A DNA stretch of 56,646 nucleotides from an uncultured Verrucomicrobiota bacterium (GTDB lineage Bacteria > Verrucomicrobiota > Kiritimatiellia > RFP12 > UBA3636): NCBI GenBank assembly GCA_949285835.1, contig CASEAR010000110.1:1-56646 (forward strand). Direction: 5' to 3'. The stretch's first letter is position 1, and every line of letters starts with the position of its first letter. Positions 1 to 56,646 of the stretch are shown in pieces. Under the pieces are notes generated by a model, which was not told where the DNA came from, did no database searches, and saw only the letters and a program-made list of their open reading frames with translations. Position numbers and translations under genes: made by a program.

Positions 1-1
1 G

Positions 2-892
2 CTCAGAGGCGAGCGCATAGGCGTCATCGGACCGAACGGCTCCGGCAAAACGACTCTGCTCCGGCTTATGTCCGGGCAGCTTGAGCCGGAGTCGGGATCC
101 GTAACTCTCGGAAGCGGCGTCCGTATCGCGTACTTCGACCAACTCCACAGCTCGCTGAAACCGGAACTCTCCGTACGGAGGAATCTGGCCGATGACAGAG
201 ACGAGATCACGGTAAACGGCGTCTCTCGTCATATTTTCGGGTACCTGAGGGATTTCCTTTTCACTCCGGACAGAGCAGAAACCCCAGTTTCCGCATTGTC
301 CGGCGGAGAACGCGCCCGCCTGATCCTCGCCAAACTTTTCACAGATCCCGGCAACCTCCTCATCATGGACGAACCCACAAACGACCTCGACGTGGAGACT
401 CTGGAACTTCTCGAGGAGCAGCTGTCGTCGTACGACGGTACGGTTATCCTCGTGAGCCACGACCGCGCCTTCCTTGACAACGTCGCAACCTCGTCGTTTG
501 TGCTGGACGGACACGGCGGCGTGTCAGTTTTTCCCGGAGGTTATTCGGACTGGATTCAGCAGACCAGCCGGAATAAGCCGGACACTCAGAAAAACGGCGT
601 CTCCGGCGCGTCGCGTGCCGAATCCACGTCTAATCAAGCGAGTCGGCAGAACAGGAAGGACCGCCTCGGCTACATGGAACAACGCGAGCTCTCCGCCCTG
701 CCCGGCAAAATTGCGGAGATGGAAAACGAAATTGCGGAACTTAAAAAGAAACTGGAGGACGGCTCTTTCTTCGTGCGGTCGCCCAAGGAGGCCGCCGCCG
801 AAGCCGCACGCCTGATTTTGCAGGAAGAGGAGCTGGAACGGCTCATAGACAGGTGGGCCAATCTCGAAAGCCGGGCCTCGGCTTCCGGCTGA
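2..892 (+). CDS. uup: ABC-F family ATP-binding protein (Uup-like), 5'-truncated by window edge
   Basis: Walker A GPNGSGKT at window start, LSGGE signature, LLIMDEPTNDLD, VSHDR; C-terminal coiled-coil ending RWANLE typical of Uup. Confidence 0.85.
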   Translation, partial: LRGERIGVIGPNGSGKTTLLRLMSGQLEPESGSVTLGSGVRIAYFDQLHSSLKPELSVRRNLADDRDEITVNGVSRHIFGYLRDFLFTPDRAETPVSALSGGERARLILAKLFTDPGNLLIMDEPTNDLDVETLELLEEQLSSYDGTVILVSHDRAFLDNVATSSFVLDGHGGVSVFPGGYSDWIQQTSRNKPDTQKNGVSGASRAESTSNQASRQNRKDRLGYMEQRELSALPGKIAEMENEIAELKKKLEDGSFFVRSPKEAAAEAARLILQEEELERLIDRWANLESRASASG

Positions 893-1026
893 ATAACGTT
901 GTTCTCTGCGTTTCTCGCGAACACGTACCGGCCCCGCCGCTGTCAGCGCGATGCGCTTGCGCTGAACGCGTACGGGCGCAGCCGCCGCCGGAGCGATGGC
1001 CCGTCACAGCGCGTGCCGGATTAAAC

Positions 1027-1066
1027 AAAAAGCCCGCCGCATACGGGTGTCTCCGTACCGGCGGGC
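1027..1066 (-). terminator. Intrinsic terminator between convergent uup and greA
   Basis: Imperfect hairpin GCCCGCCG...CGGCGGGC (1032-1066) preceded by an A-tract (U-tract on minus strand). Confidence 0.6.
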
Positions 1067-1086
1067 AACTGATGCAGCTCCATGTT

Positions 1087-3351
1087 TCAGTGTTCAGAAA
1101 CGGATTTCTTTATGTTCTCGGAAAGAGGTTCGACCGACTTGAGCACGACGCTGACCACGGTTCCCGTCTCATCGGAAATATCCACGCTGTCACCGGCGGC
1201 ATGCCCGGACAGCGCCACCGCCAAACGGCTGCGCGACGGGATTATTCCGGAATCCGGATCGGAATCCCATTCACCCAGAATGTGATACCTGTTGACGGCG
1301 CCGCTCGGGTACGCCACCGAAACCGTGGTGCCGATGCCCGCCTTGCCATCAAACACAAAATCGGAGAAGTCCGTCGGCTTCACAGCGTCCAGATCCGCCG
1401 AAAGCTCCGCCTGCCGCTGAAGCAGCACCCTCTGGTGATCCTTGGCGGTCTGATATTCGAAATTCTCGCGCAAATCGCCATATCCGCGGGCGATTTCAAT
1501 GTCGCGGCTGTTCTGCGGGATTTCCACCTCCACGAGAATACGGTATTTCTCCTTGCGCTCGTTGTAGCTTCGCCAGGATGTAACGCGCTGAACATCTGAG
1601 TGTTCGCGGGGCGGCGCCGAAACCGGCTCCTCCGAAAGGAGCCCGGGGTACTTGGCCGCGATCTGCGCAGTTATCCGGCGCTTCGCCTCCGCCGTCCACT
1701 CGCCGTCAACAGACTTAATGCGTTCAAAACAGGAGCCGCGCTCGTAGTCATCCATCCCGGCAAACATGCTGAAAAGCCAGGCCTGATCTGTAAAACACTT
1801 TGCAATCTGATGCTGAAGCCGCAGATTCTCCCCGGAGACCTGCGGCTCAAGGGAGAGCAGAGCCGCAGTCATCACAACGGCCGCGGGCACAAGCTCGCAG
1901 ATTTCCTCCCTGTTCCGGTTCCTGCACACCCAGAAAAGAACCGCATAAGGCGGCTCCGGATCCGCAAACGCCCTCTTTATCGCCGACAGGGCGTCGTCCC
2001 TCGCGCTTCCGCCGAGGATTTTGGGGACAGCGCGCTCCAGAAGCGGATACGGCATCTCTGGGATTTTCTCCGCGAAAACAGAGGCCAGGCCGCCATCCGT
2101 GTCAAGGGGAATTCTGGCGACCATCGCGTCAAGCATCGAAGACGGCAATTTCGCCGCCGCATCCATCACTATGGAAGGGATGCGAAGCGTCTCCGCAAGC
2201 AGCACCTCCGTCTCATCGGACTTAGGCGCATCCGTGCCTTCAGACTCACGGAAGGCGAATTCTTCGTCGTGCCGCTTTCTCAACTTCACCCCCACGCTTT
2301 CGAAACCGAAATCAAGAGCCGCGAGAATGGTGCGCACCTTCTCCTTGTTGTCGTGAGTCGTCGCGCATGCCTTGAGGACGAAACCGATCCTGTCGCGCAG
2401 CACGCTCTTTCCCTCGTCGCTGACGGCTCCGGCCCCCGCAGCCTGCTTGAGTTCCTGCATTCTCGAAAGGAGTTCTTCCACATCGTTGAGAGCAGCCAGA
2501 GAAGAGAACCAGGCGCTGTCTCCGACAGTCCCTATGGACTCAACAAACGTTATCGGATCGTTCTTCCTGGCGACAGGCGGAATCTTTACATCCTTGCGCC
2601 CTTTGAGCTGGGCACGTGCTTTCGACCAGAACGAACGCCAATCGGTTTCCGGCGGAAGAACGCCGCCGGTCATTACGATCTCCAGCCTTGATGCCGACAT
2701 CGAACCAAAACTGGACAGCGTCATCAGCACAACCTTGCCAGGCTCATTTTCGCACATTTCCGCAAACTTCGCAGGATCCGCATGCCGCACGGCAAGCACG
2801 TGATCCGGCGACACGGGACGCAACGCATCCGACGCGTAGGAAAACAACATCGTATGTCCCGGCTTCCTGTCAAAGTCGACTATCACGCGTTTGTAAAAAT
2901 CGTCCACCTTCCTGACGATGCCAAAGCCCCACGTCGCGTCGTAACAACCCGTGCCGGGAACCAGCCCTATGAGATTTTCTATCTTCCTTATGCAGTCGAG
3001 AGGTTTCTGCGTGCCGAAACCGGCACTCTCCACAATCGCCGCCGTCAGCCGGTCCTTCGACCCGGCTACAAGCACATCATGGCACTCCTGCCCGTATGCA
3101 ATACTGTTCCCGAGCCAGCCCGCGCGCATCTTCACGAGACGGAGCAGCGGACCGAAATTCCGGTCCACCTCGAGTTTTTTCTGCAAAATGAGATAGCAAT
3201 CGTCCCTGCGCTGATATTGCGCCCCATTATGAAGGTCCGACAACATCCCGGCAAGCTCGTCAAATCGCATATCCGGCGCGTCAAGCTCTTCAAGGAAACG
3301 TTGCTCAATCTTGAAATCTGCGGACTCCTGCGTGTCTGTTGTATCTGCCAT
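1087..3351 (-). CDS. greA: GreA/GreB family elongation factor with ~590-aa N-terminal extension
   Basis: C-terminal GreA domain: IPQNSRDIEIARGYGDLRENFEYQTAK, ILGEWDSDP, SRLAVAL. Confidence 0.85.
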   Translation of the reverse strand: MADTTDTQESADFKIEQRFLEELDAPDMRFDELAGMLSDLHNGAQYQRRDDCYLILQKKLEVDRNFGPLLRLVKMRAGWLGNSIAYGQECHDVLVAGSKDRLTAAIVESAGFGTQKPLDCIRKIENLIGLVPGTGCYDATWGFGIVRKVDDFYKRVIVDFDRKPGHTMLFSYASDALRPVSPDHVLAVRHADPAKFAEMCENEPGKVVLMTLSSFGSMSASRLEIVMTGGVLPPETDWRSFWSKARAQLKGRKDVKIPPVARKNDPITFVESIGTVGDSAWFSSLAALNDVEELLSRMQELKQAAGAGAVSDEGKSVLRDRIGFVLKACATTHDNKEKVRTILAALDFGFESVGVKLRKRHDEEFAFRESEGTDAPKSDETEVLLAETLRIPSIVMDAAAKLPSSMLDAMVARIPLDTDGGLASVFAEKIPEMPYPLLERAVPKILGGSARDDALSAIKRAFADPEPPYAVLFWVCRNRNREEICELVPAAVVMTAALLSLEPQVSGENLRLQHQIAKCFTDQAWLFSMFAGMDDYERGSCFERIKSVDGEWTAEAKRRITAQIAAKYPGLLSEEPVSAPPREHSDVQRVTSWRSYNERKEKYRILVEVEIPQNSRDIEIARGYGDLRENFEYQTAKDHQRVLLQRQAELSADLDAVKPTDFSDFVFDGKAGIGTTVSVAYPSGAVNRYHILGEWDSDPDSGIIPSRSRLAVALSGHAAGDSVDISDETGTVVSVVLKSVEPLSENIKKSVSEH

Positions 3352-3492
3352 GACCTTTTCCCCTGCTTTATCGCGCCGTGAAACGTCTCCTCCACGCCTT
3401 CAGAAAGAACGACGAAACCGTACATCACCGGTGCGGAAGTGACGACATTACCACAAAGAAGCTCGAAATGGAACAAAAAAACAAAATTATGG

Positions 3493-3522
3493 TTGCAAAC
3501 TGTGTCGTCCGTGTGATAAGAT
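3493..3522 (+). promoter_or_regulatory. Sigma70-type promoter for tRNA-Glu
   Basis: TTGCAA-N18-TAAGAT with TG extended -10, about 20 bp upstream of the tRNA. Confidence 0.5.
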
Positions 3523-3543
3523 GCCCGCGTTTTCCGTTTGTAA

Positions 3544-3618
3544 GCGCCTATCGTCTATCGGTTAGGACATGAGGTTTTCATCCTTAAAAGCGGGGTCCGA
3601 CTCCCCGTAGGCGCGCCA
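3544..3618 (+). tRNA. tRNA-Glu (TTC)
   Basis: Acceptor GCGCCTA/TAGGCGC, anticodon arm TGAGG-TTTTCAT-CCTTA, T-arm CGGGG-TCCGACT-CCCCG, encoded CCA. Confidence 0.9.
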
Positions 3619-3693
3619 GACGGAGAGTTGCCGGTTCAGTTTTGTATTGACCCGGCGGCGCGATACGATGTACACTTCGCCGTGTATTGATTC

Positions 3694-3780
3694 GCTCGGG
3701 TGGCGGAATAGGCAGACGCGCCAGCTTGAGGGGCTGGTGGGAGCAATCTTGTGCGGGTTCAAATCCCGCCCCGAGCACCA
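3694..3780 (+). tRNA. tRNA-Leu (GAG)
   Basis: Acceptor GCTCGGG/CCCGAGC, anticodon arm CCAGC-TTGAGGG-GCTGG, long variable arm, GTTCAAATC T-loop, CCA; TTGACC-N18-TACACT upstream. Confidence 0.95.
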
Positions 3781-3793
3781 TGTTTGACTTTAT

Positions 3794-3830
3794 GGCGTTC
3801 CGGATTTCTTCCGGACGCCGTTTGTTTTTT
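3794..3830 (+). terminator. Intrinsic terminator after tRNA-Leu
   Basis: GGCGTTCCGGA...TCCGGACGCC stem followed by TTTGTTTTTT. Confidence 0.7.
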
Positions 3831-4419
3831 CAGCCGGTACGGCGTGTCTTTGATATACGCCTCGCCGGATTTCTTTACTGCGCCGCAACCCGTTTTCCCG
3901 TAAATTGCGAACCGGATTCCATGGGTCTCGAACGTGCAGACGCCACGACACCTATAGGCACGGCAAAACACGCTCGCAAAGCATCAGATCTCGACGCGGC
4001 GAATGCGTCCCCCCGCACATAAACGCAGCAAAACACGCGCTGCGGAACACCCTGCAGGTCACGTTGCTAAGTCTGCCGCAGAACTAATCTCGGGAATGAG
4101 GTTCATCCCTGCACGGCTCACGCCGGGCAGAGATACGATTCGGGCGTTTTTTCGGCCTTGCGTCAAAAGCATTCCGCACGCGCCACGGCCATTCCATTCT
4201 CAGGCTGTTCTTACGACTTCCGAATGAAAAAATTTGCGCAGACGTGCGAACGGTGCGACCAGCCGGCATCCCGCACATCCGGCCCGCCCGGAAGCTTACA
4301 AAAAGCCCCGGAACGGTCCTGCACGGGAACCGCATAGCCCTGCACCGGCAACGGAACAGTGCAGCACGGCGGGCAGTGCATTCAGAGCAGTTACACACCG
4401 CGCAGCGCGGGCCGTCAAA

Positions 4420-4448
4420 TTGACACAGGTTTTTCAGTCTGTTATACT
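4420..4448 (+). promoter_or_regulatory. Near-consensus sigma70 promoter driving the putative 6S RNA
   Basis: TTGACA-N17-TATACT. Confidence 0.75.
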
Positions 4449-4477
4449 TGCCGCAGTTTTACAACTGAAACGAGTTT

Positions 4478-4650
4478 CTGCCCCCGCACGCGGACATTCC
4501 TCATTTTTCTAACCTACGAGTATTCCAGGGAGCGAGAAAACGAAGACCGACCACATGCCGTTATCACGGACTTGGAACGTCTCGGATATCGCACCCACCT
4601 CTTAAAAGAGGGTTTGGAAGAATTTGGAAATACGGCGGGGGCGGTTTTTT
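4478..4650 (+). ncRNA. ssrS: 6S RNA (SsrS-like)
   Basis: ~170-nt rod: 5' CTGCCCCCGC pairs with 3' GCGGGGGCGG plus U-tract; TTCTAACC/GGTTTGGAA and GGGAGCGA/TCGCACCC helices flank a central bubble; GCACCCACCT motif with a small 3'-bubble hairpin as in 6S RNAs; strong promoter and no credible ORF. Confidence 0.7.
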
Positions 4651-4651
4651 A

Positions 4652-5677
4652 TCAGGAGAAACACTTGCCGTCGGATCCCGGAGCCGCATCCGCGCGGCGC
4701 AGTACATGCAGGACGGCTTCCGGGGGACAATTAAGCCGTACCGGCACGCCGCCGCCGCCAAGCCCTCTGGTAGTCCACCCCTGCGTGCCGCCTTCCCTCC
4801 AGGCGCCAGACCAGAATCTTCTGGGGCTCGAATCATTGCGCACGTGTATCATCCTCCCGCTCGGAAGGCAAATCTGACCTCCATGCAGGTGCCCCGACAT
4901 CACAAAGTCGATTCCTGCGGCAGCAGCCCGTGCGTAAATGCACGGAGAATGCGACAGCAGCAGCCGCACCGCCCCCGGCGGAATGCCTCGGCATGCACCG
5001 TCCAGATCATCCGTCCTGAATTTGTTTGGATCGTCGATACCGACAAAATATATCTTCTCTCCGCCGCGTTCCACGGGCACAGACTCATTAAGCAGCATCG
5101 TAATGCCCAGCGACTCGTAAAAAGGCACATCGTGGAGCGAATCATGATTCCCGAGCACACCGAAAACGGGCCCGTGCAGAGCCCCGGTAATACGCGACAG
5201 CCGCCGCGCGACACTGCCGCGCGGATGTATTGTCATGTTGTTGAAATCGCCCGTTATCGCCACCGCATCGTACTTCAGCCCGGAAACCGTCCCGGCTATC
5301 ACTCCGGCCAGCCGCTCGTCAAGATCCAGATGCATATCGGAAAAGTGAAGCACCGTAAATCCGTCGAACAGGTCTGGCAGGCCGCGGACAAACACCTCGT
5401 TCCGGACGACAACCGGAGACAGGAACTCCCGGTACCCGCGATCCCACAGCCCCGAAACCTTCAGCACCACTCTGAGAATGCGGGAAATAGCCGGGAGGGG
5501 GCACCATCTGACCATCCCGAAGAGAGCATATTCACGGCTCATCTCCATGCGCACGCGCTTGAAATAACGCTCCCTCCCAAAACGATCCGCGACCGCGGCA
5601 TCTTCCGGACTGAAATCGTTCGCATAAGCGCCCGCGGCATGTGCGCCGCGCGTCGCAGCCCCGCGGAACATGCGCAT
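4652..5677 (-). CDS. Calcineurin-like metallophosphoesterase
   Basis: Motifs SDMH, TGDF, GNHD, LLSH, SGHLHGGQI. Confidence 0.85.
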   Translation of the reverse strand: MRMFRGAATRGAHAAGAYANDFSPEDAAVADRFGRERYFKRVRMEMSREYALFGMVRWCPLPAISRILRVVLKVSGLWDRGYREFLSPVVVRNEVFVRGLPDLFDGFTVLHFSDMHLDLDERLAGVIAGTVSGLKYDAVAITGDFNNMTIHPRGSVARRLSRITGALHGPVFGVLGNHDSLHDVPFYESLGITMLLNESVPVERGGEKIYFVGIDDPNKFRTDDLDGACRGIPPGAVRLLLSHSPCIYARAAAAGIDFVMSGHLHGGQICLPSGRMIHVRNDSSPRRFWSGAWREGGTQGWTTRGLGGGGVPVRLNCPPEAVLHVLRRADAAPGSDGKCFS

Positions 5678-5698
5678 ATCGTCTCGCCCCCGGCAGGA

Positions 5699-7165
5699 TT
5701 ACGACCTGTAATTCGGAGCCTCACGCATGATCTTGACGTCGTGCGGATGAGCCTCGCGCACGCCAGCGGGCGACACGCGGACAAACTTCGCGGTGCGGCG
5801 CAATTCGTCGATATTGTGTGCGCCGCAGTATCCGAGCGAGGACTGAAGTCCCCCGCAGAACTGCGTCATGACCTTTTTCACCGTACCGGCGTACGGCACG
5901 ATCCCCTCAATGCCCTGCGGCACGAGTTCGTCCGGGTTCGAAGTAGTCTGCGCGTACCTCTCGCGGCTCCCCTTTCCGGCGATCATTGCCGCAAGACTTC
6001 CCATACCGCGGTAGACCACGTAATGCCGGCCTTCGTGTATTATCTTCTCTCCGGGGCTTTCCTCTGTGGCGGCCAATATCGACCCGAGCATGACAGACTC
6101 CGCGCCCGCGGCAAACGCCTTGGGAACATCGCCGGAATGCCTGATTCCGCCGTCCGATATCACCGGGATTGAATCCTCCAGCGCCCGCGACGCCTCGAAA
6201 ACGGCAGTGATCTGCGGCACGCCGACGCCGCAGACAACGCGCGTCGTGCATATGGATCCCGGACCGATTCCCACCTTCACAGCATGCGCGCCCGCCTTGC
6301 GCAGAGCGAGAGCCCCTTCGGCCGTGGCAACATTGCCGCCGATGACGTCTATGTCAGGGAAATGGGAGACAATCCACTCGACCATCTCCAGAATCCCCTT
6401 CGTATGCCCGTGAGCGCTGTCCACGACTATCACGTCCACGCCTTCCTGCGCAAGCATCTCAACCCTTTCATGGTCGCTGCCTCCGCTCACTCCGGCGGCG
6501 ACCCTGAGCCTGTACTGGGAATCACGGTTCGCCATGGGAAGATTGCGCTCCACAAGGTTGCGCACATCGGTGAAGCTGTAAAGGCCGCTGAGCCGACCAG
6601 AATCGTCCACCAGAGGAAGTTTTCCCTTCTTGCGGCTTCGCATAATGCGGTACGCCTCCTCAAGAGAAGTGCCGGAAGGCGCCGTTATAACGTCCTTCGT
6701 CATTACGTCGGAAATCTTAAGCGACGTCTTGTCCGCATATGCCAGATCCTTTCCGGTAAGCACGCCGACCACATGCCCGGAATCGTCAAGAATCGGGAAG
6801 CCGCTGAAGTTGTATTTGCGTTCCTCGCGCTCGGCCATCACCTCAGCCACCGTCTGATTCTCGTTGAATGTGACAGGGTGATGTATCAGCCCGTTGAGAT
6901 GATGCTTCACCATGCTCACCTGATCGGCCTGAGCCTCCGCAGTCATGTTCTTGTGGATGACCCCTATTCCGCCGAGCATCGCCATCGCTATAGCCATGCG
7001 GCTCTCCGTAACGGTGTCCATGGCCGCGCTCACAAACGGCATATTCAAGCTTATGCGCGACGTCAGGCGCGTCTTTATCGACGTGGAATCAGGCAGAAAG
7101 TCGGCATATTGCGTCACAAGCGATATGTCGTCGAATGTCAGCCCCTCGAACCGGAAATGATTCAT
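5699..7165 (-). CDS. guaB: IMP dehydrogenase (with CBS pair)
   Basis: [27 protein letters not shown] catalytic loop, YRGMGS; start placed at MNHFRFEG. Confidence 0.97.
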
Positions 7166-7605
7166 GAACTCTTCAGCGTAAGGATTAATATGCAAACCGA
7201 ACCTCCGATTTTCGCACAGCATAAGACTGCCGTACAGACCATGTAAATGCTTGTTTTGCCAACGCAGTTTATCACGTTGCCCCAAGACATATCAAGACAA
7301 AATTTCTGTCCGGAACATGCAGACACATTGAAGCTTATACTGCACAATAACACATCAACAGCAAACTAAGCTTCTCTTTCGGGAGAAAAAACGCCACCTG
7401 CTCGCAGAATATATATATCAACGGCTCTCAATGGTAGAAAGTCAACCGGTAAAATCGTTAAAAAAATTCAAAACAACAGGCCGGCTGATCAATCAAAACC
7501 AGCCGGCTCCATTTTACAAATGCCGTGGGAAACGCCATTCCCACCGCTGAGGAAGCCGGCCATCGGTCTCAGCACCGACAGACTTTTCCGGGTCTGTGGA
7601 ACCTT

Positions 7606-8041
7606 TTATATCAGTTCCCGATTTAGATTCTGCAGAGTTTTTTCCAAACTAGCCCTAATCTGACACTCCCACATCACAATCACCTTCCATCCAAGCGCTT
7701 CAAGTTTTTGAATATGATCCTGATCTCTTCGCTTTGTTCGTTCCAACTTGGTACCCCAGTATGTTTTGTTTGACTGGCTCGTATGGGCATACCGGCTTAC
7801 GCAATCATGCCCATGCCAGTAGCATCCATGAATAAAAACGGCTATTTTCTTCTTGGTAAAGACAATATCTGGTTTACCTGGTAACGCCTTATAATTGACC
7901 CTGTACCGGAATCCCATCGCAAAGAGGCTGCGGCGTACCATCATCTCAATAGCGGCGTACCATCATCTCAATACTGGTATCCTTACTCTTGATGTGGGAC
8001 ATGATTTTACTTCTCCGGACAGAAGAAATCGTATCAGCCAT
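7606..8041 (-). pseudogene. vsr: Very-short-patch repair endonuclease Vsr, frameshifted by a 22-bp tandem duplication
   Basis: N-terminus MADTISSVRRSKIMSHIKSKDTSIEMMVRR from ATG at 8041; remainder (LPGKPDIVF, FIHGCYWHGH, GWKVIVMWEC) in another frame; exact duplication at 7930-7951/7952-7973 creates TGA. Confidence 0.85.
7930..7973. repeat. Exact 22-bp tandem duplication GCGGCGTACCATCATCTCAATA x2
   Basis: Directly visible in the sequence. Confidence 0.95.
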
Positions 8042-8916
8042 TACACAGTCAAATCCAGAGGCAAATCAGAGATATCCTTTAACCGCTTTCCGTGAACAAG
8101 AGCTTCCAAGGTTTCAACCGAATCCTCGGAGCCAACTTCTTTGACTGCACGAATCAGCTCATAAAGGGCGAAGTGGTAGACACAATCAATATCACCTGTT
8201 CCTAATGCAAGTGAGGACAGACGGGTTGGCATGGGTTCCGCCGTAACTACAACGATGTGGGGCAGGTGTCCCTTCCTGTTTCGAATCAAATTCAGTGCCT
8301 CAGTCCGGCTGTTCTGGGACCGATCACTTCTCATTGTAAACTTGGCTGATACACTTGCGTGCAGTATAGGTTTACCGCCATTGGCTTTCCGAATATCTGC
8401 CATTTTGCTGACATCTGCATCAACGATACACTGAGCGGCATTGATTTCACCATCTTCGTATAGATCACGATAAACCACTACATCTGGTGACACAAGATAA
8501 TCGTTCCCCAAAGCAGCCGCCAACTGGGCATTCTGTGCAGTAAGTGCATTCAAGTACGCAAGATGCTCATACTGAGCAAAGTCACTTGTTTTCAGTTTGT
8601 TGTTATTTCCAAGCTGAAGAATTGTCCAACGTCCTGGCCGTAAATTCTGAAGCTTAGGGAAAGTTTCACGCAAAAAGTCCATTGTAAGGATTTCAAACTG
8701 TTTGCCGAGTGTTTGTCCAGAAATTTTGTCCACTGTATTTGCTGCGTGATGATGTTCTCCAAGCAAAATATCAATAATTTTTCTGGAAATTGCCTTTGAC
8801 CCTCGGCTGCTGGTATCTGCATTTGATGCTATGCCAGCCGAAGTCAATGTAAGGGTGTTTGTTTCAAACAACCGCTCGTGAAAGTGAAATCTTGCAGTTG
8901 CTATCATTGCGTCCAT
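8041..8916 (-). CDS. Type II restriction endonuclease, NgoMIV family
   Basis: SPDVVV, LHASVSAKFTMRSDRSQNSRTEALNLIRNRKGHLPHIVVVTAEP, GTGDIDCVYHFAL match NgoMIV-family motifs; GGAGAG RBS before ATG at 8916. Confidence 0.85.
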   Translation of the reverse strand: MDAMIATARFHFHERLFETNTLTLTSAGIASNADTSSRGSKAISRKIIDILLGEHHHAANTVDKISGQTLGKQFEILTMDFLRETFPKLQNLRPGRWTILQLGNNNKLKTSDFAQYEHLAYLNALTAQNAQLAAALGNDYLVSPDVVVYRDLYEDGEINAAQCIVDADVSKMADIRKANGGKPILHASVSAKFTMRSDRSQNSRTEALNLIRNRKGHLPHIVVVTAEPMPTRLSSLALGTGDIDCVYHFALYELIRAVKEVGSEDSVETLEALVHGKRLKDISDLPLDLTV

Positions 8917-9850
8917 ACTCAAGACTCTCCTTTATCTTTTCGCCAACCGCTTGTGCCACAGGAGGAGGAAATGCGTTTCCAATCATTCTGCACGCCACGG
9001 TTTTTCTTTTCCCGAAAGTCCATGTGTCCGGGAATCCCTGAACTCGCGCCATCATGCGGCTCGTAAGCCGTGGCATTCCCTCAAAATCTGGTGACGGTGC
9101 CTCGTTAGCGATTCCTTTCCCATCAACGCCAAGTTCTGCCCAAGCATTGCGCGCTCTTGTCGGCCCCAAATCCGGTCCGCCATGTTTTTTTGAGCCACCT
9201 ACCAATGTGGGAGCGATTTTATTAGCCTTGGCTGCCCAGTCTTTTGCACCTGTCCAACCATTTTCAGCCATTAAGTCATACAACGTTTTTCCTACGGTAG
9301 GAGCACTACAGGGATCTTCATCTGGATAGAAAAATACTCCTGCCTGATCATTGCGAATGCCGACAATAACCACTCTCGGACGAAGTTGTGGAACGCCAAA
9401 ATCCGATGCGTTCAGCAACTTAATTTGTGTCTTATATCCCAATTCCTGAATAGAGTTTAAGATATGTGTGCGGTATTCATCAAAGCTTGAATCTAAAAAG
9501 CCTCTAACATTTTCCAACATGACTGCACGAGGCTGGATTTCTTTTATAAGACGGATTGCTTCTGGGAATAGATCTCTCTCGTCATCTTTCCCTAACTGTT
9601 TACCCGCTACTGAAAAAGGAGGACATGGAACGCCACCGGCAAGTAAGTCCACCCCTCTATAAGGGAGGCCATCAAAATCGTATACATCCGCACATATAAC
9701 ATTCCACTCAGGCCGGTTATCTTTTAAAACTTTACAATAATCGACTTCATATTCCACTAACGCTACATGGACAAAGCCAGCCATAGCAAGGCCAAGCGCC
9801 TGCCCTCCAGCTCCTGCACATATTTCAACGCAAGTCAAAGGACGTTGCAT
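8864..9850 (-). CDS. DNA (cytosine-5) methyltransferase, cognate of the NgoMIV-like endonuclease
   Basis: CAGAGG, GGVPCPPFS, ENVRG, QLRPR, GNAFPPP; target-recognition region APTLVGGSKKHGGPDLGPTRA resembles GCCGGC-type methyltransferases. Confidence 0.92.
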   Translation of the reverse strand: MQRPLTCVEICAGAGGQALGLAMAGFVHVALVEYEVDYCKVLKDNRPEWNVICADVYDFDGLPYRGVDLLAGGVPCPPFSVAGKQLGKDDERDLFPEAIRLIKEIQPRAVMLENVRGFLDSSFDEYRTHILNSIQELGYKTQIKLLNASDFGVPQLRPRVVIVGIRNDQAGVFFYPDEDPCSAPTVGKTLYDLMAENGWTGAKDWAAKANKIAPTLVGGSKKHGGPDLGPTRARNAWAELGVDGKGIANEAPSPDFEGMPRLTSRMMARVQGFPDTWTFGKRKTVACRMIGNAFPPPVAQAVGEKIKESLEYGRNDSNCKISLSRAVV

Positions 9851-9861
9851 ATAATCTCTCC

Positions 9862-10097
9862 TCACTGTTCTTTTGCAAATTGTCTGTACAGCCATTGCCC
9901 GCCTATGAATTCTACAATCTCACCTATATCGCAGATATGGTTTGACAAATCCAGTGAAGGCTATCCATAGAGACATATTCATTCTTTCCATTTTTGACCA
10001 GCACATTGAAACTGATTTCCGAAAAGTCTTTCTGCTCTGCTCGATTCATATTTTTGTCAATCAGCGCCCTCCACATATCATCGCAACTGACCGGCAT
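9862..10097 (-). pseudogene. Cro/C1-type (Xre) HTH regulator, frameshifted near 9935
   Basis: MPVSCDDMWRALIDKNM...KNEYVSMDSLHWICQ ends early; the typical C-terminus CDIGEIVEF continues in another frame. Confidence 0.65.
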
Positions 10098-10686
10098 AGT
10101 CAATTCCTTATCTGCCGTTGGGAGCCCTTGTATCGTACCATAATAGCGTATATAACAGCAAGATGACCTCATAAAACAGTGACACGGACTGTGAGGCTAG
10201 TACAGACTGTAAGCTCCCTGCTTTGAGAGCCCCGGCGCAGCACGGTTCAAACCCCATGCTCCTTCCATGACCGCGACATATACGACCATTCAGCCCGCAG
10301 GGCGCAGGATTCCGTGAGCGCAAATTAAAACGCATCCGGTGCAATGCGCGGGGAACTAGAGTTCCCGAGCGCAAAAAGTACGCACGAGTTATTTTCAGCG
10401 CGATTCTGAAGCGGAAAACCATGAAACATTTTGATTATTCAGCATTTTGACCACTTGGAAAGAACGGAATATTCCGGGAAGAACAAGTACGCATGCACGA
10501 CATCCGTCCGTTTTCAGAACAGCATAAAACTCTGGGAAAACTCACGGCACAGAGAACGCCGGATCCGCAAATTCATCAGAATTCCGGTGAATTCATTTGA
10601 CGTCCACATGCGCAATGTGATACTGTTCCGCGCGTATTTTCAGCTTTAGGGAATTTTCCACAAGCATGTACGGAGATTTTCACCAG

Positions 10687-11706
10687 ATGTCGAAAGAAGA
10701 TAAAGACTCCAGAGCGGCGAAAAAAACCGTTAAAACATCCGCGGCACGTCAGGTTTCAGATGCTGCACGCGCTGCAGAAGCGGTAAAGGGGTCTGCCGCA
10801 AATACAAAAAAAACCTCTGCCGCCGTAAGCAGGACGGTAAAAAAAGTCCTTCGTTCGGCACCGCTCGGCCGCAAGAAGACCTCGTCGGAATTTTCCGCAC
10901 CTGAAGTGCCCCTGCAGATTACGACTGATCCGGAATACAAAATGGCGCCAGCCCGGAAAAAGACCGCAGACAAAGCCGCATCTGCAAAAAAATTGGCTGT
11001 AAAAGCGGCGGCCAAGGCTACGGTCAAAGCAAAAACACCAGACAGGGCGGAGTCAAAATCCGAACCCAAGTCCGCGGCCAAAACGGTATCCAAAGCAGCG
11101 CCTAAGTCCGCGGCCAAAACGGTATCCAAAGCAGCAGCTAAGTCCGCGGCCAAAACGGTATCCAAAGCAGCAGCTAAGTCTGCGGCCAAAACGGTATCCA
11201 GAGCAGCAGCTAAGTCTGCGGCCAAGGCGGAGGCAAAACCGGCGGCCAAAGTGGCAGATTACAAATCCCCTCGCAGGAAGTCTTCCTCTCCCGCGAGGAA
11301 CAACCGCGCTGTCCGCAAGAACAAAGACTTCACTGACAAACAGCTGGAAGAGTTCAGAAAAATGCTGCTTAAGATGCGCGAAGAATACACCTCTCAGGTG
11401 AAGGCGCTGTCGTCTTCCCTTCACAAGCAGGATGAAGAGAACACATCCGAGGACGGGTCAAACGAATTTGAAAGATCCACCAACCTTTGCAAGGCCGGTT
11501 CGGATCAGGGACTCGTAAGTAAAATCGACGCCGCCATCAAAGCCATAGCCGACGGCACATTCGGGCTTTGCGAGGAATGCGGAGAACTAATTGGGCTCAG
11601 CCGCTTGAAAGCTGTGCCGTACGCTACAACATGCATAAACTGCCAGAGTGGCCGCGACAGCGGAAAACAGTTCAGGCGAAACAAGGCCATGGACTTGTGG
11701 ATGTAG
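10687..11706 (+). CDS. dksA: DksA/TraR C4 zinc-finger protein with long Lys/Ala-rich N-terminal extension
   Basis: GTFGLCEECGELIGLSRLKAVPYATTCINC; coiled-coil region; directly upstream of lspA. Confidence 0.85.
   Translation: MSKEDKDSRAAKKTVKTSAARQVSDAARAAEAVKGSAANTKKTSAAVSRTVKKVLRSAPLGRKKTSSEFSAPEVPLQITTDPEYKMAPARKKTADKAASAKKLAVKAAAKATVKAKTPDRAESKSEPKSAAKTVSKAAPKSAAKTVSKAAAKSAAKTVSKAAAKSAAKTVSRAAAKSAAKAEAKPAAKVADYKSPRRKSSSPARNNRAVRKNKDFTDKQLEEFRKMLLKMREEYTSQVKALSSSLHKQDEENTSEDGSNEFERSTNLCKAGSDQGLVSKIDAAIKAIADGTFGLCEECGELIGLSRLKAVPYATTCINCQSGRDSGKQFRRNKAMDLWM
11068..11226 (+). repeat. Intragenic 36-bp tandem repeat (KSAAKTVSKAAx) x~4.4
   Basis: Units start at 11068, 11104, 11140, 11176 and 11212. 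Confidence 0.9.
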
Positions 11707-11745
11707 GCGCACGGCCTCGTTAATTTGCAGCACTTGGGGACGAGC

Positions 11746-12249
11746 ATGCATGGTAGACACCGACATTTGCTGACTTTCCTCACGGCTCTCGCCGTGCTGA
11801 TATCCGACCAGATTTCCAAGTTCTGGGCGGAAAGATCGCTCGGTGACGGGCGCGTAGTGCATGTGATCCCGGGCATATTCGACTTCAGTCTGGTGTACAA
11901 CTCGGGTGCGGCATTCGGCATTCTGCAAGGATACAGGTTCCCCCTTGTGCTTGTATCCGCCGCACTTGTGGCCGTGGTAATCTTCTACCGTCGGGAGCTC
12001 GCCGCATCCTCCGGGGGGCTGCGGTTCGGAGTGGGACTCCTCCTCGGCGGCGCGGTCGGGAACCTTGCGGACCGCATATTCAGGGGACACGTCGTCGACA
12101 TGCTCAGTTTTCACTGGAATAATGCATGGCACTTCCCAACGTTCAATATCGCCGATTCCTGTATATGCTGCGGCGTATTCCTTTACGCCCTGTTTTCAAT
12201 TATCGCCGAAAGACGCAGAAGCCGGGGAAACAACGATGAGAACGCCTAA
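11746..12249 (+). CDS. lspA: Lipoprotein signal peptidase II
   Basis: DQISK, NSGAAFG, GGAVGNLADR, VVD, FNIADS. Confidence 0.95.
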   Translation: MHGRHRHLLTFLTALAVLISDQISKFWAERSLGDGRVVHVIPGIFDFSLVYNSGAAFGILQGYRFPLVLVSAALVAVVIFYRRELAASSGGLRFGVGLLLGGAVGNLADRIFRGHVVDMLSFHWNNAWHFPTFNIADSCICCGVFLYALFSIIAERRRSRGNNDENA

Positions 12250-14059
12250 CGTACGCACCGCAGTCTGGCTCTCGGCGCTGTGTCTGATTTCCGCCTGCGC
12301 AGCGTGGTTCGTGGTGCGTTTCCTGCCGTCTGACGGTGTATGGACGATGCCCTCATCGCTTCTTCCGCAGAGCATCCGTTCCGCGGAAAAAATCATATTT
12401 CGGTCGGGCGAAGAAACAATAGACTGCAGAAAAAAAGGGAACGCGTGGTTCGTATTCCGCGACGGGATTCCATACAGAGCGGATTCGGCAAGACTTTCAC
12501 TTGTCCTTGAAGCCCTGTCCGGAGAATCCGTCAGGGACAGAATAAACGCCAGACAACAGCGCGGACGCAATTTGGAACTTGGCGATTTCGGGTTATCAGA
12601 GCCAAGGATTGTCGTAGAGGTACATCTCGCAAACGAAAGAACCGTACGGGTGCTTATCGGCAACAACGCCCTTTATGACGACACCGTTTTCGCGAAAACA
12701 GACCGCTCTCCGGATGTTTACGTTGTGGGGGGGGTGATCCGAGATCTTGTCCCGGAGTCTTTCGAAGAAACCCGCGACAAGTCGGTATTCCCCCATCTTC
12801 CAGACACAGTGGTACGTATCGATATAAAGCGTTACGCCGGAATAATTTCTCTCGTAAAACGTAAAAACGGATGGTATTTGACATCCCCGGTGTCCGCCGC
12901 CGCAGACAATGCCGCGGTACATAAGATTCTCAGGGCGATGAGCACCGCAACGGTCGGAACCTTCGTGATAAACATCCGCCCATCCGCCCTATCGGACATC
13001 GACAACATGCTGTTCCCTTACGGGCTGAATCACAGCGACGCCGCAACGACCGTGTCAGTATGGACCGATGGCATGCAGTCACCCGTGATATACATTTTCG
13101 GGCGGCCGGCGCCGAACTCACCGGATTCGGTGTTCACATATTCTTCCGAGGAGAATTCGGTATTTACCTCCGCTGCCTCATTTATGAACGCATTCTCTGC
13201 AGATGCCGAATCACTGCGGGATCACTCCATATTCCGAACATCAGGACGCGAAATGCACGCCATCGGCATGCGCACCGCAAAATCATCCATGAACATTGAG
13301 CGCGGCGACGATGGAGCGTGGTCGTTTACCAAGCCATCGCCGCAGCCCGCCGATGCCGCCGCAGTGGAAAGGTATATCAGCACTCTTGAGGCCATCCGGG
13401 ACAGCGGCATATCCGCGGAGCCGATTCCCGATAAGACCCCTCCGGCTGCGCTGCTCTCAGCCGTGACGGAAGACGGCGAAGAATGGAACGCACAAATATT
13501 CGAAAGCGGAGAAAGCGGTGTGCTCCTTATAAAAACAGACGCGGACAAGTTTGCCAGAAAAATAGAGGAAGGCAACCTTCCCGGGAGCTTCTTTACCGCC
13601 GGATACTTCGCTGGACTGCGCGATATGTCCGTCATATCCATCCGGCCGGATGACGTTATATCCGTCACACAAAAACGAAGAGGCTTGGCCTCCGTGTCCG
13701 CAATACGAATCCCGGCCGGAGGGTGGACGTGCCCTGTAGAAAACGCGGCCGCCAACGGCGCTCTCATCGACTCCGCTCTCGAGACCATGAGATCCCTGCG
13801 TGCGGGCGAGGTGGACGTTCTTGTGTCCGACGACGACACCGTAAGAGGGCTGAACCCGCCCGAATGCGAATTCGCGGTGACAGTAGATTCTGACACCTTT
13901 TCCGACGCCGTTCTGCAGTTTGGAGCAAAAACAGACAACGGCGCATCAAGGCTTGTGAGAAGAAAAGGATTTGACGCCGTTTTTAAAATTCCGGAAGAAA
14001 CAGCGTCCGTTTTCATGCTGCCCATATGCAGCGGCAACGAGGGTCTGAAGGACCTTTGA
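12236..14059 (+). CDS. DUF4340-type exported/membrane protein with repeated domains
   Basis: N-terminal TM helix; repeated W...P...AD and (F/Y)GL..P motifs. Confidence 0.6.
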   Translation: MRTPNVRTAVWLSALCLISACAAWFVVRFLPSDGVWTMPSSLLPQSIRSAEKIIFRSGEETIDCRKKGNAWFVFRDGIPYRADSARLSLVLEALSGESVRDRINARQQRGRNLELGDFGLSEPRIVVEVHLANERTVRVLIGNNALYDDTVFAKTDRSPDVYVVGGVIRDLVPESFEETRDKSVFPHLPDTVVRIDIKRYAGIISLVKRKNGWYLTSPVSAAADNAAVHKILRAMSTATVGTFVINIRPSALSDIDNMLFPYGLNHSDAATTVSVWTDGMQSPVIYIFGRPAPNSPDSVFTYSSEENSVFTSAASFMNAFSADAESLRDHSIFRTSGREMHAIGMRTAKSSMNIERGDDGAWSFTKPSPQPADAAAVERYISTLEAIRDSGISAEPIPDKTPPAALLSAVTEDGEEWNAQIFESGESGVLLIKTDADKFARKIEEGNLPGSFFTAGYFAGLRDMSVISIRPDDVISVTQKRRGLASVSAIRIPAGGWTCPVENAAANGALIDSALETMRSLRAGEVDVLVSDDDTVRGLNPPECEFAVTVDSDTFSDAVLQFGAKTDNGASRLVRRKGFDAVFKIPEETASVFMLPICSGNEGLKDL

Positions 14060-14099
14060 ACTTGATTTTCAAGGCTTCCGATTGTAGCATATCCGGGCA

Positions 14100-14891
14100 A
14101 TGAGCAATGCATACGAAAATACGTTCGGAGGAGGAACGGCAGATACTGCGACCGGATTTTCCGAAACAGCGGACATAGAGACGTCGTCAGACAATTACGC
14201 AGGCAGATTTCGCGGCCGTTACGGAGCCTGGATGCTTGAAGTCCAGGAGCGCGGCGTTATGTCGCTGCTCAAGGAAGCCGCGGCGTCTGGAGCGTCTGTT
14301 CTCGATGTCGGCGGGGGGCACGGACAGCTGGCGGAACCGCTGTGCAGAGACGGCTTCCGCGTCAAAGTCGTCGGGAGCGCCCCCGAATGCGTACATCGCA
14401 TACAAGGCCTTGTCGATTCCGGGGCATGCACGTTCGACGTCGCCAACGTGATCGACATGCCCTACCCGGACAAGTCGTTTGACGCCGTCGTGGCCGTGAG
14501 GATGCTCACACACTGTTCCAAGTGGGAAAAGCTCGTAAGCGAAATGTGCAGGATATCCAGAGGCCCCGTCATCACAGATTATCCGACGGGACAGAGTTTG
14601 AATGCCGCCGCACCGGCTCTATTCAAGGCAAAAAAACGCTACGAGGGCAACACCAGACACTGGAAACTGTTCAGACACGAAGAAGTCGCGCAGGCCTTTA
14701 AAGCTGCCGGATTCGCCGAAACAGGCAGATTCGCGCAGTTCTTCCTGCCCATGGTAATCCACCGCGCGCTCAAATGCAGAAGCATTTCCACGGCATCCGA
14801 GGCGTTTTTCCGCCTGCTGGGACTGACGCGCAGATGGGGTACGCCGGTAATCGTGCGAATGGAAAGAGTTCAACAAAAAACGACAACTTGA
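14100..14891 (+). CDS. Class I SAM-dependent methyltransferase
   Basis: VLDVGGGHG, MPYPDKSFDAVV. Confidence 0.85.
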   Translation: MSNAYENTFGGGTADTATGFSETADIETSSDNYAGRFRGRYGAWMLEVQERGVMSLLKEAAASGASVLDVGGGHGQLAEPLCRDGFRVKVVGSAPECVHRIQGLVDSGACTFDVANVIDMPYPDKSFDAVVAVRMLTHCSKWEKLVSEMCRISRGPVITDYPTGQSLNAAAPALFKAKKRYEGNTRHWKLFRHEEVAQAFKAAGFAETGRFAQFFLPMVIHRALKCRSISTASEAFFRLLGLTRRWGTPVIVRMERVQQKTTT

Positions 14892-14900
14892 AAGTTCAAA

Positions 14901-15899
14901 ATGAAAATTCTTATCACAGGGGGCACCGGATTCACGGGAAGTCATCTCGTAAAGCATGTCCTGAGGGAAGGTCACCGCGCAGCGGTTCTTGACAATCAGG
15001 AAGGCATAATGCTCGATGAACTCAAGAGGCTCGGAGCAGAAATCACCATAGGATCCGTCACGGACAGGGACGTGTTTGAACGAGCCGTCGAGGGCTGCGA
15101 CGCCGTGTACCATCTGGCTGCAGCCTTCCGCAAAATCAACGTGGCCAAATCCGTCTACGACGCAACAAACATAGATGCGATGCGCACGCTTCTCACCGTA
15201 TGCCGGAACGCAAAGGTGAAAAAAATCATCTACTGCAGCACGCAGGGCGTCCATGGCAACATAAAAAGCCTCGCGTACAACCCTCCGGTGCCCGGCGACG
15301 AAAAGTCGCCCATCAAACCCGAAGACTACTACCAGCACACAAAATACGAAGGCGAAAAAGTGGCGCACGAGTTCATGAACGACCTCGACATCACGATTCT
15401 CCGCCCCACAGCCCTGTACGGGCCGGGGGATCCCGGGCGTTTCCTCATGCTCTACAAACAGGTAAAGAAAGGCTGGTTCCCGTTCTTCGGCCCCGGCAAG
15501 GCGTTTTACCATCCTGTTTATGTGGAAAACTTCTGCGATGCGTTCTCCCTCGCAATGAATCACCCGGAATCCCGCGGACAGACGTACATCATCGCGGACA
15601 ACGAGTACTACCAGATAAGCGAGATCGTATCAAAGATCGCGGACATCATGGGCGTTAAATGCAGAATGATACACCTTCCGTTCTATCCCATGTACTGGTT
15701 TTCATTCCTTGTAGCCGCCGTGTGGAAACTCCTACCCGGAGATCCTCCCCTGTTCCCCCGCAGAGTCGACTGGTACAGGCAGAACCGCGGCTTCCGCATT
15801 GACAAAGCCAGACGAGAACTTGAATACGAGCCCAGGATCGGCCTCGACGAGGGCCTCAAAATAACATACGACTGGTACAAGCAAAACGGCTATCTCTGA
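14901..15899 (+). CDS. NAD-dependent epimerase/dehydratase (extended SDR)
   Basis: TGGTGFTG, HLAA, YQHTK (YxxxK), LRPTALYGP. Confidence 0.9.
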   Translation: MKILITGGTGFTGSHLVKHVLREGHRAAVLDNQEGIMLDELKRLGAEITIGSVTDRDVFERAVEGCDAVYHLAAAFRKINVAKSVYDATNIDAMRTLLTVCRNAKVKKIIYCSTQGVHGNIKSLAYNPPVPGDEKSPIKPEDYYQHTKYEGEKVAHEFMNDLDITILRPTALYGPGDPGRFLMLYKQVKKGWFPFFGPGKAFYHPVYVENFCDAFSLAMNHPESRGQTYIIADNEYYQISEIVSKIADIMGVKCRMIHLPFYPMYWFSFLVAAVWKLLPGDPPLFPRRVDWYRQNRGFRIDKARRELEYEPRIGLDEGLKITYDWYKQNGYL

Positions 15900-16147
15900 T
15901 CCGCGGCATCGGGCAGGAACGCCCGACGCTGCAGCAAAAGTCCCGGCGCTGCGAAACGCCTGATTTGAATTCAAACCGGACAGGCGCAGAATCCGTGGCC
16001 GGGGGTAAGGCAGACAGGAGAATCCGGCTGAAGCCGCCGTATGAGGGATTTTATGCGCGATTGTGTTTTTGACAGAGACGGTTGTGATTCCGGCGACGAC
16101 AGAAGCGTCCCGCAGCGGTCTGCACCACAGACATGGAGACAGAGAGT

Positions 16148-17323
16148 ATGAAGAAAGTAATCGCGATTCTAGCGGCAGTATGCGTCTCTGCCGCATGCCG
16201 TGCAGGTTCCGCCCCGGATGCGGACGCCTTCGCGGCAGCTTTCTACAGCGCGGTATCATCAGGTGTGCCCGCCGATGAAAATCTGGCGGTATCCCCTGCC
16301 GGAGCCTTCAGGGTTCTCTCCGTGCTGGCCGCTGCCGCGCGCGGCGACACCGCCGTGGAAATAATGACGGCATTGAAGTTTCCGAGCGGAACAACAACGG
16401 ACGGCTTTATCGAAGCCGTGTCCCGCCTCGACGCGGCGATATCCGCCGCCGGCGAGGCGGGGGGCGCCCAATTCATATCGACAGGCTCGATGTGGCACCG
16501 GGACGATGTGAACATAAAACCGGAGTTTGCCGGACTCGCAGAGCGCGAGCTTGGATACTCAGTCCGACCCGCAAAAATGAATGCGGAAAGCGCCGCGGAA
16601 ATCAACGGCTTCGTCAAAAAGGAAACTCAGGGAGAAATCGATGAGATCATAGGCCCGGGAGACCTGACCGCGGACACAATGACTGTCATCGTCAATACGC
16701 TCCTGATGAAGGCGAAATGGGAAAAACCATTCAAAAAGTCTTCCACAGCCGACAGCACATTCTACACGCCGAACGGCCCGGTCACGAACAAATTCATGAG
16801 CTGTACGGAAATGTTCCCGGTGGCTCACGGATCCGGATTTACGGCTGTGTCCATGCCGTATAGGAACGGAACCGCCGAGTTTCTGCTCATCGTTCCGGAC
16901 AAAGACGTGAAACTGTCCGATCTCGAACAGAAAGTGTCCGAAACCATGTTCGGACTCGCATTCACAAACAAAACGATTTCCCTGACAATCCCCAAAATGT
17001 CGCTGAAATGGCGCGACAACATTACACAGGCAATCTGCCGGCTCGGAATAAAAAAAGCGTTCACGGGCGGGGCCGATTTCTCGTCCATGTCCGACATTCC
17101 ACTGTCCGTTGACACGGCGGTGCAGTCGGTGAGGGTCAAGGTGGACGAAGAGGGCACCGTGGCCGCTGCGGCCACCGCGGTCACCATGATCAGGATGATG
17201 CTCTCTCCGCCGCCCGAGGAAACAATCGTGGCAGACCGGCCGTTCCTGTTCCGCATCAGGCTGTCAAAGACCGGTGAGACGCTGTTCATGGGCAGGGTCT
17301 GCACCCCCGGAGCCGAGGAATGA
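16148..17323 (+). CDS. Serpin (serine protease inhibitor), exported
   Basis: NLAVSP, IN.FV..ET.G.I, KAKWEKPF, hinge VDEEGTVAAAAT, ADRPFLF, LFMGRV; N-terminal signal peptide. Confidence 0.93.
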   Translation: MKKVIAILAAVCVSAACRAGSAPDADAFAAAFYSAVSSGVPADENLAVSPAGAFRVLSVLAAAARGDTAVEIMTALKFPSGTTTDGFIEAVSRLDAAISAAGEAGGAQFISTGSMWHRDDVNIKPEFAGLAERELGYSVRPAKMNAESAAEINGFVKKETQGEIDEIIGPGDLTADTMTVIVNTLLMKAKWEKPFKKSSTADSTFYTPNGPVTNKFMSCTEMFPVAHGSGFTAVSMPYRNGTAEFLLIVPDKDVKLSDLEQKVSETMFGLAFTNKTISLTIPKMSLKWRDNITQAICRLGIKKAFTGGADFSSMSDIPLSVDTAVQSVRVKVDEEGTVAAAATAVTMIRMMLSPPPEETIVADRPFLFRIRLSKTGETLFMGRVCTPGAEE

Positions 17324-17637
17324 CGGACGCCACCGAAAACTGCCCCCGGCTGGGATTTGTCGGACTGATTATCGAGGACACATCCGGAGTGCCGGAGGTT
17401 AATTCCGTCATCTCGGAAATGTCTCATATTGTGGTGGGCCGTATGGGAATACCGTACCGGAACCGCGGATGCTCCGTCATAACGCTGGTAGTCGACGCCA
17501 CCACAGACCAAGTTGGCGAGCTCACCGGTAAACTCGGGAAAATCAGCGGAGTTTCCGTTAAGTCCGCGCTCGCGCGAACCCGCATTTGCAAACAGGAAAA
17601 CGTTCGAAAGGGCACTGCCGATGAATATCAGCGCTGA
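17320..17637 (+). CDS. TM1266-family (iron-only hydrogenase system regulator-like) ACT-fold protein
   Basis: GLIIED...VN.VISE...IVVGRMGIPY...VITLVVD...LTGKLGKISGVSVKS. Confidence 0.8.
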   Translation: MTDATENCPRLGFVGLIIEDTSGVPEVNSVISEMSHIVVGRMGIPYRNRGCSVITLVVDATTDQVGELTGKLGKISGVSVKSALARTRICKQENVRKGTADEYQR

Positions 17638-18289
17638 AGAAATCGCCTCAGTAATCGATCACACGGTACTCTCTCCAGACAGTCCGGGAAGCGCCTTCGA
17701 GGAAGCATGCAGATTCGCCGTGCTCCACGGCTGCGCAAGCGTATGCGTCTGCCCATTCGCCGTCAAAGTCTGCGCCGCCGCGCTTGCCGGAGCCCGCGTA
17801 CGCACATGCACGGTCATAGGGTTCCCTCACGGCACCAGCGCCTCCGATGCAAAAACAGCGGAAGCCGCAATCGCCATCGAACACGGCGCGGACGAGCTGG
17901 ATATGGTCGTCAATATATCAAAAGTGATCGACCGGGACTGGAAGTACGTCGAACGCGACATCGCAGGCGTAACGAACACCGCCCACAACGCAGGCAGAAT
18001 CATCAAGGTCATTTTCGAAAACTGCTTCCTTGACAACTCGATGAAAATAGAACTCTGCCGCATCTGCACCGCGCTCGGATGCGATTACGTCAAGACGTCC
18101 ACCGGATTCGGTACCGGCGGCGCGCGCCTCGACGACATCAGGCTCATGAAGGAAAATGTCGGCCCCGAAGTGAAAATAAAAGCAGCCGGCGGACTCAGAA
18201 CGCTGAAGGACGTGACTGCGGCCCTGGAAGCGGGCGCTTCGCGCATAGGCTGCTCCCGCACCGCAGCAGTACTGGCGGAAATCATTTAA
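17621..18289 (+). CDS. deoC: Deoxyribose-phosphate aldolase
   Basis: IDHTVL, TVIGFPHG, GADELDMV, KVIFE, VKTSTGF, KAAGG, RIGCS. Confidence 0.95.
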   Translation: MNISAEEIASVIDHTVLSPDSPGSAFEEACRFAVLHGCASVCVCPFAVKVCAAALAGARVRTCTVIGFPHGTSASDAKTAEAAIAIEHGADELDMVVNISKVIDRDWKYVERDIAGVTNTAHNAGRIIKVIFENCFLDNSMKIELCRICTALGCDYVKTSTGFGTGGARLDDIRLMKENVGPEVKIKAAGGLRTLKDVTAALEAGASRIGCSRTAAVLAEII

Positions 18290-18334
18290 CCTTGGACATG
18301 TCCTGCATACCGCGGGACTTCCGGCAAACGGGAT

Positions 18335-20017
18335 ATGGAAATATTAAGACTGCAAGTGCGTGACCTCGCCGTGGTCGAAAACGCCGAAGTACGGTTTAAA
18401 TTCGGGCTGAACGTCGTTACCGGAGAAACCGGAGCAGGAAAATCCGTCCTCATCGGCGCGCTCGCGCTCCTCACCGGAGCCAGAGCGGATCACGGAGTCA
18501 TACGCCACGGCGCTGCACAAGCCTCCGTTACCGCTGAAATCGTCCTGTCCGGCGAAGCGGCGGATTCCATCTCGGCAATACTTGAGGACGCGGGAATCGA
18601 CCCCTGTGAAAACGGCGTGCTCATTCTCCGCCGCACAGTCTCGGCGTCCGGCGGAGGACGCTGCACAGTAAACAACTGCCCGGCCACGGTGGGACTGCTT
18701 GCAAAAATCGGAACGCATCTGGTGGACATGCACGGTCCCCACGACAACCAGTCCCTCCTCGACCGCGGATTCCAGCTATCCGCCGTGGATGCGTATGGAC
18801 ACTGCCACGCGGAGCGGGAAAAATTCCGCAGCCTTTGGAAGCGCAGGGAAGCCCTGATTTCAGAGCTCAAACGCCTCTCCGGAAACACGGAAAACGTCGA
18901 GCAGCGAATCGACATCCTCAAATACCGCATAGACGAAATAGAATCTCTGTCCCTTTCCGAAGAAGCCGACGGATACACCCTCGTCGAAGAATATGCCGCG
19001 GCTTCCAATTCCGCCAGACTGATCGAACTCGGCTCCGCCGTCGTTCAGGCACTCTCAGAAGGCGAGAACTCCGCCATCGACACCATGGCCTGCACGGCGC
19101 GGATGATATCCGAAATGCGGTCGCTGTCCGCTCCCGATGCGGCGGAATGGGAAAAGGAGGCGCATTCCATATCCGTTCAGATATCCGAACTGTCAAGAGC
19201 CGTTTCGGATTGCGCGTCCGGATTCGAAGTCTCTCAGGAGCGGATGCAATGGCTCGAAAAACGCATGGCGGATGTGGAGCACATAAAATCAAAGTACGGC
19301 AAAACCGTCGGAGACGTCTTGAAAACGCTTCAGGCGGCCAAAGATGAGCTCGAAGACCTCGGCAAAATCGGAGAACGGGCAGCGGAAGCCAGAGAAAACA
19401 TCGCCAGGACGGAATCCGAAATGGCGGAGGCAGGCGCGCTGCTCACCGCCGCCAGAAAGAAGGCCGCACAGTCGCTCTCTGCCGCCGTTGAAGAGCAGCT
19501 CGCGGAGCTCGGACTGCCGCGGGCCGCTTTTTCAGTCGCTTTTTCCAAAGGATGCAACGAAAACGGACTAGACGAAATAGAGTTCATGTTCGGCCCCAAT
19601 CCCGGAGACCCCCCTTCCCCCCTGCGGACGATTGCTTCAAGCGGAGAAATCTCGCGCGTAATGCTCGCCATAAAAACGGTCCTCTCCGGACACGACCGCA
19701 TACCGATTCTCGTATTCGACGAAATCGACGCCAACGTGGGGGGGGAAATCGCTCTCTCCGTAGGGCGCAAGCTCCGCCGCACCGGCCTTACGCACACCGT
19801 AATCTGCATCACGCACCTTCCCCAAGTGGCGGCATGCGGATCATACCACTTCAGTGTGATCAAAAAGGAAAACAACGGCAGAGTGTCAACGGAAATAAAT
19901 GAAATTCTCGGCCATGAGCGGGAAAACGAGATTGCCCGTATGCTCGGAGGAGCCAATCTGACATCTGTCGCAATGGAACATGCCAGAGAGCTTATATCCG
20001 CTGGTTCCGCACAATGA
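18335..20017 (+). CDS. recN: DNA repair protein RecN
   Basis: TGETGAGKS, ASSGEISRVMLA, FDEIDANVGG, CITHLPQVAA, EIARMLGG. Confidence 0.95.
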   Translation: MEILRLQVRDLAVVENAEVRFKFGLNVVTGETGAGKSVLIGALALLTGARADHGVIRHGAAQASVTAEIVLSGEAADSISAILEDAGIDPCENGVLILRRTVSASGGGRCTVNNCPATVGLLAKIGTHLVDMHGPHDNQSLLDRGFQLSAVDAYGHCHAEREKFRSLWKRREALISELKRLSGNTENVEQRIDILKYRIDEIESLSLSEEADGYTLVEEYAAASNSARLIELGSAVVQALSEGENSAIDTMACTARMISEMRSLSAPDAAEWEKEAHSISVQISELSRAVSDCASGFEVSQERMQWLEKRMADVEHIKSKYGKTVGDVLKTLQAAKDELEDLGKIGERAAEARENIARTESEMAEAGALLTAARKKAAQSLSAAVEEQLAELGLPRAAFSVAFSKGCNENGLDEIEFMFGPNPGDPPSPLRTIASSGEISRVMLAIKTVLSGHDRIPILVFDEIDANVGGEIALSVGRKLRRTGLTHTVICITHLPQVAACGSYHFSVIKKENNGRVSTEINEILGHERENEIARMLGGANLTSVAMEHARELISAGSAQ

Positions 20018-20056
20018 CGCCCGGCTTCCCCCCCTCCCGGCCTTACAAAACATTTG

Positions 20057-20086
20057 TTGCAAAATTTTCACGGAATAGAGTAGAAT
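20057..20086 (+). promoter_or_regulatory. Sigma70-type promoter for the rsfS operon
   Basis: TTGCAA-N18-TAGAAT. Confidence 0.5.
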
Positions 20087-20173
20087 CCGCCTGAACAGCA
20101 GCGGGTGCGCCTCCGCAGGCCGCCGGAGGAAGAACAAAGTGCGGGGATTCGTTTTTTCGAAAGGACAACAGCC

Positions 20174-20509
20174 ATTAACTCCGAACAGCTCAAAGACATA
20201 ATAGTGAACGCCCTCGAAGACCGGAAAGCGGTGGACACGGCGGTGTTTGACGTGCGCGGCGTGTGCGTGCAGACGGATTTCTACGTGGTAGCGTCTGCCG
20301 AATCCGCCCCGCATCTGAATGCGCTTAAAAATGCGGTGCTCCGAGACCTGAAAAACGAGTCGCATATCCGCGGGCGCGTATCCGGCGATGCGGAAAGCGC
20401 ATGGATCGTCATCGACTTTGCCGACGTCATCGTACACGTCTTCTCAAAAGAAGCCCGGGCGTACTACGATATCGAATCACTCTGGCGCAATCCGCCCGAA
20501 GATAAATGA
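20174..20509 (+). CDS. rsfS: Ribosome silencing factor RsfS (Iojap), probable ATT start
   Basis: LEDRKA.D...DV, DFYVVAS, WIVIDFADVIVHVF...R.YYDIESLW; AAGGA RBS precedes an in-frame ATT at 20174. Confidence 0.9.
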   Translation: MNSEQLKDIIVNALEDRKAVDTAVFDVRGVCVQTDFYVVASAESAPHLNALKNAVLRDLKNESHIRGRVSGDAESAWIVIDFADVIVHVFSKEARAYYDIESLWRNPPEDK

Positions 20510-21450
20510 ACGGCCGTCCAAAACTGAAGTATGTGATTGAATATGCGGCGCTTTGCACAATCGGTGCGTTCGTGTGCGTCGTACCGGCGGGCGCGGGCCG
20601 GGTTGCCGCATGGGCGTTCGCACGCGTTGCATTCGTCATTATGCGAGAACGCCGCATCGAAGCGGAACGCCGCATAAAAACCGTCTTCGGCGAATCCATG
20701 ACGGATAAGGAAGTGCGGAAAATCGCTTGGATATCGCTCCGCAATACGGCATTCAACATTGTGGAAATGATGAGCATCAGGAGGACGGACGAAGCGTGCA
20801 TAAGGAAAATGTTCACCGATTTTGACAAGCACATCGGGAGAATACGCTCCGCATCCGAAAAACATGGCGGAGCAGGCGTAATACTGGCATTGCCGCATAT
20901 GGGCAACTGGGATCTCGCAGGAACCGCCGTTTTCCTCGGCGGGCTGCCCATTTTCAGCGTAGCCGGGAAACAAAGGAATCCGCTCGTCAACTCCCTTATA
21001 AACAAACTCAGAAGCGGACACGGCATGGACATCATAGAGCGCGGAAGCCGCACGCTCGCACAAATCGTGTTCAGGCTAAAAAAAGGACAGATTTTCGCCA
21101 TCCTGCCAGACACAAGATCCCCGACGCCGGACGTTCAGACCGCATTCCTCGGCGGCACTGCAAATATAGCCCGCGGCATGGCATCTTTCTCCCGGTCGAC
21201 AGGCGCCCCGATACTCCCCACGGTGATACGGCGCATAGGATGGAGCAGATTCGAATTGAAAATGTTCGACGAGATCCTTCCCGACAATTCCGTCCCTAAA
21301 AAGGACGATGTCGAAAGAATGACCAGAGAAACTATTGCAATTCTGGATCGGGAAATACGTATTTCGCCGGAACAATGGTTCTGGTACAATAAACGGTGGG
21401 TTTTGGACCCTGTGGAAGAGTCCGCACATCGAAACCTCGGAAAGGAATAG
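20506..21450 (+). CDS. Lipid A biosynthesis (LpxL/HtrB family) lysophospholipid acyltransferase
   Basis: HMGNWD, ILPD, PEQWFWYNKRW. Confidence 0.85.
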   Translation: MNGRPKLKYVIEYAALCTIGAFVCVVPAGAGRVAAWAFARVAFVIMRERRIEAERRIKTVFGESMTDKEVRKIAWISLRNTAFNIVEMMSIRRTDEACIRKMFTDFDKHIGRIRSASEKHGGAGVILALPHMGNWDLAGTAVFLGGLPIFSVAGKQRNPLVNSLINKLRSGHGMDIIERGSRTLAQIVFRLKKGQIFAILPDTRSPTPDVQTAFLGGTANIARGMASFSRSTGAPILPTVIRRIGWSRFELKMFDEILPDNSVPKKDDVERMTRETIAILDREIRISPEQWFWYNKRWVLDPVEESAHRNLGKE

Positions 21451-21452
21451 AA

Positions 21453-22055
21453 ATGAACAAAAAAAACATACTTCCAATGTCAACCGCTCTGGTGATGTCT
21501 GTGCTTGCTGTGTCATGCGCATGCACCAAATCCGAACAGCTCGTTGAATGCGGTTCAGGAACCGTTACAACGGCAAACAGCGCACAAAAAATCGCTGAGC
21601 CCAAGGCCGAGGTGAAGACCACGGTGAAGGCCGAGGCCAAAGCTGAAGCGAAAGCTGAGCCCAAAGCCGAGGCAAAAGCCAAAGTAAAAGAAGAGCCCAA
21701 AGCTGAAGCAAAAGCCGAAGTAAAGGCAGAGGCAAAGGAAAAGGCGAAAGCTGAACCCAAAGCTGAAGCAAAAGCTGAGGTGAAGGCTGAACCCAAAACT
21801 GAAGCAAAGGCCGAGGTGAAGGCAGAGCCCAAAGCTGAAGCAAAGGCCGAGGTGAAGGCTGAAGCAAAAGCAGACCCTAAGGCCGAGGTGAAGGCTGAGC
21901 CCAAAGCTGAAGCAAAGGCCGAGGTAAAGGAAGAAGCAAAGGCTGAGCCCAAAGCCGAAGCGAAGGCTGAAGTAAAGGAAGAGGCAAAGGCTGAACCCGA
22001 AGCCGAAGCGGAAGCAGAGGCCAAAGAAGAGGCAAAGGCTCCTGCACAAAACTAA
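21453..22055 (+). CDS. Putative lipoprotein made almost entirely of KAE(A/P/V) low-complexity repeats
   Basis: AAGGA RBS, signal peptide with LAVSC lipobox-like motif, then about 150 aa of KAEPKAEAKAEV-type repeats. Confidence 0.7.
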   Translation: MNKKNILPMSTALVMSVLAVSCACTKSEQLVECGSGTVTTANSAQKIAEPKAEVKTTVKAEAKAEAKAEPKAEAKAKVKEEPKAEAKAEVKAEAKEKAKAEPKAEAKAEVKAEPKTEAKAEVKAEPKAEAKAEVKAEAKADPKAEVKAEPKAEAKAEVKEEAKAEPKAEAKAEVKEEAKAEPEAEAEAEAKEEAKAPAQN

Positions 22056-22186
22056 AACATAACAAAGCATTTCCCGGCGCTGATTTTTCCAGCATTTACG
22101 GGATTAAGCCAGCGCCGGTTCTCTCAACAGCCGTGTGACGGATACGGTCTGATATTCACCGCATCGACGCACCGGAAAGGAAAGTC

Positions 22187-24409
22187 ATGATTACTAAAAA
22201 ATTATTTCCTGTCTCAACAATCGCTGTGATGTCGATGCTGGCAGTGTCGTGCGTAAGCACAGATGCCGGCCAGTCCGGCAGCATCAGCCCAGCCGTCGCA
22301 GAACCAACAGTCCAGAAAACAGACGTCAGCGCTGCTGAAGCCCCGGTAAATGCGAAAAAGGCTGATAATGCGCAGAAAACAGAAAAAGAACAGGCCGCCG
22401 GGGAAAACGCAAATGCGGAACAAAAAACCGTGCAGGAAACGGCGCCTTCCGCCGCTGAGAGCACGGCTGTACTGGCTTTTGCAAGCCCGTTCTCCGACAA
22501 CGCCGTTATCCAGCGCGATGCCGAGTCGCCTGTTTGGGGCATAGCCGATCCGGGCGCAAAAGTAACACTCAAGGTCGTCTCGTCAGACGGAGGAAAAACT
22601 GTTTCTGAGACTTCCGCATCCGCCGGAAAAGATGGCAAATGGATTGTCAAAACCAAGAAAATCCCGGCCGGCGGACCATACATCGTAACAGCAGAATCGA
22701 ACGGAGCGTCCATCTCCATGAAGAACGTCCTGTTCGGAGACGTCTGGATTTGCTCCGGACAGTCAAATATGGAAATGTCGTACGGTTGGGGACTGACGAA
22801 TGGCAAGAAGTTTATGGAGACCAATTCCTGCGACACTATCAGACTTCTCAACGTCCCAAACCGCACCTCCGCAATACCGCGCGAAAACTTTGAAGCCCAA
22901 TGGAGCGTCTGCGAGCCCGAAGCCGCCAAAAAATTCTCTGCCTGCGGATATTTCTTCGGCACAGCGCTTAAGGAGAGACTCCCAGACATACCGATCGGAT
23001 TGATCGACGTGACCTGGAGCGGAACATACATACAGACTTGGCTGGCTCTCGACTCGCTCGAAAAATGCGGAGTTGAAGCGATTGAGGAATCCGCCAGGCA
23101 ATACCGCAGCACTATTGACGACTGGTTCAACAAGGGCGGAGACAAACTCTTCGAAAAACGCATGGAAGAGTGGCGGAGCGCCATGACGCCGTTTAAAGAC
23201 GCCAAGATAAAACCGGGACATGACGGCTTTGACTACTCTTCATGGAAAACCGTAAAGCTTCCTGTTACCTTTGAAAAGCATATAGACCCGAATTTTGACG
23301 GTCTGTGCTACTACAAGACGGATATCGAGCTGACCGATGCGCAGGCGGAAAACCCCGCAGAAATATCTCTCGGCACCATAGATGACGACGATACCACGAC
23401 GATCAACGGGAAAATTGTCGGTGAAACTCTCGTCTGGAACACCGACAGAAAGTACAAAATCAATACCGGAATACTGCACGGCGGCACAAATACGATCGTC
23501 GTCCGGGTAGTAGACCACGGAGGGGCCGGCGGCTTCACCGGCAAACCCGAAAATATGTTCATCAAAGTGGGCGACACGAAAATCCCCCTCGACAGAGAAT
23601 GGCAATACTACAACAGCGACATCGCCATGCACCCGCCGGTATCTCTCGCCACGGCACCTGCGAATTCCTTCAGCGCATGCTACTACGGCATGATGTACTC
23701 CCTCTTCCCCATGGCGGTAAAAGGCGCTATCTGGTATCAGGGATGCTCGAACGTAGGAGGGCATGAGGCTTATTACAACCTGTTTGAAGCCATGATCAAA
23801 GACTGGAGATCCAACTTCTCCGGAGGAGATTTCCCTGTTTATATAGTGCAGCTCGCAGCATTCCTGCAAACACATGACACACCGGTCAACAGTTCATGGG
23901 CGGCCATGCGCTGGACTCAGATGCGGCTTGGAGAGGAAATGGAAAACTGCGGCACCGCCGTTACGATCGATGTTGGGGATCACAACGATATTCACCCAAA
24001 AGACAAAAAGACCGTCGGTGAAAGGCTTGCCAGACTGGCGCTCGTGCGCACATACGGAGACAATAACCTGACCGAATGCGGTCCGATTCCCGAATCGGAA
24101 GCGACAGTCGGAGAAAATTCTTCGGTGCGCATCGCCTTCAAGCACGCCAAGGGTCTCAAAACATCTGACGGGAAAGACGTTGCGGGATTCCAGCTCGCTG
24201 GCGAAGACGGAAAGTTTGTGTGGGCGGACGCCGCAATAATCGGTGAAACAGTCAGCATCGCCGCTGCATCCGTGAACAAACCAAAAAAGGTTAGATATGC
24301 ATGGGATGATTATCCCGTATGCAATCTCGTAAACGGAGACGGAATCCCATGCGGACCGTTCGAGCTCGATGTAAAATCTACCGCAGAAAAAGAGGATCAG
24401 GGAAATTAA
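22187..24409 (+). CDS. Sialate O-acetylesterase (SASA) family lipoprotein
   Basis: GDVWICSGQSNME, FSACGYFFG, KGAIWYQGCSN, DIHPKDKKTVGERLA; inserted beta-sandwich domain. Confidence 0.9.
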   Translation: MITKKLFPVSTIAVMSMLAVSCVSTDAGQSGSISPAVAEPTVQKTDVSAAEAPVNAKKADNAQKTEKEQAAGENANAEQKTVQETAPSAAESTAVLAFASPFSDNAVIQRDAESPVWGIADPGAKVTLKVVSSDGGKTVSETSASAGKDGKWIVKTKKIPAGGPYIVTAESNGASISMKNVLFGDVWICSGQSNMEMSYGWGLTNGKKFMETNSCDTIRLLNVPNRTSAIPRENFEAQWSVCEPEAAKKFSACGYFFGTALKERLPDIPIGLIDVTWSGTYIQTWLALDSLEKCGVEAIEESARQYRSTIDDWFNKGGDKLFEKRMEEWRSAMTPFKDAKIKPGHDGFDYSSWKTVKLPVTFEKHIDPNFDGLCYYKTDIELTDAQAENPAEISLGTIDDDDTTTINGKIVGETLVWNTDRKYKINTGILHGGTNTIVVRVVDHGGAGGFTGKPENMFIKVGDTKIPLDREWQYYNSDIAMHPPVSLATAPANSFSACYYGMMYSLFPMAVKGAIWYQGCSNVGGHEAYYNLFEAMIKDWRSNFSGGDFPVYIVQLAAFLQTHDTPVNSSWAAMRWTQMRLGEEMENCGTAVTIDVGDHNDIHPKDKKTVGERLARLALVRTYGDNNLTECGPIPESEATVGENSSVRIAFKHAKGLKTSDGKDVAGFQLAGEDGKFVWADAAIIGETVSIAAASVNKPKKVRYAWDDYPVCNLVNGDGIPCGPFELDVKSTAEKEDQGN

Positions 24410-24410
24410 A

Positions 24411-26609
24411 ATGAAAACGGAACCTATAGCCGGACAAGTATTTTCTCTGGATACAGAATCTGCATCCATGGTTTTCAAATTCCTGCCGGACTACGGCGTG
24501 TGGACGATTCCATACTTCGGTCCGCGGATAACCGACCCGCAGGATGCGGCCGTGTTGTCCAGCTTTTCTGGCAATTACGGCACTTCAAACGGAAAAACAA
24601 TAAGAGAAAGCTATCCGGCTTTCGGTTCCGATATCGATCCGCATTTGCTGAACACGCACGGCGGCCTGACCGCCGTACACCACGACGGGTGCGCCGGTAC
24701 GTCATGGAGAGCGGAATCCGCCGTGCGGACCGAAGCTGAAGACGGCGTCACACATGTTGAGATAACGCTTCGCGACGCTGAATATGATTTCCGAGCCGTT
24801 CAGCACTTCCGCATAATAAAAGGCATCGACGTATTCGAAACGTGGGTGGAGCTTAAAAACAGCGAACCTGGCTCCGTACGCCTGTCCGTAATGGACTCGG
24901 CAGCGTTCGAGTTTCTCGGATTGCCGCGCGACCTGTCGGTACTAACATTGTACGGACAATGGGCCAACGAAGCGCAGCTTTCAGTATCACAGCTGCATCG
25001 TGGACAGACCATAGCCATCGGAGCGCGGTCGGGCGTGCGCGATGCATGGGACAGCAATCCGTCGTTTATGTTGTTCGAGTCCTCTGCCACAGAGGAATCC
25101 GGTCTCGTATACGGCTGCGCTCTGGCCTGGTCCGGAGCGTGGCACGCATCACTGAGCCGCACCTCAAACGGCGAACTCCGTATGAACGCGGGAGCAGACA
25201 ATCCGTCCGGGCCGTACATAATGCGGCCCGGCACAACGCTGATGCTCCCGAAGTTCATCATGTCGTGTTCCGTCGGAGGATTCGGGAAAATCTCGCGGGC
25301 TTTCCACAAGTGGGCGCGCGAAAAGTGCCTCCCGCACGGCGGCGGAGTGCGCGATGTGCTGCTCAACAGCTGGGAAGGCGCGTATTTCTCGTTCAATGAG
25401 AAGACTCTCACGGACATGATGGACGGAGTGCGCGAACTTGGAGGGGAGCTTTTTGTCATAGACGACGGATGGTTCGGGCTCGGGGAATACGCTCGAGACG
25501 ACGACAGACGCGGACTTGGCGACTGGTTCTGGAACACTAAGAAACTCCCCAGAGGACTGAAATACCTTACGGACGAGGCGGCAAAACGCGGTTTGAAACT
25601 TGGGCTTTGGATAGAGCCTGAAATGGCCAACACCCGAAGCGAAATCGCCGTCTCCCACCCGGACTGGATTATGCGGGAAAAAGGCAGGCCGCTCCGGACT
25701 GGACGCGGCGAATCGCAGGTTGTCCTTGATATGACCAATCCGGAAGTCCGGGATGAAATCTTCCGGAGGATCTCCGATATAATCGAATCCGCACCGGCGC
25801 TTGCATACATCAAATGGGACGCAAACGCCGACTTTATGAACCCCGGCTCCGCATACCTCGAAGACGACTGCCAGACAAACATCTGGTTCGACTATGCCTC
25901 AGGAGTCCGCGAACTGGCGCAAAGGCTCGCCTCCAAATTCCCCGGCATTATATTTCAGGCATGTTCCTCCGGCGGCGCGCACGCCGACTTCGCCAGCCTT
26001 TCAACTGCAGACGAATTCTGGGGATCAGACAATACCGACGCTCGTCAGCGCATATTCATCCAGTGGGGAGAACAGATGTTTTATCCCGCATGCGCCATGG
26101 CATGCCATGTGACTGCGGTGCCGTCTCATCAGACAGGCAGGGTCACACCTCTCAAGTTCCGCTTCGACGTGGCAATGTCCGGACGCCTCGGCTTCGAACT
26201 CCACCCGGCGAACATGACTCCCGAGGAAATCAGATTCGCCAAAATTGCCGTTGCGGATTACAAGAGCATACGCAGCACGGTGCAGCTGGGAAATCTTTAC
26301 CGGCTCGTTTCTCCGTATGGCAATGACCACGCCGCGCTGATGTACTCCGACGATTCCATGGAAAATGCCGTCGTATTCGTTTGGGGGCTTAACAGGCGAA
26401 TATGCGGAGATTATCCTCCTCCGATAAAACTTGCCGGCGTTGACCCTGCAAAACGGTATTCCATACGCGAAATAAACAAAAACGGAGAAAAATCTCATTC
26501 AGATCTGGACGGAGCTGTTGTCGGAGGCGACGCGCTCATGAACATGGGCATGGGGGTTGCGCTTTCGGCCGAATACGACTCCGCCGTTTTTGTCCTTAAA
26601 GCCGTCTGA
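24411..26609 (+). CDS. Alpha-galactosidase, GH36
   Basis: LLNSWEG.YF, ELFVIDDGWFG, GLGDW, GLWIEPEM, YIKWDAN, FWGSDNTD. Confidence 0.93.
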   Translation: MKTEPIAGQVFSLDTESASMVFKFLPDYGVWTIPYFGPRITDPQDAAVLSSFSGNYGTSNGKTIRESYPAFGSDIDPHLLNTHGGLTAVHHDGCAGTSWRAESAVRTEAEDGVTHVEITLRDAEYDFRAVQHFRIIKGIDVFETWVELKNSEPGSVRLSVMDSAAFEFLGLPRDLSVLTLYGQWANEAQLSVSQLHRGQTIAIGARSGVRDAWDSNPSFMLFESSATEESGLVYGCALAWSGAWHASLSRTSNGELRMNAGADNPSGPYIMRPGTTLMLPKFIMSCSVGGFGKISRAFHKWAREKCLPHGGGVRDVLLNSWEGAYFSFNEKTLTDMMDGVRELGGELFVIDDGWFGLGEYARDDDRRGLGDWFWNTKKLPRGLKYLTDEAAKRGLKLGLWIEPEMANTRSEIAVSHPDWIMREKGRPLRTGRGESQVVLDMTNPEVRDEIFRRISDIIESAPALAYIKWDANADFMNPGSAYLEDDCQTNIWFDYASGVRELAQRLASKFPGIIFQACSSGGAHADFASLSTADEFWGSDNTDARQRIFIQWGEQMFYPACAMACHVTAVPSHQTGRVTPLKFRFDVAMSGRLGFELHPANMTPEEIRFAKIAVADYKSIRSTVQLGNLYRLVSPYGNDHAALMYSDDSMENAVVFVWGLNRRICGDYPPPIKLAGVDPAKRYSIREINKNGEKSHSDLDGAVVGGDALMNMGMGVALSAEYDSAVFVLKAV

Positions 26610-26659
26610 TGGTCGCCGTACCTGCCGGAACGGCAGGCATGACGCCTGAAGAGACAAGC

Positions 26660-26692
26660 GCCGGTACGGGAAATTTCCGTGCCGGCTTTTTT
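26660..26692 (+). terminator. Intrinsic terminator
   Basis: GCCGGTACGG...CCGTGCCGGC followed by T6. Confidence 0.7.
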
Positions 26693-26790
26693 GCATGCTG
26701 CGTTGGCGGGAAGAACCGCCACGTCAATCCGGGAAAAATATCGCCGTAAGCATGCCAGCCCGCGCAGCACTGCGGCGCTCAGCCAATCCG

Positions 26791-28632
26791 TCAGCGTCCG
26801 CAGACGTCTTCATGCGCGCGGGGAAGCCTACCGCCTCGTATTGTATTATCATCCATCTGCGAATTCCCAGAATCGTCTTCAGCAGAGGAAACGGATTCCG
26901 GAAGCATCATTGAAAATATGCAGCCGCCATCCTCTGGGCATTCCAACACCGCGGAGCCTCCGTGGAGCTGCGCGGTATGCTTCACGATGGACAACCCAAG
27001 TCCTGTTCCACCCAGAGCGCGGCTCCTGTCCTTATGGACACGATAGAAGCGCTCAAAAATTCGCTCCCTGTGCTCCCGCGGAATTCCGCATCCATAATCG
27101 CGGACTGACAACCTGCATTTTCCATCGCATTTGTCCACCGAAACGTCAATTTTTTTCGAACCGCTGTACCTGATCGCGTTGACAATAAGATTTACTATTG
27201 CCTGTTCAAGCGCAGGCGCGTCACCATCAACAACTGCATTTCTGTTCCCTGACACACTAATTGATATGCCGGCTCTGTGTGCAGCGGGAGAAGTTTGAGC
27301 GGCAGCATTGACAGCCACGGAAAATAGATTGACGGGGAAGAAGTCCTTTTCAGCGACATGCGTCTTGCGTTCTATGGACAGAAGGTTGAGGATGTCGTTC
27401 ACGAGGCTGTTCATGCGCGCGGCCTGCGTAAAAATCATCTCCGCCATTTCCATCCGCTTCTCTTTCGGCAAGTCCGGCTCCTCGCGTATCACTTCCGCCG
27501 CACCGGATATGCACGTAAGCGGAGTGCGTATCTCATGCGTCACGTGCGCGAGAAAATCGCTGCGGAACGACTCCAGCCTGCGCAATTCAGTAAGGTCCGT
27601 TATCGTAAGGAGAAGCCCGCCCCCTGTAAACGTGGCCGACACGAAAATCACACCCTCCGTCGAATCCGGAAATGTCATAGAGAATTCCTTTTTGAACCCG
27701 GCGCCGACAGAAAAGGCTTTTTCAACGGAATCCGCCAATCCCTTAACTCCAGACCTGAACACGTTGAAGCTTCCGCCCGGGGCAATTTGAAATAGACGTT
27801 CCGCAGATCTGTTGTGCTCCGCCACAGATCCGTCGCTGAGAGTAAGAAGCACGGCGTCGGTCATATCCGAAAGAATTGCCTCTTTGTCGTTACGCTCCCT
27901 GGATACAGACTCGATCGTCTTTTTCAGTTTCTCCGTCATCTCCGACACGCCTATCGCAAGATCGCGCAGCACGCCAGAACGCGGAATACGGATTCTCACA
28001 TCAAGAATGCCCGAGGCCACAGACATTACGGAACTCTGAAGCAGAAGAAGCGGCTTGCGGACACGTCTTAAAACATACGCAGCCACAGCCGCCACGACTA
28101 TGCCGCCAAAGACTACCGCAAGCACGAGATTGACTTTGGAAAGCGTCATAATCCGGCTTGTGGCGTCCGTTTTTACCGAAGACCTGACAACATACACTCC
28201 GTCTGGTGTTTCCAGCGGAACGGAATGATAAATCATCCATTCACCGACAGATTCAGAAAAACGCCTGTCCGTTGCCGGAGCGCCTGACATCGCAGCCGAC
28301 ACCTCCGGTCTGGCGGAATGATTTACCATTTCTTCCGGGTCTTCATCGGAATCGCCGATCACTCTGCCGTCCGGCGCAATTACGCTCAGACGGAGCCCCG
28401 TGCCCCTGAATTTTTCGCAAAACTCCTTCGCGCCAGACTCGTCGCCGGACTGGAGGAACGGAGACACCGCCTCCCTTGCCAGCATTGTCTCATGGGATAT
28501 GCTGTTTTCCGCATCGGAAAGGAAGGACTCCATAAACACCGTATGCTGCCAGTACAGCAGCCATGCGAAAAACACGACAACGGCGGTAACTGCGACCGGG
28601 AATCCAAAAAGAATTCTGTCTCTGGTTTTCAC
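26791..28632 (-). CDS. phoR: Phosphate regulon sensor histidine kinase
   Basis: HEIRTPLT, NLIVNAIRYS, D.G.GIP, FERFYRVHKDRSR..GGTGLGLSIVKH; HAMP/PAS-like regions; operon context. Confidence 0.9.
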   Translation of the reverse strand: MKTRDRILFGFPVAVTAVVVFFAWLLYWQHTVFMESFLSDAENSISHETMLAREAVSPFLQSGDESGAKEFCEKFRGTGLRLSVIAPDGRVIGDSDEDPEEMVNHSARPEVSAAMSGAPATDRRFSESVGEWMIYHSVPLETPDGVYVVRSSVKTDATSRIMTLSKVNLVLAVVFGGIVVAAVAAYVLRRVRKPLLLLQSSVMSVASGILDVRIRIPRSGVLRDLAIGVSEMTEKLKKTIESVSRERNDKEAILSDMTDAVLLTLSDGSVAEHNRSAERLFQIAPGGSFNVFRSGVKGLADSVEKAFSVGAGFKKEFSMTFPDSTEGVIFVSATFTGGGLLLTITDLTELRRLESFRSDFLAHVTHEIRTPLTCISGAAEVIREEPDLPKEKRMEMAEMIFTQAARMNSLVNDILNLLSIERKTHVAEKDFFPVNLFSVAVNAAAQTSPAAHRAGISISVSGNRNAVVDGDAPALEQAIVNLIVNAIRYSGSKKIDVSVDKCDGKCRLSVRDYGCGIPREHRERIFERFYRVHKDRSRALGGTGLGLSIVKHTAQLHGGSAVLECPEDGGCIFSMMLPESVSSAEDDSGNSQMDDNTIRGGRLPRAHEDVCGR

Positions 28633-28636
28633 TCGC

Positions 28637-29317
28637 TCACTCCTGCTTCATGCGGTACCCGACACCTCTGACCGTTTCGATACACGGGCCCAGATCTCCG
28701 AGTTTTTTCCTTAAATTGACCATCTGAACGTCCACAGAACGTTCCGTCACCGGATAATCATCACCCTTTATCGAGTTGATTATCTGGCTACGCGTGTAAA
28801 CGCGCCCCGGATGCGATGCAAGAAGCGTGAGGGTAGCGAATTCTCCCGCCGTGAGATCAAGAGGAACTCCAGATGCAAGAGCGGAATGGGTTTCTGTATT
28901 TATTACCAGCCCCGGAATGCGTATCTCCACGGACGTCTCCGCAGTCGGAGCCCGCAGCTGCGCGCGTACTCTTGCCACCAGAATCCTGCGGCTGAACGGC
29001 TTGGTCACATAGTCGGACGCGCCGATTTCAAGTCCGGAAACAACGTCCGCCTCCTCCCCGAGCGCACTGAGCATAACCACCGGTATGCCGGCTGTGCGCT
29101 CGTCCGCTTTCAGAGCCCGGCAAACACTCAGCCCATCCATCCCCGGGAGCATTATGTCCAGAAGAATCAAATCCGGCTGAACGGTTCTGGCCATCTCCAG
29201 CCCGCGTTCTCCGTCGTCTGCCTCATAGCAGACTTTAAAGCCTCCGCTCTCGAGAGCAAGCCTGATAAGCTCTCTTATGTCCCTCTCGTCTTCTATAATC
29301 AGAATCCTATGGCTCAT
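28637..29317 (-). CDS. phoB: OmpR/PhoB family response regulator
   Basis: IIEDE, LLDIMLPG, DYVTKPF, ETVRGVGY; lies between phoU and phoR. Confidence 0.88.
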   Translation of the reverse strand: MSHRILIIEDERDIRELIRLALESGGFKVCYEADDGERGLEMARTVQPDLILLDIMLPGMDGLSVCRALKADERTAGIPVVMLSALGEEADVVSGLEIGASDYVTKPFSRRILVARVRAQLRAPTAETSVEIRIPGLVINTETHSALASGVPLDLTAGEFATLTLLASHPGRVYTRSQIINSIKGDDYPVTERSVDVQMVNLRKKLGDLGPCIETVRGVGYRMKQE

Positions 29318-29987
29318 TTGGGCGTTCTCCGAGCTCCCCGTGACGCACTATCTTCCCTTTTTCAAGGTAGATAATGTCCTCGGCAATGTTGGTTGCAAAG
29401 TCGCCCGCGCGCTCTATGCTGCGGGAAATGGTCAAGCAGTCGATATAATATCCGCATGAAGACGAATCCGACAAGAGAATCCGGTTGACCGCGGCATAGT
29501 TCGCCTTATGGAGTTCGTCCACTTTGTCGTCTTCGCGCAGCACCTCATACGCCGCATCCACATCGTGGTAAGTGAAGGCGTCCAGCGTTTTTTTCAGCAT
29601 TCCGCACGCCACATCCGCCATTTTTGTAAAATCTATGGGTTTCGATATTCTTCCCCTGTAGCGCGTCAGATCAGGGACTCTGGAGGCAATGTTTACCGCC
29701 AGATCTCCGATGCGTTCAATCTCATTGTTTATTTTGAGCACGGCTATAAGATTGCGCAAGTCCCCTGCCACGGGCTGGTGCAGAGCCAGTATTTTCAGGC
29801 ATTCTTCCTCTATGGCGACCTCGTAAATGTCGATCTGTTCATCATTGCGTATTATCTCAGCGGCAACCGCGCAGTCGTATTCCGCAACAGATTTTACCGC
29901 ACGGTTGAGCGCCATCTCCGCATCCGCGGCAATCTGATTTAGCATTCTCCTCAGATTTGTCATTGCCGCAACAAAGTGTTCTTTCAT
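29307..29987 (-). CDS. phoU: Phosphate signalling protein PhoU
   Basis: QPVAGDLR, IERIGDLA.NIA, IERAGDFATNIAE. Confidence 0.95.
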   Translation of the reverse strand: MKEHFVAAMTNLRRMLNQIAADAEMALNRAVKSVAEYDCAVAAEIIRNDEQIDIYEVAIEEECLKILALHQPVAGDLRNLIAVLKINNEIERIGDLAVNIASRVPDLTRYRGRISKPIDFTKMADVACGMLKKTLDAFTYHDVDAAYEVLREDDKVDELHKANYAAVNRILLSDSSSCGYYIDCLTISRSIERAGDFATNIAEDIIYLEKGKIVRHGELGERPNEP

Positions 29988-30017
29988 GTTAACCCCTCCC
30001 GATTATGACGCTGCATT

Positions 30018-30773
30018 TTATCCGAACCTGCCGGTAATGTAATCTTCTGTCTTTTTACATTTCGGATTCGTGAATATTGTTTTTGTATCGTTGTATTCCA
30101 CGATTTCACCCTTGTGAAAAAATGCCGTATAATCGCTTATTCGGGCGGCCTGCTGCATATTGTGGGTCACAATCATCACAGTGAACCGCTTCCTCAGCTC
30201 CACCATGAGTTCTTCAATCTTAAGCGTCGCCACCGGATCTATCGCGCTCGTTGGCTCGTCCATCAGTATCACTTCCGGTTCGGCAGCTATTGCCCTTGCG
30301 ATGCACAGTCTCTGCTGCTGTCCGCCGGAAAGTGCGAGACCGCTTGAGCTCAGCTTGTCTTTTACCTCATCCCATATCGAAGCAGATTTAAGCGCGTCTT
30401 CCACACGATCGGCGATCTCCGAGCGTGAAAGTTTGAAATGCAGGCGCAGCGGATACGCCACATTGTCAAAAACTGACATAGGAAAAGGCGTCGGTTTCTG
30501 GAAGATCATGCCGATCCGACGGCGGAGTTCCAGGATATCCGTGTCAGGCCCAAGAATATCGACCCCGTCCAGAAGGAGTTTGCCGGTGACGCGCTGATTC
30601 CTGTACAGCTCGAAAATCCTGTTGTATATCCGCAGATGCGTCGATTTTCCGCATCCGGAAGGACCTATCACCGCGGTTATCTTGTTCTTCTCAACCGAAA
30701 GGAAGTTGTTGAAGAGAGCCTGATGATCTCCGTAGTAGAAACATATGTCTCTGGCCTCTATTTTAGCCTGCAT
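30018..30773 (-). CDS. pstB: Phosphate ABC transporter ATPase
   Basis: [43 protein letters not shown]. Confidence 0.97.
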
Positions 30774-31620
30774 TATTTTTCTCCCTGAAAACTATACGAG
30801 TGACAATGTTCACGGCAAGGACTGCCGCGGTAATGACCAGAGAAGCCCCCCAGCCGGCAGTGTGCATCTCGGCAAACGGGGAATTTGTGGTATACTCCGT
30901 AATCAGAACCGGCATATTAGCGGTCGGTCTGGTGAAAAAATCCGACGGCCAGGCATCGGCAAACATCGCTGTGAACAGTAAAGGAGCAGTCTCTCCGCTT
31001 ACACGGGCCACAGCCAGAAGGATACCCGTGAGAAGCCCGTTGCGTGCGCTGCGGCAGACAATACAGAGGATCGAACGCATCTTCGTCATCCCGAGAGCCA
31101 GAGACGATTCGCGGAGAGAATTCGGCACCATCCCAAGCATATCCTCCGTTGTTCTCATGATCAGCGGAAACATTATCACCGCCAGAGACACGGACGCCGC
31201 GAATCCAGAAAAATGTCCGGAAGGCACTACTATAATGACGTAAACAAAAAGTCCGACAAGAACCGAAGGCACACCCATCATAACATTCGCAGCAAATCTG
31301 AGAACCGCCACCGCACGTCCCGCGTCTGGATATTCCGACAGAAAAATGCCTGCCAGAACGGCAGGAGGTATCGCGAGCACAGCGGCAAACACAGTTATCA
31401 TCACCGAACCGAGGATCGCGTTGGCAATGCCGCCTCCTTCCACGCCATATGGTCTGGACGAATTCAAGAAGAAGTCCAGCGACACCGCGTCCATGCCGCG
31501 TATTACCACGGTGTAGAGCACCAGAATCATGCCGGTCACGGCAATAAAAACCGATGCCGCAGAAAATAAAGTATGAAACCTGTCATTAAGTTTCCGCCAA
31601 AAAAGCGTCTTCTTCTTCAT
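30763..31620 (-). CDS. pstA: Phosphate ABC transporter permease
   Basis: [30 protein letters not shown]. Confidence 0.93.
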
Positions 31621-32564
31621 CTGCTCTCCCCGCGCTTAGCGCCTGTGGCGTGCAAATAGTACTGAGCCAGCACCTGTATGCCGAAACTCATGGCAAGCAG
31701 GATAAATCCAAGCGCAAACAATGCGCTTCTCTGCATTCCTGTGGCCTCGGAAAAATTATTGGCGATTGCGCTGGCTATTGTCGTCGCTCCGGAATACGAT
31801 GTTTCCGGCATCTCCATTACATTGCCTATGACGAAAAGCACCGCCATCGTCTCTCCGAGGGCACGCCCGAGACCGATAAAAACCCCGCCAAGAATACCAC
31901 GTATGCCGTAACGCAGCACAACATCTCTGGCTGTTTCCCACCTTGTGCACCCTATGCCGTACGCGGACTCCCTTAGCATCGGCGGCGTCATCCTGAAAAC
32001 ATCGCGCATGACGGCACATATGTACGGCATTATCATGAGCGCAAGGATCACGCCTGCCGTGAAAATACCGAACCCGTTGTAGTCCGGACCGAAAATCAGC
32101 CTTAATCCCGGCACCTGACTGAGCCCCAGCGTTTCTGAAAAAAACGGCTGTACATAATCCTGCATTACCGGCGTAACAAGAAACAGCCCCCACATTCCAT
32201 AAATTACGCTTGGAATCGCTGCAAGCAGATCCACTGCATGGCTCAATACCGCCCCAGGCAGGGGCGCAGCGTCTGAAAGGTACATCGCAGCCGCAAACGA
32301 CAACGGCAGCGCTATCACCAGCGCTATTGCCGTTGTCGAAAGCGTACCGACTATCCCCGGAAGAGCACCGTATACATCTCTGGAAGGATCCCATTCGGAG
32401 GAAATTATGAAATTTATTCCGAATTTCTCCCATGCCCCATATGACTCAACGTACAGCTGCACGAAAAATGCCAGCATCAGCAATCCCGTAAAACCTGCGC
32501 AGCATACGCACAACATACGAAACACGCTGTCCGTTAGATTTTTCTTCGCCCAAACTGCATTCAT
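31617..32564 (-). CDS. pstC: Phosphate ABC transporter permease
   Basis: LLAAIPSVIYGMWGL, GLGRALGETMAV. Confidence 0.95.
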   Translation of the reverse strand: MNAVWAKKNLTDSVFRMLCVCCAGFTGLLMLAFFVQLYVESYGAWEKFGINFIISSEWDPSRDVYGALPGIVGTLSTTAIALVIALPLSFAAAMYLSDAAPLPGAVLSHAVDLLAAIPSVIYGMWGLFLVTPVMQDYVQPFFSETLGLSQVPGLRLIFGPDYNGFGIFTAGVILALMIMPYICAVMRDVFRMTPPMLRESAYGIGCTRWETARDVVLRYGIRGILGGVFIGLGRALGETMAVLFVIGNVMEMPETSYSGATTIASAIANNFSEATGMQRSALFALGFILLAMSFGIQVLAQYYLHATGAKRGESR

Positions 32565-32602
32565 CGCTCACTCCGAAGACAGTCTATATAAGCCTTGATT
32601 TA

Positions 32603-33607
32603 TCACTTAAATACTTTTTCAGTTACCATATCCACCACATTCTTCGGCAACGGCACATAGTGAAGTTCACGTGCAAACGAAGCCCCGGCCCCGAAACACC
32701 AAGTCACATAATTCTTCAGAGACTCTTTCAGCGCCGCGTCCGCGTCTTTGCGGAACAAAATGTAGGTGACGCCGGTTATCGGCCAAGACTTTTCGCCGGG
32801 CATGTTCGTAAGCATCATGCGGAAGCCGTCCGCCTTCTCCCACTCCGCACATGCGGCGCTCGAAGAGAACGTCTCCATGGAAGCCTGGACATACCTGCCG
32901 TCGGCATTTTCCAGCACCGCCATAGCAAGCTTGGCCTCCACTGCGTATGTGTATTCAGTATAACCAATGCTTCCGCGTATTTTCGCGACGTTGTTGCAGA
33001 CGCCCGGATTTTTCTGTCCGCCCATTCCGACAGGCCACTTGACGGATGCACCGCTTCCCACATTGGCCGCCCATTCCTCGGAAATCTTTGAAAGATAGTC
33101 GGTAAATATGGACGTCGTACCGCTGGAATCAGCCCTTCTGACAACGGTTATCTTGGTACGCGGAAGCTTGAGTTCCGGATTAAGCCCTGCAATCGCCGGA
33201 TCATTCCACCGGGTAATTTTGCCGAGAAAGATATCGGACAGAACCTTCTTTGAAAGCTTCAGCTGGTTGTTGCCAACTCCGGGAATGTTGTATATGATCA
33301 CCACTCCGCCCGTGAGCATGGGGAACTGCTGCAGCCCCTGTGCTTCCTGATCCGCAAGGGTAAGCGGATTGTCGGATCCCGCAAAATCAACCGTGCCTTC
33401 TTTAAGCTGATTGACTCCGGCCCCGGAGCCTATGCTTTGATAGTTGACTGAATTGTCCGGATTAGCCTGCGTATAGGTGTACGTCCATTTCTGGTACACT
33501 GGAGCCGGGAAACTCGCCCCTGCCCCGTTCAGCGCTTTACCTTCCGCGGCAGCGAGTGTGCATCCGGCCGCAGCAGAAATTACAACTGCAAAAAATTTTC
33601 TATTCAT
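32603..33607 (-). CDS. pstS: Phosphate-binding protein
   Basis: GAGASFPAPVY, YQSIGSGAG, VDFAGSD, RADSSGTT; signal peptide MNRKFF. Confidence 0.95.
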   Translation of the reverse strand: MNRKFFAVVISAAAGCTLAAAEGKALNGAGASFPAPVYQKWTYTYTQANPDNSVNYQSIGSGAGVNQLKEGTVDFAGSDNPLTLADQEAQGLQQFPMLTGGVVIIYNIPGVGNNQLKLSKKVLSDIFLGKITRWNDPAIAGLNPELKLPRTKITVVRRADSSGTTSIFTDYLSKISEEWAANVGSGASVKWPVGMGGQKNPGVCNNVAKIRGSIGYTEYTYAVEAKLAMAVLENADGRYVQASMETFSSSAACAEWEKADGFRMMLTNMPGEKSWPITGVTYILFRKDADAALKESLKNYVTWCFGAGASFARELHYVPLPKNVVDMVTEKVFK

Positions 33608-33686
33608 GTTTTTTCCTTTTTCTGTTTGAGCCCCGGAATTGTATCCGTACGCATTACAGGCATATTCGTGAATTATTAGAATTCCG

Positions 33687-34412
33687 TTAGAACTTCGCTG
33701 TACACTCAATTCCGAGAACGTTAAACGAATCCCAGTCTCCATCCGATTTGTCCGCCTGGACAAGCGCATACAGCCCGCCTGAAAGATTTTCCGTAAAATT
33801 CGCTGAGACGCCGATCTGACTGCGGTGACGGTTGAACATATCGGATCCGGACAGCCCGTCCGCATCTTCTATAAACAGTTCCCACGAAGCATATGGATTG
33901 ATCTCCAGTGCCGTGAATTTCCACGGAGAGCGCACGCGGATCCGGTCGCGATAGCGCATATACGTGTCGCTTCCGTCGTCCTTGTCCCGCACTTCGAAGC
34001 GCAGCCTGTTGTCAAACTTCCAGCCTCCCAGATCGTGCTTTAGCGTCAGATCCACCGTGGGACGAACTTCCTCTCTCCAGTAGTGTGAATGTACCGGCTT
34101 GTACTCTACAGCGCCGCCGTCCCCTTCTGAGGCTTTATACGTCGCCGTATTCTTTCTTTCCTGAACAATTTTGCATCCCACACCGACTGACATCCAGTCC
34201 GTACACGAAAATTCAAGCATCATCAGCGTCTCTTCGTCATAGAACTCGGAAGCGTCGTCCTGGAACTTCAGTTCCTCTTCCGCCTTAATCTTTACACTGT
34301 CGCTCAGAGCGCCTTCCGCTCCCAGCTTCAGCCAGAGTTGGAAATCATCGGAAGCAAACGCCCCCGCGCAAAAAACCGCAACTGCGGCGCCTGTCAGGAT
34401 TTTTGTTTTCAT
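33687..34412 (-). CDS. Outer-membrane beta-barrel protein (DUF2490-like)
   Basis: Signal peptide, DDFQLW, NRLRFEVR, RYRDRIRV, PYASWELF, FNRHR, terminal Phe. Confidence 0.7.
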   Translation of the reverse strand: MKTKILTGAAVAVFCAGAFASDDFQLWLKLGAEGALSDSVKIKAEEELKFQDDASEFYDEETLMMLEFSCTDWMSVGVGCKIVQERKNTATYKASEGDGGAVEYKPVHSHYWREEVRPTVDLTLKHDLGGWKFDNRLRFEVRDKDDGSDTYMRYRDRIRVRSPWKFTALEINPYASWELFIEDADGLSGSDMFNRHRSQIGVSANFTENLSGGLYALVQADKSDGDWDSFNVLGIECTAKF

Positions 34413-34503
34413 TACTTGTTCCTAAAGTTTCGCGGTCCGCGCGTGAGTTTTCCCGCTTTTACGGCCGCTTCGCCGCATATATAATCATGTGACCGTAAAA
34501 ACA

Positions 34504-34533
34504 ATATTGCCGGAACATTAGATTATGGTTAAA
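34504..34533 (-). promoter_or_regulatory. Candidate Pho box
   Basis: Minus strand TTTAACCATAA-TCTAATGTTCC-GGCAATAT, degenerate 11-bp-period units about 100 bp upstream of the operon. Confidence 0.35.
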
Positions 34534-35199
34534 CCGGCACGGGCAAACCTGCGAATGCATCCCGGAGAAATGCATCCTGCAGTCATACTGTACCCCAATC
34601 AGCGCAAATGATGCGCCTTCCGGGTTTCTCTCACGAAAGACAAGGCGGATACGCCGTTGATTGAATCCGGTTTCATCCGGCGCGTAACTCTGCAAAGCAC
34701 TCCGGCAAACAACCGGTTTTCCATTCGCATACCGCTGCACTGCCGGCAATACTGCACTGCATTCGAACACGAATGATTCAATTAAGGATAATAGCCGCTG
34801 CGTGCAAAACAACCAGCGTACGATGTGGACTTTTACGCCGCTACAGAAAAAAGCGGCACATCGCACCGCAAGGCAACATTATTTTGACGGAGCAACTACA
34901 TCCGTACAACTGATCTTCACACGCGCGTTTATCCGCCGGGCGGAGGCGGATAAACGCGGAGTTTTTTCCGTGCAGTCATGTGGTGATGGTGGAAATAATG
35001 CCCAGGTCCGACGTTGTGCTTGCGCAGGCAATCACAAATGTTTTGATTTGCCGGCTGCCGAATGTAACGGCCGGCAGGCTCAAAACAAATGCATCGTTCA
35101 CCGTATCGAAGCCCGAGTTCCATACGGGCGCACACCGTTCACGGCGTACTCTCGTTACGTGCATCAGATTAACACAGCGTAGGCGTGCGATGACAAAAC

Positions 35200-35230
35200 A
35201 GCGGGCGCCGCAAAACGCGGCGCCCGCTTT
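35200..35230 (-). terminator. Terminator-like hairpin downstream of tkt
   Basis: AGCGGGCGCCGC-AAAAC-GCGGCGCCCGCT perfect 12-bp stem with A/T runs on both sides. Confidence 0.65.
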
Positions 35231-35262
35231 CAGAACCAACTCAAATCTGTGCATGGTCCGCG

Positions 35263-37257
35263 TCAGACCGCCGTACTCCGCCTTATCACAGCGGCTACAT
35301 TGTCCACGGTAAAGCCGTATTTTCTCTCGAGTTCCGAATACGGCGCAGAAGCTCCGTAGGTGTCAAGAGTGATCATTTTGGCGCCGGCGCCTGCATAACG
35401 TTCCCATCCGAAAGACGAACCCGCCTCCACAACCACACGGCGGCGGCATCGCGGATCAAGCACCGAAAAACGGTATTCCTCGGGCTGTTTCTCAAACAGC
35501 TCCCATGACGGCATATTAACGACGCGCACGTTGAGATCGCCCACCGACTGTGCCGCCTTGAGCGCGGTCACCGTCTCGGAACCGGAGGCAATCACGATCA
35601 CATCCGGCACTCCGCCCACACGCTGCCACAGCACATACGCGCCCTTTTCAAGCATCGATGCCGGAGGGTACGCATTCCTGTCTATAAGAGGCAGCGTCTG
35701 ACGCGTCACCAGTATGGCCGTGGGACCGGAAGTATTGCGAAGCGCGGCAAGCCATGCTGCCGGAGTTTCCGTGGGATCCGCGGGACGGATAACAGTCACA
35801 TTTGGCATGGCGCGCAACGCGGCCAGCTGCTCCACCGGCTCGTGCGTAGGACCGTCTTCGCCGACATAGAAAGAATCATGAGAAAACACATATATCGCCG
35901 GAATGCCTGAGAGCGCAGCCACGCGGATCGCCGGTCGCATGTAGTCCGAAAACACAAAAAATGTGGCAGAAAACACGCGCAGTCCGCCATATATTATCAT
36001 CCCGTTCTGCACAGCGCACATGCCAAGTTCGCGTATGCCGAAATGGAAATTGCGTCCGGAAAAATCATCGGACGAAACCGTTCCGCCGTCCTCAATCCAG
36101 CTCTTGTTGCTCGGAGCAAGATCCGCCGAACCGCCTACGAGACACGGCATGCGCAAGGCCGCCGCCTGAATGCACGCACCGGACGCCGCGCGGGTCGCGC
36201 AGGGTTTGTCAAATACAGGGGATTCGCTGAAAAGTCCTTCCGGCACGCCGCCGCCGAAGAAGGCTTCCCACTTCGCCGCCATCTCGGGATTCCCGGAGAC
36301 CTGCTCCTTGAACATACGCTTCCACTTGCTGCACAGCCTCGCCATCGAGGAATTGCGCGCGGCAAACATCTTGCGCACGGCGTCAGGCACATAAAAATCA
36401 GCGTCCTCCGGCAAACCAAGGGCCCGCTTCGTCAACCGTTTCTCTTCCTCCCCGAGCGGCTCGCCATGCGCCTTAGCGGATCCGGCCTTGTTCGGGCTTC
36501 CCCAGCCTATCACGGTCCTGCATATAATCAGCGTAGGGGCGTCGGACTTAAGCGCGCGCCTGATCGCGGAGTCGATCTGTCCGTAGTCATGCCCGTCCAC
36601 AGAAAGGGTTTTCCAGCCGTATGCCTTGAACCGCTCCGCCGTGTTGTCGGAACTCGCCAGTCCCGCCGCGCCTTCTATGGTTATGTCGTTTGAATCATAG
36701 AATACGGTAAGTTTGCTCAATTTCAAATGCCCGGCGAGCGACGCCGCCTCGTGACTGATTCCCTCCATCATGTCGCCATCGCCGCAGAAGACATATGTCT
36801 GGTTGTCAAAAAGCGGCGCATCGGGCTTGTTGAACCTCGCCGCAAGCATCCTCTCTGCTGCGGCCATCCCTACAGCATTGGCCAGCCCCTGCCCTAGAGG
36901 CCCGGTCGTCGCCTCTACGCCGTCCGTAACTCCGAGCTCCGGATGCCCCGGTGTGCAAGAGCCAAGCTGTCTGAAATTGCGCAAGTCATCAAGCGATACT
37001 TTATAGCCGGCCAGATGAAGCAGACTGTAAAGCATCGCCGACCCATGTCCGCCGGAAAGAACAAACCTGTCGCGCGACGGCCACTTCGAGAATCTGGGAC
37101 AAGTCTTTAAATAACGCAGCCAAAGCACAGCCGCCACATCAGCCATGCCGAGAGGCAGTCCGGGATGGCCGGAATTGGCCTTCTGAATCGCATCTATCGA
37201 CAGGCCGCGTATCACATTCGCCGCAAGCCTGTACTCCTCTTGTGTAAAATTTCTCAT
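35263..37257 (-). CDS. tkt: Transketolase
   Basis: ANSGHPGLPLG, RDRFVLSGGHGS, TTGPLGQG, GDGDMMEGISHE, GEDGPTHEP. Confidence 0.97.
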   Translation of the reverse strand: MRNFTQEEYRLAANVIRGLSIDAIQKANSGHPGLPLGMADVAAVLWLRYLKTCPRFSKWPSRDRFVLSGGHGSAMLYSLLHLAGYKVSLDDLRNFRQLGSCTPGHPELGVTDGVEATTGPLGQGLANAVGMAAAERMLAARFNKPDAPLFDNQTYVFCGDGDMMEGISHEAASLAGHLKLSKLTVFYDSNDITIEGAAGLASSDNTAERFKAYGWKTLSVDGHDYGQIDSAIRRALKSDAPTLIICRTVIGWGSPNKAGSAKAHGEPLGEEEKRLTKRALGLPEDADFYVPDAVRKMFAARNSSMARLCSKWKRMFKEQVSGNPEMAAKWEAFFGGGVPEGLFSESPVFDKPCATRAASGACIQAAALRMPCLVGGSADLAPSNKSWIEDGGTVSSDDFSGRNFHFGIRELGMCAVQNGMIIYGGLRVFSATFFVFSDYMRPAIRVAALSGIPAIYVFSHDSFYVGEDGPTHEPVEQLAALRAMPNVTVIRPADPTETPAAWLAALRNTSGPTAILVTRQTLPLIDRNAYPPASMLEKGAYVLWQRVGGVPDVIVIASGSETVTALKAAQSVGDLNVRVVNMPSWELFEKQPEEYRFSVLDPRCRRRVVVEAGSSFGWERYAGAGAKMITLDTYGASAPYSELERKYGFTVDNVAAVIRRSTAV

Positions 37258-37313
37258 CAGGACACTTCCCCACACGCCGCAACCGGACATGCCGTAGAAA
37301 CACCGGTTATTGT

Positions 37314-38666
37314 TCAGTCAAACTTCGGCATCATACTGCCGTGCGCCTCAAACATGGCATCGCACATTGCCGTAATATCGTCTATGCTCATTTCCGCGGA
37401 AGTATGCGGATCCAGCATCGCCGCCTGATACACGAGATCGCGTTTGCGCGAAAGCGCGGCCTCTACTGTGAGCAGTTGTACGTTTATATTCGTCATATTC
37501 AGCGCTGCGCACTGCGTGGGCAGCCTTCCGACGTAGGTTCCCTGCACTCCGTTGGAATCGACAAGGCACGGCACTTCCACGACAGCATCCGCCGGAAGGT
37601 TTGTTATCAGCCCGTTGTTCAGCAAGTTTCCGCCTATGCTGTAAGGGATGTCCGTAACCATAGCCTCCATGATTCCGGAGCCGTACTCATGAGATCTGGT
37701 ATGCGTCAGCGACGGATTCTCGCAAAGCTCCTTCTGCTGTTCCGTCCATTTCCGCACCTGCTCCACACAGCGGCGCGGATACTCGTCAAGCGGTATGTTA
37801 TACTCTTCTATAAGCTCAGGATAATTCCTCTTTATCCAGTATGGCATGTACTCCGCGCTGTGCTCGCTCGACTCTGTCACGTAAAATCCGAACCTGAGCA
37901 TTATCTCTAGACGAATCATGTTGCCGCTCTTGTCCTTCCGGTCCTTAGCCATGCGCCACTGAGCAAGCTTTTCTTTTGCCGCCGCCTTTATTTCCGGATA
38001 GAGATCCCGCCCGTCAAGCGTAATATCCAACAGCCACCCCATATGGTTTATCCCCGCGGTCTTCCAGCGAAGCCCTGCGCGCTCTCCCTCGCCTGTATAG
38101 AGCCCAAGAGTATCAAGCAGACTGGATGCGCAAACCTGAACCGAATGGCAGAGTCCAACAGTCTTTATCGAAGTGCCGCGGAGCATTGCCCCTGTGATCA
38201 TGCACATCGGATTCGTGTAGTTGAGCAACCACGCATCGGGACAAACCTTTTCCATATCGGACGCAAAATCCTGCATCACCGGAATGGTGCGCAGAGCCCT
38301 GAATATTCCCCCGATGCCGAGCGTGTCTGCTATCGTCTGCCGCAGTCCGAATTTCTTCGGCACTTCAAAGTCTATCACCGTCGACGGTTCATACCCGCCC
38401 ACTTGTATGGCGTTAACGACGAAATCCGCACCTTTGAGCGCCTTCCGTCTGTTTTCTGCTCCCAGAAAAGTCTTTATGCGGGCTCTTCCGGCGTTTATGT
38501 TCTTGTTCAGCACATTAAGCATCAGCTCAGACTGCGCGAGCCTAACCCCGTCTATATCATAAAGAGCGATCTCTGAATCTTTGAGGGCTTCCCGGCACAT
38601 GCAATCGCCAAGTACGTTTTTAGCAAACACCGTGCTTCCGGCGCCCATAAAAGTTATTTTGGCCAT
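37314..38666 (-). CDS. melA: Alpha-galactosidase/glucosidase, GH4 (MelA-like)
   Basis: KITFMGAGSTVF, QTIADTLGIGGIFRALRT, LLNYTNPM, VGLCHSVQ, GINHMGW, TESSEH. Confidence 0.9.
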   Translation of the reverse strand: MAKITFMGAGSTVFAKNVLGDCMCREALKDSEIALYDIDGVRLAQSELMLNVLNKNINAGRARIKTFLGAENRRKALKGADFVVNAIQVGGYEPSTVIDFEVPKKFGLRQTIADTLGIGGIFRALRTIPVMQDFASDMEKVCPDAWLLNYTNPMCMITGAMLRGTSIKTVGLCHSVQVCASSLLDTLGLYTGEGERAGLRWKTAGINHMGWLLDITLDGRDLYPEIKAAAKEKLAQWRMAKDRKDKSGNMIRLEIMLRFGFYVTESSEHSAEYMPYWIKRNYPELIEEYNIPLDEYPRRCVEQVRKWTEQQKELCENPSLTHTRSHEYGSGIMEAMVTDIPYSIGGNLLNNGLITNLPADAVVEVPCLVDSNGVQGTYVGRLPTQCAALNMTNINVQLLTVEAALSRKRDLVYQAAMLDPHTSAEMSIDDITAMCDAMFEAHGSMMPKFD

Positions 38667-38958
38667 AATAAACCGACCTCCACAATGGAAAATATTGCGA
38701 ACACCGCCAGAATCCCGCATCCAGAACGGCTTCGCACATCAACGAACAACAGTGATTCTACACCATATGAGCGCTTAATCAAAGCAAATTGCAGACTATA
38801 CGCGTTAAAATTCACTGCCCCGCAGTCCGCACCTCCGTAAATTACAGTTTTCTCCTAACTGTACTCCAATACACTCCCTCAGTTGTACACGCTCAAAAAG
38901 TACTAAAAATATGCTTGCACACCTGACGGACATTGTGATAGATTACTGTCCATTCAAA

Positions 38959-39033
38959 GCGAGCTTAGCTCAGTGGTAGAGCTCTACCTTGCCAAGGTAG
39001 ATGTCGAGGGTTCGAATCCCTTAGCTCGCTCCA
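38959..39033 (+). tRNA. tRNA-Gly (GCC)
   Basis: GCGAGCT/AGCTCGC acceptor, CTACC-TTGCCAA-GGTAG anticodon arm, GTTCGAATC, CCA. Confidence 0.95.
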
Positions 39034-39040
39034 TTTTTTT

Positions 39041-39116
39041 GGGAGTATAGCTCAGTTGGTAGAGCAAGTGACTCTTAATCACTGGGTCGTGGGTTCGAAT
39101 CCCTCTACTCCTACCA
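39041..39116 (+). tRNA. tRNA-Lys (CTT)
   Basis: GGGAGTA/TACTCCT acceptor, AGTGA-CTCTTAA-TCACT anticodon arm, GTTCGAATC, CCA. Confidence 0.95.
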
Positions 39117-39121
39117 CCATT

Positions 39122-39157
39122 AAACCGGATGCCACAAACGCATCCGGTTTTCTTTTT
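39122..39157 (+). terminator. Intrinsic terminator, possibly bidirectional
   Basis: AAACCGGATGC-N7-GCATCCGGTTT followed by TCTTTTT. Confidence 0.75.
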
Positions 39158-39189
39158 CAGTATGCCCTTACTGACGTGCAGCCGGGCGT

Positions 39190-41112
39190 TCATATACGCG
39201 TAAACGCCATATTCCACGACGCACTGCCGCTGCACTCTGCATACAGGTCAAGCCTGAAAAGGGTGCCGTCCCTCCAGTTCGCCATGAACACTCCGTCAGA
39301 TTCCACGACCTTCGTTATGCCTGTGCACTTTATGCCAGACAGCGACAACCTCATCCCTGCCCATTCGAGCATCTCACCGCACTCCGAGACCACGGGAGCG
39401 GTCGGAGTATAGAGCGATATTTCGATCTTGAGAGGCAAACGGGACGACACCTGCTCCGACACAGTGACGGCCCCTGACGGCATGTCTGCGGAAAGCTTCC
39501 GGATATATTTGCATATCCCGGCGTCCTCCGGATACGCACGGCTCAAATCCAGACTCAGGAACGGATTTGCGCCGCCGTCCGAACAGCCCTCAATCTGAGC
39601 ATAAAACTGTGAGCCCGCGGTCTGTATCTTCCCGTTGAACCGCGCGGCGTTGTGTCCAAGGGCGCTTATATGCCAGGCGTTGTACCTCCTTGGGGAGAAA
39701 GTCTCACGCGTATACGTACGGTTCCCGGGGTCGACAATCACCGGTTCGCCGTCGTTGAAAATCCAGAACTGTCCGATATCGTTGTGGTTATGGCTCTCGC
39801 CGTTATGGCCGCCTTTAATTGCCGCCGCCGTGCCGGATCCGTCGCTATGCTGCCTTACAATCATTATCTGCGCGTCTTTGAAAAATACCACCGGCTCGTG
39901 TCCATACACCGTCTCATCCACCTCAGAAGGCGTCCACAGCAGATTTATAAGCATGGCCGAAACGGTATTTCCTCCGACTGAAGGAATCTTCCCGTGTCCC
40001 TTCCTGCGGGCCGCGAGAAAGGCTTTCGCATACCGTACCAGCTTCTCGCTGCCGGATAATCTGCCGAAGTAGAAGAACTCCGCCGGGTGATGTCCGGAAA
40101 ATTTTGGGCTTGCGTCCGCCGGATTCACAAACCAGTCGCCACAGATATTGGCGTCCGGGAAATATTCCGCCATGCGCTGTATAAGCGGCTCCCTGAAAAA
40201 TCTTTCTATTTGCCCCCTGTGCCCTTCATCGCACAGGAACCGCAGTTTGTTCACGAAAAGCAGCAGCATACGCCCGGCGACGCCCCAATACGACGGGCCT
40301 TCGTCGCAGGCTCCGTCCGGCTTGTACCTGGCGATGAACCGGTCGCAGGCCCTCACCAGTTTCATGCACAGGTGCGACATCCCCTCCGGATCTTCGGACG
40401 CATACCCGCATCCTGCCGCAGCGGAAATCACATTGTACGAACACCACGGAGTCCAGTTGTTGAATCCGTCAAGCCACCACTCGCCCTCTTCCATCGACAA
40501 AACCGGGAGAATTACACGCTGTTCGACTTCGCGCCGCACCCTCTCGAAGAACTCACGAGATACGCCCCTGAGGTCTTCTCCCAGCAGGAACAGCGTATCC
40601 CCGAGAACTCCGCCCGTCTGCGAAGCAAACAGATCTACACGGATCCCCGGCTTCGGGAAAGGATCCTCCCCTTCGTATGCACAATGGGACGGCACGGTCC
40701 ATATAGGCTCCGAGATCAAAGTCCATATGCCTTCAAGTATCTTCGGCAGAAACCGCCCCGACCGCTCTATGCACTCAGCCGCGACAAGCCGTGAAAGCAT
40801 AAAGCGCCTTTTGAAGTAAGGCGTCTCGTAAGGCGTGCGCAAACCCTTGCGCATGTAGTCAAACCATTGGGAAAGGGAACATTCCGGCCATGGGTCCCCG
40901 CAAGTCTCCTCCGCCCTCCTGACGATCTCGCCGCACCACTCGCGTTTCTGTTCGTCCGCAAGCAGCGCTTCCCATTCCCGTCTATGCGATGCGGAAGGGA
41001 ATTCCTCCCGCCAAAGTCCCTTTCTGAAGGACTCCAGCATAACGTTTTCGTCAACATACCTTGAAAGCAGATCCGCCTGAACCTGCGATTCTGCTGAATC
41101 CTGATCGTTCAT
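39190..41112 (-). CDS. Heparinase II/III-like polysaccharide lyase family protein
   Basis: NNWTPWC, DGACDEGPSYW, KGGHNGESHNHNDIG.F, VDPG...Y, HN; start codon uncertain. Confidence 0.8.
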   Translation of the reverse strand: MNDQDSAESQVQADLLSRYVDENVMLESFRKGLWREEFPSASHRREWEALLADEQKREWCGEIVRRAEETCGDPWPECSLSQWFDYMRKGLRTPYETPYFKRRFMLSRLVAAECIERSGRFLPKILEGIWTLISEPIWTVPSHCAYEGEDPFPKPGIRVDLFASQTGGVLGDTLFLLGEDLRGVSREFFERVRREVEQRVILPVLSMEEGEWWLDGFNNWTPWCSYNVISAAAGCGYASEDPEGMSHLCMKLVRACDRFIARYKPDGACDEGPSYWGVAGRMLLLFVNKLRFLCDEGHRGQIERFFREPLIQRMAEYFPDANICGDWFVNPADASPKFSGHHPAEFFYFGRLSGSEKLVRYAKAFLAARRKGHGKIPSVGGNTVSAMLINLLWTPSEVDETVYGHEPVVFFKDAQIMIVRQHSDGSGTAAAIKGGHNGESHNHNDIGQFWIFNDGEPVIVDPGNRTYTRETFSPRRYNAWHISALGHNAARFNGKIQTAGSQFYAQIEGCSDGGANPFLSLDLSRAYPEDAGICKYIRKLSADMPSGAVTVSEQVSSRLPLKIEISLYTPTAPVVSECGEMLEWAGMRLSLSGIKCTGITKVVESDGVFMANWRDGTLFRLDLYAECSGSASWNMAFTRI

Positions 41113-41174
41113 TCTGCGCCCCATATTGCATCCTATGGACATTTTCACTGAAAACACTGCCCGCGGCCGCCGCC

Positions 41175-42170
41175 TCAGCGCATCGTGGAAGTCCTCTCCA
41201 CTATTTCCGGAGAGAACCGCCTGATGCGGACCGGACGTCCCTCTATCAGACAATTCAGCACCTCGACAGCTTCGCGGCCGCGAGGATGCATCTGCTGCGA
41301 CACCGAAGATATCGGCACCGTCATAAAATCACAATAGGGGGAATTATCCACCCCGAGAACCATCACATCACGCGGCACAGCGAGCCCCCCATCCGCAAGC
41401 CCGCGTATGCAACCTGCCGCCTGCTGGTCGGACTGAGCGAAAACCGCGTCGAATTTCCGCCCGGAGGATATGAAATGCTTCGCCGCCATGAGCCCGGATT
41501 CATACGTGTATGACGCTGATTTGAAGATAAGCGCCTTATCGGCCTCCAACCCTTCTTCGCGCATCGCCTGACAATATCCCTCGGTGCGGCTTGAGTCTGT
41601 GAGGATGTGCGCGATGTGCACCGCCCCCTTGCGGATAAGGTAGCGCGCTGCCTCGAACCCAAGAACTTTCTGATCCATACCGATGTTCTCCACGTCCGGA
41701 TCGGCCTTCTCATCGTATATTGTCACTATCGGAAGCCCGGTGGCCTTGACCCTCTGAAGGGGCCTGTGGTATTCGCCATTGTTAAGCCCTGCGAGAATAA
41801 GCCCGTCCATGCTGTTCGGATGCGCGCCGTCGCACAGATCCTCCAAGGCTTCCACGGTCTCGAAGAACGCGAGCACAAGCCTCAGTCTGTGCTCCATCGC
41901 CGTCTTAGAGATGCTTACAACCAAGTCTTCCATCATCTGGCTGCCGCCGATGCCGACATGATGAATGTAAACCCCTATTGTATTATGACGGCCGCTCTTT
42001 AGCGCCGCGGCGGATATGTTCTTCTTGTAACCCAGGCGCCCTGCGGATTCCAGGACTTTTTCCTTCGTCTCTCTGGCGGTGCCCGTCGTGCCAAGCCTGT
42101 CGTTCAATATTTTTGAAACAAGCGAGATCGAGACTCCGGCGTCCGCCGCTATATCTTTAAGCGAAACCAT
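41175..42170 (-). CDS. LacI family transcriptional regulator
   Basis: VSLKDIAADAGVSISLVSKILN HTH; VPRDVMVLGVDN, ISSVSQ. Confidence 0.93.
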   Translation of the reverse strand: MVSLKDIAADAGVSISLVSKILNDRLGTTGTARETKEKVLESAGRLGYKKNISAAALKSGRHNTIGVYIHHVGIGGSQMMEDLVVSISKTAMEHRLRLVLAFFETVEALEDLCDGAHPNSMDGLILAGLNNGEYHRPLQRVKATGLPIVTIYDEKADPDVENIGMDQKVLGFEAARYLIRKGAVHIAHILTDSSRTEGYCQAMREEGLEADKALIFKSASYTYESGLMAAKHFISSGRKFDAVFAQSDQQAAGCIRGLADGGLAVPRDVMVLGVDNSPYCDFMTVPISSVSQQMHPRGREAVEVLNCLIEGRPVRIRRFSPEIVERTSTMR

Positions 42171-42208
42171 ATGCTGTCAAACCGTTGGCGTTGTGTATCT
42201 TCCTGCGT

Positions 42209-43477
42209 TCAATTCCCGAAAAAACCCAGAATGCAGTCCGCCAGAAGCTTGTGGCCTTCCGCTCCGGGGTGATTTATCCAGTTGTGAAGCTGCGAAAACG
42301 ACGGCGTGCCGCACATGTTCTGCCGGTCCCACGCCGCGCAAGTGTCAGCGACGCCGGCTCCCGCAAGAGCCGCCTCGCCCTTTATGATGCCGCGATACGC
42401 GTCCCACCTCCCGGCGTCGCCGTCAGGAGCGAACGGATTTGTGCGAATAGACGTGTGGACTATGACCTCCGTGCCGCCTTCCGCGGCCTCGCGCAGAAGC
42501 CGCCGGAACCCTTCCCGGAATTCTTCAGGCGGCACCGCCGGATTCACTCCGTCTTTGGAATGCGCATCGTTTATCCCGATCCCTATCACCGCAAGATCAG
42601 GCTTTGCATCTTTCGTCCGCTCCCTGTATGCATCCAGAACGTATTCTATGCCGCGTCCGCCGCGGAATATCTGCATCTCCGCTATGTCCGCGTCCGGGAA
42701 ACGCCTGCGCAATTCTCCCATAACGCGCCCCCTGTACGTGCCGGAATCGTCCTCCCACCACTTTCCGGCCTCAGCGCCGAGCGTTATGCTGTCCCCCACG
42801 AAGGCGATGCACACCCTGTCTCCGGCCATCAACTTCCGCCTGGTTTTTACGGCGGCCTCCGGATTCTGCGGGGGGACAACGGGCGAATCCAGACTGACCG
42901 GATACACCCCTCCCATTTCCGGCGCAATGTATATCCCGGCCACAGCCACGTGCCCGGCGTCTGGAACCGGCCTTACCGGACAAAGCAGCGATGGGACGCC
43001 CTCCACCACAGAGTGTTTCCCGGATCTGTCGCGCTGCACAAGGTCTATTCTCTGCATTCCGAACCTGACCTCCACCAGGAAACTGCCCGTCCCCGGCTCC
43101 CCCATTGCATCCCCGATAGACGCGATCTGCGCCCAGTCGTAATTCACGGCGTAATCCCGTCCCTCCGCAAGCTTCCTCCCGGAAACGGAATCGGTCACCT
43201 CCACTCCCCCGTCAAGAAGCTGTCTGTACGGCCCCCCGAGTATTATCGACCCGTCGCCGTCGTATCTGGGCGAAAGAGTCGCAGCGCCCGGGTTGCCTTT
43301 GTCCCCGGACGGCCACGCCCATCCCGGCTTCCATTGCCCGGAGAACCTCCCCGGCGCCTTGATTACCGCCTTATTGGTATACACGCCGGCAAGACCGCCG
43401 CTGCCGCCGCCGGGCTCCAGCCCGAACGCACCGCAAACCGCACACACTCCGGCCAAAACAACAAACGCCATGCGCAT
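42209..43477 (-). CDS. Exported SGNH/GDSL esterase
   Basis: FVGDSITLG, GIGIND, INHPGAEGH; signal peptide MRMAFVVLAG. Confidence 0.8.
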   Translation of the reverse strand: MRMAFVVLAGVCAVCGAFGLEPGGGSGGLAGVYTNKAVIKAPGRFSGQWKPGWAWPSGDKGNPGAATLSPRYDGDGSIILGGPYRQLLDGGVEVTDSVSGRKLAEGRDYAVNYDWAQIASIGDAMGEPGTGSFLVEVRFGMQRIDLVQRDRSGKHSVVEGVPSLLCPVRPVPDAGHVAVAGIYIAPEMGGVYPVSLDSPVVPPQNPEAAVKTRRKLMAGDRVCIAFVGDSITLGAEAGKWWEDDSGTYRGRVMGELRRRFPDADIAEMQIFRGGRGIEYVLDAYRERTKDAKPDLAVIGIGINDAHSKDGVNPAVPPEEFREGFRRLLREAAEGGTEVIVHTSIRTNPFAPDGDAGRWDAYRGIIKGEAALAGAGVADTCAAWDRQNMCGTPSFSQLHNWINHPGAEGHKLLADCILGFFGN

Positions 43478-43494
43478 TGCCGCACCGCAGCCTT

Positions 43495-45615
43495 TCAAAG
43501 CGGATGTCCGGAAGGCGCCCCCGCCCCGCCGGTCAGAAGCCTGAACCCGGCGGGCTCCCTGCCGGAGTGGCGCGTATTCCACTCCCACCTGTCCGTGCCG
43601 CGCGCCGCCGTCACCTCCACAATGAACGATTCCTGCCCCGTTCTGACCAGTTTCACAGACGGCTCTCCGCCCCAGAGGCCGAACACCGACGCCACTCGCA
43701 CCGAATCCGTCTCCGCCGTAAGCACCAGTTGCCTCCACCCCAGACTCTTCCCATGGTCATCCGCTGTGGAAACGGCAAACGACTGCACCATTGCGGCGTC
43801 GCAAACTGTCTGCATGGAGCACCGCTGCGTTTCCGACTCCAGAGTGTATCTCATGACCTGCCCCTCGGCGGCAGATATCCCGCGCGCCTGCATCAGCCAG
43901 TCCACGTGCACCTTCTCGGGTGCGCGAATGTCATCCAAAACTAGAACGTATTCCCCGTTCTTCCAGACGAATATCCTGCGGTATCTGTCCAGATCCGGCC
44001 TTGCCGCATTCCTTCCGCGGGCAGGCTTGATCGCTTTGTACGAACCCGCCGCCTCTCCCTCTATTACGGTCAGATCCCCTTCGCTCCGGTATGCGGTGAC
44101 AAACGCCATCTCCGTCATATCGACGCGGCCAACGGCAGGCTGCGTCCACATCTTCCCCTCGGTTCGCCCGGCGGACTCCTGACCTACTCCGTTTATAAGG
44201 ATCGTATTGTGATTCGACGACTTTTTGCTGTTGGAATACCTGTCCGTCTCAGCGAGAGTTTCCCCTCCGATGTGCAGAGTGAACGAATTTGCATCGGGAT
44301 CATCATGCGCCACGTTGACGTACCTGTATCCGTTTTCGTTTCTGAACCTGTTCAAAGTAAGTCCGCCAAAAGGACCGCACCGGAACATTGCCGCCCTAGC
44401 GTCATCCGACCAGTCCTCCCGAATGAACAAGGTGCCTATGTCTTCGAACATTCCCGCAGAAGGAAGTTTTGCCTCCGCATCCGCAGGCAGCGCCGGATCG
44501 GTCCAGATTATATCCATCCATGCGTACGCAAAAGCGTCCGGGGACGCCTCCCTGAATTTCCTCACCATCGCGTTCAAATCCGCCTGTCCATGCTCCGAAA
44601 CCGCCTTTAGCAGATACCCGTTGTAGTGCCCCAGCCCGCTTCCGTCGCCGTATGAAAACGAGTCCCTGAGCCCCGGCAGCAGCGAATGTATTCTGAACGC
44701 CGCCGCATTTTTGAAAAAATCCGACTTCAGATACGGCGCGCCGAACGCCCTGCCACCCGCCTGCATCGCAAGAGTAAGATGCGAGGCGCCGAACACAAGA
44801 TACGATGCAGACTCGTGGCTCGTGCCGTCCTGCGGGAGCCACGCCGCCACAAAATCCAGCTCCTTTTTTATCTCCGACAGAAGCCAGTTTTCTGACGGGT
44901 CCCCGTTCGCCGCGGTAAGCGCGGCCAGCGTCAAACCGGCGTCCCTGTGCCATCTGTGGTTGTTCTGCGGGTCTCCCTGCCAGTAATGCGTTCCGCTGTT
45001 GCCCATCAGATGGCCGCCGTAATACTGCCACCTGGCCATAAGCATAAGTTTCTCCCTGAAACGCTCGCGCAAGTCCGGATCAAGGTCGTCATACAGCCAG
45101 TCGAATGCAAGCGCGGCGCCAATCATGATATTGGCGGAACTCATTCCGCTGTTGCGCTCCTCTCCGGTCTCCCAGTCCGGCAGATTCAGCAGGAATTCGA
45201 TGAACCCGGCCGAGTCCCTGAGCGACGCCTCGTCTCCGGTAAGGACGTAATGGAGCGCCACAGTGGGAAGCTTCCAGAATCCCTGACGCTGCCCGTCCGT
45301 GGCATCGCGCAGGAAACTCGCCGTTTTCGGAGGCTTCGAGGCCTTCCTGTAGCCTTCCAGCTTCTCCATCAAAGGCCGTCCCTCAGGCGAATTCACAAAC
45401 TTCCGCATCGCCGGGATATCCTCCCTGCTGAAAAGCAGTCTCGGCCTCGGTTCAGAAGCCGGATCCCACGCCATAGGCGGTCTGGGCGACGCCGGATCGC
45501 TTTCCGGAACCACGCTTCCCGCCCAGCAGACAGACGCCGATGCAAGCACCAGCACAAACCCGGCAAAACAGCGGCAGACCGCGCCGCCCGCCAACAGACC
45601 AATTCTAATGCCCAT
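43495..45615 (-). CDS. Exported heparinase II/III / DUF4962-like lyase
   Basis: PRPRLLF, QNNHRWH, DGTSHES..Y, HDDPDANSF, HNTILING; signal peptide. Confidence 0.7.
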   Translation of the reverse strand: MGIRIGLLAGGAVCRCFAGFVLVLASASVCWAGSVVPESDPASPRPPMAWDPASEPRPRLLFSREDIPAMRKFVNSPEGRPLMEKLEGYRKASKPPKTASFLRDATDGQRQGFWKLPTVALHYVLTGDEASLRDSAGFIEFLLNLPDWETGEERNSGMSSANIMIGAALAFDWLYDDLDPDLRERFREKLMLMARWQYYGGHLMGNSGTHYWQGDPQNNHRWHRDAGLTLAALTAANGDPSENWLLSEIKKELDFVAAWLPQDGTSHESASYLVFGASHLTLAMQAGGRAFGAPYLKSDFFKNAAAFRIHSLLPGLRDSFSYGDGSGLGHYNGYLLKAVSEHGQADLNAMVRKFREASPDAFAYAWMDIIWTDPALPADAEAKLPSAGMFEDIGTLFIREDWSDDARAAMFRCGPFGGLTLNRFRNENGYRYVNVAHDDPDANSFTLHIGGETLAETDRYSNSKKSSNHNTILINGVGQESAGRTEGKMWTQPAVGRVDMTEMAFVTAYRSEGDLTVIEGEAAGSYKAIKPARGRNAARPDLDRYRRIFVWKNGEYVLVLDDIRAPEKVHVDWLMQARGISAAEGQVMRYTLESETQRCSMQTVCDAAMVQSFAVSTADDHGKSLGWRQLVLTAETDSVRVASVFGLWGGEPSVKLVRTGQESFIVEVTAARGTDRWEWNTRHSGREPAGFRLLTGGAGAPSGHPL

Positions 45616-46043
45616 TATCTTATTCCCCGAACACACCGCGCCCTGCCGCGCCGCATCTCCCTCATTCCGCCAGCCGGATTCGGAACAACGCCGCCCCGGC
45701 ATTCAACAAAACCGCCGGCCACCGTCCCGCGCCCGGCTCAGCCCGCAACGCCCGATTTTCAGGAATTATATCCCGCCTCTATTGCCCAACGCAATAAAAA
45801 ACGATTGATTCATGTGGCAAAACGCCCTGCGCGACGCAAAGCGGCGCAGCGCCCCGAATCGCAGCGCGCGTTTCCCCTCCCGCCGCGCAATGTAAATGCC
45901 GGTTTCAAAGCAAAAAAGTCTGGACTACGGATTGCGGTTGAATATATCCTTTCAGTATATGCTCTCCCCGGTATGCGCTGCGTGCGGGTGCATGCGGCGC
46001 GCGCTGCTGCGGGAAGGAACAAGTTCACTGATCGGTAAAATTT

Positions 46044-49000
46044 ATGAACAAGCAAAGCACTGTTGATTTCTTCAGGAACCCCGATGCGGGAGCGCGGGGC
46101 GCTCCGTTCTGGGCGTGGAACTCGGTAATCACTCCGGAGGAGGCCAGACGCCAGATCGAAGTCATGAAAGAAATGGGGTTCGGCGGATTTTTCATGCATT
46201 CACGCGTCGGGATGGACGTTCCATACCTCAAAGAAGAATGGTTCGACGTAGTCAAAGCTTCCATCGAAGCCGCAAAAGCCAACGGAATGAACGCGTGGCT
46301 CTACGACGAAGACCGGTGGCCCAGCGGCAGTGCAGGAGGACTGGTTACGCGCCCCAATCCGGAATTCCGCTCCAGAAGCATCGATTTTGAACTCGCCCCG
46401 TTCGGCGGAAATGAAGGCGAAACCCTCGCCGTCTTCGCAGTGAAGCCTTTTGACGGCGGCCCCGGCAGCGCGGTGACGGCGGAAGAACGCGACCCGCGGA
46501 AAGTTTTTCCCGGCGGTATAGCCTCCTTCCGCAGACTGCCCGGGAACAAAAATGCGGAGCTACAGACGGGGGAATACGCCGTGAGATTTTTCGTGCACGT
46601 CAGCGAGCCTGACTCCTGGTACAACAACGGCACATACGTAGACACCCTCAGCGTCGACGCAGTGTCCCGCTTCGTGGAAATTACGCACGAAGCGTACAAA
46701 AGGGAAACGGGCGGCGAATTCGGGAAAACTGTCCCTGGAATCTTCTCCGACGAACCCAATATGCCCAATTTTGCATGGACCGGCGAATTCCCGAGAATAT
46801 TCAGAATGATGCACGGATATGACGTGCTGGATAAACTCCCGGAAATCATGTTTCCGGTGCACGGCCGGACGTTTGTAAAAAGCAGGTACGATTTCAAAAA
46901 GACCGCCGCGCATATGTTCGTGACCGCGTTTGCCAAAACGATAGGCGACTGGTGCAGCCGCAACGGCCTGTTCTTCACCGGACATGTCCTCAGTGAAGAC
47001 ACTCTTATGGCTCAGACAATCTGCGCCGGCTCTGCAATGCAGTTCTACGAGTACATGAGCCTGCCCGGAATCGACCTTCTCACGGAATGCTGGAACATTT
47101 TCGGCACAGCCAAACAATGCGTCTCCGCTGCGCGGCAGTTCGGCCGGCGCAGAAGGCTCTCCGAAACATACGGATGCACAGGGTGGGACTTCCCGTTTGA
47201 AGGGCATAAGGCGCTGGGCGACTGGCAGCTTGCTCTCGGCATCAATCTGCGCTGCCACCACCTCGCATGGTACTCTATGGAGGGTGAAAACAAGCGGGAT
47301 TACCCGGCAAGCATCAACTTCCAGTCCCCGTGGTGGCGGAAATACCGCTTCGTGGAAGACTACTACGCCAGACTCGGGGCGGTACTCGACAGCGGCGCCG
47401 AGGTGTCCGACATCCTCGTCATACATCCCGTTGAATCCATGTGGGGCATCTTCTCTGGCACGGATTCCGCCGCCGTATCAAAACTTGAAGATGAATTCGT
47501 CGCAATACGCAATGAGCTCCTCGGCAGCCATCTCGAATTCGACTACGGCGACGAGGAGATCATGTCGCGCCACGCACAGGTTCTCAAAAACGGAACGCTC
47601 CGCGTGGGCGAATCGAAGTACAAGGCGGTTGTCGTCCCGGAACTGCTGACCATAAGAGCGTCCACGCTCAAGCTGCTTGCTGATTTCGCTTCGGCCGGAG
47701 GGCTTGTGATATCCATCGGGGAACCGCCCGCAAGAGTCGACGCAGAAGAAACCGGAGAGGCCGCGGAAGTGTTCGCCGGCTTCAAGCACAGCTCCGGCAT
47801 CTCAGGCATATGCCCGATGCTCGAGCACATCAGGCGCGTTTCCGTGAGGAGCGGCGGCTCGGAAATCCGGCAGGCTCTATGCATGGTCAATGAGAGACCC
47901 GACGGACTGGCCCTGTTCGTCTGCAATACCTCGCAGGAATTCGCAGACGCCAGATCTCAGATGAATTATCCCAAAGTCCGCTTCCGCAGAGACGAATTCC
48001 CGCAGGCCGAAATCTCCGTCAAGTATGGCGTCCGCGAAGCCTTCGTATACGAGTTTGACGCCATGACGGGCAGCATACTCACCGTAGACTCCTCATACGA
48101 CCCCGAATCGGCTCTCTGCACTTTCCGCACGTCCCTCGGGCGCTTGGCCTCGCGCCTTTTCTTCCTGACTTCCGAAAAAATCCCGGACGCCGTGACACGC
48201 CCCCCCTCAGGCCCGTCCGGCGCAGCAGTGCCGCTGCCGTGCGATTCCATGCCCGTGTCCATGGATGAAGACAACGTGATAGTTCTCGATCATGCGGAAT
48301 CTTTCGAAATAAACCACATCCCCGGAGACGCGTCTGGCGAGTTCGTGCTCCGCATAGACGACAGACTGAGAAAAACCATCGGAATGATGCCGCACGGAGG
48401 CCACATGTGCCAGCCGTGGGTCACGCGGAACGAGCCGGACGGACCATCCGCTGAATTTTCCGTAAAGTTCGCATTCGAATGCGCGGAACGCCCCGTTTCG
48501 GACTGCTTTCTCGCGTATGAAATGAGCAATTCCGCCGAAGCGTTCGTGAACGGGACAAAGGTCTCCGGGAACCGCGCCGGATTCTGGGTGGACCCCTGCC
48601 TCGCCAAATTCACAATCCCGGCAGGAATCATAAGAACCGGCCGCAATGAAGTGGTCATCAAAGGAACTTACACAAAACGCAGCACAGGACTGGAAGCTTG
48701 CTTCGTGTGCGGCAAATTCGGAGTCGACGCGCAGGGGGCGATGTGTTCCGCCCCTGCGGCGCTGTCCGCCGGAGACTGGACTTCGCAGGGGCTCCCCAAC
48801 TACACCGGCAATCTCTCATACGAGATTCAGATTCCGGACGGGGCAGTCTCTGGAGCATCCCGCGTATTCGTCAGAATACCGAAATGGAATGGCGCGGCGC
48901 TGGACGTGTCCGTCAACGGAAATACGCCGGTTATGCTCCCATGGCCGCCGTATGAAACTGAGATAACGAAGTTCCTCGCGCAGCACGATAACGTTCTGCG

Positions 49001-49169
49001 AATCACAGTCTACGGCAACAGAAGAAACGCCATGGGCCCGTTTTACTACAAAAACACGGCTGAAACCGCATGGTTCGGCTCATGGCAGCTCCGGGACCAC
49101 CAGACGTCCGAACGCGAACTGGTCGAAATGGGACTTCTGGCGCCCGTTGAAATCGCTGCCGGCAAATAG
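46044..49169 (+). CDS. Large glycoside hydrolase, GH106 (alpha-L-rhamnosidase-like)
   Basis: APFWAWN, GFGGFFMHSRVG, WLYDEDRWPSG, GIFSDEP, PGIDLL, LSETYGCTGW, KRDYPAS. Confidence 0.75.
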   Translation: MNKQSTVDFFRNPDAGARGAPFWAWNSVITPEEARRQIEVMKEMGFGGFFMHSRVGMDVPYLKEEWFDVVKASIEAAKANGMNAWLYDEDRWPSGSAGGLVTRPNPEFRSRSIDFELAPFGGNEGETLAVFAVKPFDGGPGSAVTAEERDPRKVFPGGIASFRRLPGNKNAELQTGEYAVRFFVHVSEPDSWYNNGTYVDTLSVDAVSRFVEITHEAYKRETGGEFGKTVPGIFSDEPNMPNFAWTGEFPRIFRMMHGYDVLDKLPEIMFPVHGRTFVKSRYDFKKTAAHMFVTAFAKTIGDWCSRNGLFFTGHVLSEDTLMAQTICAGSAMQFYEYMSLPGIDLLTECWNIFGTAKQCVSAARQFGRRRRLSETYGCTGWDFPFEGHKALGDWQLALGINLRCHHLAWYSMEGENKRDYPASINFQSPWWRKYRFVEDYYARLGAVLDSGAEVSDILVIHPVESMWGIFSGTDSAAVSKLEDEFVAIRNELLGSHLEFDYGDEEIMSRHAQVLKNGTLRVGESKYKAVVVPELLTIRASTLKLLADFASAGGLVISIGEPPARVDAEETGEAAEVFAGFKHSSGISGICPMLEHIRRVSVRSGGSEIRQALCMVNERPDGLALFVCNTSQEFADARSQMNYPKVRFRRDEFPQAEISVKYGVREAFVYEFDAMTGSILTVDSSYDPESALCTFRTSLGRLASRLFFLTSEKIPDAVTRPPSGPSGAAVPLPCDSMPVSMDEDNVIVLDHAESFEINHIPGDASGEFVLRIDDRLRKTIGMMPHGGHMCQPWVTRNEPDGPSAEFSVKFAFECAERPVSDCFLAYEMSNSAEAFVNGTKVSGNRAGFWVDPCLAKFTIPAGIIRTGRNEVVIKGTYTKRSTGLEACFVCGKFGVDAQGAMCSAPAALSAGDWTSQGLPNYTGNLSYEIQIPDGAVSGASRVFVRIPKWNGAALDVSVNGNTPVMLPWPPYETEITKFLAQHDNVLRITVYGNRRNAMGPFYYKNTAETAWFGSWQLRDHQTSERELVEMGLLAPVEIAAGK

Positions 49170-49174
49170 CGTCT

Positions 49175-49655
49175 GATCCGTGCCCCGCGTGCACGCGAGG
49201 TAGAACACCGCAGCGTCTGCACAAATGCGGCGCGCGATTCCTGCGCGCTCGCGCGCGCGTAGAAAAACCGAGAGCAGACAACGCGCGTGCCACTGCCTTG
49301 GATTCCTGCGCGCTCGCGCGCGCGTAGAAAAACCTCAGCCGCCCAGCCGCATTGCGCTTCCTGCTTCCCGTGCGCACGCATACACGCAGGAGGGAACCGC
49401 CCTACTATGATGCCGCGGGCGCACATGCAATGTCCGTGCTCACGTGTGCGCGCGTTGAAAAGCAAGTTGTAAGAGCAGAAGTTGCTTCAGCAGGAAGCCA
49501 GTGCGCCCACATACGCGCGAATGGGCACCTAGCGCAGTCGTAGCCTCCTCCGGAAGAATATAGGCCAGTGCACCCACATACGCGCGAGGAAGAACACGGC
49601 GTCGACGTGAATAAAGCCATGGATGCGATAGGCCAGTGCGCCCACATGCGCGCAC
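49175..49655. repeat. Degenerate regularly interspaced repeat array (CRISPR-like, 8 units, ~65-bp period, no cas genes in window)
   Basis: Identical 34-mers at 49236 and 49301; near-identical GCCAGTGC(G/A)CCCACAT(A/G)CGCGC at 49497, 49564 and 49632; related units at 49175, 49363 and 49430. Confidence 0.6.
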
Positions 49656-49714
49656 TCTCTCTTCCTGCGCCATGCGCGAGGGACTCGGGAAATTCCGCAA
49701 ATTCCCGGCAGGCG

Positions 49715-51604
49715 TCATTCCGACCCGTGTTCCGGACGGCGCCTGAGCAAAGACGCCGCATGGCCTACAACAAACAAAGAGCTGCAATTGTGGAGTACCG
49801 CCCCGGAAACCGGCCCCAGCACACCGGCTGCGGCAAGCGTAATGGAGACGGCGTTTATGAAGATCGAAAAGACTATGTTCAACCTTATGTTGCGCAGCGT
49901 GTCTCTGGTCATCGACACAAGAAACGGTATCATGTGAAGATTATCATGCATCAGCACAATATCGGCGGCTCCGACCGAAACGTCGCTGCCGCGGCCGCCC
50001 ATCGCCACCCCCACATCTGCCGTCTCCAGAGCAACTGCGTCGTTCACCCCGTCGCCTACCATCGCAACCGTCCCGTAACGCACCGCCAGATCCACCACAG
50101 CCCGGGCCTTGTCCGCGGGAAGCAATTCCGCACGAACCTCGTCCGCCCCGGCTGCTTCCGCCGCAACACCCGCCGCCGCCGGATTGTCTCCAGTAAGCAG
50201 CGCAATGTGTGAAACGCCGCTCCTGTGGAGCCGGCTCACGACGTCGCGGCTTTCCTTGCGGAGCATATCGCTGAGAATTATTCTGCCCGCATACCTGCCG
50301 CCCGATGAAACGTACACGACCGTCCTGCCGGAAGCCATGTCCAAATCCGCCGCGGCAGTCTCTGCCTCCCCTATTTTGACGCCGTTCTCCTCAAGCCATC
50401 CGCGCGAACCTGCCAATACGCGCTCACCGCACACAGACGCCTCCACCCCGCGCCCGTGATGCATCCTGAAACACGAAGACTCCGGCACGCCGTCCCTGAC
50501 GCCGGAAAAGATCGCCCTCCCTATGGGATGCTCCGAACCGCGCTCCGCCGCGGCCGCCAAGCGCAGCACTCCGTCCGCGTCAAAAGGCTCCGACGCCGCC
50601 ACTTTTTCCACCACCGGATGCCCATACGTCAGCGTCCCCGTTTTATCAAACGCCATTGCCCGCACCTTGCCCATCGTTTCCAGCGCCTCTCCGGACTTAA
50701 CCAGCACCCCGTTCCTGCTCAGCACCGCCATGCACGCTCCGGCCGCAGTCGGAGCCGCCAATGCAAAAGCACACGGACAGAACACAATGAGAATCGTAAC
50801 GCCGCGCACAATGTCCCCGGAAGCAAGCCATACGCACAGCGCCGCAAAAAATGCGCCAACTATCAAATATGTGGCGCATTTATCCGCAAGCCTGACAACC
50901 GGAGCTCTGGCGTCGTGCGCCTCGCGCATCATTTTTAAAATCCGGTCGAAAGTACTGTCCCCGGAGTCCGACTCCGACACCACATCCACCGTGCCGTACG
51001 TATTCACGGTTCCGGATGTCACCCTGTCTCCCGCCTTTTTTTCCACAGGTACGGATTCACCAGTCATAAGCGATTCGTCCACCGCAGTAAACCCGGACAA
51101 AACAAGACCGTCAACCGGCACCGACCCGCCCGGCCTTATGCGAACGACATCCCCGCGCCTGATCTGCGAAACCGGGACTTCCTTTTCCTCTCCGTCCTTC
51201 ACTACTGACGCGGACGACGGCGCCATTCTGGACAGGCTGTCTATGCCGTCCCGCGCCTTTTTCAGCGTGCGCGTCTCAAACAGTTCCCCGAGCGCCATTA
51301 AAAACGCAACTTCTCCCGCCGCAAATATTTCACCAATGCATACCGACGCCGTCATCGCCACGCTTACAAGCAGTCCCGCGCGAATGCTGCCCGCAGAAAT
51401 AAGTTTCCTAAGCGCATAAACCACTATTGGCACCCCGCACAATATAACCGAAATCCATGCCGGATCCGGATAAGAAACGGCGTCTGAAACCCCATGCCCC
51501 CGGCCAATGGCAAAACTCCACGCCAACGCAGGCCCCGAGATCAAAACCGACCACAACAGCCTGCCGCCGCAAAAAAACCGCGAGAAACGCATATTTGCCT
51601 CCAT
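49715..51604 (-). CDS. Heavy-metal translocating P1B-type ATPase
   Basis: TGES, FCPCA, FDKTGTLT, SEHP, LTGDN, MVGDGVND; no N-terminal CxxC HMA domain. Confidence 0.93.
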   Translation of the reverse strand: MEANMRFSRFFCGGRLLWSVLISGPALAWSFAIGRGHGVSDAVSYPDPAWISVILCGVPIVVYALRKLISAGSIRAGLLVSVAMTASVCIGEIFAAGEVAFLMALGELFETRTLKKARDGIDSLSRMAPSSASVVKDGEEKEVPVSQIRRGDVVRIRPGGSVPVDGLVLSGFTAVDESLMTGESVPVEKKAGDRVTSGTVNTYGTVDVVSESDSGDSTFDRILKMMREAHDARAPVVRLADKCATYLIVGAFFAALCVWLASGDIVRGVTILIVFCPCAFALAAPTAAGACMAVLSRNGVLVKSGEALETMGKVRAMAFDKTGTLTYGHPVVEKVAASEPFDADGVLRLAAAAERGSEHPIGRAIFSGVRDGVPESSCFRMHHGRGVEASVCGERVLAGSRGWLEENGVKIGEAETAAADLDMASGRTVVYVSSGGRYAGRIILSDMLRKESRDVVSRLHRSGVSHIALLTGDNPAAAGVAAEAAGADEVRAELLPADKARAVVDLAVRYGTVAMVGDGVNDAVALETADVGVAMGGRGSDVSVGAADIVLMHDNLHMIPFLVSMTRDTLRNIRLNIVFSIFINAVSITLAAAGVLGPVSGAVLHNCSSLFVVGHAASLLRRRPEHGSE

Positions 51605-51906
51605 TTAAAGAATCTTATTCTAATCTAACATGCATCCCGCAGGATGTCCACCGTATTGTTCCGCGAAAAAACGCTGGAATGCGCAAGATGGCGCGGTTTG
51701 CGGACTGCTGCCACACAAGCCCCCAGACGGAGGACTCTCAGACGCTGCGCCGCATTTTATCATTCACGACGGCCGCCAGCTTTTCGCCGTCGACCGCACG
51801 GCACGGCTTTTCCCGGATATTCCTGCCTGCCATTCCGCAGAATACCGGCCTCCGCGCATTCTCCTCCGTACGCCGGGCAGCCGCATACCCGGGCAACCGG
51901 CCGCAC

Positions 51907-51942
51907 AAAAAAAAGGGCGCCCGCATAATTCGCGGGCGCCCT
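51907..51942 (-). terminator. Intrinsic terminator for the prepilin-like gene
   Basis: GGGCGCCCGC-N7-GCGGGCGCCC preceded by A8. Confidence 0.75.
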
Positions 51943-51973
51943 GCAGGTCTTATCCAATCTGCGCCGGACAGTA

Positions 51974-52684
51974 TCAGAAATCGCTGTCTGATGACGCCGT
52001 TTCCGACGCCGATGGAATAATCTCGAGAGTGGAAGCGTTAGCGTTTGTCAGCGATACGCCGTTCATGAAAGTCTGATCCGTAACGTACTTCCTCTTAAGG
52101 GAGAGCATCGCACCGCCCTTAGAGACCGTCACAACCATGGCGTCGCCAAACGGCTTGGAGAAAGTGGCCGTGTCAAACTTGTCATTCCACGAGACCTCAG
52201 ACGTACCGAATTCAGAAATCAGATCCTGAACCGTCAGCCCGCCGAAGTTGCGTGTGAAGATAAACGGAGTCTCATCCGCGGCGTTGTCGCCGAGACCCGC
52301 GATCACATTCCAGATGCAGCCCTTCGTCTGGAAATCATTGATATCCGTCGCAGCACCCACACCGCCGCCGGCAAACGTCGCGAATCCTATTTCCAGCACT
52401 TGCTGCTCGATCAGCTTCTTAAAGTAGTCATTGCTCGTCGTGTACTTGCCGGTCGACGGCCACACGGAGCCTTTGCTCATGGCTTCACGCTCCGTATTGG
52501 CGGATATGATGCCCATGACTATGTTTTTGCCGTTGTTGCCGACCTTAATTCCGTTTGCATTCTGCAGAGCTCCCTGAATGGCAGGGAAGAGAAGGCCTGC
52601 AAGGATACCGATAATCGCGATCACCACGAGAAGCTCAATCAACGTAAACGCCGAAAGAGCAGTCTTCTTTTTTGAATTTTTCAT
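51974..52684 (-). CDS. Prepilin-type N-terminal cleavage/methylation domain protein (type II secretion/type IV pilin-like)
   Basis: AFTLIELLVVIAIIGILAGLLFPA. Confidence 0.85.
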   Translation of the reverse strand: MKNSKKKTALSAFTLIELLVVIAIIGILAGLLFPAIQGALQNANGIKVGNNGKNIVMGIISANTEREAMSKGSVWPSTGKYTTSNDYFKKLIEQQVLEIGFATFAGGGVGAATDINDFQTKGCIWNVIAGLGDNAADETPFIFTRNFGGLTVQDLISEFGTSEVSWNDKFDTATFSKPFGDAMVVTVSKGGAMLSLKRKYVTDQTFMNGVSLTNANASTLEIIPSASETASSDSDF

Positions 52685-52762
52685 TTTGGGAATCCCCCCT
52701 GTTTTGTTTTGAAATCCTAACGATGACGCAAAGCGCCCCGCGCCGTTTTACTTGTGTACCGG

Positions 52763-52791
52763 ATTATCCCACACAATACTGTGCGAGTCAA
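52763..52791 (-). promoter_or_regulatory. Sigma70-type promoter for the prepilin-like gene
   Basis: Minus strand TTGACT-N17-GATAAT. Confidence 0.55.
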
Positions 52792-52870
52792 TCACAAATC
52801 TGTACGAATCAATACGAAAAATCAAAAACCGGGCACCAGCAGCCGCCACGCGCAGATGGAGACACCGCAA

Positions 52871-53962
52871 TCATAAAACCATGCATCCATCCCCAGTCAC
52901 CAACGCCAGATCCTCTATCCTCACGCCGCCGAGCCCGGGATAGTACAATCCGGGCTCCACGGTGACGGTCATGCCTGCTGAAAGCATTCCACCTCTCGAC
53001 GAGAGGCGCGGCTCCTCGTGAATTTCAAGGCCGACGCCGTGTCCGGTGGAGTGAAAGAATCCCGAGGCTCCCTCCTCCCCGAAAGCCGTACGGAACCCGG
53101 ACACATAGAAGAAATCCGCGACTGCACGATGAACACTGGCCCCGGAAACACCGGGTCCGAGCATGCTGAGCGCAAGCTTCTGGGCTTCCTCTACGGCCTT
53201 GTACATATCCATGCGCCGTCCAGAAACGCGCCCGTTCGCAAATGTGCGCGTCATGTCGCCGTGATATCCGGTATCGAGACTGCGTGGAAAAATGTCTACA
53301 ACAATCCATTCTCCTGTCCTGAGCGGCCCATGGCCGCATTCATGCGGATTGACCGCCTGCTCCCCGCCCGCGGCAATAGTTCCCTCGTCTATGCAGCCGC
53401 GCTCCATGCACACCTTGCGAATCTCCGAACGCAGCATTTCCGACGTCAATGTTTTGCCGTCCAGATTCAGTATCCCATCTGAACCGGGAACAGCGTCCGC
53501 AATCATTCTGCCGGCGGCAGACATGGCCGCGCGGGCCGTATTCTGCACTTCTGCTATGAAAGAAACCTCCTCCGGGCTCTTTACCATTCTGGCCTGACGC
53601 AATCCGGCGTCCTCTCCGGGCACGGCGCGGATTCCCTCATCGTTAAGCGCAGCTGCCACGCAGAACGGGAAGTACCGTCCGGAACATATGACTTCCGCAG
53701 GCAGGCCCTCACGCACGAGCCACGCCTTCACAAGCGCCGCTTCCCCCCCGCGCTTCCGCACCCCCAGCAGCTGCGAATGTGAAACAACCTCGCATCCTCT
53801 CGCCTCCGAAAGAGCCCTTCCATACTCCATGTCATTCACAATAAGCACGCGCTTTTTGCCCGAAACCGCAACCACAACGTCGTCCGGCGCTGAGAAACCC
53901 GTCAGATAACGAATATCAGGGCATGAATCAGCATTCCCGACCATCACATACGTATTCTGCAT
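52871..53962 (-). CDS. Xaa-Pro aminopeptidase (M24 family)
   Basis: RYLTGF, PH, VDIFP..GYHGDMTRT, HSTGHGVGLEIHE.P, TVEPGLY..GGVRIED. Confidence 0.93.
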   Translation of the reverse strand: MQNTYVMVGNADSCPDIRYLTGFSAPDDVVVAVSGKKRVLIVNDMEYGRALSEARGCEVVSHSQLLGVRKRGGEAALVKAWLVREGLPAEVICSGRYFPFCVAAALNDEGIRAVPGEDAGLRQARMVKSPEEVSFIAEVQNTARAAMSAAGRMIADAVPGSDGILNLDGKTLTSEMLRSEIRKVCMERGCIDEGTIAAGGEQAVNPHECGHGPLRTGEWIVVDIFPRSLDTGYHGDMTRTFANGRVSGRRMDMYKAVEEAQKLALSMLGPGVSGASVHRAVADFFYVSGFRTAFGEEGASGFFHSTGHGVGLEIHEEPRLSSRGGMLSAGMTVTVEPGLYYPGLGGVRIEDLALVTGDGCMVL

Positions 53963-54434
53963 ATCCGCTCCCGTACCAACCTGTTTGTTAACTCATTTCA
54001 TCCACATGAGTTTGACACACAACATCATAAAACGCAATCCGCATAATTCTGACGGCCCGCGCAGCCGAGGCCAGCGCAAACGCCCGGCCGCATATTCCAT
54101 GCAAAAAAAGATGATACCTGACCGGGGAATAGTTGCATAACACGTTTGTTTCAAAAATGTTACACCAAAAAAACATTAAACCGCATCCAGTTCCTGACCG
54201 CAGCCGTTGAAGATGCTTGACGCATAAAAACTGTGCCTAAGTTAAGGAAAGACGCTGTAAATACGGGCTCCGGACAAGAAAGCGGCGGCGGCGGCACAGC
54301 CTGTTAACAACCTGTTAACAAACTCAAGATTCTTTTCGCTTGCGTGTTTTCTTCCGTTATGGGAACATCGCCCGTCGGAATGGAGGGGAAGAGATGTTTC
54401 TGCACTTTTCACGCTGTGCGGGAGCTTGCGAGAT

Positions 54435-55838
54435 ATGGAAACGAATTTTGAGGCCCATGCCGGCGAGACATGGACAAGGGCATGCGGGATTGTCAAAGAA
54501 AAACTCGGAGAAGATAACTTTTCCAGGCTCATCGAGCCAATGGTTCCGGTTTCTTTCACCGACGGCATCCTCGTCATGCAGGTTGACAATGATTTTCTTA
54601 AAGCTTGGATAACGGAAAGTTATCTGGGACTGATACGCGACGCGGTGAGGCTTGCTTCCGGAAATTCCTTCGCCGAAGTGAACCTCACCGTTAGTAAGGA
54701 GCAGACTCCCCTGCCGGACGCCGGAATGCACGATCCGGCTCCGCACGAATCACACGCAGCAGAATACAGACCCTCGCGAAAATCCGCCCCCGGGGTTCCG
54801 CTGAACCCGGACTACACATTTGCAAACTTTGTAGTCGGACCGTCCAACAGTTTCGCGGAGGCTGCCGCGCGCGGGGTGGCGAAGAATCCCGGCACCGCGT
54901 ACAACCCGCTTTTCATATACGGGGAGACCGGCTTGGGGAAGACCCACATAATGCAGGCAATCGGCCGCGAGGCGATAAGCAGAAATCCGCGCTTGGTGGT
55001 CTGCTACACCTCGTCCGAAGATCTTCTTAACAACTATCTCGAGTCCCTGCGCAACAACACCACGTCTGAATTCAGGAAACGCTACAGAAATATCGACATA
55101 CTGCTCATCGACGATATACACTTCATGGCCAACAAAAAGGCCCTTCAGGAAGAGTTCTTCCACACGTTCAATACGCTTCAGAACAATCAGAAGCAGATTG
55201 TAATGACGAGCGACAGATCCCTGAACGACATAGAAGGCCTGGAGGAGCGCCTTGTCTCGCGCTTCCAACAGGGACTGATCACATCCATAGAGCGTCCGGA
55301 TTTCGAAACGCGGCTGGCCATCCTCAAGAACAAGCAGAAAAATGCGGTAACGAAAATTCCCGACAACATCCTCTACTTCATCGCCGAGAATATAACTTCC
55401 AACGTTCGGAAACTCGAGGGGGCGCTGACCAGAGTGCAGGTTCACGCGTCCATGATAACAAAATGCGAGCCGACTATCGACGATGTCCGCAGCCTGCTGC
55501 GGGACACTCTAGAACACGAGATGCAGCCGGATCTTACTTTCCATGAGATACAGAGAACCGTAGCCTCGCAGTACGGATTGACCATGTCGGACATGACCAG
55601 CACCGTACGCTCCCAGAACATAGCCTTCCCGCGGCAGGTGGCCATGTTCCTGTGCCGCAAGCTCACGAAGGCCTCTCTCCCGGAGATAGCCGGCGCATTT
55701 GAGAAAACGCACGCCACAATACTGCATGCGTGCAAAGCCGTAATGGACCGCATGTCCACGGATCACGATCAAATCCTGCGCATTGAAACAATCGTGCGCA
55801 AACTTGGCCGCGATCCGGAAACAACCATACGGTCGTGA
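54435..55838 (+). CDS. dnaA: Chromosomal replication initiator DnaA
   Basis: LNPDYTFANFVVGPSN, YNPLFIYGETGLGKTH, LLIDDIHF, QEEFFHTFN, NVRKLEGAL, PRQVAMFL. Confidence 0.97.
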   Translation: METNFEAHAGETWTRACGIVKEKLGEDNFSRLIEPMVPVSFTDGILVMQVDNDFLKAWITESYLGLIRDAVRLASGNSFAEVNLTVSKEQTPLPDAGMHDPAPHESHAAEYRPSRKSAPGVPLNPDYTFANFVVGPSNSFAEAAARGVAKNPGTAYNPLFIYGETGLGKTHIMQAIGREAISRNPRLVVCYTSSEDLLNNYLESLRNNTTSEFRKRYRNIDILLIDDIHFMANKKALQEEFFHTFNTLQNNQKQIVMTSDRSLNDIEGLEERLVSRFQQGLITSIERPDFETRLAILKNKQKNAVTKIPDNILYFIAENITSNVRKLEGALTRVQVHASMITKCEPTIDDVRSLLRDTLEHEMQPDLTFHEIQRTVASQYGLTMSDMTSTVRSQNIAFPRQVAMFLCRKLTKASLPEIAGAFEKTHATILHACKAVMDRMSTDHDQILRIETIVRKLGRDPETTIRS

Positions 55839-55920
55839 CCCCGAAACTGCGCCTTTCTTGTTTTCCACGGGCTGCGCCCGTTTGCTCAGCGGCGGAAGCG
55901 GACGCCGCGTTGTTCAGCTT

Positions 55921-56397
55921 TCAGCTCTGATTTGCGATCCTCTCTTTTATTTGCAGCCCAGCGTGGCATCGTGTCCACTCCGCCGCCCCAGCGTCACGTC
56001 TCGATGCAGTCGAGTCTTTTTCCGCACAGGCTGATTTGCCCCGCCTTCGGATGCCAGGCGTTAAAATTGCCCCTGAGGTACACCTTTGCAGCTCGCGTCT
56101 CCAAAGTGTCCGCGAGACGCCGTATGCCTTTGCAAAGTCCGGAATGGAAATGCTGCTTGGCTTCGTCCTGAGCCCGTTATTCCATGCCTTGCCCAATCGT
56201 TCGCGGTCTTCAAACTTAAGATGTGCCCGAGGATGAGAATACCGGTATAGCCTGGGGATGAGAATACCGGGTATATTTTCCCATGATGTTTCCTTTCTGC
56301 GTGGATGCTGTTGAGGGATCCATTTCAGCAGAAAGCGAAACATCACTGTTTTCCAAGAAGGATCTGCCCGCATGGCGGCAATGGGAATTGAATTGCA
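55921..56397 (-). mobile_element. Truncated, frameshifted IS30-family element (left end plus transposase N-terminus)
   Basis: Terminal TGCAATTCAATT (minus strand, from 56397), AAAGGA RBS and ATG at 56284, HLKFEDRERL...GVSRTLWRRELQR HTH, then decay. Confidence 0.6.
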
Positions 56398-56491
56398 CAT
56401 CTTTTTGCCGTTTCTTTTCATGTCTGTAATCCTTCCTTTGGGTATGGACGTTACATTCTGCAGCTTTTCACTTTTGCTTCATGCTGAGAAA

Positions 56492-56646
56492 TGCAAGTAA
56501 AATGACGCAGCGAGGGTGGTAGGATGGAGAAGATTTTCATGCGCAGGCTTTCTTGTTGAGGAACGATGGACGGGGGTAGTTTGTGAGAAGGTGCTGCAGG
56601 TAGGCGATTTCTTCGTCGGTCACCTTGTAGAAGTCGGTGTCTTTGG
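56492..56646 (-). mobile_element. IS30-family element right end, cut by window edge
   Basis: Transposase C-terminus PKDTDFYKVTDEEIAYLQHLLTNYPR (stop at 56537-56539); terminal TGCAAGTAAAATG at 56492 resembles the end at 56397. Confidence 0.65.

Follow-up and report, generated by a model that had tools for sequence, protein, structure and literature searches.

A probable orphan CRISPR array, partly decayed and loaded with self and prophage DNA, in an uncultured Verrucomicrobiota bacterium

What kind of locus is a row of eight related, unequal repeats between two convergent genes of an uncultured Verrucomicrobiota gut bacterium, and where does the DNA between the repeats come from? We analysed the 56,646-nucleotide stretch that holds it (the window). 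The repeats lie between a gene for a 1041-aa GH106 alpha-L-rhamnosidase-like protein (46044..49169, plus strand, from the open reading frame list; Pfam PF17132, E=4.4e-21) and one for a 629-aa P-type ATPase (49715..51604, minus strand; Pfam E1-E2_ATPase, E=7e-46, and Hydrolase, E=2.3e-30). Only 5 nt separate the GH106 stop codon from the first repeat and about 50 nt the array from the ATPase stop codon, and therefore there is no space for a leader; the preliminary description of an array between convergent genes, without a leader, was borne out. A promoter and terminator scan of the array and its borders indicated no promoter-like site and a single terminator-like repeat, the last one. That description had listed eight (G/C)TGC cores, all of which we found, starting at 49180, 49241, 49306, 49370, 49436, 49501, 49568 and 49636, with spacings of 61, 65, 64, 66, 65, 67 and 68 bp. 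The eight units are direct repeats interspaced by unique spacers of like length, as is generic for CRISPR arrays, whose repeats measure 23-50 nt. It had also predicted, correctly, that standard repeat tools would miss the array: Tandem Repeats Finder returned no rows, and Rfam produced no CRISPR-DR match, nor anything else except chance microRNA matches.

The repeats (R1 to R8, plus strand) are about 32-34 nt long, with a GC-rich, stem-forming core followed by a purine-rich 3′ tail of 8-9 nt that varies between copies (for example, GTAGAAAAAC and GGAAGAAC). The mean pairwise alignment score of the eight repeats was 9.0, versus 3.37 ± 0.29 in 300 shuffles (maximum 4.29), and that of the seven spacers was 2.76, equal to background. 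A register scan confined the similarity to the repeat part of the unit. Within it, a 19-nt core was 74.6% identical, versus 58 ± 4% under a null that preserves the purine/pyrimidine pattern and composition, and none of 2000 null draws scored as high; on either side of this core, which keeps about 75% identity, the repeat sequence is almost randomised. A profile built from the eight repeats retrieved only those eight from the genome at E<0.01, the next match having E=0.013. The further arrays that such a profile scan had been proposed to reveal did not appear in this genome or in 140 genomes of the order, in which it gave single weak matches (E 0.004-0.009) in seven genomes. Most of these lay in apparent coding sequence; those in genomes L053 and L055 were in intergenic alternating purine-pyrimidine tracts.

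Divergence differs greatly along the array. R1 (49175..49205, borders ±3 nt; profile E=1.1e-4) has a GC-rich alternating purine-pyrimidine core and the purine-rich tail GGTAGAA. Units 2 and 3 were confirmed to be one 34-mer: R2 (49236..49269) is identical to 49301-49334, which covers R3 (49301..49332) and continues through 49334, and this 34-mer has only two copies in the genome at up to three mismatches. R4 (49367..49398) and R5 (49432..49464) matched the profile with E=4.1e-4 and E=6.9e-5, respectively. The block of 26 nt ascribed to units 6-8 is likewise present, starting at 49493, 49560 and 49628 with 85-92% identity. Taking R7 (49560..49595, E=3.5e-6) as the reference copy, R6 (49493..49528, E=2.9e-5) is 85% identical to it in this block and the first 26 nt of the terminal R8 (49628..49663) are 92% identical, the 3′ end of R8 being degenerate and CT-rich. 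Only R2 and R3 (34/34) are near-identical; R6-R8 reach 85-92% over 26 nt, and the remaining neighbouring repeats are 43-59% identical over 38-40 aligned columns. The divergence, which had been called progressive, is so only roughly, as R1 and R7, from opposite ends, have a 28-nt stretch at 79% identity.

A locus of this appearance need not derive from CRISPR: a decayed 65-bp minisatellite or a REP/BIME-like intergenic hairpin cluster would suit a site straight after a stop codon between convergent genes, the hairpin-prone cores, the terminator-like score of R8 and its CT-rich tail as a plus-strand hairpin, and the existence of other intergenic alternating purine-pyrimidine arrays in the genome. 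We nevertheless regard such an origin as very improbable. The spacers could not be aligned with each other (2.76 versus 9.0 for the repeats), which, with the empty Tandem Repeats Finder output, disposed of the minisatellite raised in the preliminary description; the AGAGCAGA that it reported in spacers 2 and 5 does occur in both. Where a REP family would be scattered over the genome, the repeat profile turned up no dispersed copies. Finally, the following searches showed that spacers, 28-34 nt in length, are copies of distant genes and that their borders fall at the repeat edges.

The spacers (S1 to S7) are about 30-34 nt long. The phage and plasmid databases in which protospacers had been expected were unproductive, with no match in the phage collection and a single chance-level match (E=0.5) among plasmids; a check of spacer sources succeeded instead in the bacterium's own genome. 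A sensitive own-genome search placed four of the seven spacers above the maximum of 70 shuffles, S1 only marginally. S7 (49596..49627) is a perfect copy (32/32 nt, E=1e-10) of part of the L-rhamnose isomerase gene rhaA, read on the sense strand (C25:33428-33459) some 52-83 nt past the ATG; the target is a native gene (Pfam RhaA, E=7.7e-177). S3 (49333..49366) matches C40:2277-2310 on the minus strand over 30/34 nt, with a core of 24/25 (E=3.8e-4), and S4 (49399..49431) matches C40:3432-3464 on the plus strand over 29/33 nt, with a core of 27/28 (E=6.2e-6, 48.1 bits). Both targets lie in one 2157-aa open reading frame for a polyvalent protein of viral or mobile-element type, which carries Pfam LPD3 and has relatives on five IMG/VR viral contigs. 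The match of S1 (49206..49235) is borderline: it covers 27/30 nt of a Zn-dependent alcohol dehydrogenase-like gene (C90:50066-50095; Pfam ADH_N/ADH_zinc_N) with a blastn-short E of 0.024, and its 34.2 bits compare with a shuffle maximum of 32.2 and with 34.2 for one control spacer from the genome's type II-C array. S2 (49270..49300), S5 (49465..49492; 26.3 bits) and S6 (49529..49559; 28.2 bits) had no own-genome match above background.

The ends of the protospacers coincide with the repeat borders for S7, S4, S3 and S1. Hence, the window spacers are captured DNA, firmly so for three of the seven and for four if the borderline S1 is counted. The orientation relative to the target genes is mixed, with S4 and S7 sense and S3 and S1 antisense. 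The trinucleotide TTC precedes the protospacers of S1 and S3 (2/4) only when the motif is allowed to take in the first matched C; that of S4 is preceded by ACG and that of S7 by AGT. With unrelated spacers, firm protospacers and matching ends, the earlier reading as an orphan repeat-spacer array of CRISPR type was upheld.

Independent contigs from public sequencing runs confirmed the array. Contigs of runs X1 and X2 skip 49250-49316 (65 nt and one CG, the latter a difference in the repeat that remains) and hence are without S2 and one repeat copy, with a depth of 0 over 49264-49310 in both runs. This one-unit allele was seen in contigs, not reads, and gain is indistinguishable from loss. In a second study, R4-R8 were the same except for three SNPs (49342-49665), all in repeats and none in spacers, a 3/3 split that is not significant. 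The identity between S7 and rhaA recurred in public contigs of two studies: contigs of X1 branch at the S7 32-mer towards the rhaA flanks at an equal depth of about 10-11x, and a contig of X5 spans S7. We considered whether protospacer matches could be assembly artefacts, and these independent contigs argue against it. The array had been described as long decayed, which fits part of it; the perfect S7, the identity of R2 and R3 and the one-unit allele between public runs indicate that some units are young.

The tempo of decay is uneven in another respect. Adjacent identity is 43-47% for R3/R4, R4/R5 and R5/R6, versus 88% of S3 and S4 to their targets. With most repeats far more diverged than their spacers are from the targets, simple neutral decay after standard duplication fits poorly, which counts against a decayed orphan array; faster mutation in the repeats, or spacers taken from close relatives of the target sequences, would be needed to reconcile the two. 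CpG deamination found no genome-wide support as a driver of fast repeat decay, given a CpG observed/expected ratio of 1.23 and a GCGC ratio of 1.0.

As an alternative to decay, the preliminary description had suggested a guide array whose repeats conserve structure rather than sequence. A hairpin was predicted in all eight repeats, with a z-score below -2 in only four, including the identical pair R2 and R3. None of the five pairs in the shared 5-bp stem was altered on both sides, and 74-82% of cells still paired after the 3′ arm had been slid by ±2 columns, a consequence of the alternating purines and pyrimidines of the core. With no compensatory pairs, and with slid controls pairing almost equally well, the suggestion found no support.

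The array might nevertheless be a working guide or regulatory one, with transcripts acting on host genes through matching spacers and selection keeping the spacers while the repeats drift; for example, an RNA from the minus strand of S7 would pair, as an antisense RNA, with the 5′ coding part of the rhaA mRNA and would link rhamnosidase to rhamnose catabolism. Such a function would account for a perfect S7 between differing repeats, for its match to rhaA directly after a rhamnosidase-like gene, for a repeat core better kept than its flanks and for the three between-study SNPs, not significant in number, having spared the spacers. Copying of S7 from a neighbouring rhamnose locus found no support as the origin of this link: in all relatives in which both genes were found, including one 10-contig genome, rhaA and the GH106 orthologue are on different contigs. 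We still consider a regulatory role improbable. No effector or processing enzyme for these repeats was found, the profile search gave no anti-repeat copy elsewhere in the genome, and neither a compensatory pair nor a promoter-like site in or beside the array was seen. The spacer strands are mixed relative to the target genes, and two further arrays of this genome, described below, are without a functional link between neighbours and targets. CreA/CreR-type elements are degenerate mini-CRISPRs that give regulatory, crRNA-like RNAs; each has two repeats, lies within a cas locus or next to one, and matches promoters only partially, in seed fashion. The window array is like them in that degenerate repeats flank a spacer matching a site in the host genome, and it differs in having eight repeats, in the absence of a cas locus and in matching its targets over the full length and within coding regions.

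No cas genes were found in the window, its part from 38 to 56.6 kb included, as had been stated; the genome as a whole does have a type II-C locus, comprising Cas9-Cas1-Cas2 and an array, on contig C122, with a second piece of array at the end of C3. This array has a unit of about 65-66 bp, like the window array, from which it differs in its identical 36-nt repeat, unrelated to the window repeats, and its 29-30-nt spacers (n=13). Moreover, 0/13 of these spacers matched the own genome and 0/13 exceeded 34.2 bits. The only Cas1 in the genome stands beside Cas9 and Cas2 of this locus. The matched spacers of the cas-less arrays, at 32-36 nt, place those arrays outside type II-C and exclude its 29-30-nt integrase as their source.

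Searches of the draft assembly, which is 91% complete, found no type I or III cas gene: of the eight class-1 families covered, there was no match for Cas3_HD, Cas5d, Cas7 (PF05107) or Cas4, and RAMPs, Cas6e, Cas7e and Cas6 were not found either. Two of these negatives are weak, since an E. coli control genome was also without a match for the families concerned. Among 30 family relatives, 8 have a type I Cas3, in one of them adjoining an array with a 29-nt repeat, and therefore the lineage does carry class-1 systems.

Two further cas-less arrays, at C91:3845-4202 and C136:4064-4470, have repeats unrelated to those of the window, and the repeats of the three arrays are not significantly alike; a unit of 65-68 bp is common to all. 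The C91 array has five exact 32-nt repeats and spacers of 34-36 nt, of which three out of five match the own genome (36/36, 33/35 and 26/26), with no consistent motif at these three protospacers. The C136 array has three copies of a 33-nt repeat, and one of its spacers matches contig C21 over 35/35 nt. Taken together, 7 out of 14 spacers of the three cas-less arrays have firm own-genome matches, versus 0 out of 13 in the II-C array. All three are without a leader and without a cas gene next to them. Their neighbours (GH106 and ATPase; iPGM and LamG; an RmrA-like gene and two unknown open reading frames) have no gene family in common and, at C91 and C136, no functional link with the spacer targets. 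The exact C91 repeat had no matches in genomes of other species, and Rfam found nothing at the C91, C136, C37 and C77 loci. At least four more intergenic arrays consist of alternating purine-pyrimidine tracts with similar spacing. In the four tested (C15, C44, C49 and C128), 0/18 intervals had own-genome matches above the shuffle maximum, and therefore these arrays need not be related.

Three arrays with one ruler and unlike repeats could have arisen on the spot. A promiscuous Cas1-Cas2, uncoupled from interference, would have integrated at several non-CRISPR, GC-rich, repeat-like sites, each event duplicating about 32-34 nt of local sequence and thereby seeding three leaderless arrays filled mostly with self DNA. 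We find this origin doubtful, and much about the arrays is as it would predict. They have a common unit of 65-68 bp and spacers of 30-36 nt (28-36 nt by approximate borders) despite unlike repeats, they are without leaders or adjacent cas genes, and half of their spacers (7/14) are firmly self-matching when the canonical II-C array has none (0/13). The window repeat profile has no other copy in the genome and no array in the 140 genomes of the order, and the exact C91 repeat is in no other species' genome. Duplication of a fixed length fits R2-S2-R3 and the C91 and C136 repeats, and the purine-pyrimidine-tract arrays, at least four in number, could be the pseudo-repeat substrate. However, an integrase with the right ruler is missing from the assembly, and identical copies would be predicted on both sides of each spacer, whereas S1, S3 and S4 sit between unlike repeats. 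The four tested tract arrays yielded no own-genome intervals (0/18), and no close relative was found that could show a single-copy pre-repeat at an empty site: a search of metagenome contigs with the GH106 C-terminus brought up only relatives at 39% identity, with no locus from the same species, and one of genome contigs with the ATPase only distant relatives.

Off-target neo-CRISPR arrays made by Cas1-Cas2 have been reported in E. coli (Nivala, Shipman and Church 2018, cited in 10.1101/148544), of which such arrays would be the natural counterpart. As far as the available text of that source describes them, the likeness lies in leaderless, non-canonical sites, in spacers that are largely self DNA and in a fixed-length duplication round the new spacer, as in R2 and R3 and the C91 and C136 repeats. 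Unlike the E. coli arrays in that account, those studied here are natural rather than products of over-expression, no integrase was found for them, and the repeats on the two sides of several units are unlike. With low confidence, we advance the wider proposal that this species preserves both the birth and the filling of arrays, an uncoupled integrase having used at least three leaderless pseudo-repeat sites with one ruler to capture pieces of the cell's housekeeping genes and of a resident prophage. Some captures would be recent, in view of the perfect matches and of the one unit polymorphic between strains. If so, the enzyme would still circulate in the population, perhaps in an unbinned type I module or as an integrase not recognised as Cas1, and the purine-pyrimidine-tract arrays may be the substrate or older remains of the same process.

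We conclude that the locus is probably a partly decayed orphan CRISPR array, class-1 and type I-C-like in geometry and loaded with self and prophage DNA. With no matching cas genes, and with about half of the spacers drawn from the own chromosome and a resident virus, it has the look of a CRISPR relic, still recognisable, whose immunity turned against its own carrier. In type I-C arrays, the 32-nt repeat has a GC-rich stem-loop and ends in a 3′ ...ATTGAAAC tail, the spacers measure 33-36 nt and the motif is 5′-TTC. The window array resembles them in its unit of 64-68 bp (61 bp for the first), its GC-rich, stem-forming core and its purine-rich tails (GTAGAAAAAC, GGAAGAAC), and, provided that the last C of the repeat is counted, TTC stands before the protospacers of S1 and S3. 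It differs in that the repeats are not near-identical, a leader is lacking, S4 and S7 are without TTC, Cas5d, Cas7, Cas3 and Cas4 were not found, and no Rfam CRISPR-DR model matched. The type I-C label is taken from this repeat architecture, with the Rfam CRISPR-DR models silent.

Several observations sit awkwardly with an orphan type I-C-like array. No leader, promoter-like site or cognate cas gene was found. The repeats have almost randomised flanks round a conserved 19-nt core. The motif support is weak, with TTC at no more than two of four window protospacers, and there only on counting the first spacer base, and nothing consistent at C91. In addition, a single lost system fails to explain why three self-loaded arrays have unrelated repeats.

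Self-targeting spacers are known to occur where the motif is missing, the adjacent repeats are mutated or the cas genes have been lost (PMC6990116, PMC8616872), and Lactobacillus acidophilus NCFM has lost its cas cassette and kept an array with six genome-targeting spacers (same sources). In the 2010 survey of Stern et al., as quoted in the review PMC6990116, self-derived spacers made up 0.4% of all spacers. To the extent that these sources describe orphan self-targeting arrays (L. acidophilus NCFM, Stern et al. 2010), the present one is similar in being cas-less, in having spacers that match the own chromosome and a prophage, in its mutated adjacent repeats and in protospacer motifs that are missing or weak. 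In contrast to the 0.4% quoted from the survey, self-derived spacers amount to 3-4 out of 7 here and to 7 firm ones out of 14 over the three arrays. Also unlike the orphan arrays as those texts present them are the stronger decay of the repeats, the occurrence of three arrays with unrelated repeats, the perfect match to a housekeeping sugar gene and the coexistence of a functional type II-C system that is not involved. The kind of locus is known, as tolerated self-targeting and cas loss; the present case is unusual.

For the orphan array favoured here, we propose that the spacers were inserted by an integrase of Cas1-Cas2 type, distinct from the II-C enzyme and working to a ruler of about 33 nt; the assembled genome contains no gene for it. 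The spacers were taken from a resident prophage-type gene (S3 and S4) and from the own chromosome (S7 and perhaps S1). The self-derived spacers would be tolerated because there is no matching effector, most repeats are mutated and most protospacers are without a motif, and this tolerance would fit the pattern known to follow loss or decay of a system. The array appears to mix old units (R1, R4 and R5, with neighbours 43-59% alike) and young ones (R2 and R3, R6-R8 and S7), and therefore new spacers would have been added inside a leaderless array, at its internal repeats. At present, the array is most likely inert, a record whose only transcription may come from read-through of the flanking genes into their 3′-UTRs.

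The arrays offer a snapshot of CRISPR adaptation without counter-selection, in which half of the readable spacers come from the host chromosome or a prophage. Their effector was lost or never present, which bears on why systems vanish after autoimmunity, and three arrays with unrelated repeats and one ruler may help explain how arrays arise. Tools based on repeat identity missed these arrays, and matching candidate spacers to the own genome recovered three; for metagenome-assembled genomes, this offers an inexpensive means of spotting arrays that are decayed or atypical. With a perfect copy of part of rhaA among its spacers and a rhamnosidase gene next to it, the window array also provides a handle on whether relic spacers regulate.

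Eight related units occupied positions 49175-49665 of the window, with (G/C)TGC cores starting at 49180, 49241, 49306, 49370, 49436, 49501, 49568 and 49636 (spacings of 61, 65, 64, 66, 65, 67 and 68 bp). The second and third of the eight repeats (R1 to R8) are an identical 34-mer, and units 6-8 have a 26-nt block in common (85-92% identity). All of these features, first noticed in the preliminary description, were confirmed in the sequence. The array occupies the intergenic space where two genes converge, with a GH106 rhamnosidase-like gene on its left (46044-49169, + strand) and a P-type ATPase gene on its right (49715-51604, - strand). The window is an entire contig (C110) of a 2.67-Mb draft genome (143 contigs, 91% complete). 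No cas-like gene was found in the neighbourhood at 38-56.6 kb, which, besides the P-type ATPase gene, contains sugar-degrading genes, a LacI regulator, a pilin-like gene, an M24 peptidase and dnaA. At 54426-55838, dnaA (with Bac_DnaA, DnaA_N and DnaA_C domains) is just ~4.8 kb away from the array, which probably places the locus close to the replication origin. A spaced-repeat scan also returned tandem repeats within coding sequence, first Lys-, Ala-, Glu- and Pro-rich ones (21550-22050; AEAKAEPKAE-type) and then another, short one (11068-11225); neither is an array.

Tandem Repeats Finder reported nothing for the array, and an Rfam search gave no CRISPR-DR match. Pairwise comparison of the repeats gave a mean score of 9.0, compared with 3.37 ± 0.29 in shuffles (n = 300, maximum 4.29) and, under the same scoring, 2.76 for the seven spacers (S1 to S7); a register scan confined the likeness to the repeat part of the unit. 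The repeats resemble one another more than chance allows, whereas the intervening intervals do not, which rejects a decayed 65-bp minisatellite, the scenario that the preliminary description had set against its own reading.

We searched the array against its own draft genome, whose contigs carry C-numbers. S7 (49596-49627) matched C25:33428-33459 at 32/32 positions (E = 1e-10), the core of S4 (49404-49431) matched C40:3437-3464 at 27/28 (29/33 over the whole interval; E = 6e-6), S3 (49333-49366) matched the opposite strand of C40:2277-2310 at 30/34 (core 24/25; E = 4e-4), and S1 (49206-49235) matched C90:50066-50095 at 27/30 (E = 0.024). Match borders coincided with the end of repeat similarity, with no microhomology. 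In a sensitive own-genome search, S1, S3, S4 and S7 scored 34.2, 38.2, 48.1 and 63.9 bits, respectively, against a shuffled-spacer maximum of 32.2 (n = 70), and S2, S5 and S6 gave background scores only. Because one of 13 control spacers from the genome's type II-C array likewise scored 34.2 bits, S1 was ranked as borderline, so that three of the seven spacers matched firmly and one possibly.

S7 matches the sense strand of a native L-rhamnose isomerase gene, rhaA (Pfam RhaA, E = 7.7e-177), ~52-83 nt past the ATG. S3 and S4 target one 2157-aa ORF with an LPD3 polyvalent-protein domain; relatives of its N-terminal part (62-66% identical) on five IMG/VR viral contigs indicate a prophage or mobile-element gene. 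The S1 target is a Zn-dependent alcohol dehydrogenase-like gene. The phage and plasmid collections, of the kind that the preliminary description proposed to search, yielded no phage match and a single weak plasmid match (E = 0.5).

The stretch was present in eight public runs from two studies, none recorded as RNA, and alleles were compared using contigs from four of them (coded X1, X2, X3 and X5). In X1, array contigs (depth 11.4 and 10.1) branched at the S7 32-mer to rhaA-flank contigs (depth 10.2 and 9.6); equal depth and this branching place the array and rhaA in one genome. In the second study, whose contigs cover 49342-49811 (X5) and 49303-49627 (X3), R4-R8 were unchanged except for three differences (49388, 49390 and 49658). 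The strain comparison proposed earlier, made here on contigs, showed a difference of one unit: X1 and X2 each have a contig in which 49249 is followed directly by 49317, and 49264-49310 stay uncovered, so that this allele lacks S2 and one repeat (window 49250-49316). Its remaining repeat has (CG)4, not (CG)5, which marks a distinct allele rather than a collapsed assembly of the same sequence, and could reflect either gain or loss of the unit. This CG difference also suggests that the repeat cores slip like dinucleotide microsatellites, which may speed core divergence.

Identity between neighbouring repeats from R1 to R8 was 59, 89, 43, 47, 45, 71 and 66% (38-40 aligned columns), whereas spacers were 88-100% identical to their targets, a contrast that does not fit simple decay. 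The 19-nt core was 75% identical, its differences being mostly transitions (71, with 29 transversions), and the 5' flank and tail were near random. All eight cores are alternating purine-pyrimidine tracts, a pattern that by itself requires core mismatches to be transitions; core identity was 74.6%, compared with 58 ± 4% in a pattern-keeping null (0/2000 draws as high). CpG depletion was absent genome-wide. No compensatory pairs supporting hairpin selection were seen in the repeats, leaving the idea that they conserve structure instead of sequence unsupported. We read the array as a mosaic of old, drifted units (R1, R4 and R5) and younger insertions at internal repeats (R2-S2-R3 and R6-S6-R7-S7-R8), as is expected when an array has no leader. 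The spacers taken from the prophage may derive from variant forms of the resident element, in which case their divergence would be no clock.

The genome's sole Cas1 adjoins Cas2 and a 1242-aa Cas9 (C122:38-5599). The II-C array beside Cas9 has identical 36-nt repeats and 29-30-nt spacers; the locus looks complete, with its array split over the ends of C122 and C3 (7 and 8 repeats). The II-C ruler does not fit the matched spacers, which measure 32-36 nt. Cas3_HD, Cas5d, Cas7, Cas4, RAMPs, Cas6e, Cas7e and Cas6 were not found in the 91%-complete draft, the PF08798 and PF09344 negatives being weak, as an E. coli control genome gave no signal for either. Of 30 genomes from the same family, 8 carried Cas3, in one of them beside an array with 29-nt repeats and 32-nt spacers; the lineage thus carries class-1 systems. 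We tentatively label the window array type I-C-like from its short 5' flank, GC-rich stem, 8-9-nt purine-rich tail such as GTAGAAAAAC and 32-34/30-36 nt repeat/spacer geometry.

Two further cas-less arrays were present. The first (C91:3845-4202) is flanked by genes for iPGM and a LamG-domain protein. Its 32-nt repeat occurs five times without change and once in degenerate form, its spacers measure 34-36 nt, and an AT-rich stretch resembling a leader adjoins it on the right. Three of its five spacers matched the own genome, at 36/36 (C134), 33/35 (C71) and 26/26 (29/35 overall; C88, in the nrdD-nrdG spacer region), and its exact repeat string was absent from all other species genomes searched. 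The second (C136:4064-4470) comprises three good copies of a 33-nt repeat, flanked on both sides by degenerate ones, and includes one spacer matching a giant ORF on C21 (35/35); it is preceded by two ORFs (193 and 409 aa) whose family is unknown and by a gene for an RmrA-like HTH-M78 regulator. TTC preceded the S1 and S3 protospacers only when the first matched C was counted as motif, and no common motif was found among S4, S7 and three C91 protospacers. Firm own-genome matches amounted to 7/14 spacers across the three arrays versus 0/13 in the II-C array. A profile of the eight window repeats, a scan suggested earlier, recovered only those eight in the own genome; across 140 genomes of the order it turned up no array. 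The three arrays have a unit length of 65-68 bp in common; their repeat families showed no significant mutual likeness, and none resembled the II-C repeat. Unrelated repeats on one ruler are reminiscent of the 'neo-CRISPR' arrays made by off-target integration (Nivala et al. 2018, as cited in 10.1101/148544), and such an origin for the window array is conceivable, if unlikely.

Also numerous in the own genome are intergenic arrays of GC-rich tracts in which purines and pyrimidines alternate (Z-DNA-prone), spaced ~60-75 bp apart, each array with a degenerate repeat of its own: C15:3401-3666 (L047 coordinates), C44:5158-5431 (L049 coordinates), C49:2855-3191 (L048 coordinates), C128:21749-21966, C126:31315-31550, C117:8450-8580, C139:4150-4420 and C18:3950-4100. 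None of 18 intervals tested (C15, C44, C49 and C128) matched the own genome; the tract arrays might be older arrays or substrates for integration, or have some other origin. A relative of the same order (G090, contig C43, L055:1201-1560) has similar intergenic tracts, CCTCGTGCGC(A/G)TACGC..., together with repeated GATGTTGATAAC motifs; the tracts may be a lineage feature, not specific to the window's genome. A 37-nt repeat with a GNRA-type hairpin (GCC-GAAA-GGC) occurred in four copies at 76-78 bp spacing (C37:4853-5120; L063:1854-2121), directly 3' of a TTGCAA-17-TATAAT promoter-like site, and in two more on C77 (11101-11138 and 11534-11571; L064); Rfam gave no match for it, and its spacers did not match the own genome.

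A promoter scan found no promoter-like site in or beside the window array, and R8 plus the CT-rich tail that follows resembles a terminator on the + strand. The rhamnosidase gene beside the array and the S7 match to rhaA form a suggestive link, which proximity does not explain, since rhaA and the GH106 orthologue lie on separate contigs in relatives, one of them a genome of 10 contigs. The link is a single case, as the C91 and C136 arrays show no comparable neighbour-target link, and a regulatory role for the array seems very improbable.

The preliminary description was right to speak of an orphan CRISPR-like array, and we consider the window array a probable orphan of type-I style. According to two reviews (PMC6990116; PMC8616872), 18% of genomes in a 2010 survey had self-targeting spacers, which made up 0.4% of all spacers; self-targeting accompanies absent motifs, mutations in the adjacent repeats or a lack of cas genes; and L. 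acidophilus NCFM lost its cas cassette but kept an array with six genome-targeting spacers. The window array belongs among the self-targeting arrays so described. It is unusual among them in its share of self-derived spacers, in its strong repeat decay beside perfect spacers, and in being one of three arrays that follow a common ruler although their repeats are unrelated. What these cas-less arrays really store is self and prophage DNA.
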